From the NCBI GenBank assembly GCA_964016885.1, contig OZ024741.1, positions 358,360,001 through 358,424,000 of the forward strand: a stretch of 64,000 bases of DNA, written 5' to 3'. Below the pieces are notes generated by a model that worked only from the letters and a program-made list of their open reading frames with translations, had not been told where the DNA came from and did not search any database. A program made the position numbers and the translations under genes. This DNA is from Eledone cirrhosa (Eukaryota). This document shows positions 1 through 64,000 of this stretch, one piece after another. How positions within the stretch are numbered: position 1 is the first letter of the stretch; the number at the start of each line of letters is the position of its first letter.

Positions 1-1030
1 TCTACTGTTTTTAGTTTTAGAGTTGTAGCCAGGAGAAAGTCAGGATGTTCAGAGAAAGCCTCACAGGCCTCGTAGTGACCCAAAACGCACACCTTGCTTC
101 TTAGCAGGACTTCAAAGATCGATCAAGTCGAACCCATCAAAATCGATGATGAAGTTGGCTCAAGATCGAGGAACCTGTAAAATGATCCTTTCTAGGGCTG
201 TGAGACAAAATCTTGATATGAAATCGTACGCGAGGAGATACCGTAACATCCTAACTACCTACTCTAAAGCCATTCGAGTTGAAAGAAGTCCCAAACTTCT
301 TAGTCATCTGAAACATCGTGGCGGAGTCGTTCGTCGATGAAAAGAAGTTCATGGTAGCTGAAGTTGCAAATCGTCCAAACTCATGAATGATAGCGTATGG
401 CCCTTCTAAAGTCCCTTTGGCTATGAATAGCAACAATAAGGCTTCCATTATGGTCTTTGAAGCTGTTGCAAGGGATGGGGAAAGGATGTCTCCTAATTTT
501 ATTGAAGCAGGTTTTAAAATCAACACAGCAGAATATCTCATAATCTTAGAAGTTTTGTTGCCTTGGATTAGGAAGCATTAGGATGCAAGTCGAGCCATGT
601 TTGTTCAGGACTCCGCATTCGTCCGTTCTTCGAAAAGAATTTTGTAAGAATTTTTTAAGAAGGAATTGCCGATGTTTGTCCCTAAAGATATCTGGCCCTC
701 TAGCTCGCCAGATTTGAATCCGTGTAATCTTCGGCTAAGGGGCGCAGTTGAACCAATGTCCAGCTCAACTTCTCACAACCGTGTATCTTCACTGCAGTCT
801 TCGATCAAGAGAGAATTTGGTAAAACGAAAAACGAAGAAATAGTTAAGGCATGCGCATCATTTCCTAAACGGATTGAGCTAGTAAAGAAAGGAAATGCTG
901 GTCACATTGAACTAAAATAAGTGCTAAATACTCCACATAAATTGGCATAATCATGAAATTTGAAGTGATTGATTTTTTCGAGTTGTACCAATTATAATAA
1001 AGATATTTAAATGGTCTCAATTACGGTGAA
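1..1030 (+). mobile_element. Degenerate Tc1/mariner transposon (maT/DD37D-like), 3' part; transposase disrupted
   Basis: Fragments FVDEKKF, SIMVFEAVARDG, FVQDSA and WPSSSPDLNPCN. About 37-38 residues separate the second D from the third catalytic position. Stops and frameshifts are present, and the 3' end is cut by a SINE. Confidence 0.85.
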
Positions 1031-1212
1031 TTGGCAGTATCGGTAGAGGGTTGGACGCCATGCTTTCTAGCATAGTTACGTCCATTTACGGTCTGAGTTC
1101 AAATCCTGTCAAGGTTAACTTTGCTTTTCATCCTTATGGGGTCGATAAAATAAAGTACCAGTAATGTACTGGGTAATTGCTGGCCTTATTCCAAAAGTAG
1201 AAACAATTATTA
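1030..1212 (+). mobile_element. tRNA-derived SINE family A
   Basis: Head ttggcagtatcggtagag, B-box-like gagttcaaatcc, body gtaccagtaatgtactggg and an ATT tail. More than 10 copies occur in the window. Confidence 0.8.
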
Positions 1213-1239
1213 CTAAAGTCCGATTCATAACCAATATGT

Positions 1240-1540
1240 GTAAGAAGTGATAGAAACAACCAGAAAAGGGGCAGTGCTTAAAAGATTACCTTAATGTACT
1301 AAGTAGGGTCATATTTACTATAATAGAAATAATAGGAATTCCCGTGTAAGCAAGTAGAGAGAGATTCAGATTCCCTATTTAAGATTGGTAAATGAAATTT
1401 TATTATCAGGAGGCATCTACGGTTGCCTGGCCTGAGTGACCCTAAGTATATTCCATTTAAGGGAGTATTCAATATTAGCATCTTTTAATTCCCATATGTA
1501 ACGGGCTAGTGAGGTAGAACATTTTATGTTTATACTAGAG
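1240..1540 (-). mobile_element. PLE fragment, C-terminus of GIY-YIG endonuclease
   Basis: STSLARYIWELKDANIEYSLKWNILR resembles STALSDLIWKLK...YSLAWYIIR at 24840-24915. Confidence 0.65.
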
Positions 1541-4352
1541 GTTAAATCACAGTTTGCTCTTTGACAGTACCTGACAGCTACCCGTGCGAGATTATGCAAA
1601 GATTCATTTGGGAAACAGGAATGGTGATTGTGCTGAAAAGTGAACACCGATAAACAGCTGTCTCAGTTTTCAGTGTTTGTTCGCCTAGCGGAGGAACTGA
1701 CCATCAGGTCAACGTCAGGGGACCTCTACCACCATCAATGAAGCACTACATCAGTGAGAGTCCTGGAAAGTCATCACAGTATTTCAGCAGGTAAAAAAAA
1801 AACATGATTGGTACAAACAACAGCTTCACAGTTAGAGATCGTGATTTTCTGACCCTGCATGTTGCTAAAGAAGGATCAAATTCTCTCTACGAAGATGATG
1901 TTATATGACATAATGGACGAGCATCCTCCGATGTCAGGACTAGGGGTGGCGGACTATCTCGACCAAAGAGATCATATATCTTCGGCTCTCTAAACTACCG
2001 CTCACTCACATCCTACTTTTCCTGTGAGGAGTTCAACAAGCATAACACATATAACAGTGCAATAGTATGTGTTCAAGAACACTGATTTATCTACAATAAA
2101 AATGATACAGACATAATCGCCTATAACATTGGCAAAACACTGTTTACTGCATCAACATAGAACAATAACATCGGTGTTGCAGCTGGAGAGTTGTGCTTGA
2201 GAGTACAAACATACCTTCTTCCTCTACTAACAAAGGTAACGAAGGTCAACGCCCGGATTGTCACAGCAGTATTCAAGGGAAATCAAAAACTGATGTTATA
2301 AGTTGCTTTTCATCCCACAATCACCTACTGGAAGAGGAAGTAGAACAGTTTTACCACCAACTGAGTGTCACTGTCTCTGAAGTATCTCCTCATGCCATGC
2401 TAATTATTGGAAGAGACTTAAATGCACATATTAGAGGCAAAGTTTTATAGCACCAGGGTACAACATAATCTCCTAGTTGGATATACCACTTTCCATAAAC
2501 TAAAACGGAAACTATAGACTTGAAGACACCCAGCTGGGCAACCTTCCCCAAATTGATCTTATCGTTTATAGGAAACTATGGAGAAACAGCATTCAAGGTT
2601 GTCGGGCAGATACTTCCTCTGCGGAGGAGATCGCAACATGAAAACAACCAAAGTTAAACTCATCCTTCGTTCAAACAGGAAATTTAGTAAGAAACAGTTA
2701 TAATGTAGTGCGCTGAGGGAAGATATCAAACTTGCAAGAACAATCTATAATGATCACACTCTGTGGAAAGTGCAGCAATGGCTAGAGTCAGAAGCGATCC
2801 CCTCAAATCCTCAGTTTCAGATGTGCAGCATCACCAGACAATTCCTTTAGGGTGAACGAATCAACCAAACCCTGGCTGATTTGAGAATAGAAACAGCAAC
2901 ACACCCAGAGAAGCCTGGAAACTGATAAAAGCACTTTCTGATAAGAAGAGGAAGAATGTTATATATATCCAAAAGAAAGACCATCTTGTGACTTGGAGGG
3001 AGCACTTTCACAAACTCCTGTTAACTGACAATCATAGTGAACCAGATGTTGTGATTGACCCAGTATTTGAACTCCATCTAGAGATAAACATTACTGAATA
3101 CTTCATAGAAGCGGTGGACAATTCATTAAAGGCAATGAAATCAGGCAAACCTCCTGAGCTTGGCCTAACTGTAGACCTTTGTAAACTATTCAAAGCTCAG
3201 AAGTTTCTAAGAGATTTCTGCATCAAAACCTTTTAAGGACACCGGCCTAAGGAATAGGGAATATCAAGAATTATACCAATACCAAAGAAAGGTGACCTTA
3301 CCCTCTGCACCAACTATAGAGATATCAGTCTTACGCAAATTGCAGCAAAGACTTACAATGGGATGATCCTGAATAGGATATTACCAAGTATCGACAACAC
3401 TCTATGTTCCAGTCCAAAATGGATTTTGGCCATTTTGCTCTACTGCCTCGCATATTTTGGCTCTAAGACGGATTATTGAGGAGATACAGAATCACAAGAA
3501 GGAGGCAACAATTGTATTTATAGATTTCAAGAAGGCTTTTGATTCGATTGACTGAAAGATGTTCAAAATCATTCTTGATTATGCGATACCCTATCAGATC
3601 GTAAATGCGATTAAAGTCATGTATGAGAATACTTTAGCACCTGTGATGACACCCGAGGGAGATCCAGACCTATGCTCCATTGATACCGAAGTCCTCCATG
3701 GGGATTCTCTGATCTCTTTCCTTTTTGTGATATGCCTTGACTATGCATTGCATAATGCCATTGTACCATCGGACGGAATAATGCTGAAAAGTCGACAAAG
3801 TACCCGACGTCTGGAGCAAGTTCTACCGGAAATGGCTTATGCAGATAACACAACTCTCCTGGAAAATACCCGCAAAGAAGGTGTGGAAGTGCTACACAGA
3901 GTGGAAGCTGCAGCACAGTCCATTGGACACTTGTTGAATGCTGGCAAAAGAAAATTCATGCATTTCAATGCAACGACCATCTCTCTCGACAGATGTGAGT
4001 CATGGACACTGACTAAAAACCTACAATGAAGATGAATGGCACATTCCCCAGAATGCTGACAAAGGTCCAGAACATATCCTGGAGAATACACATAGCACAG
4101 AAATCGATATACAGCTCGCACCCTCACCTATCTGACATCATAAAGCATATGAGGCTTGCATTAGCCGGACATATGAGATGTCATAATGAGCCTGCTAGCA
4201 GAGTTCTTTGCAGGAAAACTGATGCGCTGGGAAACCAACCACAACTCTGAAGGATGTTCTTGGGGGAAATTCAGACGGCAATGCTAGACAGGATGAGCTG
4301 GAGGAGGAACTTCGTCACAGAACTGGTAACGGGTGTAGAGAAGATGAAATAA
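1541..4352 (+). mobile_element. RTE-like non-LTR retrotransposon (APE + RT), decayed
   Basis: APE motifs GSLNYRSL, VQEH and IIGRDLNAH. RT motifs NYRDISL, FIDFKKAFDSID and MAYADN. C-terminal CESWTLT...LAGHMRCH. Many stops. Confidence 0.9.
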
Positions 4353-4850
4353 TCAGTTAGATTAGGGGTGGTTGAGAATGATATTTTGACCGTATTTTTA
4401 TTAAGTAACTTATGGTATTAATGAGATTAAGGAAAGTTCTTCTCAACTATACAAAAATATACACACACCCGCACTCACACACGCACACATACACACATAT
4501 ATAAGCGCGCACATACACGCACACACGCATATATAAGTAATTTAATTGGAAAATTATGTGAAATATAATTGATAAATGATGTCAAAGCTCTTTTGCATTG
4601 ACCCCAGTTTACCGGAGTAAATGACTTCAAATAAGTGTGATCAATAATTTTAATAAAGGGGTATAATCGATTGAGTGTATTAGAGGTGCGTATACATACA
4701 TACATGATGGCTGCAAACTACTAAGAGTACTTCAATCGCTTGTCAGATTATAGAGTTTGGTGCACTTTTAGGCTACGGCCAGCCACACAAACCTGTAACA
4801 TATCCTGAACAAGCAATGCATACATACATACACACACACATACATACATG

Positions 4851-5380
4851 ATATGGCTGCCCCATCGTTATCGAGTATGGCCATTGCACGATATACCATT
4901 ATTAATAAGTATTAATTAATTCTATCGTGCAATGCCTGTGCGTGAAGATATTTTTTAAAGTGAGGAAAGACTGTGCACTGAGCCAATCCCACTCTCTGAG
5001 CGACAGTAGCTATAACCCGAAAAGAAGAGATCAACATCATCGGTAACTACTGAGCCGCAGGTTTTATATCGGAGTTATCCCAGTTTCCTGAGTTGCCTTC
5101 TCCTAGAAGAAATCCCTGACAAAGGCTAGGGGTCTTTCACTCCCAGTGGTTTAACCGCGCGGTACATGTGTATATACATATTTACACACTTTTGGATGGT
5201 CGTTTGCTATTATGAGTTCTTCCGCCCTTTGTCAGGTTTTGTTTTTTTGTCCTGCAGGGTGTCGAAAATCACCCTCCTCACCAAGTAAACTTGGTGGGGT
5301 TGCCGGTTTAGTCGCCGATGACCCGACCATGTGACAGGTTGTACTGGGTTACATGTTACCAGTAACACTCAAGAGTGACT
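4851..5380 (-). mobile_element. Short non-autonomous retroelement (RTE-like UTR motifs) within (TACA)n
   Basis: Homologous at both ends to 61812-62420 in the opposite orientation. Carries a ggagaaggcaactc-like motif and is absent from the partner palindrome arm. Confidence 0.6.
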
Positions 5381-5821
5381 CGACATACATACATAGATAC
5401 ATACACCCACACATACATACATAGATATACATACATACACCCACACATACATACATAGATACACACACAGATACATATATAAGAAATATAATTGAAAAAT
5501 AATGTCAACTACTGTTGTAAAATGTTGTCATAATTGAAATATTAGGTGAAACCACTTCTACATTTTTACACTTCCCTCTTAAATATGTATTTTCACTGAA
5601 GCAGAAATTAGTTGTGAGGGATTTCATTGAAATGCAACAAATTATGTAGGAAAAAATAGTCAGAAAAATTTCCTTCCTTGAAAATCGTTATCTCTGTCCC
5701 ATTGATATTTGAATATGAACTATATAACCCAATATTGGTCCCCGATGAGAGCCAAGAACGCTATAGCATTAATGAAGTTGAAAGAGTCGAATAACAATTT
5801 TCAATTATAAATATATATGTA

Positions 5822-6300
5822 CGAAGAATCGCAGCAGAGACAGTAAAGGCGTCCAAAGTTAAGACACGGGAGGATTTTGGGGTTAAGCTGGAATCCGACT
5901 TCAGATCAGCAAATAAAGTATTCTTGTAGACCATCCGCTGACATCGTAATAAGAAGTCATCCTCCACATTTGCTATCAGGAACGCATCTGAGGTAAATCA
6001 GAGAGGTAAATCCTCGTGAGGTGGAGAGAATACTTTGCTGATCTCCTAAACCCGATCACAACATCTTCTGAAGTACATGATGTGCATCTGGGAGCGGTGA
6101 CCAATCTCTCGGAGGCTGAGGTCACAAGAGCTGTTAAAGAGCTCAAATGTAAAAAGGCCGCTGGGGAAGATGAAATGCGTCCCAAGATGTTAAAAGCCTT
6201 AAATAGAGGTGTTCTCTGCCTGACTTCAATGTGCTGAATGGCATGGGTCTTTGGAAAGGTACCTAAGCAATGGCAATCGGGGGTGATAATCCTAATTTTC
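5822..6300 (+). mobile_element. RTE-like LINE internal fragment at the palindrome centre
   Basis: RWREYFADLLN, KAAGEDEMRPKMLK and VPKQWQSGVIIPIF. Confidence 0.8.
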
Positions 6301-6545
6301 AATCCCAATTCGACTCACAATCGATCAGAGATAAGGATTTTCAAGGAAGGAAAATTTTCTATTTTTTTCCTACATAATTTGTTGCATTTCAATGACATTT
6401 CTCACAACTAATTTCCGCCTCAGTGAAAATACATATTTAACAGTGAAGTGTAAAAATGTAGAAGTGGTTTCACCTAATATTTCAATTATGACAACATTTT
6501 ACAATAGTATTTAACATTATTTTTCAATTATATTTCTTATATATG

Positions 6546-6596
<51 letters not shown>

Positions 6597-6996
6597 ATGT
6601 ATACGCACCCCTAATACACTCAATCGATTATTCCACTTTATTAAATTTATTGATCACACTTACTTGAAGTTATTTACTCCGGTAAACAGGACAATGCAAA
6701 AGAGCTTTGACATCATTTATCAATTATTTTTCACATAATTTTCCAATTAAATTACTTATATATATGTGTATGCGTGTATGCTTGTATGTGCGCGCATATG
6801 TATATATATATGTGTATGTGTGTATGTGCGCGCATATATATATATGTGTGTATGTGTGCATGTGTGAGTGTGGGTGTGTGTGTATTTTTGTATAGTTGAG
6901 AAGAACTTTTCCCAATCTCATTAATGCCATAAGTTACTTAATAAAAATACGGTCAAAAAATTATTCTCACCCCCTCCCCCCTAATCTAGCTGATAA

Positions 6997-8985
6997 CACC
7001 GTGTAACATATTTTTTATTCCCCGGTTCTAAGTGTCATTTCATGGTTTGTTATATCCCATTATTATTAAAAAAACGGTATTTTTTAATCAGAAGTTTGGG
7101 TTTGTGGTCAGGAGTTTGATATTTCGAAATTTTCATATTTTTCAAGAAAAAACACATTTTTTTTCAAATTTATCAGTTCATATAATTAAAGCAACAGAGT
7201 ATATATTTATTTTATTACACAAGCTTATCAAAAGCAAACAAGTAAACACAAATAACACTTATAAAGCAACTTATACACGTCAGAAATGACTGGATTTCCT
7301 GTATTTGCGGTTGTAGTCCTGGTCGCATTCCCGCACTAGCCCCCAGATATAGTCCCCCATCATTTTTTCATTATAGTGGCCCTAGTACCTCCGCTCTATC
7401 TCTTTCACATCTTGGTGGAATCGTTCGCCTTGTTCTTCTGAGTAGGCGCCCATATTGTCCTTGAATTTTTCCAGATGAGAGTCCATCATATGGCGTTTAA
7501 GCGACATCCTGCATCCATGGCGCCAAAAGCTTTTATCAGATCCTGCACCAGTTGCTGGTAGTTTTCAGCTCTGTAGTTTCCCAGGAAGCCCTTAACAACT
7601 GCATTGAAACAGTTCCATGCTGTTCTCTCAATCCTATTGAGCTTATTGGAGAACTCGGTAGACTCAAACACCTTCTTTATCTGAGGTCCAACAAAAATTC
7701 CACCTTTGATTTTGGCCTCAGATAACTTGGGGAAGAACTCAAGAAGGTACTTAAAAGCGACTGATTCTTGGTTGAGAGCCTTCACAAACTGCTTCATCAA
7801 CCCCAACTTAATGTGCAGTGGCGGCATGAGCACAATCCTGAGATCAACCAGTGGCTCCCACATGACGTTCCGGGTCCCAACTACAAATTATGTTCGCTGC
7901 TCCCAGTTCTTTCTTTTGTAGTTGTCAGGTGGCTCTGCTGTCCCAAAGGCAGAGGAAGCATTGGAATTTGATAAAGCCTCCTTGGAGTCCAAGCAGGAAA
8001 GCCACCATCTTGAAGTCTCCAATGATTTCCCAATTGTACTGGTTGTATTGCAGAGCTTCCAAGAGGATTTTCACACTGTAGTAATCTTCCTTCAGGCAGA
8101 CTGAATGAGCTAGGGGCAGTGTCGGGAACTTGTTTCCATTGTGGAGGAGGACAGCCTTCAAACTTGTGGTGGAGCTGTCTATAAATATCCACCACTCATT
8201 GGGCACAAACGGCACCCCAATACCGTCAAACAGTCTAGGCATGTCATGGGAGAAGCAGAGGCCATCCCTAAGAGTGTAAAAGCCTGAGAAAGGTTCGTGT
8301 CGACTTCTCTGACTTGTCACCTGCACTTCCTCCTTGACCAAGTTCCACTGCTTCATCCTGGAGACGAATAGCTCTGCATTGGACTTGGTCAGACCCATAT
8401 CCCTGACCAAGTCATTGACTTCTTTTTGGTTTGGGAAGGGAGGAACTTTTTCTGGTACCTCAGGCTGGTAATCCAAGTCCTCAGCATCCATCTCCTCCTC
8501 TTCATCAGAATACTTGTCTTGGAAAATAAATTTGATATGCAATACAAAATAAATATTGGAAAGGGAAATACATATTTAAATAATATAAAAGAACACTAAT
8601 CATACTAATGAAAATTCGTGCTTAAAACACAGCTTACCCTTTATTCAGGGTGCGAAAATCCAGTATCAATAAATCTCTTTAATCCACTTTTTAACAATTT
8701 TATACTTTATTGCACTTTTATAATTTTCTTTAGGTATTACTCTTTATTTTATAATTTTAATTTAACCTGAAACATATATAAAACAATCATTTAACATAAG
8801 CAAATTAAACTTACATACAACGTAAAATCCAGCATACAAATAATTCTAGTGAATTTTTACAAACCCAAACTTTTAACCGTTTAATAGCACTTTTTTTTAT
8901 TTATTTGGGACCTAAGCAAAAAAGTGATTACAAAAAAGTGATTACAAGCCAGGAACAGAGAACATTTTTTTTTTGTTACACGGTG
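6997..8985 (-). mobile_element. Chapaev3-type (CMC) DNA transposon, internally deleted
   Basis: 12-bp TIR CACCGTGTAACA/TGTTACACGGTG with a 3-bp TWA target (TAA/TTA). The empty site is visible in the other palindrome arm near 4345-4356. Confidence 0.85.
7280..8542 (-). pseudogene. Chapaev3-type transposase remnant
   Basis: WWIFIDSSTTSLKAVLLHNGN, GDFKMVAFLLGLQGG..CFLCLWDSRA, PPLHIKLGLMKQFVKAL and SEEQGERFHQD. Frameshifts and stops; the N-terminal zinc finger is missing. Confidence 0.85.
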
Positions 8986-10707
8986 TTATTTCATCTTCTC
9001 TACATCTATTACCAGTTCTGTGACGAAGTTCCTCCTCCAGCTCATCCTGTCTAGAGCTTTGGGTAGTTTCTATATATCTACAGTTAGGCCATCCATTCCA
9101 GGAGCTTTGCCTGATTTCATTGCCTTTAATGCATTGTCTATGAAGTATTCAGTAATGTTTATCTCTGGATGGAGTTCAAATACTGGGTCATTCACTACAT
9201 CTGGCTCACTATGATTGACAGTTGACAGGAGTTTGTGAAAGTGCTCCCTCCAAGTCACAAGATGGTCTTCCTCTTGGATATATATAACATTCTTCCTCAT
9301 CTTATCAGAAAGTGCTTTTATCAGTTTCCAGGCTTCTCTGGGTGTGTTGCTGTTTCTATTCTCAAATCAGCCAGGGTTTGGTTGATTCGTTCACCCTAAA
9401 GGAATTGTCTGGTGATGCTGCACATCTGAAACTGAGGATTTGAGGGGATCGCTTCTGACTCTAGCCATTGCTGCACTTTCCACAGAGTGTGATCATTATA
9501 GATTGTTCTTGCAAGTTTGATATCTTCCCTCAGCGCACTACATTATAACTGTTTCTTACTAAATTTCCTGTTTGAAAGAAGGATGAGTTTAACTTTGGCT
9601 GTTTTCATGTTGCGATCTCCTCCGCAGAGGAAGTATCTGCCCGACAACCTTGAATGCTGTTTCTCCATAGTTTCCTATAAACGATAAGATCAATTTGGGG
9701 AAGGTTGCCCAGCTGGGTGTCTTCAAGTCTATAGTTTCCGTTTTAGTTTATGGAAAGTGGTATATCCAACTAGGAGATTATGTTGTACCCTGGTGCTATA
9801 AAACTTTGCCTCTAATATGTGCATTTAAGTCTCCTCCAATAATTAGCATGGCATGAGGAGATACTTCAGAGACAGTGACACTCAGTTGGTGGTAAAACTG
9901 TTCTACTTCCTCTTCCAGTAGGTGATTGTGGGATGAAAAGCAACTTATAACATCAGTTTTTGATTTCCCTTGAATACTGCTGTGACAATCCGGGCGTTGA
10001 CCTTCGTTACCTTTGTTAGTAGAGGAAGAAGGTATGTTTGTACTCTCAAGCACAACTCTCCAGCTGCAACACCGATGTTATTGTTCTATGTTGATGCAGT
10101 AAACAGTGTTTTGCCAATGTTATAGGCGATTATGTCTGTATCGTTTTCATTGTAGATAAATCAGTGTTCTTGAACACATACTATTGCACTGTTATATGTG
10201 TTATGCTTGTTGAACTCCTCACAGGAAAAGTAGGATGTGAGTGAGCGGTAGTTTAGAGAGCCGAAGATATATGATCTCTTTGGTCGAGATAGTCCGCCAC
10301 CCCTAGTCCTGACATCGGAGGATGCTCGTCCATTATGTCATATAACATCATCTTCGTAGAGAGAATTTGATCCTTCTTTAGCAACATGCAGGGTCAGAAA
10401 ATCACGATCTCTAACTGTGAAGCTGTTGTTTGTACCAATCATGTTTTTTTTTTACCTGCTGAAATACTGTGATGACTTTCCAGGACTCTCACTGATGTAG
10501 TGCTTCATTGATGGTGGTAGAGGTCCCCTGACGTTGACCTGATGGTCAGTTCCTCCGCTAGGCGAACAAACACTGAAAACTGAGACAGCTGTTTATCGGT
10601 GTTCACTTTTCAGCACAATCACCATTCCTGTTTCCCAAATGAATCTTTGCATGACCTCGCACGGGTAGCTGTCAGGTACTGTCAAAGAGCAAACTGTGAT
10701 TTAACCT
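8986..10707 (-). mobile_element. Inverted copy of the RTE-like LINE with ~1.1-kb deletion of the RT
   Basis: Reverse complement of 1541-3197 joined directly to 4284-4352. Confidence 0.9.
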
Positions 10708-11243
10708 TTAGGAGATTAGTATCAGTGTACATATATATATTATCAAAAATGACAATAAATGCCGGTGTGTGTTGTGACAAGGTTTTACTTCACAGAAGTC
10801 AAATGAATTAATATAAATAATTTGTTACCCGTTGGTCACAACTCCCAGACTGGAGTGTGTAGAGAAGAACAGAAATCTTCTCTTGGAGGTGTTAGTATTT
10901 CTTTAGGCTGCCGGTATTCTTCTTCTTGTTGGCGAAGAAAGTGAGACAGGAGTCATTCTTCTTCTGGTTGGCGAAGGAAGTGAGTCAGGAGTCATCTCTT
11001 GACGAGGTCTCAAGTGTTGTTGTCACTTCGGATTTCAGGATGCGAGAGAGACTGATTGCTTGCCAGCCCTCAGATTTATAGTCCCCAGGGGGACGCAACT
11101 CCATTTAGTACCTGAATCTGCCAATGGGGGTCGCGCCTGTCGCAAAGGGACGTAACTCCTATACGTGCTGAGTTACGACCGTCGTAAAGGGACGCAACTC
11201 CCATACGTGCTGAGTCACAGCCGTAACGGGTCGCTACGCTACA
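10708..11243 (-). mobile_element. Probable solo LTR
   Basis: 5-bp TSD AACCT (10703-10707 and 11244-11248), single copy at the empty site in the left arm. Minus strand starts TGTAGCG and has TATA-like CTATAAAT plus short internal tandem repeats. The terminal CA is not intact. Confidence 0.55.
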
Positions 11244-11926
11244 AACCTCTAGTAATAACATAAAAAAGCTCTATCTCACTAGCCCGTTACATATGGGAAT
11301 TGAAAGATGCTAATATTGAATACTCCCTTAAATGGAATATACGTAGGGTCACGTATTTATTTTAAAATAAACTGCATCACATGATTTAATTATTACGAGA
11401 TTGAAGTATGGTACTTGTCTTAGATTCATTTACAATCTTTCTTATGTCCCCGTGAGTAATTAGATATGTCTATCTACGAAACTGTCATATCCGCATACTT
11501 GTATATGATCTCTTACCACAGTGAAGGCTGGCTAAGCTATAGTCGACTAATCTGTGTTTACTACACAGATATATATATTCGATCGATCACTGTCAAACGC
11601 AAACATCGTATTTAACACGGGGACGTTTATGTTAATGACACCGGTTGACAATATAACAACATGTCTGTTTATATACCTATAGCGATTATTTGTTGAGTCG
11701 ATGTTGGTAGTGGATTGTGTTGTGGTGTTAATTCATTTGTTGCGTGTGTGCTCACTTGTAGCTTGCTGTGTCGAGTGGTTGCTGTTGTGTGATACAATGT
11801 GACCAAAGGTTGCATGTGTGCAGGTAAGTAAGTGTTCAATAAAATGATGATGATGATATGATAGTTCCTTGATCATGCAGAAAATGAATATATATATAAA
11901 TGAAGCACGATGACACCAAACCACTA

Positions 11927-12578
11927 ACTAGCAGTGGTACCCGGCGTTGCACGGGATAAGGTATTTTGGAACGCGGGCCGCCAACAGAACTAATCGTGGA
12001 AAAACTGCATGCCTGGACAATATGTAAAGAAAATAAACCGAATACTCTGATGGCTGGATAATCTTTAAGATTTTCCTCGATGAAGCAGGAAAATGCAGGT
12101 TTTTACCTAATACGGGCTCTAGGGGATTAAGAAAATCAATTTTTTATGTGCATAATATGCCCTGAAATTTCGGGAAAATCGGCTAGACGAAACGCCTCAA
12201 AAAAGCCCTAAAAAGCTGAAAAAATGAAGTTTATCACCTAATGCTGGCTCTAGGCCATAAAAAAGCAGGATTTTCTTTGCTCACGGTATGAAGAAGTTAC
12301 ATAGTTACAATTTCAAGAAAATCGGTCTGGCGTAACGCCTCAGAAAACCCCTAAAAAGCTGAAAAAACGCAGTTTTTCCCCTAAGCGGGCCCTAGGGGAT
12401 AAACAGTTGAATTTTTTTAATGTGCATAACACTCCCTGAAACATAAGTAATACACATGTAAAGTTTGAAAAAAATCAGTTGGGTACTTCTCGGGTTTCAC
12501 CTCCCCCCACACACATACACACATACACACATACATACATACATCCTTCCTCAGTTTTATATATATACATATATAGAT
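11927..12578 (-). mobile_element. Non-autonomous Helitron-like element
   Basis: Minus strand starts TCTATATAT..AAAACTGAGG and ends with hairpin CCCGTGCAACGCCGGG followed by CTAG. Internal ~120-bp repeats; homolog at 38738-39343. Confidence 0.75.
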
Positions 12579-12594
12579 TAAAATAACAGATTAA

Positions 12595-12645
12595 AGTTTA
12601 AGCAAAGGATCGTTGCTTTCACCCTTAATGGGATCTTCTGAAACT
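12595..12645 (-). ncRNA. Hammerhead-like ribozyme motif with variant core CAGAAGA
   Basis: AGTTT-CAGAAGA-TCCC attaa GGGT-GAA-AGCAA cgatcct TTGCT-T-AAACT; stems I, II and III pair. Confidence 0.65.
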
Positions 12646-12840
12646 AAAAACATCAATCTGTGAACGCAGAAGTAAATATTTCGAAAAACGTTGCAGCCGA
12701 AGGAAAACAGGAAGACGATACTTTGGTTCGTGAAGACGTTCCCTAGCAATGAACGGAAAATAGCGAACATAATACGTCATCAATGTTCGTCAGATTGTCG
12801 TAATGCAGACAGTCAGGCATACAGACAGATATTATAAGAG

Positions 12841-12950
12841 TTTAAATCCTGCCGAGGTTAACTTTGCCTTTCATCCTTACGGGGTCGATAAAATAAAGTA
12901 CCAGTAATGCATTGGGTAATTGCTGGCCTTGTGCCAAAAGTAGAAACAAT
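12841..12950 (+). mobile_element. SINE family A, 5'-truncated, with TSD
   Basis: Family A body flanked by TTATAAGAG direct repeats. Confidence 0.75.
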
Positions 12951-13304
12951 TATAAGAGCGCTACGGAGATGGATAACCGGCGCCTAACACCCCTTTAACA
13001 ACAGAAAATTGAAAAATAAAAGCTGTAGTTAATATCTTTAGACCACAAGGAATATATAAATGCAAGTTTGAAATCAATCGGAGTAGAAATGTGGATTTGT
13101 ATAGACTTTGCAAAAATGAGGGGACACACACAGACAACAACAATTTTATATATATATATAGATAAGATAAGATATATAGATAGATAACTCACACCGGAAT
13201 TATACGAAAAATAGACAAGAATTATGTACGTTATTTGTTGGTTTATAAAAGTAGAATTAAATTGTATTTACCAAAAAAACTTCATGAACTTCACTGTCTT
13301 GACT

Positions 13305-13377
13305 ACGAGAGAGATCAAGAGATAGAGATTGAGTGAGAGAGAGAGAGAGAGAGGGGGGGGGAGAGAGATATAGAGAG

Positions 13378-13409
<32 letters not shown>

Positions 13410-13465
13410 TCTGTAAGACCAAGATAGATAGATAGAGAGAGAGGGAAAGAGAGAGAGAGAGAGAA
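13305..13465. repeat. (GA)n/(GATA)n microsatellite
   Basis: Direct inspection. Confidence 0.9.
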
Positions 13466-14024
13466 AGTCTGTAGATCCAAATGGTCCGTAGAAAGCAAAT
13501 GTTTTACATCGTTACTCTCAGGAACTGCTTCGAACTGCCTTTTTCTGGGTCTAAAACAGGCTATTTATATCTGTCGCTTCCTCTGTCCCCTGCATTGAGA
13601 ACCACTGGGGTGACCTCGAGAGATCGCCCACGCACAGACTTGTTTACGCCCAAAAGAAGGTAACCCAGAATTTGACTGTTAAATGTCACTCAGGGGGTCA
13701 AAGCGTGGACAGATTTCGCTACATATCAACACGTTCTTGCCATTGTAGGCTGAAAATTAATGGCGTTCTTCTCACTTAATCCTCCGTGAGTAAAATATTT
13801 TCGATGAATTTTAAATATCACACTAGAATGTTCATATTAACACGTAATTTAAATTTTACCGATCTAGCTATGCTCTGTGATTACAAATCCGCGCAGGCCA
13901 TCTTCTAACAAAATGCTTACTTACAATACAACTTCCCTTAAAATAATTATATTAATACACAAATTACTTGCTTCATATTTCTCACGCGCTTTTCGAAGGC
14001 TTGCTTTTATTTTTTTCTGGATAT

Positions 14025-14325
14025 GAAGGTATTCGACTCACAATCGTAAGGTCGTGAGTTCGATTCCCGGCGGCGCGGTGTGTCCTTGAGCAAGACACTT
14101 TATTTCCCGTTGCTCCAGTCCACTTAGCTGGTAAAAATGAGTTGTATCTGTAATTCTAAGGGCCAGCCTTGCCACATTCTATGTCATACTGAATCTCCCT
14201 GAGAACTACGTTATGGGTACGCGTGTTTGGGGAATCCTCAGCCACTGGCACGTTAATTAGACGGGCAGGCTATTCCGTTAATCGTATCAACAGGAATACA
14301 CGTCGTCGTAACCGACGGAGTGCCA
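14025..14325 (+). mobile_element. tRNA-derived SINE family B
   Basis: B-box gagttcgattcc and body gtgtccttgagcaagacactt. Related copies near 33825, 46470, 49595, 50330 and 61355. Confidence 0.7.
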
Positions 14326-14480
14326 TCATATCATTTCAGTGTTGCCGTACCCTCTTGAAGATTATAATGATACAATTGGAGCCAATATGGTATCCTACGT
14401 CAGTGACACATAATTATTGATATCACTTATATCAATTATAGTAGACACAAATAAAATGCGTATGTATGTATGTATGTATG

Positions 14481-17146
14481 TTATCTCTTTCTCTTAATTT
14501 CGAGTATATTTTTTTGACCGGCCACCTTCCTGGTGGCAAGGTTGTAAAAGAAAAGAAATTGTCATCCCTTGAAACGCAAGAATGTTTTGCAAATTTTGAA
14601 GGTGCCAGCTATCGCAGCCACAGACTATGAATTAGGGAGCTGCGCTTTTTGTCCGCAAATCCAAGTTCAGTCATACTTTGGTCCAAGCGGGTTGGTATAT
14701 AACCCGTAGCTCCAATAATGATGGGTATGAAGCTAAAGGTGTATCTTGGATACTGGATTTGTAAACTCCTCATCAATGGTCCGTAGATGTCCTCCTTCTC
14801 CTGTATTTTTCTGACAACGTTTACATCAAGTGGGCAGCTGATCTCCACAACAGAACACGTTTTCAATGTGTGGTCCCAAACAACAATATCAGGCCGGTTG
14901 TGCTTTAATTTGGTGGCAGTTTTTATTTTCAGGTTCCACCAGTATTCCTTAGTGCCATCTGTCTCAATATATTCTTCCTCGTTTGTTGTTAATGTTGTTT
15001 TCCGAAGTGCATTCCAGATGGTTCTAGCTATCCCATCGTGTCTCATGGGGAGGTAGTAGCGAGATGACATTCTTTCGCAGCTGGCAACAATGTGGCTTAC
15101 ATCCTCGATCTTTGTTTTACATAGCCTACATTTATTGTCAGCTGCTGGCCCTCCTCTTTTGTGCAGCAGATATTTGGTAGGGAGTTCTTGTTCCTGTATT
15201 GCATAGAGATATCCCTCAAGGTGTGATGTCATAAACTTGTCGGAACTCCATGCCAGGCTTTTGAGTGGTTTATCCCCCTCTATGGTCTGTGTTTTACGTC
15301 TCAAGTATCCATGCACAACTTTTTCTGTAAATTGGTCAATTTTTTCATCTTGTTTGAACATTGAATAGGATCTTCCGATTTCTCTGGGTGAGAAATTTAT
15401 ATCAGGCTTTATTCCATATCTCTCCTCCAGATCAGTGGCTATTCTAATGATATTTTATTTTCATGCTCATAAACCTGGGCAAGATGGTTGCCAACCTTTT
15501 TCCTCTGTTGAAGGTGTTGCTTCAGTGTCACTATCCGACTCTCATATGTTGTTAATATTGATTTTAGACCCCGGCCACCTTCCTTGTGTGAGGAGTATAG
15601 CCTATCCACATCACCATTGATGTTAAAGTTCCCAGTAACACTGAGAAGTTTGTGAGTTCTAACATCCATCTCGCTTAATTCTTGCAATGACCAGTTCAGC
15701 AGGCCAAATGTTGGCGTCAGAATTGGCACAGCATAAGTATTGTGGGCAATGTATTTGTTGTACGCTGACAGTTCTGATGACCATATTTTCTTTACTCTTC
15801 TGAGGTATTCAGTTCTGGTTCTCTCCTTATTTATGGGTCCATCATATCTGACATTTTCATCCTGTCCAAGATATCTGTAGTTGTCACCTGACTGTAGAGG
15901 TTGTATTGTCAGGCCGTTCATCTCTAGATTTATAGAGGAGGGCACAGCTCTTCCACGTTTTACTGCCAAATATGCACACTTGGACTCACCAAATTTCATT
16001 TTGATGTCTGTTGAAAATTGTGTAATGAGGTCCAATTGTTTCTTGATGTCATTGATATTTGGCCCATACAACTTCAGGTCATCAACAAAAAAAAGATGGG
16101 AGATACTTCTGGATCCACTTCTTTGTCCACCTTGTTTCCTGAGTAGGTAAGATAGTGGATTTAGTGAGAGAACGAAGAGTAGCACTGACAAGCTATCACC
16201 CTGAAAGATGCCCTTCTGGTAATGTATCTTATCAGTCTTAACTTACTCCTTCTCACCTCTAAGGATTAAATTGGTGTACCAGTTCTTGGTCAGGCGTTCA
16301 ACAGCAGCTACCAATGGTTGTGGGACTTTGGCTAACTGTAAAGCCTTAATAATCCACCCATGAGGTACACTATCAAATGCTTTTTGATAGTCCAGCCACA
16401 CCACTGTCATGTTTCTGCGATTCTTTGTTGTTTTTCCTGAATCATTTTATTAGTTAGTAGGTGATCTATGCAACCCACACCTCCCTCTTTCCACCAGCTT
16501 GCTCAGGTGTTATGATGTTGTTGGTAGCACAGTGATCCTGTAAGAACAGGTTAAGGCACCCAGTGTATAATTTATACATTATGTTTTGGCAGGCTATTGG
16601 GCGGTAATTTTTTAGCAAGGGTGGTTTGGCTATTTTGGGGGAATGAGGAGAGTAGTGGTAGTTGATAACCATCTGGGCAGTTCTTGTGTGCCTTTAATGG
16701 TTTCTGTAAACATCCGTATGAGATCTTGCCGATAGAAAGTGAAATTCTTCAACCAGTATCCTGTAATGGGGTCTGAGCCTGGTGATTTCCTATTCGACAT
16801 TTTCTGTAGAGCTGTTTCCAGTATTGACCCATCTATGTCATATTGTTTTGTCTGGACATGTTGGCAGTAGTCCTTTTCCAGTTCTTTTAGCCAATTAGTT
16901 TGTCTGTTGAATCCATCATCCGTTTCCCATACATATCTCCAGTAGCTCTCAACCTGTTCTTTTGAAGAGGTGTCATTTACAGGGATTGAGCTTTTGCCAC
17001 CGAAGCTGCGATAAACTGATTTAGGATCTCTGGCAAACAATCTATTTAGCACTTGTCGTTTATGTGCTGTTGACTTATATTTTAGTCTTTCTGTTGTAGC
17101 TGTGAGTTGTTGTTTCAACAGGTGTAATTTGGAGTTGAAAGTTTTA
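14481..17146 (-). mobile_element. R4/Dong-like non-LTR retrotransposon (RT + restriction-like endonuclease), 5'-truncated, inside (TATG)n
   Basis: NYRPIACQN, WLDYQKAFDSVPH, GIFQGDSLS, HLFFVDDLKLY, CCHC knuckle CRLCK..SHIVASC, RHD and RPDIVVWD..EISCP. (TATG)n on both sides. Confidence 0.9.
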
Positions 17147-17420
17147 ATGTATGTATGTATGTATGTATGTATGTATGTATGTATGTATGTATGTATGTAT
17201 GTATGTATGTATGTATGTATGTATGTATGTATGTATGTATGTATGTATGCATGTGTGTATGTATGTATGTATGTATGTATGTATGTATGTATGTATGTAT
17301 GTATGTATGTATGTATGTATTTATGTATGTATGTGTATATGTATATATGTATGCATGTGTGCAAGTATGTATGTATGTATGTATGTATGTATGTATGTAT
17401 GTATGTATGTATGTATGTAT
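17147..17420. repeat. (TATG)n microsatellite
   Basis: Direct inspection. Confidence 0.95.
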
Positions 17421-17470
17421 AACCTCTCGTTATACACACAAACACACACATATATATGTATATATATATA

Positions 17471-17596
17471 TGTAAAAGGTAAACAGAAATAACAATATAA
17501 TCGGTACAGTATATGGAAGGGATATATTAAGTTAACGCTTGATATAGCAGGAAGAGGATCTTAACGTTTCGGACGCTAGTCTTTCATCAGAAGAAT
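17471..17596 (-). mobile_element. Isolated PLE 3' terminus with a hammerhead, between (TA)n tracts
   Basis: Closely matches 62433-62558, the end of a GIY-YIG-bearing PLE. Confidence 0.75.
17559..17594 (-). ncRNA. Minimal type-I hammerhead ribozyme
   Basis: TCTT-CTGATGA-AAGAC tagc GTCC-GAAACGTT-AAGA, with palindromic stem III. Confidence 0.75.
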
Positions 17597-17618
17597 ATAT
17601 ATATATATATATTCACCC

Positions 17619-17681
<63 letters not shown>

Positions 17682-17835
17682 TAGAAAGTGAGGTTTTTTT
17701 TACAAAATGAAAAATAACCGAGGTGTCCTACACGAGTGAAAGTATAAAGAAAAAGAGATGAAATCGAAAATGCAACTGGAGTCTTATTTTTTAAAAAAAT
17801 ATATATATTTATTTGGTTCCTTTATTTATTTGGTT

Positions 17836-17873
17836 CCTTTACCGGTTTCGCAGTTCTTCTGCTTTTCAAAAGG
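17836..17873 (-). ncRNA. Hammerhead ribozyme with U3-A8 core variant
   Basis: CCTT-TTGAAAA-GCAG aagaa CTGC-GAAACCGGTA-AAGG. Confidence 0.65.
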
Positions 17874-19359
17874 TGAGTTGAGATGGAGGGTTTGTGGTTT
17901 TTCTCACATCTGGTTGGTCTCTGAATGTTACTTGATTTATATGGAAAAAGTGGCTCGAAATGCCAGGTTTTTCGAGAAGTAATTTGATTGGTTTGTCAAT
18001 AATTATAATAAATTTCGCGCCAGTTCGCGTTACAATAGTTCTTCAAATAAGAGGGGGGAGGGGGTTGTCGCAGGTTGTTTTTTCATATATGAGTGTTTGA
18101 ATTTCTTTTTACTTGAAAAAAGGAGGCTCACGAAGGCTTTTTTTTGGTTGGTTATAAATGAAATTATGGCTGTCACGTGAACAAATTTTCATTAAATTTT
18201 TGTGCCCTTATTTGGAAATCCATTCTGTAGCCTTTTTTTAGAGAATTTTTTGATAAGTGAAAGATAATGGTCAAGAGAAAGGGATGGGAGAATTGTTCTG
18301 GTTCAGTGAATATGGTTAGTTCGCTGGGGTGTCAGAATTCAGATTTTCTATTGAATAAAGAAAGTAAAGATATGTGTGTTTATTTGTGTGCGTGTGTGTG
18401 TGTGTGTGCGTGTGTGTGTGTGTGTGTGTGTTTGAATTTCTTTACTTTAAAAAAAGGTGGCTCACGAAGGCTTTTTTTTAATAAACGTGATTTGATTGGT
18501 TATAAATGAAATTTGGCTGTCACGTGAACAAGTTTTCATTACATTTTTGCGCCCTTATTTGGAAAACTATTCTGTAGTCTTTATAGCGAATGTTATGACA
18601 ATGGAAAGATAGTGGTCAAGAGAAATGGCATTGGGAGAATTGCTCTGGTTCAGTGAATATGGTTAGTTCGCTGGGGTGTCAGAGTTCAGATTTTCTATTG
18701 AAGTGAAGATATGTATGTTTATTTGTGTGCTTGTGTGAGTGTATGTGTGTGTGTGTGTGTATGTGTGTATTGGAAGATGATTCTATTAGTAGAAATGGGG
18801 GAGGGAGTTGTGTGTGTGTGTATATGGGTGTTATGTGTGTGTGTGCGAGTATTTTAAGATGGAGGGAATATATATTTTGTGTGTGTGTATATATATGTGT
18901 GTAGGAAAGTGGTTCTATTAGTAGAAATTAGTGTGTATATGGGTGTTATGTGTGTGTGTGCGAGTATGTTAAGATGGAGAGAATATATATTTTTTGTGTG
19001 TGTGTATATATATGTGTGTAGGAAAGTGGTTCTATTAGTAGAAATGGGGAGGGAGTTGTGGGTGTGGGTGTTGTTATGTGTGTGTATGGGTGTTATGTGT
19101 GTGGGAGTATGGTTAGCATGTTAAAATGAAGAGAATATATATATATATTGTGTGTGTGTGTATGTGTGTGTGTAGGAAAGTGATTCCTTTAGTAGGAATA
19201 TTTTTGAATGAACATATTTTCCTTACTTATTCGTGTTTGCTGTTGTATTGTCAGTGCAAACGTATGTTAAGGTTTATTTAGTTCGGGTTTTTATTTTCTA
19301 AAGTAGAAGGTGTTATGTGTGTGTGTGTATGTCATATTATGGTGTTGACATAATGTATA

Positions 19360-20244
19360 TTAAACCATATTTAATGTTGGTCTATATTTTTGAATAAACA
19401 TATTTTCCTTATTTATTCGCATTTGTTCTGTTGTATTGTTAGCGCAAAGGTAAAATGGGAAGACTTGGAATTTGGGTGTCTTATTACTTGCGCAAATGTA
19501 TAGATGTGCACTTAGTGGTATCTGTCTCGTGGTTGGATCTCGTAATTGTTGGCGATGAACTGTCATTCTGTTTCTGAGTGTGAGTTTAGTTTGTCCTATA
19601 TAATCTTCATTGCATCCTTTACATTTAATGGCATAAACTAGATTTTTTGATGAGCAAGTGAAGTGATTTTTTACAGTAAAATTTTGTCCTGATTTAAATG
19701 TATACGCGTTGCCTTCAATGAGGTGAGTGCAAGTTCCACAATTAGAGCGACCACATTTTTTGATACTTGGTTGTGGGTTTGTGGTAGGTAATTTGGCATT
19801 GGTGAGTAATGTTTTCAGTGATTTTGGTTGTCTTTTGCTTTTGATTATTTTGTGTGTTTCAAGGGCTTTTTTCATTCTTGGGTTTTGTTTTAGTAGTGGG
19901 ATGTTATTGTGAATAGTGTTGTAAGCTTCCGCATTTCTTGGGTTGTGTGTTGAGATATATGATAGAATATTGGACGTACCTTGAATTTGTTTCTGTTTCC
20001 GTAATTCATCAATGCCTATTGCTTTAGCCCTTTCTATTCCATTATTTATTAATAATAGTGGGTACTCTCTCTCGAGTAGAATTTCCTTTAATTCTTGAAG
20101 TCTTTTATTTCGCGTTTCATAATTGGAGACAATTGTGCAAATTCTTCTTGCTAGGTTAAAAGGAATGTTCGTCTTCGTGTGCTTTGGATGGTTGGAAGTG
20201 AATAGAAGATATTGTTTGGAATCTGTTGGTTTGTAGTGCTTCCA

Positions 20245-20245
<1 letters not shown>
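19360..20245 (-). pseudogene. PLE ORF C-terminus (RT thumb, Cys linker, GIY-YIG endonuclease)
   Basis: YKPTDSKQYL..SNHPKHTKTNIPFNLARRI, CGRSNCGTC, NLVYAIKC..C..YIGQT..LRNRMTVH and E..FI..Y.P.LN. The longer listed ORF only extends into (CA)n. Confidence 0.9.
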
Positions 20246-20334
<89 letters not shown>

Positions 20335-21176
20335 GCACACAAATAAACATACATATCTTCACTTCAATAGAAAATCTGAACTCTGACACCCCAGCGAACT
20401 AACCATATTCACTGAACCAGAACAATTCTCCCAATGCCATTTCTCTTGACCACTATCTTTCCATTGTCATAACATTCGCTATAAAGACTACAGAATAGTT
20501 TTCCAAATAAGGGCGCAAAAATGTAATGAAAACTTGTTCACGTGACAGCCAAATTTCATTTATAACCAATCAAATCACGTTTATTAAAAAAAAGCCATCG
20601 TGAGCCACCTTTTTTTAAAGTAAAGAAATTCAAACACACACACACACGCACACACACACACAAGCACACAAATAAACACACATATCTTTACTTTCTTTAT
20701 TCAATAGAAAATCTGAATTCTGACACCCCAGCGAACTAACCATATTCACTGAACCAGAACAATTCTCCCATCCCTTTCTCTTGACCATTATCTTTCACTT
20801 ATCAAAAAATTCTCTAAAAAAAGGCTACAGAATGGATTTCCAAATAAGGGCATAAAAATTTAATGAAAATTTGTTCACGTGACAGCCATAATTTCATTTA
20901 TAACCAACCAAAAAAAAGCCTTCGTGAGCCTCCTTTTTTCAAGTAAAAAGAAATTCAAACACTCATATATGAAAAAACAACCTGCGACAACCCCCCCTCT
21001 TATTTGAAGAACTATTGTAACGCGAACTGGCGCGAAATTTATTATAATTATTGACAAACCAATCAAATTACTTCTCGAAAAACCTGGCATTTCGAGCCAC
21101 TTTTTCCATATAAAACAAGTAACATTCAGAGACCAACCAGATGTGAGAAAAACCACAGACCCTCCATCTCAACTCA

Positions 21177-21214
21177 CCTTTTGAAAAGCAGAAGAACTGC
21201 GAAACCGGTAAAGG
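21177..21214 (+). ncRNA. Hammerhead ribozyme with U3-A8 core variant (inverted pseudo-LTR copy)
   Basis: Mirror copy of 17836-17873. Confidence 0.65.
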
Positions 21215-21286
21215 AACCAAATAAATATATATATTTAAAAAAAAAATAAGACTCCAGTTGCATTTTCGATTTCATCTCTTTTTCTT

Positions 21287-21364
<78 letters not shown>

Positions 21365-21544
21365 TACTAGCATAATACCCGTCGAAACTGCCATGGTTTA
21401 TATAAAAAAAATATTTAATTTAATAATTCCTTGATTATAAAATTATATGTGAAGATGCTTCAATCCTCAATTTTCCTTGATCCTCTTCTCTCTTGTCACT
21501 CTGGCCATTGCGGTATTTTATTTGACATTCATTTAAATCATTTA

Positions 21545-21730
21545 CAGTGAAATTCATTATAATGAAATTCACGGGGTATAAAAAATTCGTTGTAACGAAA
21601 AGTTCTTTATAATGAGATCGACCGAAACAAATCGAGCGTTTGTGTGTTATTATCTCGGGGATTGAAAAAAACATTTACTTATACTGAAAAATTCGTTATA
21701 ATGGTATTCGTCATAACGGAAATTTACCTG
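21545..21730. mobile_element. Tc1/mariner/pogo-type MITE
   Basis: TA|CAGTGAAATTCATTATAATGAA ... TTCGTCATAACGGAAATTTACCTG|TA: imperfect TIRs and a TA TSD. Confidence 0.65.
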
Positions 21731-21859
21731 TACAACAATTTTTTTCTCCATATTTTCTTTAATAATTATCAAACATATATCAACTAAATTACGATGAGTT
21801 TGTTATACCTATGTATCAGTCTATTTTCGGATTGCCATTGGGATTTGTGTTTCGTTGTT

Positions 21860-22410
21860 GTACTAAGAGTGCAAGTGTTTGAGGTATGCTCAGCAACTTG
21901 CTTGTTAATCTAACGATCAGGCCATTGTTTTGATCAAGCAACTAGAGTAATCGTCCTCAGAACACTCACAGTAAGTACACAGTAATAATGTTGAAACACA
22001 AATATGTTGAAACAAATCTAATAAGTATATAGAGGAATGAAATGGAATGGATTTACATGGGTTTCAATAATGATTGTTCCAATTGTTCGATCAACAGAAC
22101 AGCTGTTTCATGAAATTAACGTTCAATCAGCTGAACTTTCGACGCAAATGTGTGTCCTTAACGTAATTATCATGGAGATTCTGTGTAACACTGTGCGTGA
22201 CATAGCTGGCACTTTCAATTAGAGATACAGTTCACCCGACGGGCTTCCAAACAATTTCCGTCTACTCAATTTCACTCACCAGGCTTGGGCCGATCCAAGG
22301 CTTAGGCCGATCCAAAGATCGTAAATGAGAAACGTCCAAGATATCTCGCAGTGGGTACAAATCCGGAATATTATAATTGCAAAATGAAGTCTTTAAACAT
22401 TGGGCTATGC
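21860..22410 (-). mobile_element. Old SINE family C copy
   Basis: Similar to 32190-32540 (ccgtctactcaatttcactcaccaggc). Confidence 0.5.
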
Positions 22411-22472
22411 TGCAAACAGAGGTACATAAAGTCTTATTAGTTTCACGCTTTATATTGCAAAGAGGAAAGAAA

Positions 22473-22509
22473 GTTCGACGTGTCGGGTTTAAACCCTTCT
22501 TCAGGAGTA
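22473..22509 (-). ncRNA. Decayed minimal hammerhead in a PLE-like 3' end
   Basis: CTGAAGA-AGGG tttaaa CCC-GACA-CGTC (GAAA changed to GACA). Confidence 0.55.
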
Positions 22510-22800
22510 CAAAATAGAGACAGCGTCACAAAGGAGAAATAGAAAAAAAGGTTTGAGTAAAGAAAAAAAAAAATGAAAATGAAGAGTGAAAACAAGACAA
22601 ACCGTTAGGTAGTCTTGGTAACGAGTTGGAACACAAAGTAGAGTGTGTGTGTGTGTGTATTAGTGTTGTTACATATGTGAGTGTAAGTGTATGTTTAAAC
22701 GTGTGTGGTATTTAAAGGTATATTGAGTAAAGTATCAAATATAGTGAGTGTATGTGTATATCTATGTGGTAATGGTGGTAGGCACACACACACACATATG

Positions 22801-22831
<31 letters not shown>

Positions 22832-23079
22832 ACTAACGGCATGGTATGTATGATATATATTCAACTTGTCCTCTTGGGTCGAATATATTCATATAGTAAC
22901 TCAACGATATAACACCTTGTTCATCATACGGTCTAGTAACGAAATGGTATGTATGATATATTTTCAACCTGTCTCCTTGTTTCTATGAAGAATTTACCCT
23001 CCAATTAAGGAACTTTAATTCTTTCAATATTGGTTATTCCAATGTCTTGGAATTCCTGATGTTGTTTCTTGAAATCCAG

Positions 23080-23456
23080 AATTCTCAAATTCTCAAAATA
23101 CTGATTCGATATTATTCCGAATCAGTATTTTGAGAATTTGTTTTGGGTGTCAACTGTAATTAAAATCGAGTGCCGTGGCATACTGCCGATGGCGGTTTTG
23201 CGACACACCAGACCAATGAAACATTTGTTAATACTTGGAATAAACCCTACTATATAGCCGATCCGTGTTATTCTTCATTCCTTTATTATTAATACTCCAG
23301 GAACCGCTTACCTAGAAACTCTCTGGAATCGGTCACCCAAACACCACAACTAAGGAAACATCTTGTCGTGTCAAACAACGCCGAAAGTTAAAACTATCCT
23401 CGATACAGAGTACTCATAACCTCTACTTGGATTGCTTTAAAACGATACCACGTTAA

Positions 23457-23460
<4 letters not shown>
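23080..23460 (+). mobile_element. Short hammerhead-bearing PLE-end module
   Basis: Homologous to 36335-36625 on the minus strand. Ends in (TA)n and has a short 5' fold-back at 23084-23141. Confidence 0.6.
23124..23235 (+). ncRNA. Long-stem-II hammerhead with U3-A8 core
   Basis: AGTATT-TTGAGAA-Tttgttttgggtgtc...gacacaccagaccaaT-GAAACATTTGTT-AATACT. Confidence 0.6.
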
Positions 23461-23532
<72 letters not shown>

Positions 23533-23573
23533 GAATATAAAATGAAAGTGCTTTTATAAAGGAATTTATTAGG

Positions 23574-23691
23574 TATTGACATATGTTTCTGTAACAGACG
23601 GAATACCTATGTATTGCTGCTTGCGTAATCATATAATGTTAGCAAGTATTCGATAGCAAATGTATAATCAGTTGTCACTTCTTCAGAGATA
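23574..23691 (-). ncRNA. Long-stem-II hammerhead-like motif in a PLE terminus
   Basis: CTGAAGA-agtgacaa...tgttaca-GAAACATATGTC-aatac; stem I is imperfect. Confidence 0.45.
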
Positions 23692-24267
23692 TTGGATAAA
23701 TTGGAAAAAATCAGAAAAATTAAAGTATTTATATTAGTTGTAAGAAAGGAAGAAGAGAAGGGATAGTATATGACAGATGGCAATTCAATTTGCTGGTAAA
23801 CAAGTATATAGAAGGTTTTTAATGAGAATACAATGAGTATATGGCTTATTTTATCTAAATAAGAATTTTTGGGAGTGCCTATTTTAATCTATATTTGACG
23901 AACCCTAACAATACAGGCAGAGCAGAATCAAATAGGCACCATGTGCCCGACACCACCACACGGGCGGTGGGGACTAGTGCGCTTGACCACGAGATGGAGC
24001 ACAATATGAGTAGCAGTCTCAGGCGTGACGCTAACCACCCCAGGACGGACGACCCCAACCGCAGGACACGTAGGGGGGGGGGGGGCGACCACCCCACGAT
24101 GGATCTCCCGGGGCAGACAATGACCACCCCACAAATTCGGGCCGCGAAGATAACAAAAAGCATAGAGCCCAAAGGGGAAGCAGCAGTGCGAAAACCACCA
24201 GCAACCCAACAAATCTCCAACAAATCACGAAGCCCCCGACCCACACATATAGGAGGAGACACCGAAA

Positions 24268-25081
24268 ATGACGTGGTACAACCCACCCTACTCAGCGGCC
24301 CTAAAGAAAAGCTTGGCCCGATTATTCTTTGGAGCACTTGACAAATGCTTCCCGAGGGACCACAGATACCACAGGATCTTCAACAGACACACTGTGAAGC
24401 TTTCGTATTCCACCACGAGAAATTTGGCCTTACACATAGCTAGCATCAACAGAAGTAGGCTTAAAAACCACACACAACCAGAAGATGGCAATACAAACAC
24501 TCAGCAGAACCATGTGAAAGGAGGGAAGGGGGGACCCAGAGCCCACCCAAGAAACCCAAACAGACCCGAGGACCCCCCACCGAGCCTGGGGGAAGACCAA
24601 CATGTAACACATAACGGGAACCCTAATCTAGGCACGCAAAGGCCGACCACCCTCTGCAACTGCAGAAACCCCGAATCACGCCCCCTTTGTAATGAATGCC
24701 TCAAGAAGAACCTAGTGTACGGTTGTAGGGTTAAAACCCCCCAACTCCGAACACCTCTACATAGGAGCCACATCAACGAGCTTTAAAGACCGCTGGTACA
24801 ACCATCGCCATGCATTCAAGAAGGAGGCCAAAAGGAAAAGCACAGCTCTCTCCGACCTGATCTGGAAGCTTAAGCTGGACAGGACCCCATACTCTCTGGC
24901 CTGGTACATAATCAGGAAAGTACCACCCGATAAAGGGGGATCTTGCATATGCAAATTATGCCTGAACGAGACCCTCGAGATACTAAGAGGTGGAAGCGGC
25001 CTGATAAACCTCAGAACCGACTTCTTCGGGACATGCAGACACCTTAGAGCCGGGACCTTTCTCAAGATATATGGACAGTAG
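24268..25081 (+). pseudogene. PLE GIY-YIG endonuclease region, frameshifted near 24750
   Basis: LVYGC..YIGAT motif split across frames; stop at 25079-25081. Confidence 0.85.
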
Positions 25082-26279
25082 CAACACAAGAAGATGTGAA
25101 CTCCCCTCAAGCTATAGCGACTTCTACAGAACATGAAAACACCTCTCGGCCAGACCTCCCTCAAGCTATATGGGCAGTAACAACACCCTAGGTTATGAAC
25201 TCCCCTCAAGCCATAGGGAACAACCCAAGCTGAGCAGACACCATGATAGCCTAGAGATAGAATCGGACACAGCCATTATAATTTGGCCAACATCTATATA
25301 ACACAAACACTTTTTAATTTACTAGATTTCTGATTTTCAAGTTCCAATTTTAAATCTTGATTTCTCTTTATTAATTTGTTATTTGTTTTCTGCCCTCTTC
25401 ACTGTATCACCTTATATTTATTTTTAAGTTGAGATTGATTATAACACAAACACATTTAGTTTGATTATCTTATCCTAACAACTTGACTCATACCAATCTA
25501 TCCAACATATTCTGACCTTGAGATTGGTTATAGCACACACATACTTTATCCTACATTATTTCTCACTTCTCCATATTCATTTTCATTACTTTTTCACCAA
25601 TTTTTCATTTATTCTTTATTCTTTATTCTCTATTTATTTATTTATTTTCAAATTATACAAATTATATTAATTATTTTATTATATTATTTATTTTCTGTTT
25701 TCTTCGTTTATTGCCTTATATTTCTTCATATACATGGAAGAACCCCCCCCCCCCCACCACCACTATGATGGTGGCAGGAGGGATGAAGAAAAAACACACA
25801 CTGGATACTTCTAAATTGTTAGCAGCAGCAAGATATAAGCTGACCACAACACCAACAACACTACCAAAATAATGGTAGAGGTCAAATGTACTGAACAATA
25901 GTAAGCAAAAACACTACAGGGAGCCTCACCCCAGAAAGAATTCTATAGACTTCTGACTGAGGAATGCTCTCAGAACTGACCAATGGGAAGTTTGACACTT
26001 TTTTTGTTATTTTGTTCCTTTAACACCTTGTCCCTTCTACCATTTTATCAATTTTTTAAGCTAACTCCAACAATAACAACACTTAGAATGAGGAATGTTC
26101 TAATAACTGACCAATGAGAAGAGAAGAGGACCTTTGACACTGAAATTCGTTTGTTTGAATTCATATGATTCCAGTTCCTCAGTGAAATAACAACCCAACA
26201 AGGAACTGAGCATATCAGAGTATTGACAATATTATACACCTCAACAACATATGTACTTGTCTATACCATACTAATTCAA

Positions 26280-26334
26280 ACTGCTTGAAGAGGTCACAGC
26301 CAAAGATGGCTGTCACTAAAATATATATAGCAGT
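26280..26334 (+). ncRNA. Decayed hammerhead
   Basis: ACTGC-TTGAAGA-ggtcacagcca aaga tggctgtcact-AAAA-tatatATA-GCAGT; G12 is lost. Confidence 0.5.
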
Positions 26335-26489
26335 AATAAACGAAGCTAAATTTTAATCATTTGACTTTTATTTAACTTTATTTTACACTACTCCGGAGTA
26401 ACCAAACCAACCTGCGCACTTCGTCGAGTGCTCCAGCCTGCATACTTAGGTGTTGGTATACAACCAACATTAACTCAAAATCTCTTTCT

Positions 26490-27093
<604 letters not shown>

Positions 27094-27502
27094 AGTTGAA
27101 TAGTTTAAGAGAAATTTGAGGATAATTGTATGATATGCACTCAATATTTTGAATTTGTCTACAGAATTTTCTAAACCTTTGTCACTTAGTAGAACCTTAA
27201 AGAATTTAGCTTTTAAAGAATCTCCCTTTCCTTTAAATCTATCTACCATGACTGACCCCCACTGATCTTATAGACACCTGTTAAGAGAAACTTAATAATG
27301 AGTGGCACCCCATCCTGAACCTGTTTATAGAATTCTTTCTGCCTTTGTTACTCTAAAAATAAAAATAAACTATAACTTTGTAGATTTAGCTTTTAATGAA
27401 TTCCCTTTTCTATCAACCAATGACCTGCACCCATCCCACTCACCACCCTCTCCTACCACTTGTAGAGACCTATAAATGCCATACTTATTTTTTGATACCC
27501 AG

Positions 27503-27577
27503 ATTCCTGATGATTTCTAAAGAATGAAACAGTTCTAGTCCTGTAGAATCTCATCTATATAGAAACACGTGTCAATA
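27503..27577 (+). ncRNA. Long-stem-II hammerhead-like motif at a PLE-like 3' end
   Basis: CTGATGA-tttcta...tata-GAAACACGTGTC-aataaa, followed by (TA)n. Confidence 0.5.
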
Positions 27578-27612
27578 AATTCCTTTCAACTAAACTGTAT
27601 CCATTCAAATCT

Positions 27613-27681
<69 letters not shown>

Positions 27682-27685
<4 letters not shown>

Positions 27686-28097
27686 TTTTGCGAGCTTTTT
27701 GATATGAAATCGTGTGTCGAAACAAATATTGTTATACTTGGGGAGGGTCATATTTGTGTAATATTGCCTGAATTAATAACAGAACACACTCACTGACTAA
27801 ATAAAGATGGCGTAGAAAATACAATGCAACGGGAGGAAACAATAGCACCACTGACGATGTTGCAGATGTGCAACGAAAGAACTTTGATAAACTATATATA
27901 TGTGTGTGTGTCTATATTTTATCTGTATTATTTTTGACCGTTGGTCAGTCAATGGCAACATTGAGGACCGAATAAATTAGATTACCGATATAAAAGACAC
28001 AGAAGCGAAAAGCGAAAACCAGCCAAACAGTGAGTGTGTTCTGTTATTAATTCTGGCAATATTACACAAATATGACCCTCCCCAAGTATAACAATAT
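27682..28097. mobile_element. (TA)n-embedded module with ~70-bp inverted repeat and hammerhead-like core
   Basis: 27726-27794 is inverted at 28028-28097. CTGACGA-T-GTTGCA gatg TGCAAC-GAAA at 27851-27878. Confidence 0.6.
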
Positions 28098-28104
28098 ATA
28101 TATA

Positions 28105-28162
<58 letters not shown>

Positions 28163-28371
28163 TTGATTTATTGATATTTTATCTGAGTGTCCCGAATCTT
28201 CCAGATCGCAATTTTTCGGTCGTATGGTTGATTATAGACTTGTTCTATGTGTGACGGTATTTTAACGATAGTTATAGCTCTGATTTATCTGAATTATTGA
28301 GCCCTCTGCCGCTCATTTCGAATTTTGTTTATCGTGAACTCGTGCGCCGATTTTTCGAAACTCGATTATTC

Positions 28372-28446
<75 letters not shown>

Positions 28447-28465
28447 TATACATATATATATATAG

Positions 28466-28678
28466 AGTAATAATAATAAATTTGAATACTAAAATCCAAA
28501 GAGGGCTCGATAAGGTTAGTTTCAGAAGATCCCGTTAAGGGTGAAAGCACCGATTCTTTGCTTAAACTTTACTCTGTTATTTTAATAAATATTTGCTCTA
28601 CGGTTCTTATACATTTGATATATATTTATCCTTATCGAGCCCTCTTTGGATTTTAGTCTTCAAATTTATTATTATTAT

Positions 28679-28682
<4 letters not shown>
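28466..28682 (+). mobile_element. (TA)n-embedded module with ~50-bp terminal inverted repeats and a CAGAAGA hammerhead
   Basis: 28466-28515 is inverted at 28630-28682. A truncated terminal copy sits at 60385-60433. Confidence 0.7.
28518..28568 (+). ncRNA. Hammerhead-like motif with CAGAAGA core
   Basis: AGTTT-CAGAAGA-TCCC gttaa GGGT-GAA-AGCA..TGCT-T-AAACT. Confidence 0.65.
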
Positions 28683-28722
<40 letters not shown>

Positions 28723-28975
28723 CTATACATATGTAGGTATGGGTTATGTCGAGCACTAATAATGGTTTCTTATATTAATGTAAATAATTGTTTCTATATT
28801 AATGTAAATAATTGTTTCTACTTTTGGTACAAGGCCAGCAATTACCCAGTGTATTACTGGTACTTTAAATGTAAATAATGATGTTCGATTCGTTTGTAAA
28901 CAAACAGCCCAATTTGAAGCTGTGCCGTGTTGGTAACCGATCATCACCTGTTTGTTCAACACTGACTTTGAGGAA

Positions 28976-29016
28976 CAATCAACATGTTTCTGGGTCATTG
29001 CCCTTCATCAGGACTG
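28976..29016 (-). ncRNA. Minimal type-I hammerhead ribozyme
   Basis: CAGTC-CTGATGA-AGGG caatga CCCA-GAAACATGTT-GATTG. Confidence 0.75.
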
Positions 29017-29539
29017 TATACCTCTGTCTGTTGAACAGTTGAAAATAGTATTTTCTGTAGTACATATACATACACACACACATATATACATATACATATG
29101 TAAGTATGGGTTATAACTAACCGGTCAACAGACTGGCAGAGGTATACGCAGACGACGAGGCATGATAACAACATGATGCTTCGTTCGTCTCTGGGTCAAA
29201 AACATAAACACACTTTTTTCTTCTCCGTTTTTTCTTTGCTTGTTTCCTTAAAGTTTATCATTATTCCGTTGGTATACAGCTATTACGCAATTAACACCTG
29301 AAAATGTCATCGGGTTCTTACGCAACCTGGCCACTGAAATGTGCATAGTGTTCGCAGAATGACCTGTCATTTCACTTTATAATACATTTACTCCGTTCCC
29401 GCACCACCAACATGATTCAACACCAAAGATGGATGAGTTGCATAACGTCGAGTGGTTTTCTCATATTACGTCATGGTTAACATTGCAGAACGACCAATTC
29501 TACCCAGTGGTAAGCCACCAAATTTAAACGTATATATAT

Positions 29540-30965
29540 ATAATGGAAAAATTTGAACAGGGACAAAACAGAGAGGCAGTACAACGAATGTTTATTAATT
29601 TCACGCTCTGGAGAGTGGGGTGTTGGTGGGGGACGACGTTTCGGGCATAAGCCCTTCCTCAGGTGAGAAGTGTGTGGGAACAGAGTTCAAAGGGTGTGTA
29701 GGGGAGTGGTGGAGAGACATATAGCGAAAGGAAACGGTGCGAATGAAAAAAATAAATGTACGTGTGTGTGTGTGTGTGTATGTGAAAGTAAGGGTTGGGG
29801 GAAGAACGGGGTTGCATGTTCAGGAAGAGGTGTGTGTGTGTGAGGGGGGGGGGTCTGGGTCGGAGTGTCTGTGCGTGTGTGGATAGAGGGGTGGGGGGAG
29901 AGGAATCAGGAGGCTGAGGGTGTAAATTTGTGGTGGAAAGCACGTGTGTGTGGGGTTTAAGCGTGTTGTGGGTGTAGGTGGCGTGTGGATAAAAAATTTA
30001 TTTTGGGGTGTGTGTGTGGGTGAGTTATATAGGTGATTACGTAAGAGGATGGTTGAAAAGTTGGTAAATTCCAAAGGTGTTTAGTGGATTCTGTGGTGGT
30101 CAATTTCTGCGTGCGAGTATTCCATGAAGCGATGGTCGGAAGAGGAGAGATGTGGGGTGCGCGCGCAACAGGAAGTGGTCAAGCAGTGGGAGTGCTGTGT
30201 GTCTGTTTGTGCTGGGAGGTGGTCAGAGGGCATAGCAGCAGTCGGTGGAATGGTAAAGGGGCGAGGATGGGTAGGTGTGAAAGTTGGAGTGAGGAGGGTG
30301 TGTGTGTGTATTAGTAGAGGTGTTAGTGGGATGAGTGAGTGTGGAGCGAGGGTGTGGGTGGAGCGGGGAGAGAAGGGTGTGTGTGGCTCTATGGAGGGAG
30401 TGTGGTGTACTGGTGTGTGTGTAGTTTGATGAAGGGGTGTTAGTGGGTGTTAGTATACGGGAGGTGGGGAGGAGTTGAATGCAGGTGTAAGTGGTGGTTA
30501 GTGGTGGTAGGGTGTGTAGAGTTGGTGGTGTACGAGGGTGTGTGGGTACGTGTGCGTGGGGTTGGGGGGTGTTAGTGATGTTAGTTGCGTGTGGGGTGGG
30601 TGGTGTAAGTGGGTGCGTGTGTTCGTGTGCTTGGGGTGAGGGGGTGTTAGTGAGGTTAGTTGCGGGGTGGTGGGATGGAGGTGTGGGGGTGAGAGGTGTG
30701 GGGTTGAGGGTTAGTGGTGGTAGTAAGGTGTGTGTTTAGTGTGAGCGCGTGTATATATGTGCCGGTGGGTGTGTGCGTGTGATAAGGAGGGGGGAGGAGG
30801 AGAAGAAGGGAGGGATGTTAGTATGTTAGTTGGGGAAGGGTGGTCAGATGAGGGGTGGAGTGGAGGTGTTAGTATTGTTAGTTGTGGGGTGGGCGGTGAA
30901 AAGGAGGGGTGTGTTAGTGGTGTTAGTGGGGGATAAGTGTTGGGGGAGGGGGGCGGTCGAAGGCT
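29540..30965 (-). mobile_element. Decayed PLE 3' region (GT-rich on plus strand) between TA tracts
   Basis: Hammerhead near the 3' end and the same compositional skew as the PLE at 62433-64000. Protein homology is not clearly readable. Confidence 0.5.
29632..29666 (-). ncRNA. Minimal type-I hammerhead ribozyme
   Basis: CTGAGGA-AGGGC ttat GCCC-GAAAC-GTC; stem I is short. Confidence 0.7.
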
Positions 30966-30994
30966 AAAGGATATATATATAATTAAAATTATTA

Positions 30995-31290
30995 CAGGTA
31001 GAGCCGTTACTTCTCCGAATCGAGAGATCAAGCTCTGGAGCTACGGACATGTGGTTAGAATGTTTAAGGAAAGAATAACTGAACACATTTTACCGGCAAA
31101 ATCAACCAGCAGGAGACTTGAGGTAGATCATGAGCAGGATGGTTGGGTAACATCTATAAACTCGATTGGTCTCGCTTGGGGATCAAACCAGATCATTTGG
31201 AGATATGCTTCTGGAAGGACCCTCAGGATTATGAGCCTGAGGGCTTTGCCACATGAGCCGCCCCATCAAGCTGTAGTAGCAGATATAAGT
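30995..31290 (+). mobile_element. RTE-like LINE 3' fragment
   Basis: KLWSYGHVVRMFKERITEHIL resembles the RTE C-terminal WYGHVxRM motif. Confidence 0.6.
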
Positions 31291-31539
31291 AAAATATAGG
31301 GGTTTTCGATTCATTAATCGTAATTAATTTGAAATTTTAAGTATTCTATACATAATATACATAATATAAATGAGAGATGTTTGTTGGTTGGTTCCTTCGT
31401 ACATCATATAAAAACGAAAAGTGACAATCAAAAAGTAAGTACAGCAATGGAATAAGGGTTTAATACCCAGGAAGGTTTATTGATACTAAATTTAATAACA
31501 TCAAAGAAGAAAAACATCCCGGGTATGCTAACCAACCTG

Positions 31540-31937
31540 ACTGCTATTTCTAGCAGGCTGGGAGACAACTCACTGAGAAACCTGGACCCGCTACATCTAT
31601 GCAATGGAACACGCTTTACAGCCAAGCAGATAATGAACCATCTCCTAGAGGTTACAATTCTTGGAGGCAATCATTAACGAGAAAATGCATTTATTCCCAA
31701 GATTCCTCTTATCCCTTTCTCTACCGAGCTGCTTTCAAATTCTCAAGACTTTAGTTCACTGTTAGAACCAGTTTTGCTATGACCATACATAAAGCTCAGG
31801 CTCAGAGTTTCAAAGTTGTAGAATTGGATACAAGAGAATCTCTTTTTACCCATGGACAGTTACGTGTAGGTTGTTCACGGCAGGGATCACCTAGAAATCT
31901 TCATATTCTATGCACGAACGGTTTCGTCTCATACTGT

Positions 31938-31968
<31 letters not shown>

Positions 31969-32051
31969 AAACATCTAATACAGTCAATTTTTCTTTTACT
32001 TGTCTTCTCTCATCATGTGTTTACCCGGGCGAAACTGGGTACGTCAGCTAG
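31540..32051 (+). mobile_element. Helitron 3' fragment (PIF1-like helicase + terminus)
   Basis: LRNLDP..LCNGTR, FAMTIHKAQAQSF and FTHGQL.VGCSR. Terminal hairpin ACCCGG..CTGGGT followed by CTAG|T. Confidence 0.9.
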
Positions 32052-33382
32052 TTAAATTTAAATTTAAATTCCTCAATAACCCCTTTCATAGGCTGTGAAT
32101 TGGCACGCCGAATAAAATGCTTTATGGTATTCGTACTGGTTTGTGTTTTTGCTCTATTTTTTGTACAATTTATGCATCAAATTCAACATACTCCACCTAG
32201 TATTGAAATGGAACGGACCTCTGTATGTTTCGGCGACGAGTGTTCCAGTTGTTCAATAAACGGAACAACCTACTCGTGAAATGAACGTGTAAGTGATAGA
32301 GTATTTCACAGATACGTGTGCTGACAACGTAATTCTTAGGGAGATTTATCTTGACAATGAATGATAAGGTTGGTTCTTTGAATTTACAACTACAATCCAC
32401 TCAACGTGCTTCTAACAGTCTCCGTCTACCCAATTTCACTCACAAGGCTTAAGTCAACACAAGCCTTTGATAAATGGCACATTCCCAAAATTGATTGCGT
32501 TTGGATTGAATTGAGGACCTTATGACTGCAAAGCGAAATTATTAATCACTTGGTCATGCAGCGTTCCCCACCCTAATATTAAACTTGTGTTGCATTGTAC
32601 TGTTTTTATTTGTATTGTTTGTCATTGGAGAGGGAGTAAATCGGTCCGATGTTGATATAAACTATATCTAGCCGGTAACATCTGGGATTCAGCTCCTTAC
32701 CTGTAAGGGTTGTAATGTTCCAGTTGCAAATTGTTAACATTCATCACTTCCTTTTGGATTTTCTTTGAGGTTTCGGGATATAGAACCTTTGTGCGTTAGT
32801 TACACGCCTCCCAGGACTTGTCACATCCCTTCGCCAGTATTTTCAACGTTAAATAGAGACTGCTATATATTTTCGAACGGGTCCTAAGGCCTGAAGGAGG
32901 TTGCAGTAAGATTGTTTTTATTGAATCCGACCATACTACAGTTTTTCTTGTGATCCTTTTCGAACCAGTCACCATTTTGGTAATTTTCTCAGGCCCGCGA
33001 AGACTAGGCTTTATAGAAGCTGTCTTTACTAACCTCGTTGTTTATTAAATCGCTTGGTTGCGAAAGTTTTCGTGGGAGCTAATAGGGCCACATATTATCC
33101 TAGTAGCTTGCCGTTGTTTGGTCCTGGTCTGCTTATTCGACTGGTAGGAGCTCACTTATATCGAAACTAACAATTATATCTGGTGGCCGTATCGCTTTCC
33201 GTCATCTACGACCCAAAAATTCTAAAGAGCGAAAATATACTTCAGGAAAAATTGATTATAAACACCCTTAAAAAACCTTTGTTGATAGTGTTAAAGAAAT
33301 AAAAGGAAAAAAAACGTTCTTAAAACTTTTCCGAGGTTAATTTGATGCACTGCAACAAACATAAATTTTTGACAACTTTGAA

Positions 33383-34514
33383 GCCTTGCGTTTGGTCTAC
33401 AGAGCTACTCTCTCACTAACAGATACCACCCAGACGAATTATATGTGCATAGCAACCGATAGAGAGCAATCGTACTGCCGTGTTGCCATATGATGTTTCA
33501 GTAGCCGATATATCACCACGTGTTCTTAAATTGCTTCTTCACTAACTTCTCCATAATGACAGAATGAACCTGTCATTACAACAGTAGAGGTCTGACGAGC
33601 TTTTGATTCCAGAGTCGGGCCAGATCGATACAGATCAAACTTTGAGCTGATCAATAGCGAAACGCGCGACACCAATCAATAAACATAATGAAGGCTTGAC
33701 AAATCGTCCTTGTATTATTATATTACACCCTGTTTAGCTCTACACCTCGCTACCGACGTGAACCTAAACATCGAGTGCTGACCTAGGTGAACCTACAGTA
33801 ACTTCACGTTACACTCCCTGGATATATGGTTGTGATTTCGATTCCCAGACCGTGTGATGTGTTATGTCCTTGAGCAAGACACTTTATTTTACGTTGCTCC
33901 TTTTGCGTGAATTTGCAACCGACAGATAGTATTAGCGATTGGAAAGACCAATGGAAACATTGTTTCCTCAGTCCGTTAAGCGAAGGAGGCCTTGGATCTT
34001 GTCGATCGACTATCGATATATGACGTTTTACTTTAAAATGTTTTTGTTGTATATCGACCGTTACATGTTTCACAGATGATTGGCTCGAGACCCTTATCGA
34101 TATGATAGACTGGACTCCTGCATCGAACTGCTCCTCGGGCGTGTGGACTCAATAAAAACAAATTACTTAATAAACTACATACATATATATATATATACAT
34201 GTTTGCGTGATCAACAGACAATGTGCAAGCTGAGAATATTTATATTAACAGTTTCACTTATTTTTTTACATTACCAAACAATTTCGTGACCATAAATACG
34301 ACCAGCTCTTTCAGATGCAATCCAAAAATTAAATGGAAATTGAAATGGAGAAGTTAGTGAAGAAGCAATTTAAGAACACGTGGTGATATATCGGCTACTG
34401 AAACATCACATGGCAACACGGCAGTACGATTGCTCTCTATCGGTTGTTATGCACATATAATTCGTCTGGATGGTATCGGTTAGTGAGAGAGTTTTGAAGA
34501 CCAAACGCAAAGGC
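33383..34514. repeat. ~170-bp inverted repeat pair (33383-33554 / 34345-34514)
   Basis: Arms align by eye with few mismatches. The spacer contains a hammerhead module and a SINE. Confidence 0.8.
33589..33673 (+). ncRNA. Long-stem-II hammerhead, cleavage triplet decayed to GAC
   Basis: GGT-CTGACGA-GCT...AGC-GAAACGCGC-GAC-ACC; homolog at 35669-35753. Confidence 0.6.
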
Positions 34515-34555
34515 ACTCGTTCAGTACCCGAGAATTGCTGACTTGTGGAGCTATA

Positions 34556-35170
34556 TCGAACAGTTGCTGTCGCGTGTAGGACGGATCCAGTTATCGACTT
34601 AGTCCATTGTGCAGATAGACCCGCCATCCTCCTTTAAAGAGGAGGAAGGGCAAGCAGTCTTCATCTGCCTGGTGGCCATGACAAAAGAGATTGTGTGGTG
34701 GACAAGGTTGAAAGGGTTGAAAACGGACACTTTCCTCTTCGGCCAATCCCTGATTAACTTTTTCAAGTTTCACTTGAAGAGGAAAATCAGGGTGGAAAGG
34801 CAAATGCTGTCTCTAGTAAGTTTGTTGAAAGGTGGGTGAAAGTGGCGAATCTGGTCCGAGTGAACGGACCAGACTCTGAGTATGCGCCTGTAGACCGAAG
34901 AGTGGGAAAACTGAGAGAGGGCGCTTGCCCTGGTGGTCAGGGTGGCCGTGGTCTTTTGTGTGGTTTTCGCCATGAGTGACCCTCGGAAGCTTCCCCCTTA
35001 TTGGGGAATTTTTGTTGTCTACAACTCCCTACGGTAGAGTAACCACGGAAGTATAGTGACTGCTGGCAAGCTTACACTATTTACACTTCTAGCCCTCCTT
35101 AGCCACCTCGTCTGTAGCCTAGATATTAATACCCCCTCCGCCATTGTGGTATTTTTCTCTTGGTTGTAAG
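34556..35170 (+). mobile_element. Tx1/L1-like LINE 3' fragment
   Basis: AVFICLVAMTKEIVWWTRLKG matches the C-terminus at 43680-43916. Confidence 0.8.
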
Positions 35171-35422
35171 TGGCTTAACTCTGTTTCTTGACCGCTGTAT
35201 CACGTGATAAGTTCCCCCTCCGCCTTTCCGGGTTCTCTCTTGCGCCTTGCAGACGTATTTTGAAACTTTAAATGAGCTGGCAAACCTCACAGAAATACTG
35301 CATCTCTATGATGTAGTGTTTTTGCAAAGTAGCCACGAAACTGTACAGTCGAGAATGTAGAGGAATATTGGGTATTTATATTTTTTTTATTTATGTCTAA
35401 TGTTTCTTCTTTCTTTATAATG

Positions 35423-35520
<98 letters not shown>

Positions 35521-35668
35521 AGTGTAACTTGGAGTTACTGTACGTTCACTCGGGTGAGCACTCGATGTTTAGGTTCACTTCTGTGTCGGGGTGTAGAACC
35601 ATACAGAGTGTATTACATTTAAAAGATAACAAGGACGATTGGTTACTCCTTCATTACATTTATTGGTT

Positions 35669-35753
35669 GGTGACGCACGTTTCGCCACTGATCAGCTCAA
35701 GGTTCGATCTGTACCGATCTTACCCGACTCTGTAATCTGCAGCTCGACGGACC
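35669..35753 (-). ncRNA. Long-stem-II hammerhead, core decayed to CCGTCGA
   Basis: GGT-CCGTCGA-GCT...GGC-GAAACGTGC-GTC-ACC. Confidence 0.55.
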
Positions 35754-36136
35754 CCTTAAAATGCTAGTAGAAAATGAATAAATGCTATATGATAAAGTCA
35801 GAAGTTCATATGTTGGTCAATAAAGATTGTTTTGATTGGTGGAATAGTTCATAGGGGTGTTTTTGCCTGTAGTGCATGTGGGGGTGGATGTGATGATAAG
35901 ATGGTGGTGGTTGACGGTCGCAGGCTGAGATGGGCTGTGGTGTGGGGGCGGTGGATTGTCGGTAGACAGATTGGCATATATATGTGGCTGATTATTGTGT
36001 GTGGTGTGGGTGTGGTGTTGTTGTTTATGGTAATGGTGTTTATGGTGGTGTGATGGATGTGTAGGTGGTGTCAAATTCAATAAGGAGATACATACATAGA
36101 CACACTTAGTCTGACAAAAACCTTGTATACATACAC

Positions 36137-36214
<78 letters not shown>

Positions 36215-36489
36215 ATGTATAGAGAGGGGGAGAGAGTCAGTGGAGATGGCATAGTACATAGATAGAGGGAGGGGGAGCCAGTGGAGATGGCGTTGTACAT
36301 ATAAATATACTTACACACAGACACACACACTTGCGTTGTCTCTATGTCGTGGATAGTTTTAACGTACCGCTTTGACTCAACAAGATGTTTCCATAGTTAG
36401 GCAGCGAGTTCGCGGGAATTCCTATGCAGGTTATAGTGAAAGAATGAAGAGTAACATGGTTGGCTGTACAACAAGGGGCTTTATTTCAG

Positions 36490-36600
36490 GTATTAACAAT
36501 TGTTTCATTAATCAGATGAGTCTAGAGGCCGCTAATCGCTCGAAGTTGCGTCATTCGATCTCCATTACATTATTTACCTCTGATCAAATCCTCAGAATAC
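36490..36600 (-). ncRNA. Long-stem-II type-I hammerhead
   Basis: GTATT-CTGAGGA-Tttgatcaga..(~60 nt)..tctgattaaT-GAAACAATTGTT-AATAC. Confidence 0.7.
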
Positions 36601-37099
36601 AAAAATAATTCATACATGGCATGATATATATATAGAAAAAGCGTATAATCAAAACAATAACAGCAATAATAAAATATATGATAAATAGGTAAAGAAGTTA
36701 CAGATGTAAAAGTAAGAAAAAAGTTACAATAAATTGAAATTGCTACACTTATAGATGAAGGTCTGGCGGAGACATCGGTCAAAAAAATTTTCAAATCGAC
36801 CCACGCCAAGTGCAAAAATCAAATTTGTAATGTATTGATTTTTCAGTTCAAATGTATAATTAGATATGAGAGATGAGTTATTTCCCTTTTATGGCGTCAT
36901 TTGCTTATCTATTTATGTTACGTATAAACGACGCGGTGGACCTAGAAGAACAATTTCATGCAAAGACAAGACCAAGTTTATGGAGTAAATGGAGTCGTTA
37001 GACTAATATTCTATTTAAAACAACCGAATGATTTCCAGCCCCGGAGTTTAAGAATGATGTAAATAAAATTGTAAACGAAAATGACAGGTTATTAAAATA

Positions 37100-37207
37100 G
37101 TTGTTTCTACTTTTGGCACAAGGCCAGCAATTATCCAGTACATTACTGGTACTTTATTTTATCGACCCCGTAAGGATGAAAGGCAAAGTTAACCTCGACG
37201 GGATTTT
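37100..37207 (-). mobile_element. SINE family A fragment
   Basis: Reverse complement of the family A body. Confidence 0.75.
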
Positions 37208-37768
37208 AACTTTACCTTAACATAGTCAAAGTAAATAGTGAAGATTTAGGCCAGTACATACGTATGCGCCGACGAACATACACATACATATACATACGCA
37301 CATACAAATACACACACACACACGTGCGCGCGCGTGTGTGTAAACCTTATGCATTTCTACAGTATTTTCACCAAACTTAAGATATAGGTTACTTATGTAC
37401 TCCGGATGGTCACGGGCACTTTTATTTTTCCAGATATTGATTATAGGGCCTCCCGGCAGATAACCCTCTTTAACCACTTCCTTGGAGTCGACTGAAGCAC
37501 TGCAGTACAATGCAAAAAACGTCATAACTTCTGGAGTTCGCAACCGATTTTCACAAAACTTGACACATGGGCTACGTTCTACAGATGAATGTGAACTCTC
37601 AGAATTAGCACATATTGACTAGGGGACCCCTGGGGGCAGCAACCCTCTTTTGGAAAAAGCCGATGATTTTGTAAAAGTATAGTTTTCGAAGCAGCACTGA
37701 AGTATTGACATAAATGGTATACATAACTACTATTTAATACCCGAACAACGCCGGGTACCTCTGCTAGT
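37208..37768 (+). mobile_element. Non-autonomous Helitron-like element
   Basis: 3' hairpin ACCCGAACAACGCCGGGT followed by CTAG|T; the 5' boundary is uncertain. Confidence 0.6.
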
Positions 37769-38266
37769 AAAAATATAAAGAAATAAGGATAAGTGAGAGC
37801 ATATAAGTACAGAATATGATAGTGGTGGTGGTGAGTAAGTGTCCGATAAGGATGCTGTGGTGACATGAACAGTCATATTCGAAACATACATAGATACGTG
37901 TAGAGAGTCTGAGGTAGTGACAGATAAAAGAAAAAGCAATAAATTATAAATTAATTGGGAGATACTAGTATGAGACCCAAGGGCTAAGGGTGGATGGTAG
38001 AGGTAAATATTTATATTATATTTTTTAAGGTTGTTCAATGGTAATAATTTGATATACCAGAACTTTAATATTAAGATAAGCAGAACAAGTAAAATTCAAC
38101 CAATTTTTCAAAATAAATTAAAAAATATAATATAAATATTTACCTCTTCTAATGGCCCTTACTGATCAGTTTCGCTTTGAAAAACCCCAGAATCCAACGG
38201 ATTTTATATATATATATATGGCAAGTAAGTATGTTTTGAAACAGTGAGCGAGTTTGAAATTAGAAA

Positions 38267-38366
38267 ATATATAGCTTTCACCGTATTTTTGACTAAAGGA
38301 ATTTTAGCTTGATAACGTTATCAAGCTAAAATTCCTTTAGTCAAAAATACGGTGAAAGCTATATAT
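38267..38366. repeat. Perfect 100-bp palindrome with no spacer, in a (TA)n-flanked module
   Basis: Centre AAC|GTT at 38316/38317; arms checked base by base. Confidence 0.95.
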
Positions 38367-38377
38367 ATATATATATA

Positions 38378-38578
38378 TAACGAAGGAATTGTGGTAAGGA
38401 ACCAGATGGCCCATAACGCGCCAGAGTACTCAATACTTAGGGTAGTAGAGTGGGTAATAGGAAAAAGTATGACCCCGACGGCAGTGCTCAAGCCGTTTCG
38501 ACGGCTATTTTTGGACTAGTCCAGAAATAGCCATCGAAACAGCTTGAGTTCTGCCGTCGGGGTCATACTTTTTCCCTA
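38378..38578. mobile_element. Hairpin module copy 1 (TA-embedded)
   Basis: Unique ~80-bp tail plus an imperfect hairpin at 38458-38578 centred on TGGACT|AGTCCA. Confidence 0.85.
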
Positions 38579-38737
38579 TATATATATATATATATATAAT
38601 TAATTAAAAGTTGGTTAGAAGCGAAGTCAATGCAGACAGGCAGACATACAGACAGATATTATAAGTGCGTGACGTTATAGCTATGTATCTATCTAAAAAG
38701 ACAGAGTAAGAAAGAGAGAGGAATGTCGTATTATATA

Positions 38738-39343
38738 TCTATATATATAAAACTGAGGATGTGTGTGTGTGTGTGTGTGAGTTTGAATCCCTAAACCTCG
38801 AGAAGTACACAACCGATCTTTTTGAAACTTTACATGTGTATTACTTATGTTTCAGGGAGTGTTATGCACATAATAAAATTCAACTTTTTGATCCCATTAG
38901 GTGAAAAACTGCGTTTTTTTCAGCTTTTTGGGTTTTTTTTGAGGCGTTACGTCTTTGAAATTGTAACTATGTATTAGTCAGTCTCTTCTTCATACCATAA
39001 GCAAAGAAAATCTAACTTTTTTATGGCCTAGGTGAAAAACTTCATTTTTTCAGCTTTTTAGGGCTTTTTTGAGGCGTTACGTCTAGCCGATTTCCCCGAA
39101 ATTTCAAGGCATATTATGCACATAAAAAAATTCATTTTCTTGATCCCCTAGGGCCCGCATTAGGTGAAAACCTGCATTTTTCCTGCTTCATCGAGGAAAA
39201 TCTTAAAGATTATCCAGTCTTCAGCGTATTCGGTTTATTTTCTTTACATATTGTCCAGGCATGCAGTTTTTCCACGATTAGGTCTATTGGCGGCCCGTGT
39301 TCCAAAATACCTTATCCCGTGCAACGCCGGGTACCACTTCTAG
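38738..39343 (+). mobile_element. Non-autonomous Helitron-like element
   Basis: TC start, terminal hairpin and CTAG|T; homolog of 11927-12578. Confidence 0.75.
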
Positions 39344-39762
39344 TATTATATATAATAAAGTACCAGTATGTACTCCTCACTTTACATACGGCCGTCAGCT
39401 TTATTAATATAGATAGAGATTGACAATATATACAACAATTTAATCCATGACACATTAAAAAAAAAGACGATATTATATATAAACTGCAAAATATATGAAT
39501 GTTTATTTAAGCGATCGTTAACCGGAAGTGTTGACATTTGAAAATTTTAAAGAAGTGAATCTTTAAATAAACAATGAGATATCTTTAATCAAGGATAACG
39601 AAATTTACTAGACAAAATTGCCCTGACTTTCTTTAGAAAAAGTTACAGCTATGGTGAAAATTTGGTGCCGTTTGGTCCAGCCGTTTTGCCAAAGGTTTGT
39701 TACATATATACATACAGCCGTCAGCTTTATTAACATATATATATATATATATATATATATGC

Positions 39763-44160
<4,398 letters not shown>

Positions 44161-44354
44161 GATACCTATCTATCTATTTATCTCGGATTCTGTCTAACAC
44201 GTGGAAAATGCGCTGGTGAGTAAATGTTTTAATTTCATTGGAAATTGCATGAACTGAATCTACATTCTTACACCATTTTGTAGATAAGCTGCCACCCTAC
44301 ACTTTGTAGGTGGTAGCAACCCAAAATAATAAGCCCATTGTGGCTAATAAAGAA

Positions 44355-44433
<79 letters not shown>

Positions 44434-45017
44434 TGTTATTGTGGAGTATTACACTATTATCTTTTGTAAGACAAGAGAAGCTCTATGCACAGTAAAATCC
44501 TCGGTTCACCAGGAGTTAAAAACAGACGTTAGTTCTTGTTGCTGAGGACATTTCAAGTAGCAGAACATTAATATTCAATATGACAAAAGCCATGCTGCTG
44601 CCTATTATGTAATTTCCACTCCTGCAAGTCTTATAACAAATATTACTCCAACTGTTTAAGGAAAAATAATTGATAACATTGTAAATAATCATGACGTAAG
44701 GATTGTACCTCAACCTATTATGTTGCATGGTCAAAAAATTACATGTATAAAATATGTCTTTTAAAGTTTTGATATGAAGTCTATTTTTGATACTATTTGA
44801 ACTTGGTAAACTTTGTTCTTTCTCACATTTTCCTGAAGAAATGCAGTTATATGCATTATGTATGGTGTTAATAATAATTAATTATTTCCAGTTGTTATAT
44901 GCATGTATCGTTGTAACCGTATTGAAACATACGAAGAAGTTTAAGAATGAATTTAAGTTGTTAACCTTGATCTTACGTCATATTGAATATATGAATATCT
45001 ATCTATCTATATATGGC

Positions 45018-45735
45018 TGAGGTCAGACACCTTTCTCTCCGGCCAACAACTGATTCTTTTTTTCAAATACCATTTTGGAAGAAGAATCAGGATGGAGAGA
45101 GAGGTGCTGTACCCCAGAAAGTTTCATGAAAGGTGGATGAAAGTGGCGAGAATGGCCCGAGTGAATGGGCCTTCTCTCTATATCAGGCTGTAGGTTGAGG
45201 AAAAAGAGGAAGAGAGGAAAGGGGTACAAACTCTTCGTACTCCTGGAGATGAGGGTAGCACATTTTTTCGGGAGTATGTGTTACCCACATGAAATGTCTC
45301 CCCCTATTGGGGAAAATCGATTAATTTTTAAATTGCATTTGTGATAGTATTTTACACGTTTTTATTGTATGTAAACTTCCCCCTTTGTATTTGTCCCCTT
45401 CTTTTGTGCCCCTGAGGCTAATAAAGAAACATATCTATCTATCTACCTATCTATGTAATAAAGAAACAGTGGCGAGAATGGCTCGTGTAAATGGGCCTTC
45501 TCTGTATACCATCCTGTAGGTAAAGAAGTAAAGGAGAGGGGAGCACCTTCTCCATGTGCTCCCCGGGCAAAGGATTGCACACTTTTTCGGGGGTGTGTGC
45601 AACCCCCATCACGTCCCCTCCCTTTTGAGGTTATTTTCGATTATTTTCATGTTATACCCTTTTTACTCGATTGTATGTAAACTCCCCCCTTTGTATTTGT
45701 CCCTTCTTTTTATGCCTTTATGGTAAATAAAGAAA
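45018..45735 (+). mobile_element. Two tandem 5'-truncated Tx1-like 3' ends in (TATC)n
   Basis: 45018-45430 and 45468-45735 each end AATAAAGAAA followed by TATC. Confidence 0.8.
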
Positions 45736-45888
45736 TATATCTATGTAATAAAGAAACCTATCTATTTATATATATATATGTATATATATAATGTCGGAGG
45801 TGAGTTTTATTGTAGTACAATAAGGCAACATGTTGATATAACACTTCACTGCTCGCAAGTGTTTTTTAAGCTTCATATCATGTCTCCC

Positions 45889-45959
45889 TATTTTATCTGA
45901 TGAGAACGCAAATATCACCCCATGATGATATTTGTTTTTGAAATGCGCATAATAAAATA
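45889..45959 (+). ncRNA. Type-I hammerhead ribozyme in a (TA)n-embedded module
   Basis: TATTTTAT-CTGATGA-gaacgcaaatatca..tgatatttgttttt-GAAATGCGC-ATA-ATAAAATA; 8-bp stem I. Confidence 0.75.
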
Positions 45960-45994
45960 CATGGAACTCTTTTAACCATCTTTTGATTTTATAT

Positions 45995-46026
<32 letters not shown>

Positions 46027-46033
46027 TAAAAAG

Positions 46034-46072
<39 letters not shown>

Positions 46073-46469
46073 GGAGAGAGTTGAAAATGAACAAACATAA
46101 CACAGGAGGCAATTTTTACAGTTATAAGTTCGGATAGAGGGAGAACAGAAACTCGAAAGAATAGCGAAGTAAATTAAAAAGTAAAAATAATAGGGGTGGT
46201 ATAGGTCCAGGCTGGAGGGCCAGGGTGGTTGGTAGGGAGTGGCGTATGTGTGGTAGTGTATGTGTATGTCGAAGGGAAGAAATGGGTAGAATGCGGGGCT
46301 TCAAATGTTCTCAGTGTGTATAAAGAGAAGTCTGTCGTGTATTGGTTTTGTGTGTGTGTGTGTGTAGATGTATGTGAAATTTTGTATATTTTTTGTTGGT
46401 GTGTGTGCAAGAATATTTTGTGCGCGGGTAAAAAAGCATGTGTATTACTGGTGAGCATGTATGAGTATA

Positions 46470-46755
46470 TCTAAAGTCCATCTTAAGCCAGAAGGTTCAT
46501 TTGCCCGGTGCTTATCCCGGTTTCATGGCGTGAAGTGACTGAGAGTAAAAGACTCTCCCCTGGACAGGATGCCAGTCCATCAAAGGGTTAAAACCCCAGC
46601 TATTGCAGGTACTCATTTTCAGCTGAATATACTGGCGCAACGTGAAATGAAGTGTTTTTGCTCAAGAACACAGCACGCAACCCAGCCCAGGAATCGAACC
46701 CACGACATTACGATCGTAACTCCAACATCCTTACCATTAGGCCACGTGCCTTCAA
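46470..46755 (-). mobile_element. SINE family B-related copy
   Basis: Contains the reverse complement of gtgttcttgagcaaaaacacttc and of a B-box. Confidence 0.65.
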
Positions 46756-46758
46756 CTA

Positions 46759-49157
46759 GCAGCAAAACGGGAGAATTCCCAGTTTTGTGAGTCGGAGTGC
46801 AGTAACGTTGATGAGGAAAGACGAGAACAAGGGGGACGTTGTAGTTAATTCCGACTCATAACTCAGCTCAACACAGTTTAAGATTTTGGCTAAGATGCAA
46901 GCAACGAGGTTCGCGTTTGTAAGGGAGGCGCAGACGTACGCAATGCCGACCAGGTCCATACACGACAGCCTCCACCCCATGTGATGCATTAAAGAGATTG
47001 TAGGGACTAAACCTGGTTTCTGTGGGCTCAGATCAATCGAAAGCTTTCGATAGGGTCGACCATCGATACTTGAACGCAGTCCTCAAGGCAGCCAGCTTCG
47101 CTCCCATCCCCAGAGGCTGGATCGCTGCAATACACAACGGCAGCTGCTGAATGGTCAAAGTAAACGTCTACCTATCAGAACCGTTCCACATCACGTGCTC
47201 GATCCGTCACGGATGCCCTCTCTCTTCCCTTCTGTATGTACTGACTCTCGAGCCACTATTGCGGAAGCTGAAGCTGTTGCAAGGCATCCCAATCGAACCG
47301 GGACATGGAAGGGCTGTATCGGCATATGCGGACGACGTCACCGTTATGGTGTCGAACTCCTCAGAAATCGAGTTCTCCGTCACATTCTTGGAGGAATATG
47401 AAAGTTTGACGGGAGCAAAAATCAACCCAGAAAAGTCGGTGGGTTTTCAACTCGGCACCTGGAGAGGCAAATCCATGTTGGCAGCAGATGGACCGCCTCA
47501 CCGGTGGAATCTGTCCCTACCTCAAGAAGTAGAAGGGCTGGCGTCCTATGTTCGTGAGGCGCAGACGGGGGTGAGACATGACGGTCAGGCGATAATAGAT
47601 GACTGGTGCAATGAACACGTTAGCCACCTCTGGCCGACTTTTCAGGGATAGCTTGCACTCGGCCCATTTCTTGGTGAGAGTCGCCAATTTGCTCGTTACC
47701 TCGTCCCAGTTCTTATCCATCTAGAGGTCTGGACCTAACCAGACCCCGAGCAACTTCACCAGCCCGTCCAACATCCGACGACGCTGTTGAACGGGCTGGT
47801 GAAGTTGCTCGGGGTCTGGTTTGGTCCAGACCTCTAGATGGATAAGAATTGGGACGAGGTTACGAGCAAGTTGGCGACTCTCACCAAGAAATGGGGCGAG
47901 TGGAAGCTATCCCTGAAAAGTCGGACAGAGGTGGCTAACGTGTTCATTGCACCAGTCATCTATTATCGCCTGACCGTCATGTCTCACCCCCGTCTGCGCC
48001 TCACGAACATGGGACGCCAGCCCTTCAACTTCTTGAGGTAGGGACAGGTTCCACCGGTGAGGCGGTCCATCTGCTGCCAACAACCTCTTCGCAAAGAGCT
48101 GGGTATGCTGTTTTATGATGCGCAAACATGCACTGAGGCTATGGCATCTTCAGATATTCCAAAATGGTGACCACCGTTTATGAGACAGGTCTCTCTGCAG
48201 CTCGTCTTATAGGCTGCAGTCGTGGGTCAAGATAAATCCGAGACTGGGCGCCATGCATCTGGAATGTTGTTAGGCGCTCACAACTCTCAGCCAATCAGGT
48301 AATGTGGTCAATGGAAATTCCACTCTAGCGTTCTACAGAGGACTAGTGTTGGCCAAGAGTAACGACGGTCTCGGAGAAACTCAGGGCATCGACGAAATCG
48401 AGGTAATCAGTCTGTTCTGGATAACTTTCGAGCCGGAGACTATGGATAATTTCCAGAAATCCCTGGCTTGCAGTGCTACCGGTTCGAGATAAGCTTTACA
48501 AGCACGGAAGTTCTGTCAGACGAATCTGTCTGAGATGCGGGCAGAGCGATGAAATACAGAATGCTGTATGCACTCATCCAGTGTCCGAGCATTGCTGACT
48601 GGTGGAGATTTGTCGAACAGCTATTATCGCGTGTGGGATGGATCCGGTTATCAACCGGCTTCATCATGAAGATCGCCTCACAACCTTCTTTTGGCCGTGA
48701 AGAGCAGGCAGTTTTCCTGTCTGGTGGCTGTAGCAAAAGAGGCTGTGTAGCGGCCGAAAGGACAGAAAACACCCACTTTTCTTTTGGCCATGTCTCATCC
48801 ACTCTTTTGAGTTCAACTTGGAAAGGAAGGTAAGGGTGGAGAGAGAAGTACTGCTCCCCCTCCGGGTACATTTGTTAACAGGTGGGTGACTGTAGCGAGG
48901 ATAGCCCGAGTGAATAGGTCTACTCTGACCAGGCGTCTGTAGGCTGGAGAGGGGAACCTTCCATTGGTGCCCTTGAAGATTAGTGAGGTTTAGAATCTGT
49001 GGGATTCTTAGGTTACTCCTGTGTGGTACTCCTATTTGGGGAATTTTGTTGTTATTAATTTATCTTCTCTTGTTTTTTACTCATTTTATGCAAATCCCCC
49101 TTGCCGCATTTTTTGTAGATTCCTTTATATTTCGGCCCTAGTGATCAATAAAGAAAT
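46759..49157 (+). mobile_element. Tx1/L1-clade LINE, 5'-truncated, with internal inverted duplication
   Basis: SIRHGCPLSSLLY and SAYADDVT. 3' AATAAAGAAA followed by ATT repeats. 47476-47773 is inverted relative to 47785-48082. Confidence 0.85.
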
Positions 49158-49270
49158 AATTATTAATAGAAGAATGTGAAAAACAATAATTCAACACTCA
49201 TACATAGAATATGCGTGAGCGTGTCCAATCAACATTTCGTTACTTGCATAATTATAATTTAGTACCTGGT

Positions 49271-49980
49271 CGAATTTGTTTCCTCATAACTTTCCTCATA
49301 ATGCATATTTTTTAATGGAATTTTACAACTACATTTCCGAAGGTTGATATGAATATGTTGATGAAATTTAAGAGAACAAAAATGATTATGTGCTTTTTTT
49401 TAATGTCCTTATGTTCTTTTTTTTTTTTTGCGATTCATATTATTAGATATTATCATTGCGTGTCTGTAGAGAATTTATGACATTATCCGAATTGATATCA
49501 TTCATTATCAACACGAAAATTAAAGGCATGGTGAAATCATTTCCGAGTTGACGTTTTAGCTTAATACAAATGTAAATAACAAGTAAGAGACTTTCGTGAA
49601 GTCGGATCGAGGAAACAATGTTTCCATTGGTCTTTCCAAATGTTAATACTCTCTATCGGTCGCAACTCCAGGTAGAAGGAACAACGTGAAATAAAGTGTC
49701 TTCCCCAAGGACATAACGCATCGCCCGGTCTGGGAATCGAACTCACTACCTCACGATTGCGAATCTAATTCTCTAACCACTCAGCAACGCGCCTTCACTA
49801 GGAAGTAAATGATACCATTAACGAACGGAACTATACACTAATAAAAGTATTAGAAACAATTAATAAGTTTTTGTTTTAATTTCATTAACATAACTGTAAT
49901 TTACATCATGGAAATAGTATCTCTATAAAATGTCTTTAAAAAATATACATTATGAAGAAAGTTATGAGGAAACAAAATCG
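49271..49980. mobile_element. MITE-like element with ~45-bp inverted repeats and a nested SINE (49595-49800)
   Basis: cgaatttgtttcctcataacttt.. pairs with ..aaagttatgaggaaacaaaatcg. Confidence 0.55.
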
Positions 49981-50026
49981 TGGGTGAGAGCCATTATACT
50001 GCATTATGTCACGTTAGATTCTAATA

Positions 50027-50320
50027 CAGGAGCGTGCAACAGGCGGCCCGCGGGCCACAATCTGGCCCGCCAGACCAGCCAGTGTGACCCGCGATGACCC
50101 TTTTTAATTTTTACCTTGTAGCCTAATACAATTTTCTGTTAGTTGACATATACTAAAGGGCTTCACTGATAGGGTTATATGTGTTATAATTTCCCAGTTC
50201 CATGTTATGAAAAGAAGTTGTGGTGAATATTTGGAATAGTGCTTAATAAATATTAATGGCCCTAATAGTTGTTCCAATGTTCAAAAGTGGCCTGCTAATG
50301 GAATATGTTGCACACTCCTG
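50027..50320. mobile_element. hAT-type MITE
   Basis: TIR CAGGAGCGTGCAACA/TGTTGCACACTCCTG and a perfect 8-bp TSD TTCTAATA. Confidence 0.9.
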
Positions 50321-50617
50321 TTCTAATACCTAAAGTCTATCTCGAGGCCGGAGACTCGTCAGACTGATGCTTATACCGTTTTTTTTTCGTGGCATTAAGC
50401 GACTGAAAGTACAAGCCCCCCCCCCCCCCCCGGACAGTACGCCGGTTCATCACAGGGTAAATCCCCTCAGCTATTGCTGGTACTCGTTTTCAGCTGAGTA
50501 TACTGCAGCAACGTGAAATGAAACGTTTTGCTCAATATACAACCCAGTCCAAGAATCGAACCCACACCCTTACAATAAGGCCATGCGTTAGTTTAGGTTT
50601 CCATTATTTTTATATGA

Positions 50618-50802
50618 GCATTGGCAGTATCGGTAGAGGGTCAGACGCCATGCTTTGACGCATAGAGTTACGGCCCTTGCCATTCTGAGTTCAAAGCCCG
50701 CCGAGGTTAAGTTTGCCTTTCATCCTTACGGGGTCGATAAAATAAAGTACCAGTAATACACTGAAAAATTGCTGGCCTTGTGCCAAAAGTAGAAACAATT
50801 AT
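50618..50802 (+). mobile_element. SINE family A
   Basis: Full head, body and tail. Confidence 0.8.
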
Positions 50803-50904
50803 TTTTATATGAATCCGTTCGGTTGACATGAGTTTTTGTTCGTTACTACATCCGTTTCTAAAAACTCCGCTGTATGTTTACATACACACGCACACACAAG
50901 TGTG

Positions 50905-50953
<49 letters not shown>

Positions 50954-50983
50954 CAGTGTATGCATATATATACATGAGTGTTT

Positions 50984-51037
<54 letters not shown>

Positions 51038-51218
51038 AAACACTCATGTATACCTACACATAATGTATATATATGCATACACAGGCACACAGACACACGT
51101 ACGAACATACGTAAATTCATACATTCATACACACACACACATACACACACATATATATATATATATACACGTACATACATACACACACGTACGAACATAC
51201 GTAAATACATACATTTAT

Positions 51219-51250
<32 letters not shown>

Positions 51251-51318
51251 TTACAAACAATCAAGTATAAACATACCTACTTATAATGTATATATATATA
51301 TGCACACATGCAAATACA

Positions 51319-51746
<428 letters not shown>

Positions 51747-52009
51747 GGAAAGAGAGAGAGGGTGAGAGAGAGGGTGAGAGAGAGGGTGAGAGAGAGAGAG
51801 AGAGAGAGAGATTATGTATATATATTTTAAGTAAAGATTGAAGTTGAGGTAGGAGAGAAGTAACAAATGTGTGGAAGGATGAGGAGTAGAAGTAGGAGGT
51901 GTACATTTGAGTGAAACGAAAGGGAACGCTGGGAAGTGAGGCAGAAAAAATAAACACACACATCATATAGACATATACACACGCAGGCGTTCGGGACACA
52001 CACATACAC

Positions 52010-52053
<44 letters not shown>

Positions 52054-52579
52054 GCCTTGTCATTGTTTTTGTTTTTTACTTTGCCAATATATATATATAT
52101 ATCAATAACACATACACATACATACACGCGCGCGTCCACATACACACAAGCGCGCGCGCATAAACACAGCTACACACACACTCACACAGGCACGCTGAGT
52201 GTCTGTATGAGGATAAAAAGTGGTTGTGTTTGTGGTGGAAGTTGTATATATATAGATAGCAGTCCCAACAAAAAACAAACGCGACGAAATTTCAAAAGAT
52301 TTTGTTGTTGAAATCGCTTAGTTGAAGAGTCATAGTTACAACTGTCAAACGAAGTGTACAGTAAGTTGTAAAGTGATGGAAAATTCAATTTATCAACTGG
52401 TTGTAATTGTGGCCCTATATGGTAAGTTGATAGATAACTCTTAAAACTTTTTTTCCACTCAATTTCTCTCTCTTCGATCTCATTTCTAACACACACCCAT
52501 TCAATATTTTGTCGTGTGCCATCCTTAATGTTTTTCTTGGTGGTTAATAAAGAAATCATCATTAATTATTATTCCATCT

Positions 52580-53650
52580 TTTCCTTAACGGTGAACAGGC
52601 GGGGTTGCCGTTCACTAGACACGTGTCTCCACAGCTCGTCTCCTTGGTGGAGCTGTAGTCATGGGTCAAGCGGGGACCAAGAAGGAACGCTTGGAAGCTG
52701 GAATATCTGTAAGCGCTCAATACCCCCATCCAATCGGGCAGTACGATCGGTGGAAACTTCATCTTGGCGTTCTATAGAGGGTTAGTGGCGGATAAAAGCG
52801 ACGACGTTCTTGAGAAAACTCTTTGTATCGACTAAAGTCAACTAGCCACTCTTTTCGGGAGGACTTTCGGTTAAGGGCCCATGGATAATTTCCGGAAATC
52901 CCTGGCCTGGCAATGCTACCATGGAGCTTTGCCAGTTCAGGATAAACTCTTCAGGCATGGACGTGTCGTCTGCTGGGCCGATCCGAGATGCATGTAGGGC
53001 CACGAAACCGCCCTGCACGCACTCGTCCAGTGTCCGAGCATTGTTGACAGTGGGTTTATGTCGAACACTTGCTATCACATGTAGGACAACTCAGGCTATT
53101 GTGAAGATCGCTCCACCGCCTTCCTTTAGTCAGGAAAGGCTAGCTATTTTTATCTGACTGGTGGCGATAGGGAAAGAGGTTGTATATCGGACACTTCTGG
53201 AATTGTTGAAGACATGCACTTTCCTCTTCGGTGAAGCCCTGATTAACTTTTTCAGGTTTCACTCGAAGAGGAAAATCGGGGTAGAGAGGGAAGTGGTGCC
53301 TTTCAAGCAGTTTGTTGTAAGGTGGGTGAGAGAAACCGGCATGATCCGAATGAATGGGCCCACTCTGAGTGTGCACCTGTAGATCGAAGGAGGACAACTG
53401 GGACAGGACATTTTCCCCAGAGATCAGGGCACTCGTGGTTTTATGATTTTTTTTTTTCACGAGTGACTCTCTTTCCTATTTAGGAATCCCTTTGTTTTAA
53501 TTTTATTGTTATCTTTCTTTTTGACAATGTTAATTTGTTTGCACGCAAAACACACACACAAACAAACACACACACACACACACAATGTTTTCGTTCTGTG
53601 CCGTCATAATGTTTTTCTTGATGTTAACCCTTGTGGTGAATAAAGAAATC
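52580..53650 (+). mobile_element. Tx1/L1-like LINE 3' fragment
   Basis: Homology to 43100-43916; ends AATAAAGAAATCATTATT. Confidence 0.75.
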
Positions 53651-53656
53651 ATTATT

Positions 53657-54522
53657 GGTGGATTGGCAGCATCGGTAGAGGGTCGGACGCCATGCTTTCC
53701 AGCATAGAGTTACGGCCCTTTCCAATCTGAGTTCAAATCCCGCCGAGGTTAACTTTGCCTTTCATCCTTACGGGGTAGATAAAATAAAGTACCAGTAATG
53801 CACTGGGTATTTGCTGGCCTTGTGCCTAAAGTAGAAACAATTATTATTGAGTAGAAACAGTTATAATAATTGTTTCTACTGAAGGCACAAGGCCAGCAAT
53901 TTGGGGGAGAGAGATAGCTGACTAAATCAACACCAGTGCATTACTGTTACTTTATTTTATCGACCCCGTAAGAATAAAAGGCATAGTTATTCAGCGGGAT
54001 TTGAACTCAGAACGTAAAAGGTCATAACTCTATGCTGCAAAGTATGGTGTCTGACGCTCTTCCGATACTGCCAATCGGTTTAATAATAATAATCAACCTC
54101 GTTTATTATAATAATTGTTTCTACTTTAGGCACAAGGCCAGAATTACCCAGTGCATTACAGGTACTTTATTTTATCGACCCCGTAAGGATGAAAGGCAAA
54201 GTCTACCTCGGCGAGTATCGGTAGAGCGTTGGACAACATGCTATGTGGCATATAATTTCCTCCCTTTACGTTCTGAGTTCAAATCTCACCGAGGTTAGAT
54301 TTGCCTTTCATCCTTACGGGGTCGATAAAATAAAGTACCAGTATTGCACTGGGTTGAATTAATCGATATTCCCCTCCCCCAAAACTGTTGGCATTGTGCC
54401 TTTGCTTTTCTTCCTTACATGGTCAATAAAATAAAGCACCAGTAATGCACTGGGGTCTATTTAATTGACTTTCCCATCCCCTTTAAATTGCTGGCCTTGT
54501 GCCTAAAGTAGAAAGAATTATT
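53657..54522. mobile_element. Cluster of SINE family A copies in alternating orientation
   Basis: 53657-53848 (+), 53864-54076 (-), 54110-54212 (-) and 54212-54522 (+). Confidence 0.8.
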
Positions 54523-54740
54523 AAACTCTTTTATCAAGCGTTAAGCTCATAAATGATGATTGTATTGTATTATTCTGATATTTTCCCTTGTTGATCAACG
54601 ATACCGACCTCACCCTACATCTTCCAGGCTAAACGTCTCTCTTCTCTCTTCCCCACTCTCTCATTCTTTTTACGACTGGTCTACTGTCTTGCTCTCTTTC
54701 CCTTCCACTAATCTATCTATCTATCTATCTATATATCTAT

Positions 54741-54997
54741 AATGGGCCTTCTCTCTATATCAGCCTGTAGGTTGAGGAAAAAGAGGAAGAGAGGAAGGGG
54801 TACAAACTCTTCGTACTCCTGGAGATGAGGGTTGTACATTTTTTCGGGGGTATGTGTTGCCCATATGAAATGTCTCCCCCTATTGGGGAAAATCGATTAA
54901 CTTTTAAATTGTATTTGTGGTAATATTTTACACGTTTTTATTGTATGTAAACTTCCCCCTTTGTATTTGTCCCCTTTTTTGTGTCTAATAAAGAAAC
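54741..54997 (+). mobile_element. Tx1-like 3' UTR fragment in (TATC)n
   Basis: Near copy of 45164-45430 with TATC repeats on both sides. Confidence 0.8.
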
Positions 54998-55291
54998 ATA
55001 TCTATCTATCTATCTGTCTGTCTATTTGATTCTCTCTCTCTCATCTTAACGGTCTCCCGGTTCTACATTACCGCGTGGCAAGTATCAGGCTTAAAATCTT
55101 CTAAAAAGACGGAATTGGTACCCAGCGACTTTTCAGCGCAGTGGCTAATGTACTCACCCCGCTTCTAAGATATGCGGGTTTTGATTCCTCATAGATGCTT
55201 CAGTCCAATTTTTTCCGTTTTTCTCAATTATTTTTACGTTTTTCTCAATTATTTTTGCCCAATTTTCTCAATTGTTATTTCTAGTGATTTC

Positions 55292-55461
55292 TAATTGTTT
55301 CTACTTTAGGCACAAGGCCAGCAATTACCCAGTACATTACTGGTACTTTATTTTATCGACCCCGTAAGGATGAAAGGCAAAGTTAACCTCGGGGTCGATA
55401 AAATAAAGTACCAGTAATGTACTGGGTAATTGCTGGCCTTGTGCCTAAAGTAGAAACAATT
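55292..55461. mobile_element. Fold-back SINE family A insertion with TSD
   Basis: ~70-bp perfect inverted SINE 3' ends, flanked by TTATTTCTAGTGAT direct repeats. Confidence 0.8.
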
Positions 55462-55689
55462 ATTTCTAGTGATCGACTATTATTATGGTAATTTAAGGTG
55501 GTGGATTGTCACGCCATGCTTTGCAGCATAGAGTTACAGCCCTTTACAGTCTGAGTTCAAATTCCGCCGAGGTTAACTTTGCCTTTCATCCTTACGGGGT
55601 CAAAGCACCAGTAATGCACTGGGGGTAATTGCTGGCCTTCTGCCAAAAGTAGAAACAGTTATTAGGGTAATTTACCTTCGAACGCACAT

Positions 55690-55739
55690 ATTTCAGAAGA
55701 TCCCATATAAGGATGAAAGTAGAGGTTGTTTGCTTAAAT
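55690..55739 (+). ncRNA. Hammerhead-like motif with CAGAAGA core (divergent copy)
   Basis: ATTT-CAGAAGA-TCC catataa GGAT-GAA-AGTAGA ggttg TTTGCT-T-AAAT. Confidence 0.6.
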
Positions 55740-55844
55740 CTGTGCTAATATCGATATTTTACCTGGTTTTCTAAGCTCTGTTCACAGATGTTTCTTGCGC
55801 TCCAGATTTCTTTTTGTCTTTGTATTTATTACTATTAGCTGAAT

Positions 55845-58800
55845 AACCCTCTTTATATATTATAACATCCCCTCTCTCTATATATATATCTAACCCACTC
55901 TCTCTAAATATATTATAACCCCCTCTCTCTAAATATATTAAAACCACCCTCTCTCTATATATAAACCCATCCTTTTCTCTATATATTAAAACCACCCTCT
56001 CTCTATATATAAACACATCCTTTTCTCTATATATTAAAACCACCCTCTCTCTATATATAAACCCATCCTTTTCTCTATATATTAAAACCACCCTCTCTCT
56101 ATATATAAACCCATCCTTTTCTCTATATATTAAAACCACCCTCTCTCTATATATAAACCCATCCTTTTCACTATATATTAAAACCACCCTCTCTCTATAT
56201 ATAAACCCATCCTTTTCTCTATATATTAAAACCACCCTCTCTCTATATATAAACCCATCCTTTTCTCTATATATTAAAACCACCCTCTCTCTATATATAA
56301 ACCCATCCTTTTCTCTATATATTAAAACCACCCTCTCTCTATATATAAACCCATCCTTTTCACTATATATTAAAACCACCCTCTCTCTATATATAAACCC
56401 ATCCTTTTCTCTATATATTAAAACCACCCTCTCTCTATATATAAACCCATCCTTTTCTCTATATATTAAAACCACCCTCTCTCTATATATAAACCCATCC
56501 TTTTCTCTATATATTAAAACCACCCTCTCTCTATATATAAACCCATCCTTTTCTCTATATATTAAAACCACCCTCTCTCTATATATAAACCCATCCTTTT
56601 CTCTATATATTAAAACCACCCTCTCTCTATATATAAACCCATCCTTTTCTCTATATATTAAAACCACCCTCTCTCTATATATAAACCCATCCTTTTCTCT
56701 ATATATTAAAACCACCCTCTCTCTATATATAAACCCATCCTTTTCTCTATATATTAAAACCACCCTCTCTCTATATATAAACCCATCCTTTTCTCTATAT
56801 ATTAAAACCACCCTCTCTCTATATATAAACCCATCCTTTTCTCTATATATTAAAACCACCCTCTCTCTATATATAAACCCATCCTTTTCTCTATATATTA
56901 AAACCACCCTCTCTCTATATATAAACCCATCCTTTTCTCTATATATTAAAACCACCCTCTCTCTATATATAAACCCATCCTTTTCTCTATATATTAAAAC
57001 CACCCTCTCTCTATATATAAACCCATCCTTTTCTCTATATATTAAAACCACCCTCTCTCTATATATAAACCCATCCTTTTCTCTATATATTAAAACCACC
57101 CTCTCTCTATATATAAACCCATCCTTTTCACTATATATTAAAACCACCCTCTCTCTATATATAAACCCATCCTTTTCTCTATATATTAAAACCACCCTCT
57201 CTCTATATATAAACCCATCCTTTTCTCTATATATTAAAACCACCCTCTCTCTATATATAAACCCATCCTTTTCTCTATATATTAAAACCACCCTCTCTCT
57301 ATATATAAACCCATCCTTTTCTCTATATATTAAAACCACCCTCTCTCTATATATAAACCCATCCTTTTCTCTATATATTAAAACCACCCTCTCTCTATAT
57401 ATAAACCCATCCTTTTCTCTATATATTAAAACCACCCTCTCTCTATATATAAACCCATCCTTTTCTCTATATATTAAAACCACCCTCTCTCTATATATAA
57501 ACCCATCCTTTTCTCTATATATTAAAACCACCCTCTCTCTATATATAAACCCATCCTTTTCTCTATATATTAAAACCACCCTCTCTCTATATATAAACCC
57601 ATCCTTTTCTCTATATATTAAAACCACCCTCTCTCTATATATAAACCCATCCTTTTCTCTATATATTAAAACCACCCTCTCTCTATATATAAACCCATCC
57701 TTTTCTCTATATATTAAAACCACCCTCTCTCTATATATAAACCCATCCTTTTCTCTATATATTAAAACCACCCTCTCTCTATATATAAACCCATCCTTTT
57801 CTCTATATATTAAAACCACCCTCTCTCTATATATAAACCCATCCTTTTCTCTATATATTAAAACCACCCTCTCTCTATATATAAACCCATCCTTTTCTCT
57901 ATATATTAAAACCACCCTCTCTCTATATATAAACCCATCCTTTTCTCTATATATTAAAACCACCCTCTCTCTATATATAAACCCATCCTTTTCTCTATAT
58001 ATTAAAACCACCCTCTCTCTATATATAAACCCATCCTTTTCTCTATATATTAAAACCACCCTCTCTCTATATATAAACCCATCCTTTTCTCTATATATTA
58101 AAACCACCCTCTCTCTATATATAAACCCATCCTTTTCTCTATATATTAAAACCACCCTCTCTCTATATATAAACCCATCCTTTTCACTATATATTAAAAC
58201 CACCCTCTCTCTATATATAAACCCATCCTTTTCTCTATATATTAAAACCACCCTCTCTCTATATATAAACCCATCCTTTTCTCTATATATTAAAACCACC
58301 CTCTCTCTATATATAAACCCATCCTTTTCTCTATATATTAAAACCACCCTCTCTCTATATATAAACCCATCCTTTTCTCTATATATTAAAACCACCCTCT
58401 CTCTATATATAAACCCATCCTTTTCTCTATATATTAAAACCACCCTCTCTCTATATATAAACCCATCCTTTTCTCTATATATTAAAACCACCCTCTCTCT
58501 ATATATAAACCCATCCTTTTCTCTATATATTAAAACCACCCTCTCTCTATATATAAACCCATCCTTTTCTCTATATATTAAAACCACCCTCTCTCTATAT
58601 ATAAACCCATCCTTTTCTCTATATATTAAAACCACCCTCTCTCTATATATAAACCCATCCTTTTCTCTATATATTAAAACCACCCTCTCTCTATATATAA
58701 ACCCATCCTTTTCTCTATATATTAAAACCACCCTCTCTCTATATATAAACCCATCCTTTTCTCTATATATTAAAACCACCCTCTCTCTATATATAAACCC

Positions 58801-59652
58801 ATCCTTTTCTCTATATATTAAAACCACCCTCTCTCTATATATAAACCCATCCTTTTCACTATATATTAAAACCACCCTCTCTCTATATATAAACCCATCC
58901 TTTTCTCTATATATTAAAACCACCCTCTCTCTATATATAAACCCATCCTTTTCTCTATATATTAAAACCACCCTCTCTCTATATATAAACCCATCCTTTT
59001 CTCTATATATTAAAACCACCCTCTCTCTATATATAAACCCATCCTTTTCACTATATATTAAAACCACCCTCTCTCTATATATAAACCCATCCTTTTCTCT
59101 ATATATTAAAACCACCCTCTCTCTATATATAAACCCATCCTTTTCTCTATATATTAAAACCACCCTCTCTCTATATATAAACCCATCCTTTTCACTATAT
59201 ATTAAAACCACCCTCTCTCTATATATAAACCCATCCTTTTCTCTATATATTAAAACCACCCTCTCTCTTTATATAAACCCATCCTTTTCACTATATATTA
59301 AAACCACCCTCTCTCTATATATAAACCCATCCTTTTCACTATATATTAAAACCACCCTCTCTCTATATATAAACCCATCCTTTTCTCTATATATTAAAAC
59401 CACCCTCTCTCTTTATATAAACCCATCCTTTTCTCTATATATTAAAATCACCCTCTCTATATATTATAACACCCCTCTCTCTATATATATATATTTAGCC
59501 CCCTCTCTCTATATATTTTAACACTCCTTTCTCTATATTATAACCCCCTCTCTCTATATTATAACCCCCTTCTCTCTATATATTATAACCCATCCCTTTC
59601 TCTATATTATAAACCCCTTTCTTTAAATATAGTATAACCCCCTCTCTCTATA
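55845..59652. repeat. 48-bp minisatellite, about 73 near-identical units (core ~55935-59450), with degenerate ~22-bp monomers at both edges
   Basis: Unit CTCTCTATATATAAACCCATCCTTTTCTCTATATATTAAAACCACCCT; the pattern recurs every 240 bp (5 units). Confidence 0.97.
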
Positions 59653-59924
59653 TGGGGTCGATACAATAAAGTACCAGTAATGCACTGGGTAATTGCTGGC
59701 CTTGTGCCAAAAGTAGAAACAATTAATATATAGATAACTGGATCGAATGTCAACTGGCGTTACACAGTTATACAGAAGAACCTGCCTTCCTTTACGTACG
59801 AACTTAAACCTTCAGTCAGTAGGCACCTCTTAACCCAGTATACATCCACCCCACACCCTACTCCATCTTCCCACTTCCGTCCACACCACCCTTTCTCTGT
59901 AAAGTTATGTTGGTACTACAGAAC

Positions 59925-60152
59925 ATCCAATCCACACTGTAAAGTGGTCGTGTCGGAGACACGGTAAAAAGGCTCCCAGTCCACACTGTAAATATGGTTG
60001 GCGTTAGGAAGGGCATCCAGCCGTAGAAAACCTGCCAGGACCAGTTCTATACGAGCGAGACACGGTCACCCGACCAATCTTGCCACAAGTGGGATAAACC
60101 CGCCCAACCCATGCTAGCATGGAAGATGGGCGTTAAACGATGATGATGATGA
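59925..60152 (+). mobile_element. SINE 3' part with (GAT)n tail
   Basis: ggttggcgttaggaagggcatccagcc..catgctagcatgga..(gat)n. Confidence 0.65.
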
Positions 60153-60436
60153 TATATACATACGTGCATTCATCGGCGTTATTCATATGTATACATTCTA
60201 TGTATCTGCGTATGCTCCTACAATATATATATAAATATTCTATTATAATATACGGCTCGGAAATCTCTTTCTTAGAGCTATTTTGTTGTAAGAGACTATT
60301 TTGAGTTCCTAACTCAAGATATACCTTTGATATATACCTTTGATATATACCTTCGATATATATACCTTTGATATATATATATATAGTAATAATAATAAAT
60401 GTGAAGACTAAAATCCAAAGAGGGCTCGATAAGTTA

Positions 60437-60465
<29 letters not shown>

Positions 60466-60467
<2 letters not shown>

Positions 60468-60659
60468 ACGAAGGAAATGTGGTAAGGAACCAGGTGGACC
60501 ATAACGCACCAAAGTACTCAATACTTGAGGTAGTAGAGTGGGTAATAGGAACCAGTAAGACCCCGACAGCTGAGCTCAAGCCGTTTCGACGGCTAATTCT
60601 GGACTGAATTAGCCGTCGAAACGGCTTGAGCTCAGCTGTCGGGGTCTTACTGGTTCCTA
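60466..60659. mobile_element. Hairpin module copy 3 (TA-embedded)
   Basis: Perfect 54-bp arms at 60546-60599 and 60606-60659, loop TGGACT. Confidence 0.9.
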
Positions 60660-60677
60660 TATATATATATATATATA

Positions 60678-61108
60678 TACAATATATTAACAAATGGAAA
60701 CTATATTTATAAAACCATATTTATTTTATTATACATATTTCAAGGGCCACCAAGGCAGATTATGGTACGCTTTCATCAGATAAACTATAATACAGATTAG
60801 TTTTATAAATAAATATTGACATACCCTGAAAAAATGCAACCTTAAAGGTTGGAGCTTCCTGGATTTATTTATAAAACTAATATTTATTTATAAAACTAAT
60901 CTGTATTATATTTTATCTGATGAAAGCGCACCATAATCTGCCTTGGTGGCCCTTGAAATATGTATAATAAAATAAATATGGTTTTATAAATATAGTTTCC
61001 ATTTGTTAATATATTGTATATTTACTCCAATAATTTGTTGAGTGCTTTATATCAGTTATAAAAATATTTTAGCTTGTTGTATCCCAACAAATTAAATATA
61101 CCCTCTAC

Positions 61109-61110
<2 letters not shown>
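60678..61110 (+). mobile_element. PLE-end module with ~135-bp inverted duplication carrying a hammerhead in both arms
   Basis: 60678-60815 is inverted at ~60882-61020. Confidence 0.8.
60909..60974 (+). ncRNA. Type-I hammerhead ribozyme (mirror copy at 60722-60784 minus)
   Basis: TATTTTAT-CTGATGA-AAG..cacca..tggtg..CTT-GAAATATGT-ATA-ATAAAATA. Confidence 0.75.
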
Positions 61111-61154
<44 letters not shown>

Positions 61155-61249
61155 GTGTGTGTGTGTAGAGGTTATATTTAATTTGTTGGGATACAACAAT
61201 AAAAATATTTTAGCTTTTTGTATCCCAACAAATTAAATATAACCTCTCT

Positions 61250-61301
<52 letters not shown>

Positions 61302-61354
61302 GTATCCCAACAAATTAAATATAACCTCTACATATATATATATATTAAAAGGAC

Positions 61355-61761
<407 letters not shown>

Positions 61762-61811
61762 GTTGGGATACATATGTGTGTGTGTGTGTATGTATGTATA
61801 TATGTATGTAT

Positions 61812-62420
61812 ATGTCAGGTCACCAGTTGGTGCTACTGGTAACATGTATCCCAGTACAACCTGTCTCATGGTCGGGACGTTGGCGACTAAACTGGCAACC
61901 CCACCAAGGTTTCTTGGTGAGGAGGGTGACTTTGGACATCCTGCAGGACTAAAAACAAAACCTGTCAAAGGGCAAAGGAGCTCGTAAGAGTCAATGGCCA
62001 TCCAAAATCACCGGGAGAGATGATCCCTTAGCCTTTGTCAAGGCAGAATTCTAGGAGAAGGAAAACTCTGATATAACACCTGCAACCCTGATGGTATCCA
62101 ATGATGTTGACTTGTTCTTCTTTTTGGTAAATATCATCTTGGTTAAGAGAGTGGGACTGACTTTGTGCAGTGCCTTTGCTCACTATAAAAGCTTCATGGC
62201 ACAGGCATTGCTTTATATCTGGAGATCTCTCTGCACTTGTCGTCACATGGTACCATGGGCCCAGCACTATGTGTCAATAATTGTCACAAGTGTAGTGTTT
62301 GTACCAGAGTTGTCAAGTCGCTGGCTGGACTAAAAAGTCACACTCGTTCAGCGCATCGGTAGGGGTTCTCCTACATGGATATAAAGTAGTGACCGTACTC
62401 GAAAACGAGTTGGCAGCCAC
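61812..62420 (+). mobile_element. Short non-autonomous retroelement (RTE-like UTR) within (TATG)n
   Basis: Homolog of 4851-5380; contains ggagaaggaaaactctga. Confidence 0.6.
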
Positions 62421-62432
62421 CATATATGTATG

Positions 62433-64000
62433 TATGTAAAAGGTAAACAGAAATAACAACACAATCGGTACAGTATATGGAAGGAATATATTAGGTTAAC
62501 GCTTGAAATAGCAGGAAGAGGGTCTTAACGTTTCGGACGCTAGTCCTTCACCAGAAGAAAGAATGAGAAATAAGGTAGATTGAGGGACGGGTGGGTTGGA
62601 ATTGGAAAAATATCTGTAGATAAAAAATAACAGGTCCATTTATGTTGACATCTCTTGGAAAACTGTTGATGTTGGCGTTTGTGTATGATTTATTTTATTT
62701 AGAAAAGTGGATGATGGAGCGCGTCTACCTGAAATGAAAAAAGAAAACCGTTTTGTAAAAAGAGCTATACTTGTGCGCGTGCGTATGCATAATGTGTGTG
62801 TATATGTAAGTAAAAGAGTGTGTGTGTGTGCTTGTAAGTACGAAGCGATGACCAAAAGTATGTTAATATAAGGGTGTGTATGTGTGTATACAGAGCTGTG
62901 AAGGGAAAAGTGGAGTGTGCATATTTTGTCGGTCTGTATTAGTTTCTGACCATGTGGATGTACAAGCGCGCGTTTGATAATGGACGGGGTATTAAAGAAA
63001 TTGGGGAGGTGAATTGAGTCTATGAGGGAAACAGGACCCAAGGCGGTAAATCAGACTCTGTTCAGTCCTGGTGCGCGAGGCCTGTGGTCTGTAATGTAAA
63101 AAGACACCCAGGACTGAGACATGTAGGGAAGAATGACCAGGAGAATGGAAATGACGGGCGACAGGAGTATCCAAACCGATGTATAAAGACTCGTAAAGGG
63201 AACACCGAAGGGCATAGACAACGTGAGTGGATGTGCAGGTGAAGGAGTGGCGGATACGGAATGACCCGTTAGGGCCTGTGGGAGTGGTGAGGGTGGAAAT
63301 GAAGGGACCAGTGTTGCAGCGGGGACGAGAACAAGGATGAGAGCTGGGTGGGTGGAGTCGTAGGAGAGGACGAGAAGGAACTGCGTGCCAGGAGGGCGTG
63401 GAGGTTATGGGTGCGCTTAAATGCGGTAATGAGAAGTGACGGAGTCAGAAGAGAAAGTGCGGAAGGAACGGAGGATATGTCATCGGAGTGGTGGGTGTTC
63501 AATCTCGGCACCTGTGCGGAACTCGTTGCAGGTTGATGTGGTGGGTATAAAATGCAAACCCCGGGCGAGGAGGGAGCGCTCAGCTTCGGAGAGTGGTAGG
63601 TCCTGGGGTATGGTGACTACAGTACAGGGACGTGAGGGAGTGAAAGGGGAGGATGCGCAGGAGTTAAGGTGGATTCAGTGGTGGGGGGAGGAAAGGGGGT
63701 GGTAGGTGACGGGATAGACGGTTAGGACTGGAGGTAAAATGAGTGTGGGTGGTGAAGGCAGGCGGGGAGCGGAGTGAGTGGAGTTTGTTGTTTTTAATGG
63801 AGGTGAGGAAATTGAAGAGGAGGCGATTGAGGTAAAGGATGAATTGGATAAGGGATTGGGTGAGGAAAGGATGGCAAGTAGAGTAGAGATGGAGGTAGGC
63901 CTTGGGGAGATCTCGATCGAGAGAACGGATTTGGGCGAGAGGAGCGGGTAAGGATGGGCTCAGTGGTGGGAGCAGAGTAAGAGGTGGGGGGGGGGAACTT
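62433..64000 (-). mobile_element. Decayed Penelope-like element (Neptune-like), 3' part
   Basis: PVTYHP, FRIRHSFTCTSTHVVYALRC and PVARHFHSPGHS..EQSLIYRLG..P..LN; hammerhead in the 3' terminus. Confidence 0.8.
62523..62558 (-). ncRNA. Minimal hammerhead (A6G, probably inactive)
   Basis: TCTT-CTGGTGA-AGGAC tagc GTCC-GAAACGTT-AAGA. Confidence 0.65.

What the first reader, a model, noticed from the sequence alone, without database searches (positions are those of the whole stretch)
38220..38366. Unrelated module with the same architecture: perfect 100-bp palindrome folding back in a hammerhead-like stem II
Seen: (TA)n, a ~47-bp unique tail, a spacerless 100-bp palindrome (38267-38366), then (TA)n. 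The right arm ends GGT-GAAA-GC-TA-TATA, matching a GAAA + palindromic stem III + NUH half-hammerhead. Inference: a second, sequence-unrelated family yields the same snap-back product, so this looks like a general mechanism. Spacerless 100-bp palindromes are normally unstable, which suggests a recent insertion.
Basis: partly seen in the sequence, partly recalled or inferred. Interest (0 to 1): 0.7.

Follow-up and report, generated by a model that had tools for sequence, protein, structure and literature searches.

The report
tRNA-headed Penelope hitchhiker without a ribozyme
The palindrome is a shortened copy of an abundant non-coding repeat that carries a tRNA look-alike and no hammerhead core; it was likely inserted by Penelope-type jumping-gene enzymes copying one RNA from both sides of a DNA cut, and half of the sampled copies break off just behind the tRNA-like loop, which would act as a roadblock.

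Summary
The 100-bp spacerless palindrome, tail and (TA)n flanks are real. The hammerhead reading fails. The parent is a 259-bp tandem unit with a tRNA-like cloverleaf and no CUGANGA. Its GAAA is a hairpin loop, replaced by GATA in a sister subfamily with the same anatomy. Fold points vary, and this one occurs at 2 sites genome-wide. The family has thousands of arms (2,049 hits of one 25-mer) and the published anatomy of Penelope-like element (PLE) insertions: inverted 5'-truncated copy, one-sided tail, partial tandems, (TA)n target. Of 40 two-armed insertions, 33 pair one short with one long end; none pairs like with like. Several arms cannot be snap-back copies of each other. 53 of 104 arms stop at the 3' side of the T-loop, 3 expected, and one palindromic join there occurs at 502 sites. 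Verdict: a ribozyme-free, tRNA-headed non-autonomous passenger, likely of Hydra-clade PLEs; partner and RNA not shown. The scan noted what is probably a sister subfamily on other DNA (e1-9508665).

The parts
38205..38218 (.). (TA)7, left part of the microsatellite target
   Evidence: sequence
38219..38317 (-). long arm = unit positions 161-259 of the 259-bp tRNA-headed unit, sense on the minus strand, ending at end site B
   Evidence: blastn to a full unit, 99 aligned bases, 99%; polarity from tRNA strand and arm anatomy
38219..38266 (-). PLE-type tail (unit 212-259): the stretch between the two preferred end sites, present on one arm only
   Evidence: end clusters 211/219 and 252-259; tail as described in PMC8557442 and PMC11167929
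38235..38261 (-). copy A of a twin motif (ATTTC-AAAC, 9-nt variable loop, GTTTC) just beyond the short end site; copy B begins the next unit; candidate RT-positioning signal (inferred)
   Evidence: the isolated stretch does not fold stably in a test copy
38316..38317 (.). join of the two arms on a 2-bp self-complementary overlap (CG, unit 161-162)
   Evidence: the same join at 2 genomic sites
38316..38366 (+). short arm = unit 161-211, ending at end site A inside the unit's own TATATAT, which merges with the target
38325..38341 (+). small hairpin GCTAAA/TTTAGT, also present in the neighbouring PLE's pLTR (weak similarity)
38352..38359 (+). GT-GAAA-GC: a four-base loop on a G-C plus U-G/C-G closed hairpin (GAAA or GATA by subfamily); not a hammerhead core
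   Evidence: loop GAAA 250, GATA 51 of 318; closing GT/GC 211, GC/GC 70; fold is weak (z = -0.55)
38360..38379 (.). (TA)10, right part of the target, shared with the next insertion
38381..38576 (.). neighbouring separate insertion: two-armed pLTR stub of a coding PLE with Hydra-clade motifs (family 1)
   Evidence: against PMC8557442 section 11

Best explanation
The module is a 5'-truncated, two-armed copy of a 259-bp non-coding tandem unit that carries a tRNA-like cloverleaf and no hammerhead core, and it was likely inserted into a (TA)n run by the reverse transcriptase-endonuclease of a Penelope-like element, probably of the Hydra clade. Shown: the unit; 5' ends meeting in the centre; one short plus one long outer end; both arms from the same subfamily; joins mostly at self-complementary overlaps; a 5'-end hotspot at the T-arm. 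Inferred steps: (1) a multi-unit RNA of the tRNA-sense strand is bound by the PLE protein. (2) Both strands of a (TA)n site are cut, and each 3' end primes on the same RNA, one at site A (unit 211-219) and one at site B (252-259), each just before a twin ATTT-N-ACTC motif; the gap between the sites is the tail. (3) The two cDNAs stop early, most often at the T-arm of the cloverleaf (structure and/or m1A58). (4) Having the same polarity, they can only anneal through palindromic or stem microhomology (CG here, CATG usually), and repair yields a spacerless or near-spacerless palindrome. This would also explain why folds in hammerhead-bearing families often fall in stem II: any RNA stem supplies the overlap.
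For: Parent unit and partial tandems (16 of 104 arms cross the unit junction). tRNA fold: ARAGORN in 4 of 7 loci, Rfam tRNA 42-44 bits against a gathering score of 29, z = -5. In 65 position-ordered insertions, 41 are two-armed, all with 5' ends inward; 33 of 40 pair a short with a long end, the other 7 have one unclassifiable end, none is short+short or long+long; (TA)-rich on both sides in 27 of 40, at least one side in 36. The short arm reaches further 5' in 13 of 33, cleanly in L161, L183, L196, L205. Arms agree at diagnostic sites (7.7% disagreement against 27% shuffled, lowest of 1,000 shuffles 19%). Published anatomy and (TA)n preference (PMC8557442); a purified PLE protein cuts and extends both strands and starts at two sites that bound the tail (PMC11167929). 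A coding PLE with RWR and DKT motifs is the direct neighbour and shows a similar ATTT-N-(A/G)CTC motif at both of its end sites.
Against: No autonomous partner with a clearly homologous 3' end was found; similarity to family 1 is weak and the shared end motif is short and read by eye. The family's B hairpin is imperfect and the tail motif does not fold alone. A T5 tract follows the cloverleaf by 9 nt in 187 of 201 arms, so simple Pol III transcription would stop before the priming sites; the source of the template RNA is unexplained. A58 shows no excess of substitutions (3 of 107). In 14 of 33 insertions both arms start at about the same point, which snap-back also predicts. The sample is from one contig and needs the unit 181-205 25-mer.
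Confidence: 0.78

Rival explanations
1. One reading: a half-hammerhead element whose single cDNA snaps back in stem II to give the palindrome.
For: The perfect symmetry of this copy; 14 of 33 insertions have arms starting at about the same point; the neighbouring family 1 does fit a type I hammerhead with a U3-A8 variant core and an interrupted stem II, and the unit's 3' part weakly resembles that stem II, so GAAA may be a relic.
Against: No CUGANGA on either strand; one 1-mismatch candidate (CUGAGGG) that is not conserved (130 of 234 arms). No fit to any of six permutations on the sense strand of subfamilies A, C, D. No Rfam hammerhead on the unit. GATA replaces GAAA in subfamily C, which keeps the same anatomy. 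Non-nested arms.
Confidence: 0.05
2. Same PLE carrier, but the cloverleaf is a processing signal that replaces the ribozyme: a host nuclease cuts each unit near the T-loop, giving unit-length or circular templates whose 5' end is the hotspot.
For: The sharp hotspot at unit 105-116 (53 of 104); T5 argues against plain Pol III read-through; arms of two to three units; retrozyme monomers are circularised by RtcB in vitro (PMC7229834 passages).
Against: 38 of 90 passes read through the site; the acceptor stem is broken in subfamily D while the A and B boxes are kept, as expected of a promoter; no junction scars at the T-loop were evident.
Confidence: 0.2
3. The hotspot is inherited: a few palindromic master copies joined at CATG were themselves retrotransposed whole, so the 502 joins are not independent stops.
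For: The exact same 22-mer at 502 sites.
Against: The join occurs in subfamilies A, B-like and C with different diagnostic bases; 11 of 24 single-armed insertions also start at 105-116, mostly joined directly to TA- or TG-repeat flank; outer ends still follow the short+long rule.
Confidence: 0.1
4. A MITE or foldback-type DNA transposon with terminal inverted repeats targeting (TA)n.
For: Terminal inverted arms, TA target, short non-coding body.
Against: Unequal ends by rule, variable centre, single-armed copies (24 of 65), head-to-tail partial tandems and a tRNA-like head.
Confidence: 0.03

Closest known systems
Endonuclease-positive PLE insertion units, Hydra clade (Craig et al. 2021, PMC8557442; passages, section 11 and one supplement search seen)
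   Same: 5' truncation, inverted 5'-truncated copy, partial tandems, one-sided tail, (TA)n target.
   Different: No ORF and no hammerhead (canonical ones are reported as universal in Hydra); tRNA-like head; tail about 40-48 bp against 30-40 bp.
PAc Poseidon element in vitro (Frangieh et al. 2024, PMC11167929; parts 1-2 of 4 read)
   Same: Two start sites bounding the tail; both strands cut and extended; AT-rich target; hammerhead cleavage not needed.
   Different: Autonomous, start sites inside the ORF; the parts read do not report pairing of one start site per strand or how the arms are joined.
Metazoan non-LTR retrozymes (PMC7229834 passages; bioRxiv 10.64898/2026.07.22.740005 part 1 of 5 and passages)
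   Same: Non-coding tandem units of 170-400 nt, proposed PLE passengers.
   Different: Defined by a type I hammerhead in each unit, which this lacks; 'tRNA' and 'promoter' occur 0 times in the 2026 preprint's main text.
Schistosoma SINE-like hammerhead repeats (Sm-alpha, name recalled; seen only through review passages, PMC6765202)
   Same: Tandem units with an internal Pol III-type promoter.
   Different: They carry an active hammerhead that frees the monomers; this unit has none and has a T5 tract right after the boxes.
tRNA-derived SINEs (established knowledge, recalled)
   Same: tRNA-like head with conserved A and B boxes and a carrier-derived 3' part.
   Different: No poly(A) or LINE tail seen, circularly permuted tandem unit, two-armed insertions, terminator-like T5 inside the body.

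Membership tests
Hammerhead ribozyme (any of six permutations) | CUGANGA block or its U3-A8 / A9U variants on the RNA strand | tested here: not met
   None on the sense strand of subfamilies A and D; one U3-A8/A9U block in C with no fit. Antisense has only deviant blocks: no fit under the stricter scan, 23-47 loose fits under the relaxed one. The relaxed scanner found 2 of 3 control hammerheads in the window; the stricter one found 0 of 2 but did find family 1's.
Hammerhead ribozyme (any of six permutations) | conserved GAAA block | tested here: not met
   GATA in 51 of 318 fetched arms, a whole subfamily
Hammerhead ribozyme (any of six permutations) | self-cleavage | not testable with these tools
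   needs in vitro transcription
PLE insertion unit | inverted 5'-truncated copy adjacent to the 5' end | tested here: met
   41 of 65 two-armed, all with 5' ends inward
PLE insertion unit | tail at one end only | tested here: met
   33 of 40 short+long, none like+like
PLE insertion unit | partial tandem copies | tested here: met
   16 of 104 arms cross the unit junction
PLE insertion unit | (TA)n target (Hydra, Naiad) | tested here: met
   27 of 40 on both sides, 36 of 40 on at least one
Autonomous PLE | RT plus GIY-YIG ORF in the element | tested here: not met
   the unit closes on itself at 259 bp
Non-autonomous PLE derivative | 3' end shared with an autonomous family | tested here: inconclusive
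   weak ~45-nt similarity and a short end motif shared with Hydra-type family 1; four motifs gave no relevant hit in the Craig et al. supplement
Non-LTR retrozyme | non-coding tandem unit of 170-400 nt | tested here: met
   units of 259, about 270 and 290 bp
Non-LTR retrozyme | type I hammerhead in each unit | tested here: not met
Non-LTR retrozyme | linear and circular RNA expression | not testable with these tools
   no RNA run was available
tRNA-derived SINE | tRNA-related head with A and B boxes | tested here: met
tRNA-derived SINE | body free of a Pol III terminator up to the priming end | tested here: not met
   T5 9 nt after the cloverleaf in 187 of 201 arms
tRNA-derived SINE | LINE-derived or poly(A) 3' end with target-site duplication | tested here: not met
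   ends follow the two-site pattern into (TA)n, no poly(A); duplications cannot be read inside (TA)n
MITE / foldback DNA transposon | two equal, fixed termini | tested here: not met

The most novel reading that the evidence does not exclude
A ribozyme-free class of PLE passenger in which a tRNA mimic has replaced the hammerhead: host tRNA enzymes modify (m1A58) or cut the T-loop of each unit, and the genome records this as a fixed stop used by about 58% of reverse-transcription passes. Its thousands of insertions also record the PLE mechanism directly: one RNA, two start signals, two cut strands, two cDNAs joined at self-complementary microhomology.
Probability: 0.3. Interest if true: 0.75.

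Novelty: new variant of a known kind. Interest (0 to 1): 0.5.

Why it matters
How PLEs make their tandem and inverted insertions is called undefined in PMC8557442, and the later steps unvalidated in PMC11167929. This family gives countable rules (one short plus one long end, same-subfamily non-nested arms, microhomology joins) and a 259-nt non-coding substrate for an in vitro test. It also suggests that PLE passengers need no ribozyme and can carry a tRNA-like head, bridging SINEs and retrozymes. The palindrome at these coordinates is itself just one stub among thousands.

Tried and rejected
Rfam on the window and five parent loci: no hammerhead on the module or unit; only sub-threshold miRNA hairpin models. 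Non-circularly permuted hammerheads (PMC10085705): all need the CUGANGA block, absent from the sense strand. m1A58 misincorporation: no excess. ADAR signature: A>G variants at unit 40-41 exist, but I saw no overall strand bias by eye; not pursued. Authentic tRNA-Ser: rejected, since the variable region is short, the young subfamily lacks U33 and the acceptor stem is broken in subfamily D. Autonomous partner: profile search of the loci held at that point plus the window found only family 1, weakly; the supplement search was blank; Pfam recognised neither of two family 1 ORF pieces and hit GIY-YIG below cut-off in a third protein, so the clade rests on motifs. Sequencing runs: no RNA holder listed. 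Reads laid on the locus show the family in DNA but none spans the insertion, so neither the local assembly nor presence/absence polymorphism was tested. Variation of the tRNA-like head in other organisms remains unexamined. The original Schistosoma paper was not held. Literature searches that listed no tRNA-headed, ribozyme-free PLE passenger (judged from listings and the passages named); most subscription papers, Repbase and Dfam are not covered, and the bioRxiv supplement was closed.

Full report
Observation. The palindrome is exact: 50+50 bp, no spacer, 38267-38366, with (TA)7 and a 47-48 bp tail on the left and (TA)10 on the right. A second insertion of another family starts at 38381. The window lies in G000, a 3.0-Gb assembly; earlier scan notes call it octopus-like, which I did not test.

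Parent. The module is a repeat: 1,198 first-look candidates, 40 scored. A 25-mer of the arm has 2,049 exact hits against 0 for the reversed control. Longer copies define a 259-bp unit that closes head to tail. The finding is unit 161-259 on the minus strand joined to unit 161-211 on the plus strand. The unit holds a tRNA-like cloverleaf at positions 50-122 (ARAGORN, 4 of 7 loci; Rfam tRNA 42-44 bits), framed by a 17-20 bp stem, with T5 nine bases behind it. Sister subfamilies exist: an older B, C of about 270 bp and D of 290 bp; a T-loop pattern for C and D has 1,310 hits, several hundred of them probably in one satellite array. The copy in the window belongs to the youngest subfamily (5 loci identical over 113 bases).

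Hammerhead test. No Rfam hammerhead lies on the module or the unit. There is no CUGANGA on either strand; the only 1-mismatch candidate is CUGAGGG, found in 130 of 234 fetched arms and changed in B, C and D. After earlier notes pointed to permuted hammerheads I read PMC10085705 (part 1 of 8 and passages) and scanned for all six block orders: no fit on the sense strand of A, C or D. The relaxed scanner recovered 2 of 3 control hammerheads in the window and gave 23-47 loose fits on the antisense strand, all those printed from doubly deviant cores, which I take as chance; the stricter scan gave none for the young unit, and three fits in one older fold-back copy (L098). GAAA is the loop of a small hairpin closed by GT/GC (211) or GC/GC (70), and reads GATA in 51 of 318 arms (not a random sample). 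Subfamily C, with GATA, keeps the same joins and ends. The neighbour, family 1, is different: it is the pLTR of a coding PLE with the RW(K/R) and DKT motifs given for the Hydra clade (PMC8557442 section 11), and it fits a type I hammerhead with a U3-A8 core, stem I 4 bp, stem III 5 bp, a GUC site and an interrupted stem II (missed by the scan, which needed 3 bp in stem II). The two families share a ~45-nt motif at weak significance, so the GAAA may be a relic of such a pLTR.

Anatomy. I took 70 loci from the first C1 hits in order (one listed site already held was skipped) and dropped 5 that repeated an insertion, leaving 65. Of these 40 are two-armed with 5' ends inward, 1 is doubly so, 24 are single-armed and none faces the other way. 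Outer ends cluster at unit 211 (11), 219 (19) and 252-259 (36) of 80. In 33 of 40 one end is short and one long; 7 have one unclassifiable end; none is like+like. This is the PLE unit as published: partial tandems, an inverted 5'-truncated copy and a tail at one end, with (TA)n preference in Naiad and Hydra (PMC8557442 passages; PMC8969392 passages). A purified PLE protein cuts and extends both strands and starts at two sites that bound the tail, without needing hammerhead cleavage (PMC11167929 parts 1-2 of 4). Both end sites here are followed by a twin motif, and similar ATTT-N-(A/G)CTC motifs follow both end sites of family 1 and appear in two other repeat families; I looked for this because of note e1-8804881, and it is short and judged by eye.

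Against snap-back. In 13 of 33 insertions the short-ended arm reaches further 5' than the long-ended arm, in 6 the reverse, in 14 they match. About three of these calls are indel noise, but L161, L183, L196 and L205 are clean: each arm holds sequence the other lacks, so neither is a copy of the other. The arms nevertheless agree at subfamily-diagnostic sites (16 of 208 disagree, against 27% in shuffles) and share 7 rare variants (shuffle mean 1.4, maximum 6). One RNA primed twice explains both results and the strict short+long pairing (inference). Most joins carry overlaps of 1-8 bases at palindromes or stems, some have a few inserted bases, as expected if two same-polarity cDNAs anneal.

The T-arm hotspot. 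53 of 104 arm 5' ends fall at unit 105-116, 40 of them at 111-113; the background rate predicts 3 (p about 4e-47, treating arms as independent). Of 90 passes that reach 116, 38 get past 104. A58 of the cloverleaf is unit 106. Other 4-base palindromes passed earlier (169, 175) and the much longer flanking stem do not act this way. The symmetric CATG join exists at 502 sites, the finding's CG join at 2. A reverse-transcriptase block at m1A58 is established knowledge (recalled; PMC2359750 passages, only confirm the modification and its misreading), but the data cannot separate it from a structural stop or a cut RNA end, and A58 shows no excess substitutions (3 of 107).

Open problem. T5 sits between the promoter boxes and the priming sites in all subfamilies seen. 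The boxes are conserved while the acceptor stem decays in D, which fits a promoter, but multi-unit templates would then need read-through, Pol II transcription or circles.

On instability. Among 20 CATG-joined sites, picked mostly because they lacked the 25-mer and so biased to damaged copies, about 12 have one arm deleted or cut near the centre by my reading.

Comparison and verdict. It works like a PLE insertion and like a retrozyme or SINE passenger, but fails the defining hammerhead test for retrozymes and the terminator and 3'-end tests for SINEs (PMC7229834 passages; preprint 10.64898/2026.07.22.740005; PMC6765202 passages). My searches listed no ribozyme-free tRNA-headed PLE passenger; a 2026 octopus repeat annotation lists 893 unclassified recently active SINE families (PMC13282606 passages), among which such a family could hide. 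The scan's own notes already describe a 268-base tRNA-bearing unit in this genome, probably subfamily C, and two-ended copying for hammerhead families; look-ups by sequence returned nothing and a word look-up for the T-loop hotspot returned nothing. New variant of a known kind; interest 0.5.

Noticed in passing
G000:C28:19440625 to at least 19701500 (L269, L271-L279): A head-to-tail satellite of 290-bp subfamily D units, at least 260 kb (9 of 9 probes inside fully covered, 5 probes from 19.73 Mb on empty; roughly 900 units, inferred). Its left flank reads like a Helitron Rep fragment (recalled, not tested).
   Followed up: partly
window 38381-38576, 51443-51635, 60468-60660; parent in L129:1310-1420: Family 1 stubs come from a Hydra-type coding PLE whose pLTR fits a type I hammerhead with a U3-A8 variant core and a long interrupted stem II; canonical CUGANGA searches would miss it.
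   Followed up: partly
window 27507 (+), 29011 (-), 29662 (-): Three canonical-looking minimal hammerhead cores (CUGANGA...GAAAC), probably other PLE ends.
   Followed up: partly
window 19363-20358 (-), inside inverted repeats 17802-21248: 332-aa open frame resembling a Penelope/Poseidon RT thumb plus GIY-YIG domain (recalled).
   Followed up: no
window 24758-25060 (+): PLE endonuclease fragment, 39% identical to the L005 domain.
   Followed up: no
window about 14600-17500 (-): Three open-frame pieces resembling an R2/R4-type non-LTR RT and endonuclease (recalled).
   Followed up: no
window 1535-3109 and 9137-10711: 1,575-bp inverted repeat, 99% complementary, 6 kb apart.
   Followed up: no
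window 55933-59653: 48-bp tandem array, 77.6 copies, 97% matches, extreme GC skew.
   Followed up: no
L013, L119, L213, L228, L235 and the window itself: Family 1 or related stubs often sit directly in the (TA)n flank of a family 2 insertion, giving chains of stubs.
   Followed up: no
unit 30-49 and 124-143 (L039:1534-1648): A 17-20 bp stem frames the cloverleaf and pairs the T5 tract; its 5' strand differs from a perfect complement only by A>G changes, and subfamily D appears to re-pair it in a shifted register.
   Followed up: partly
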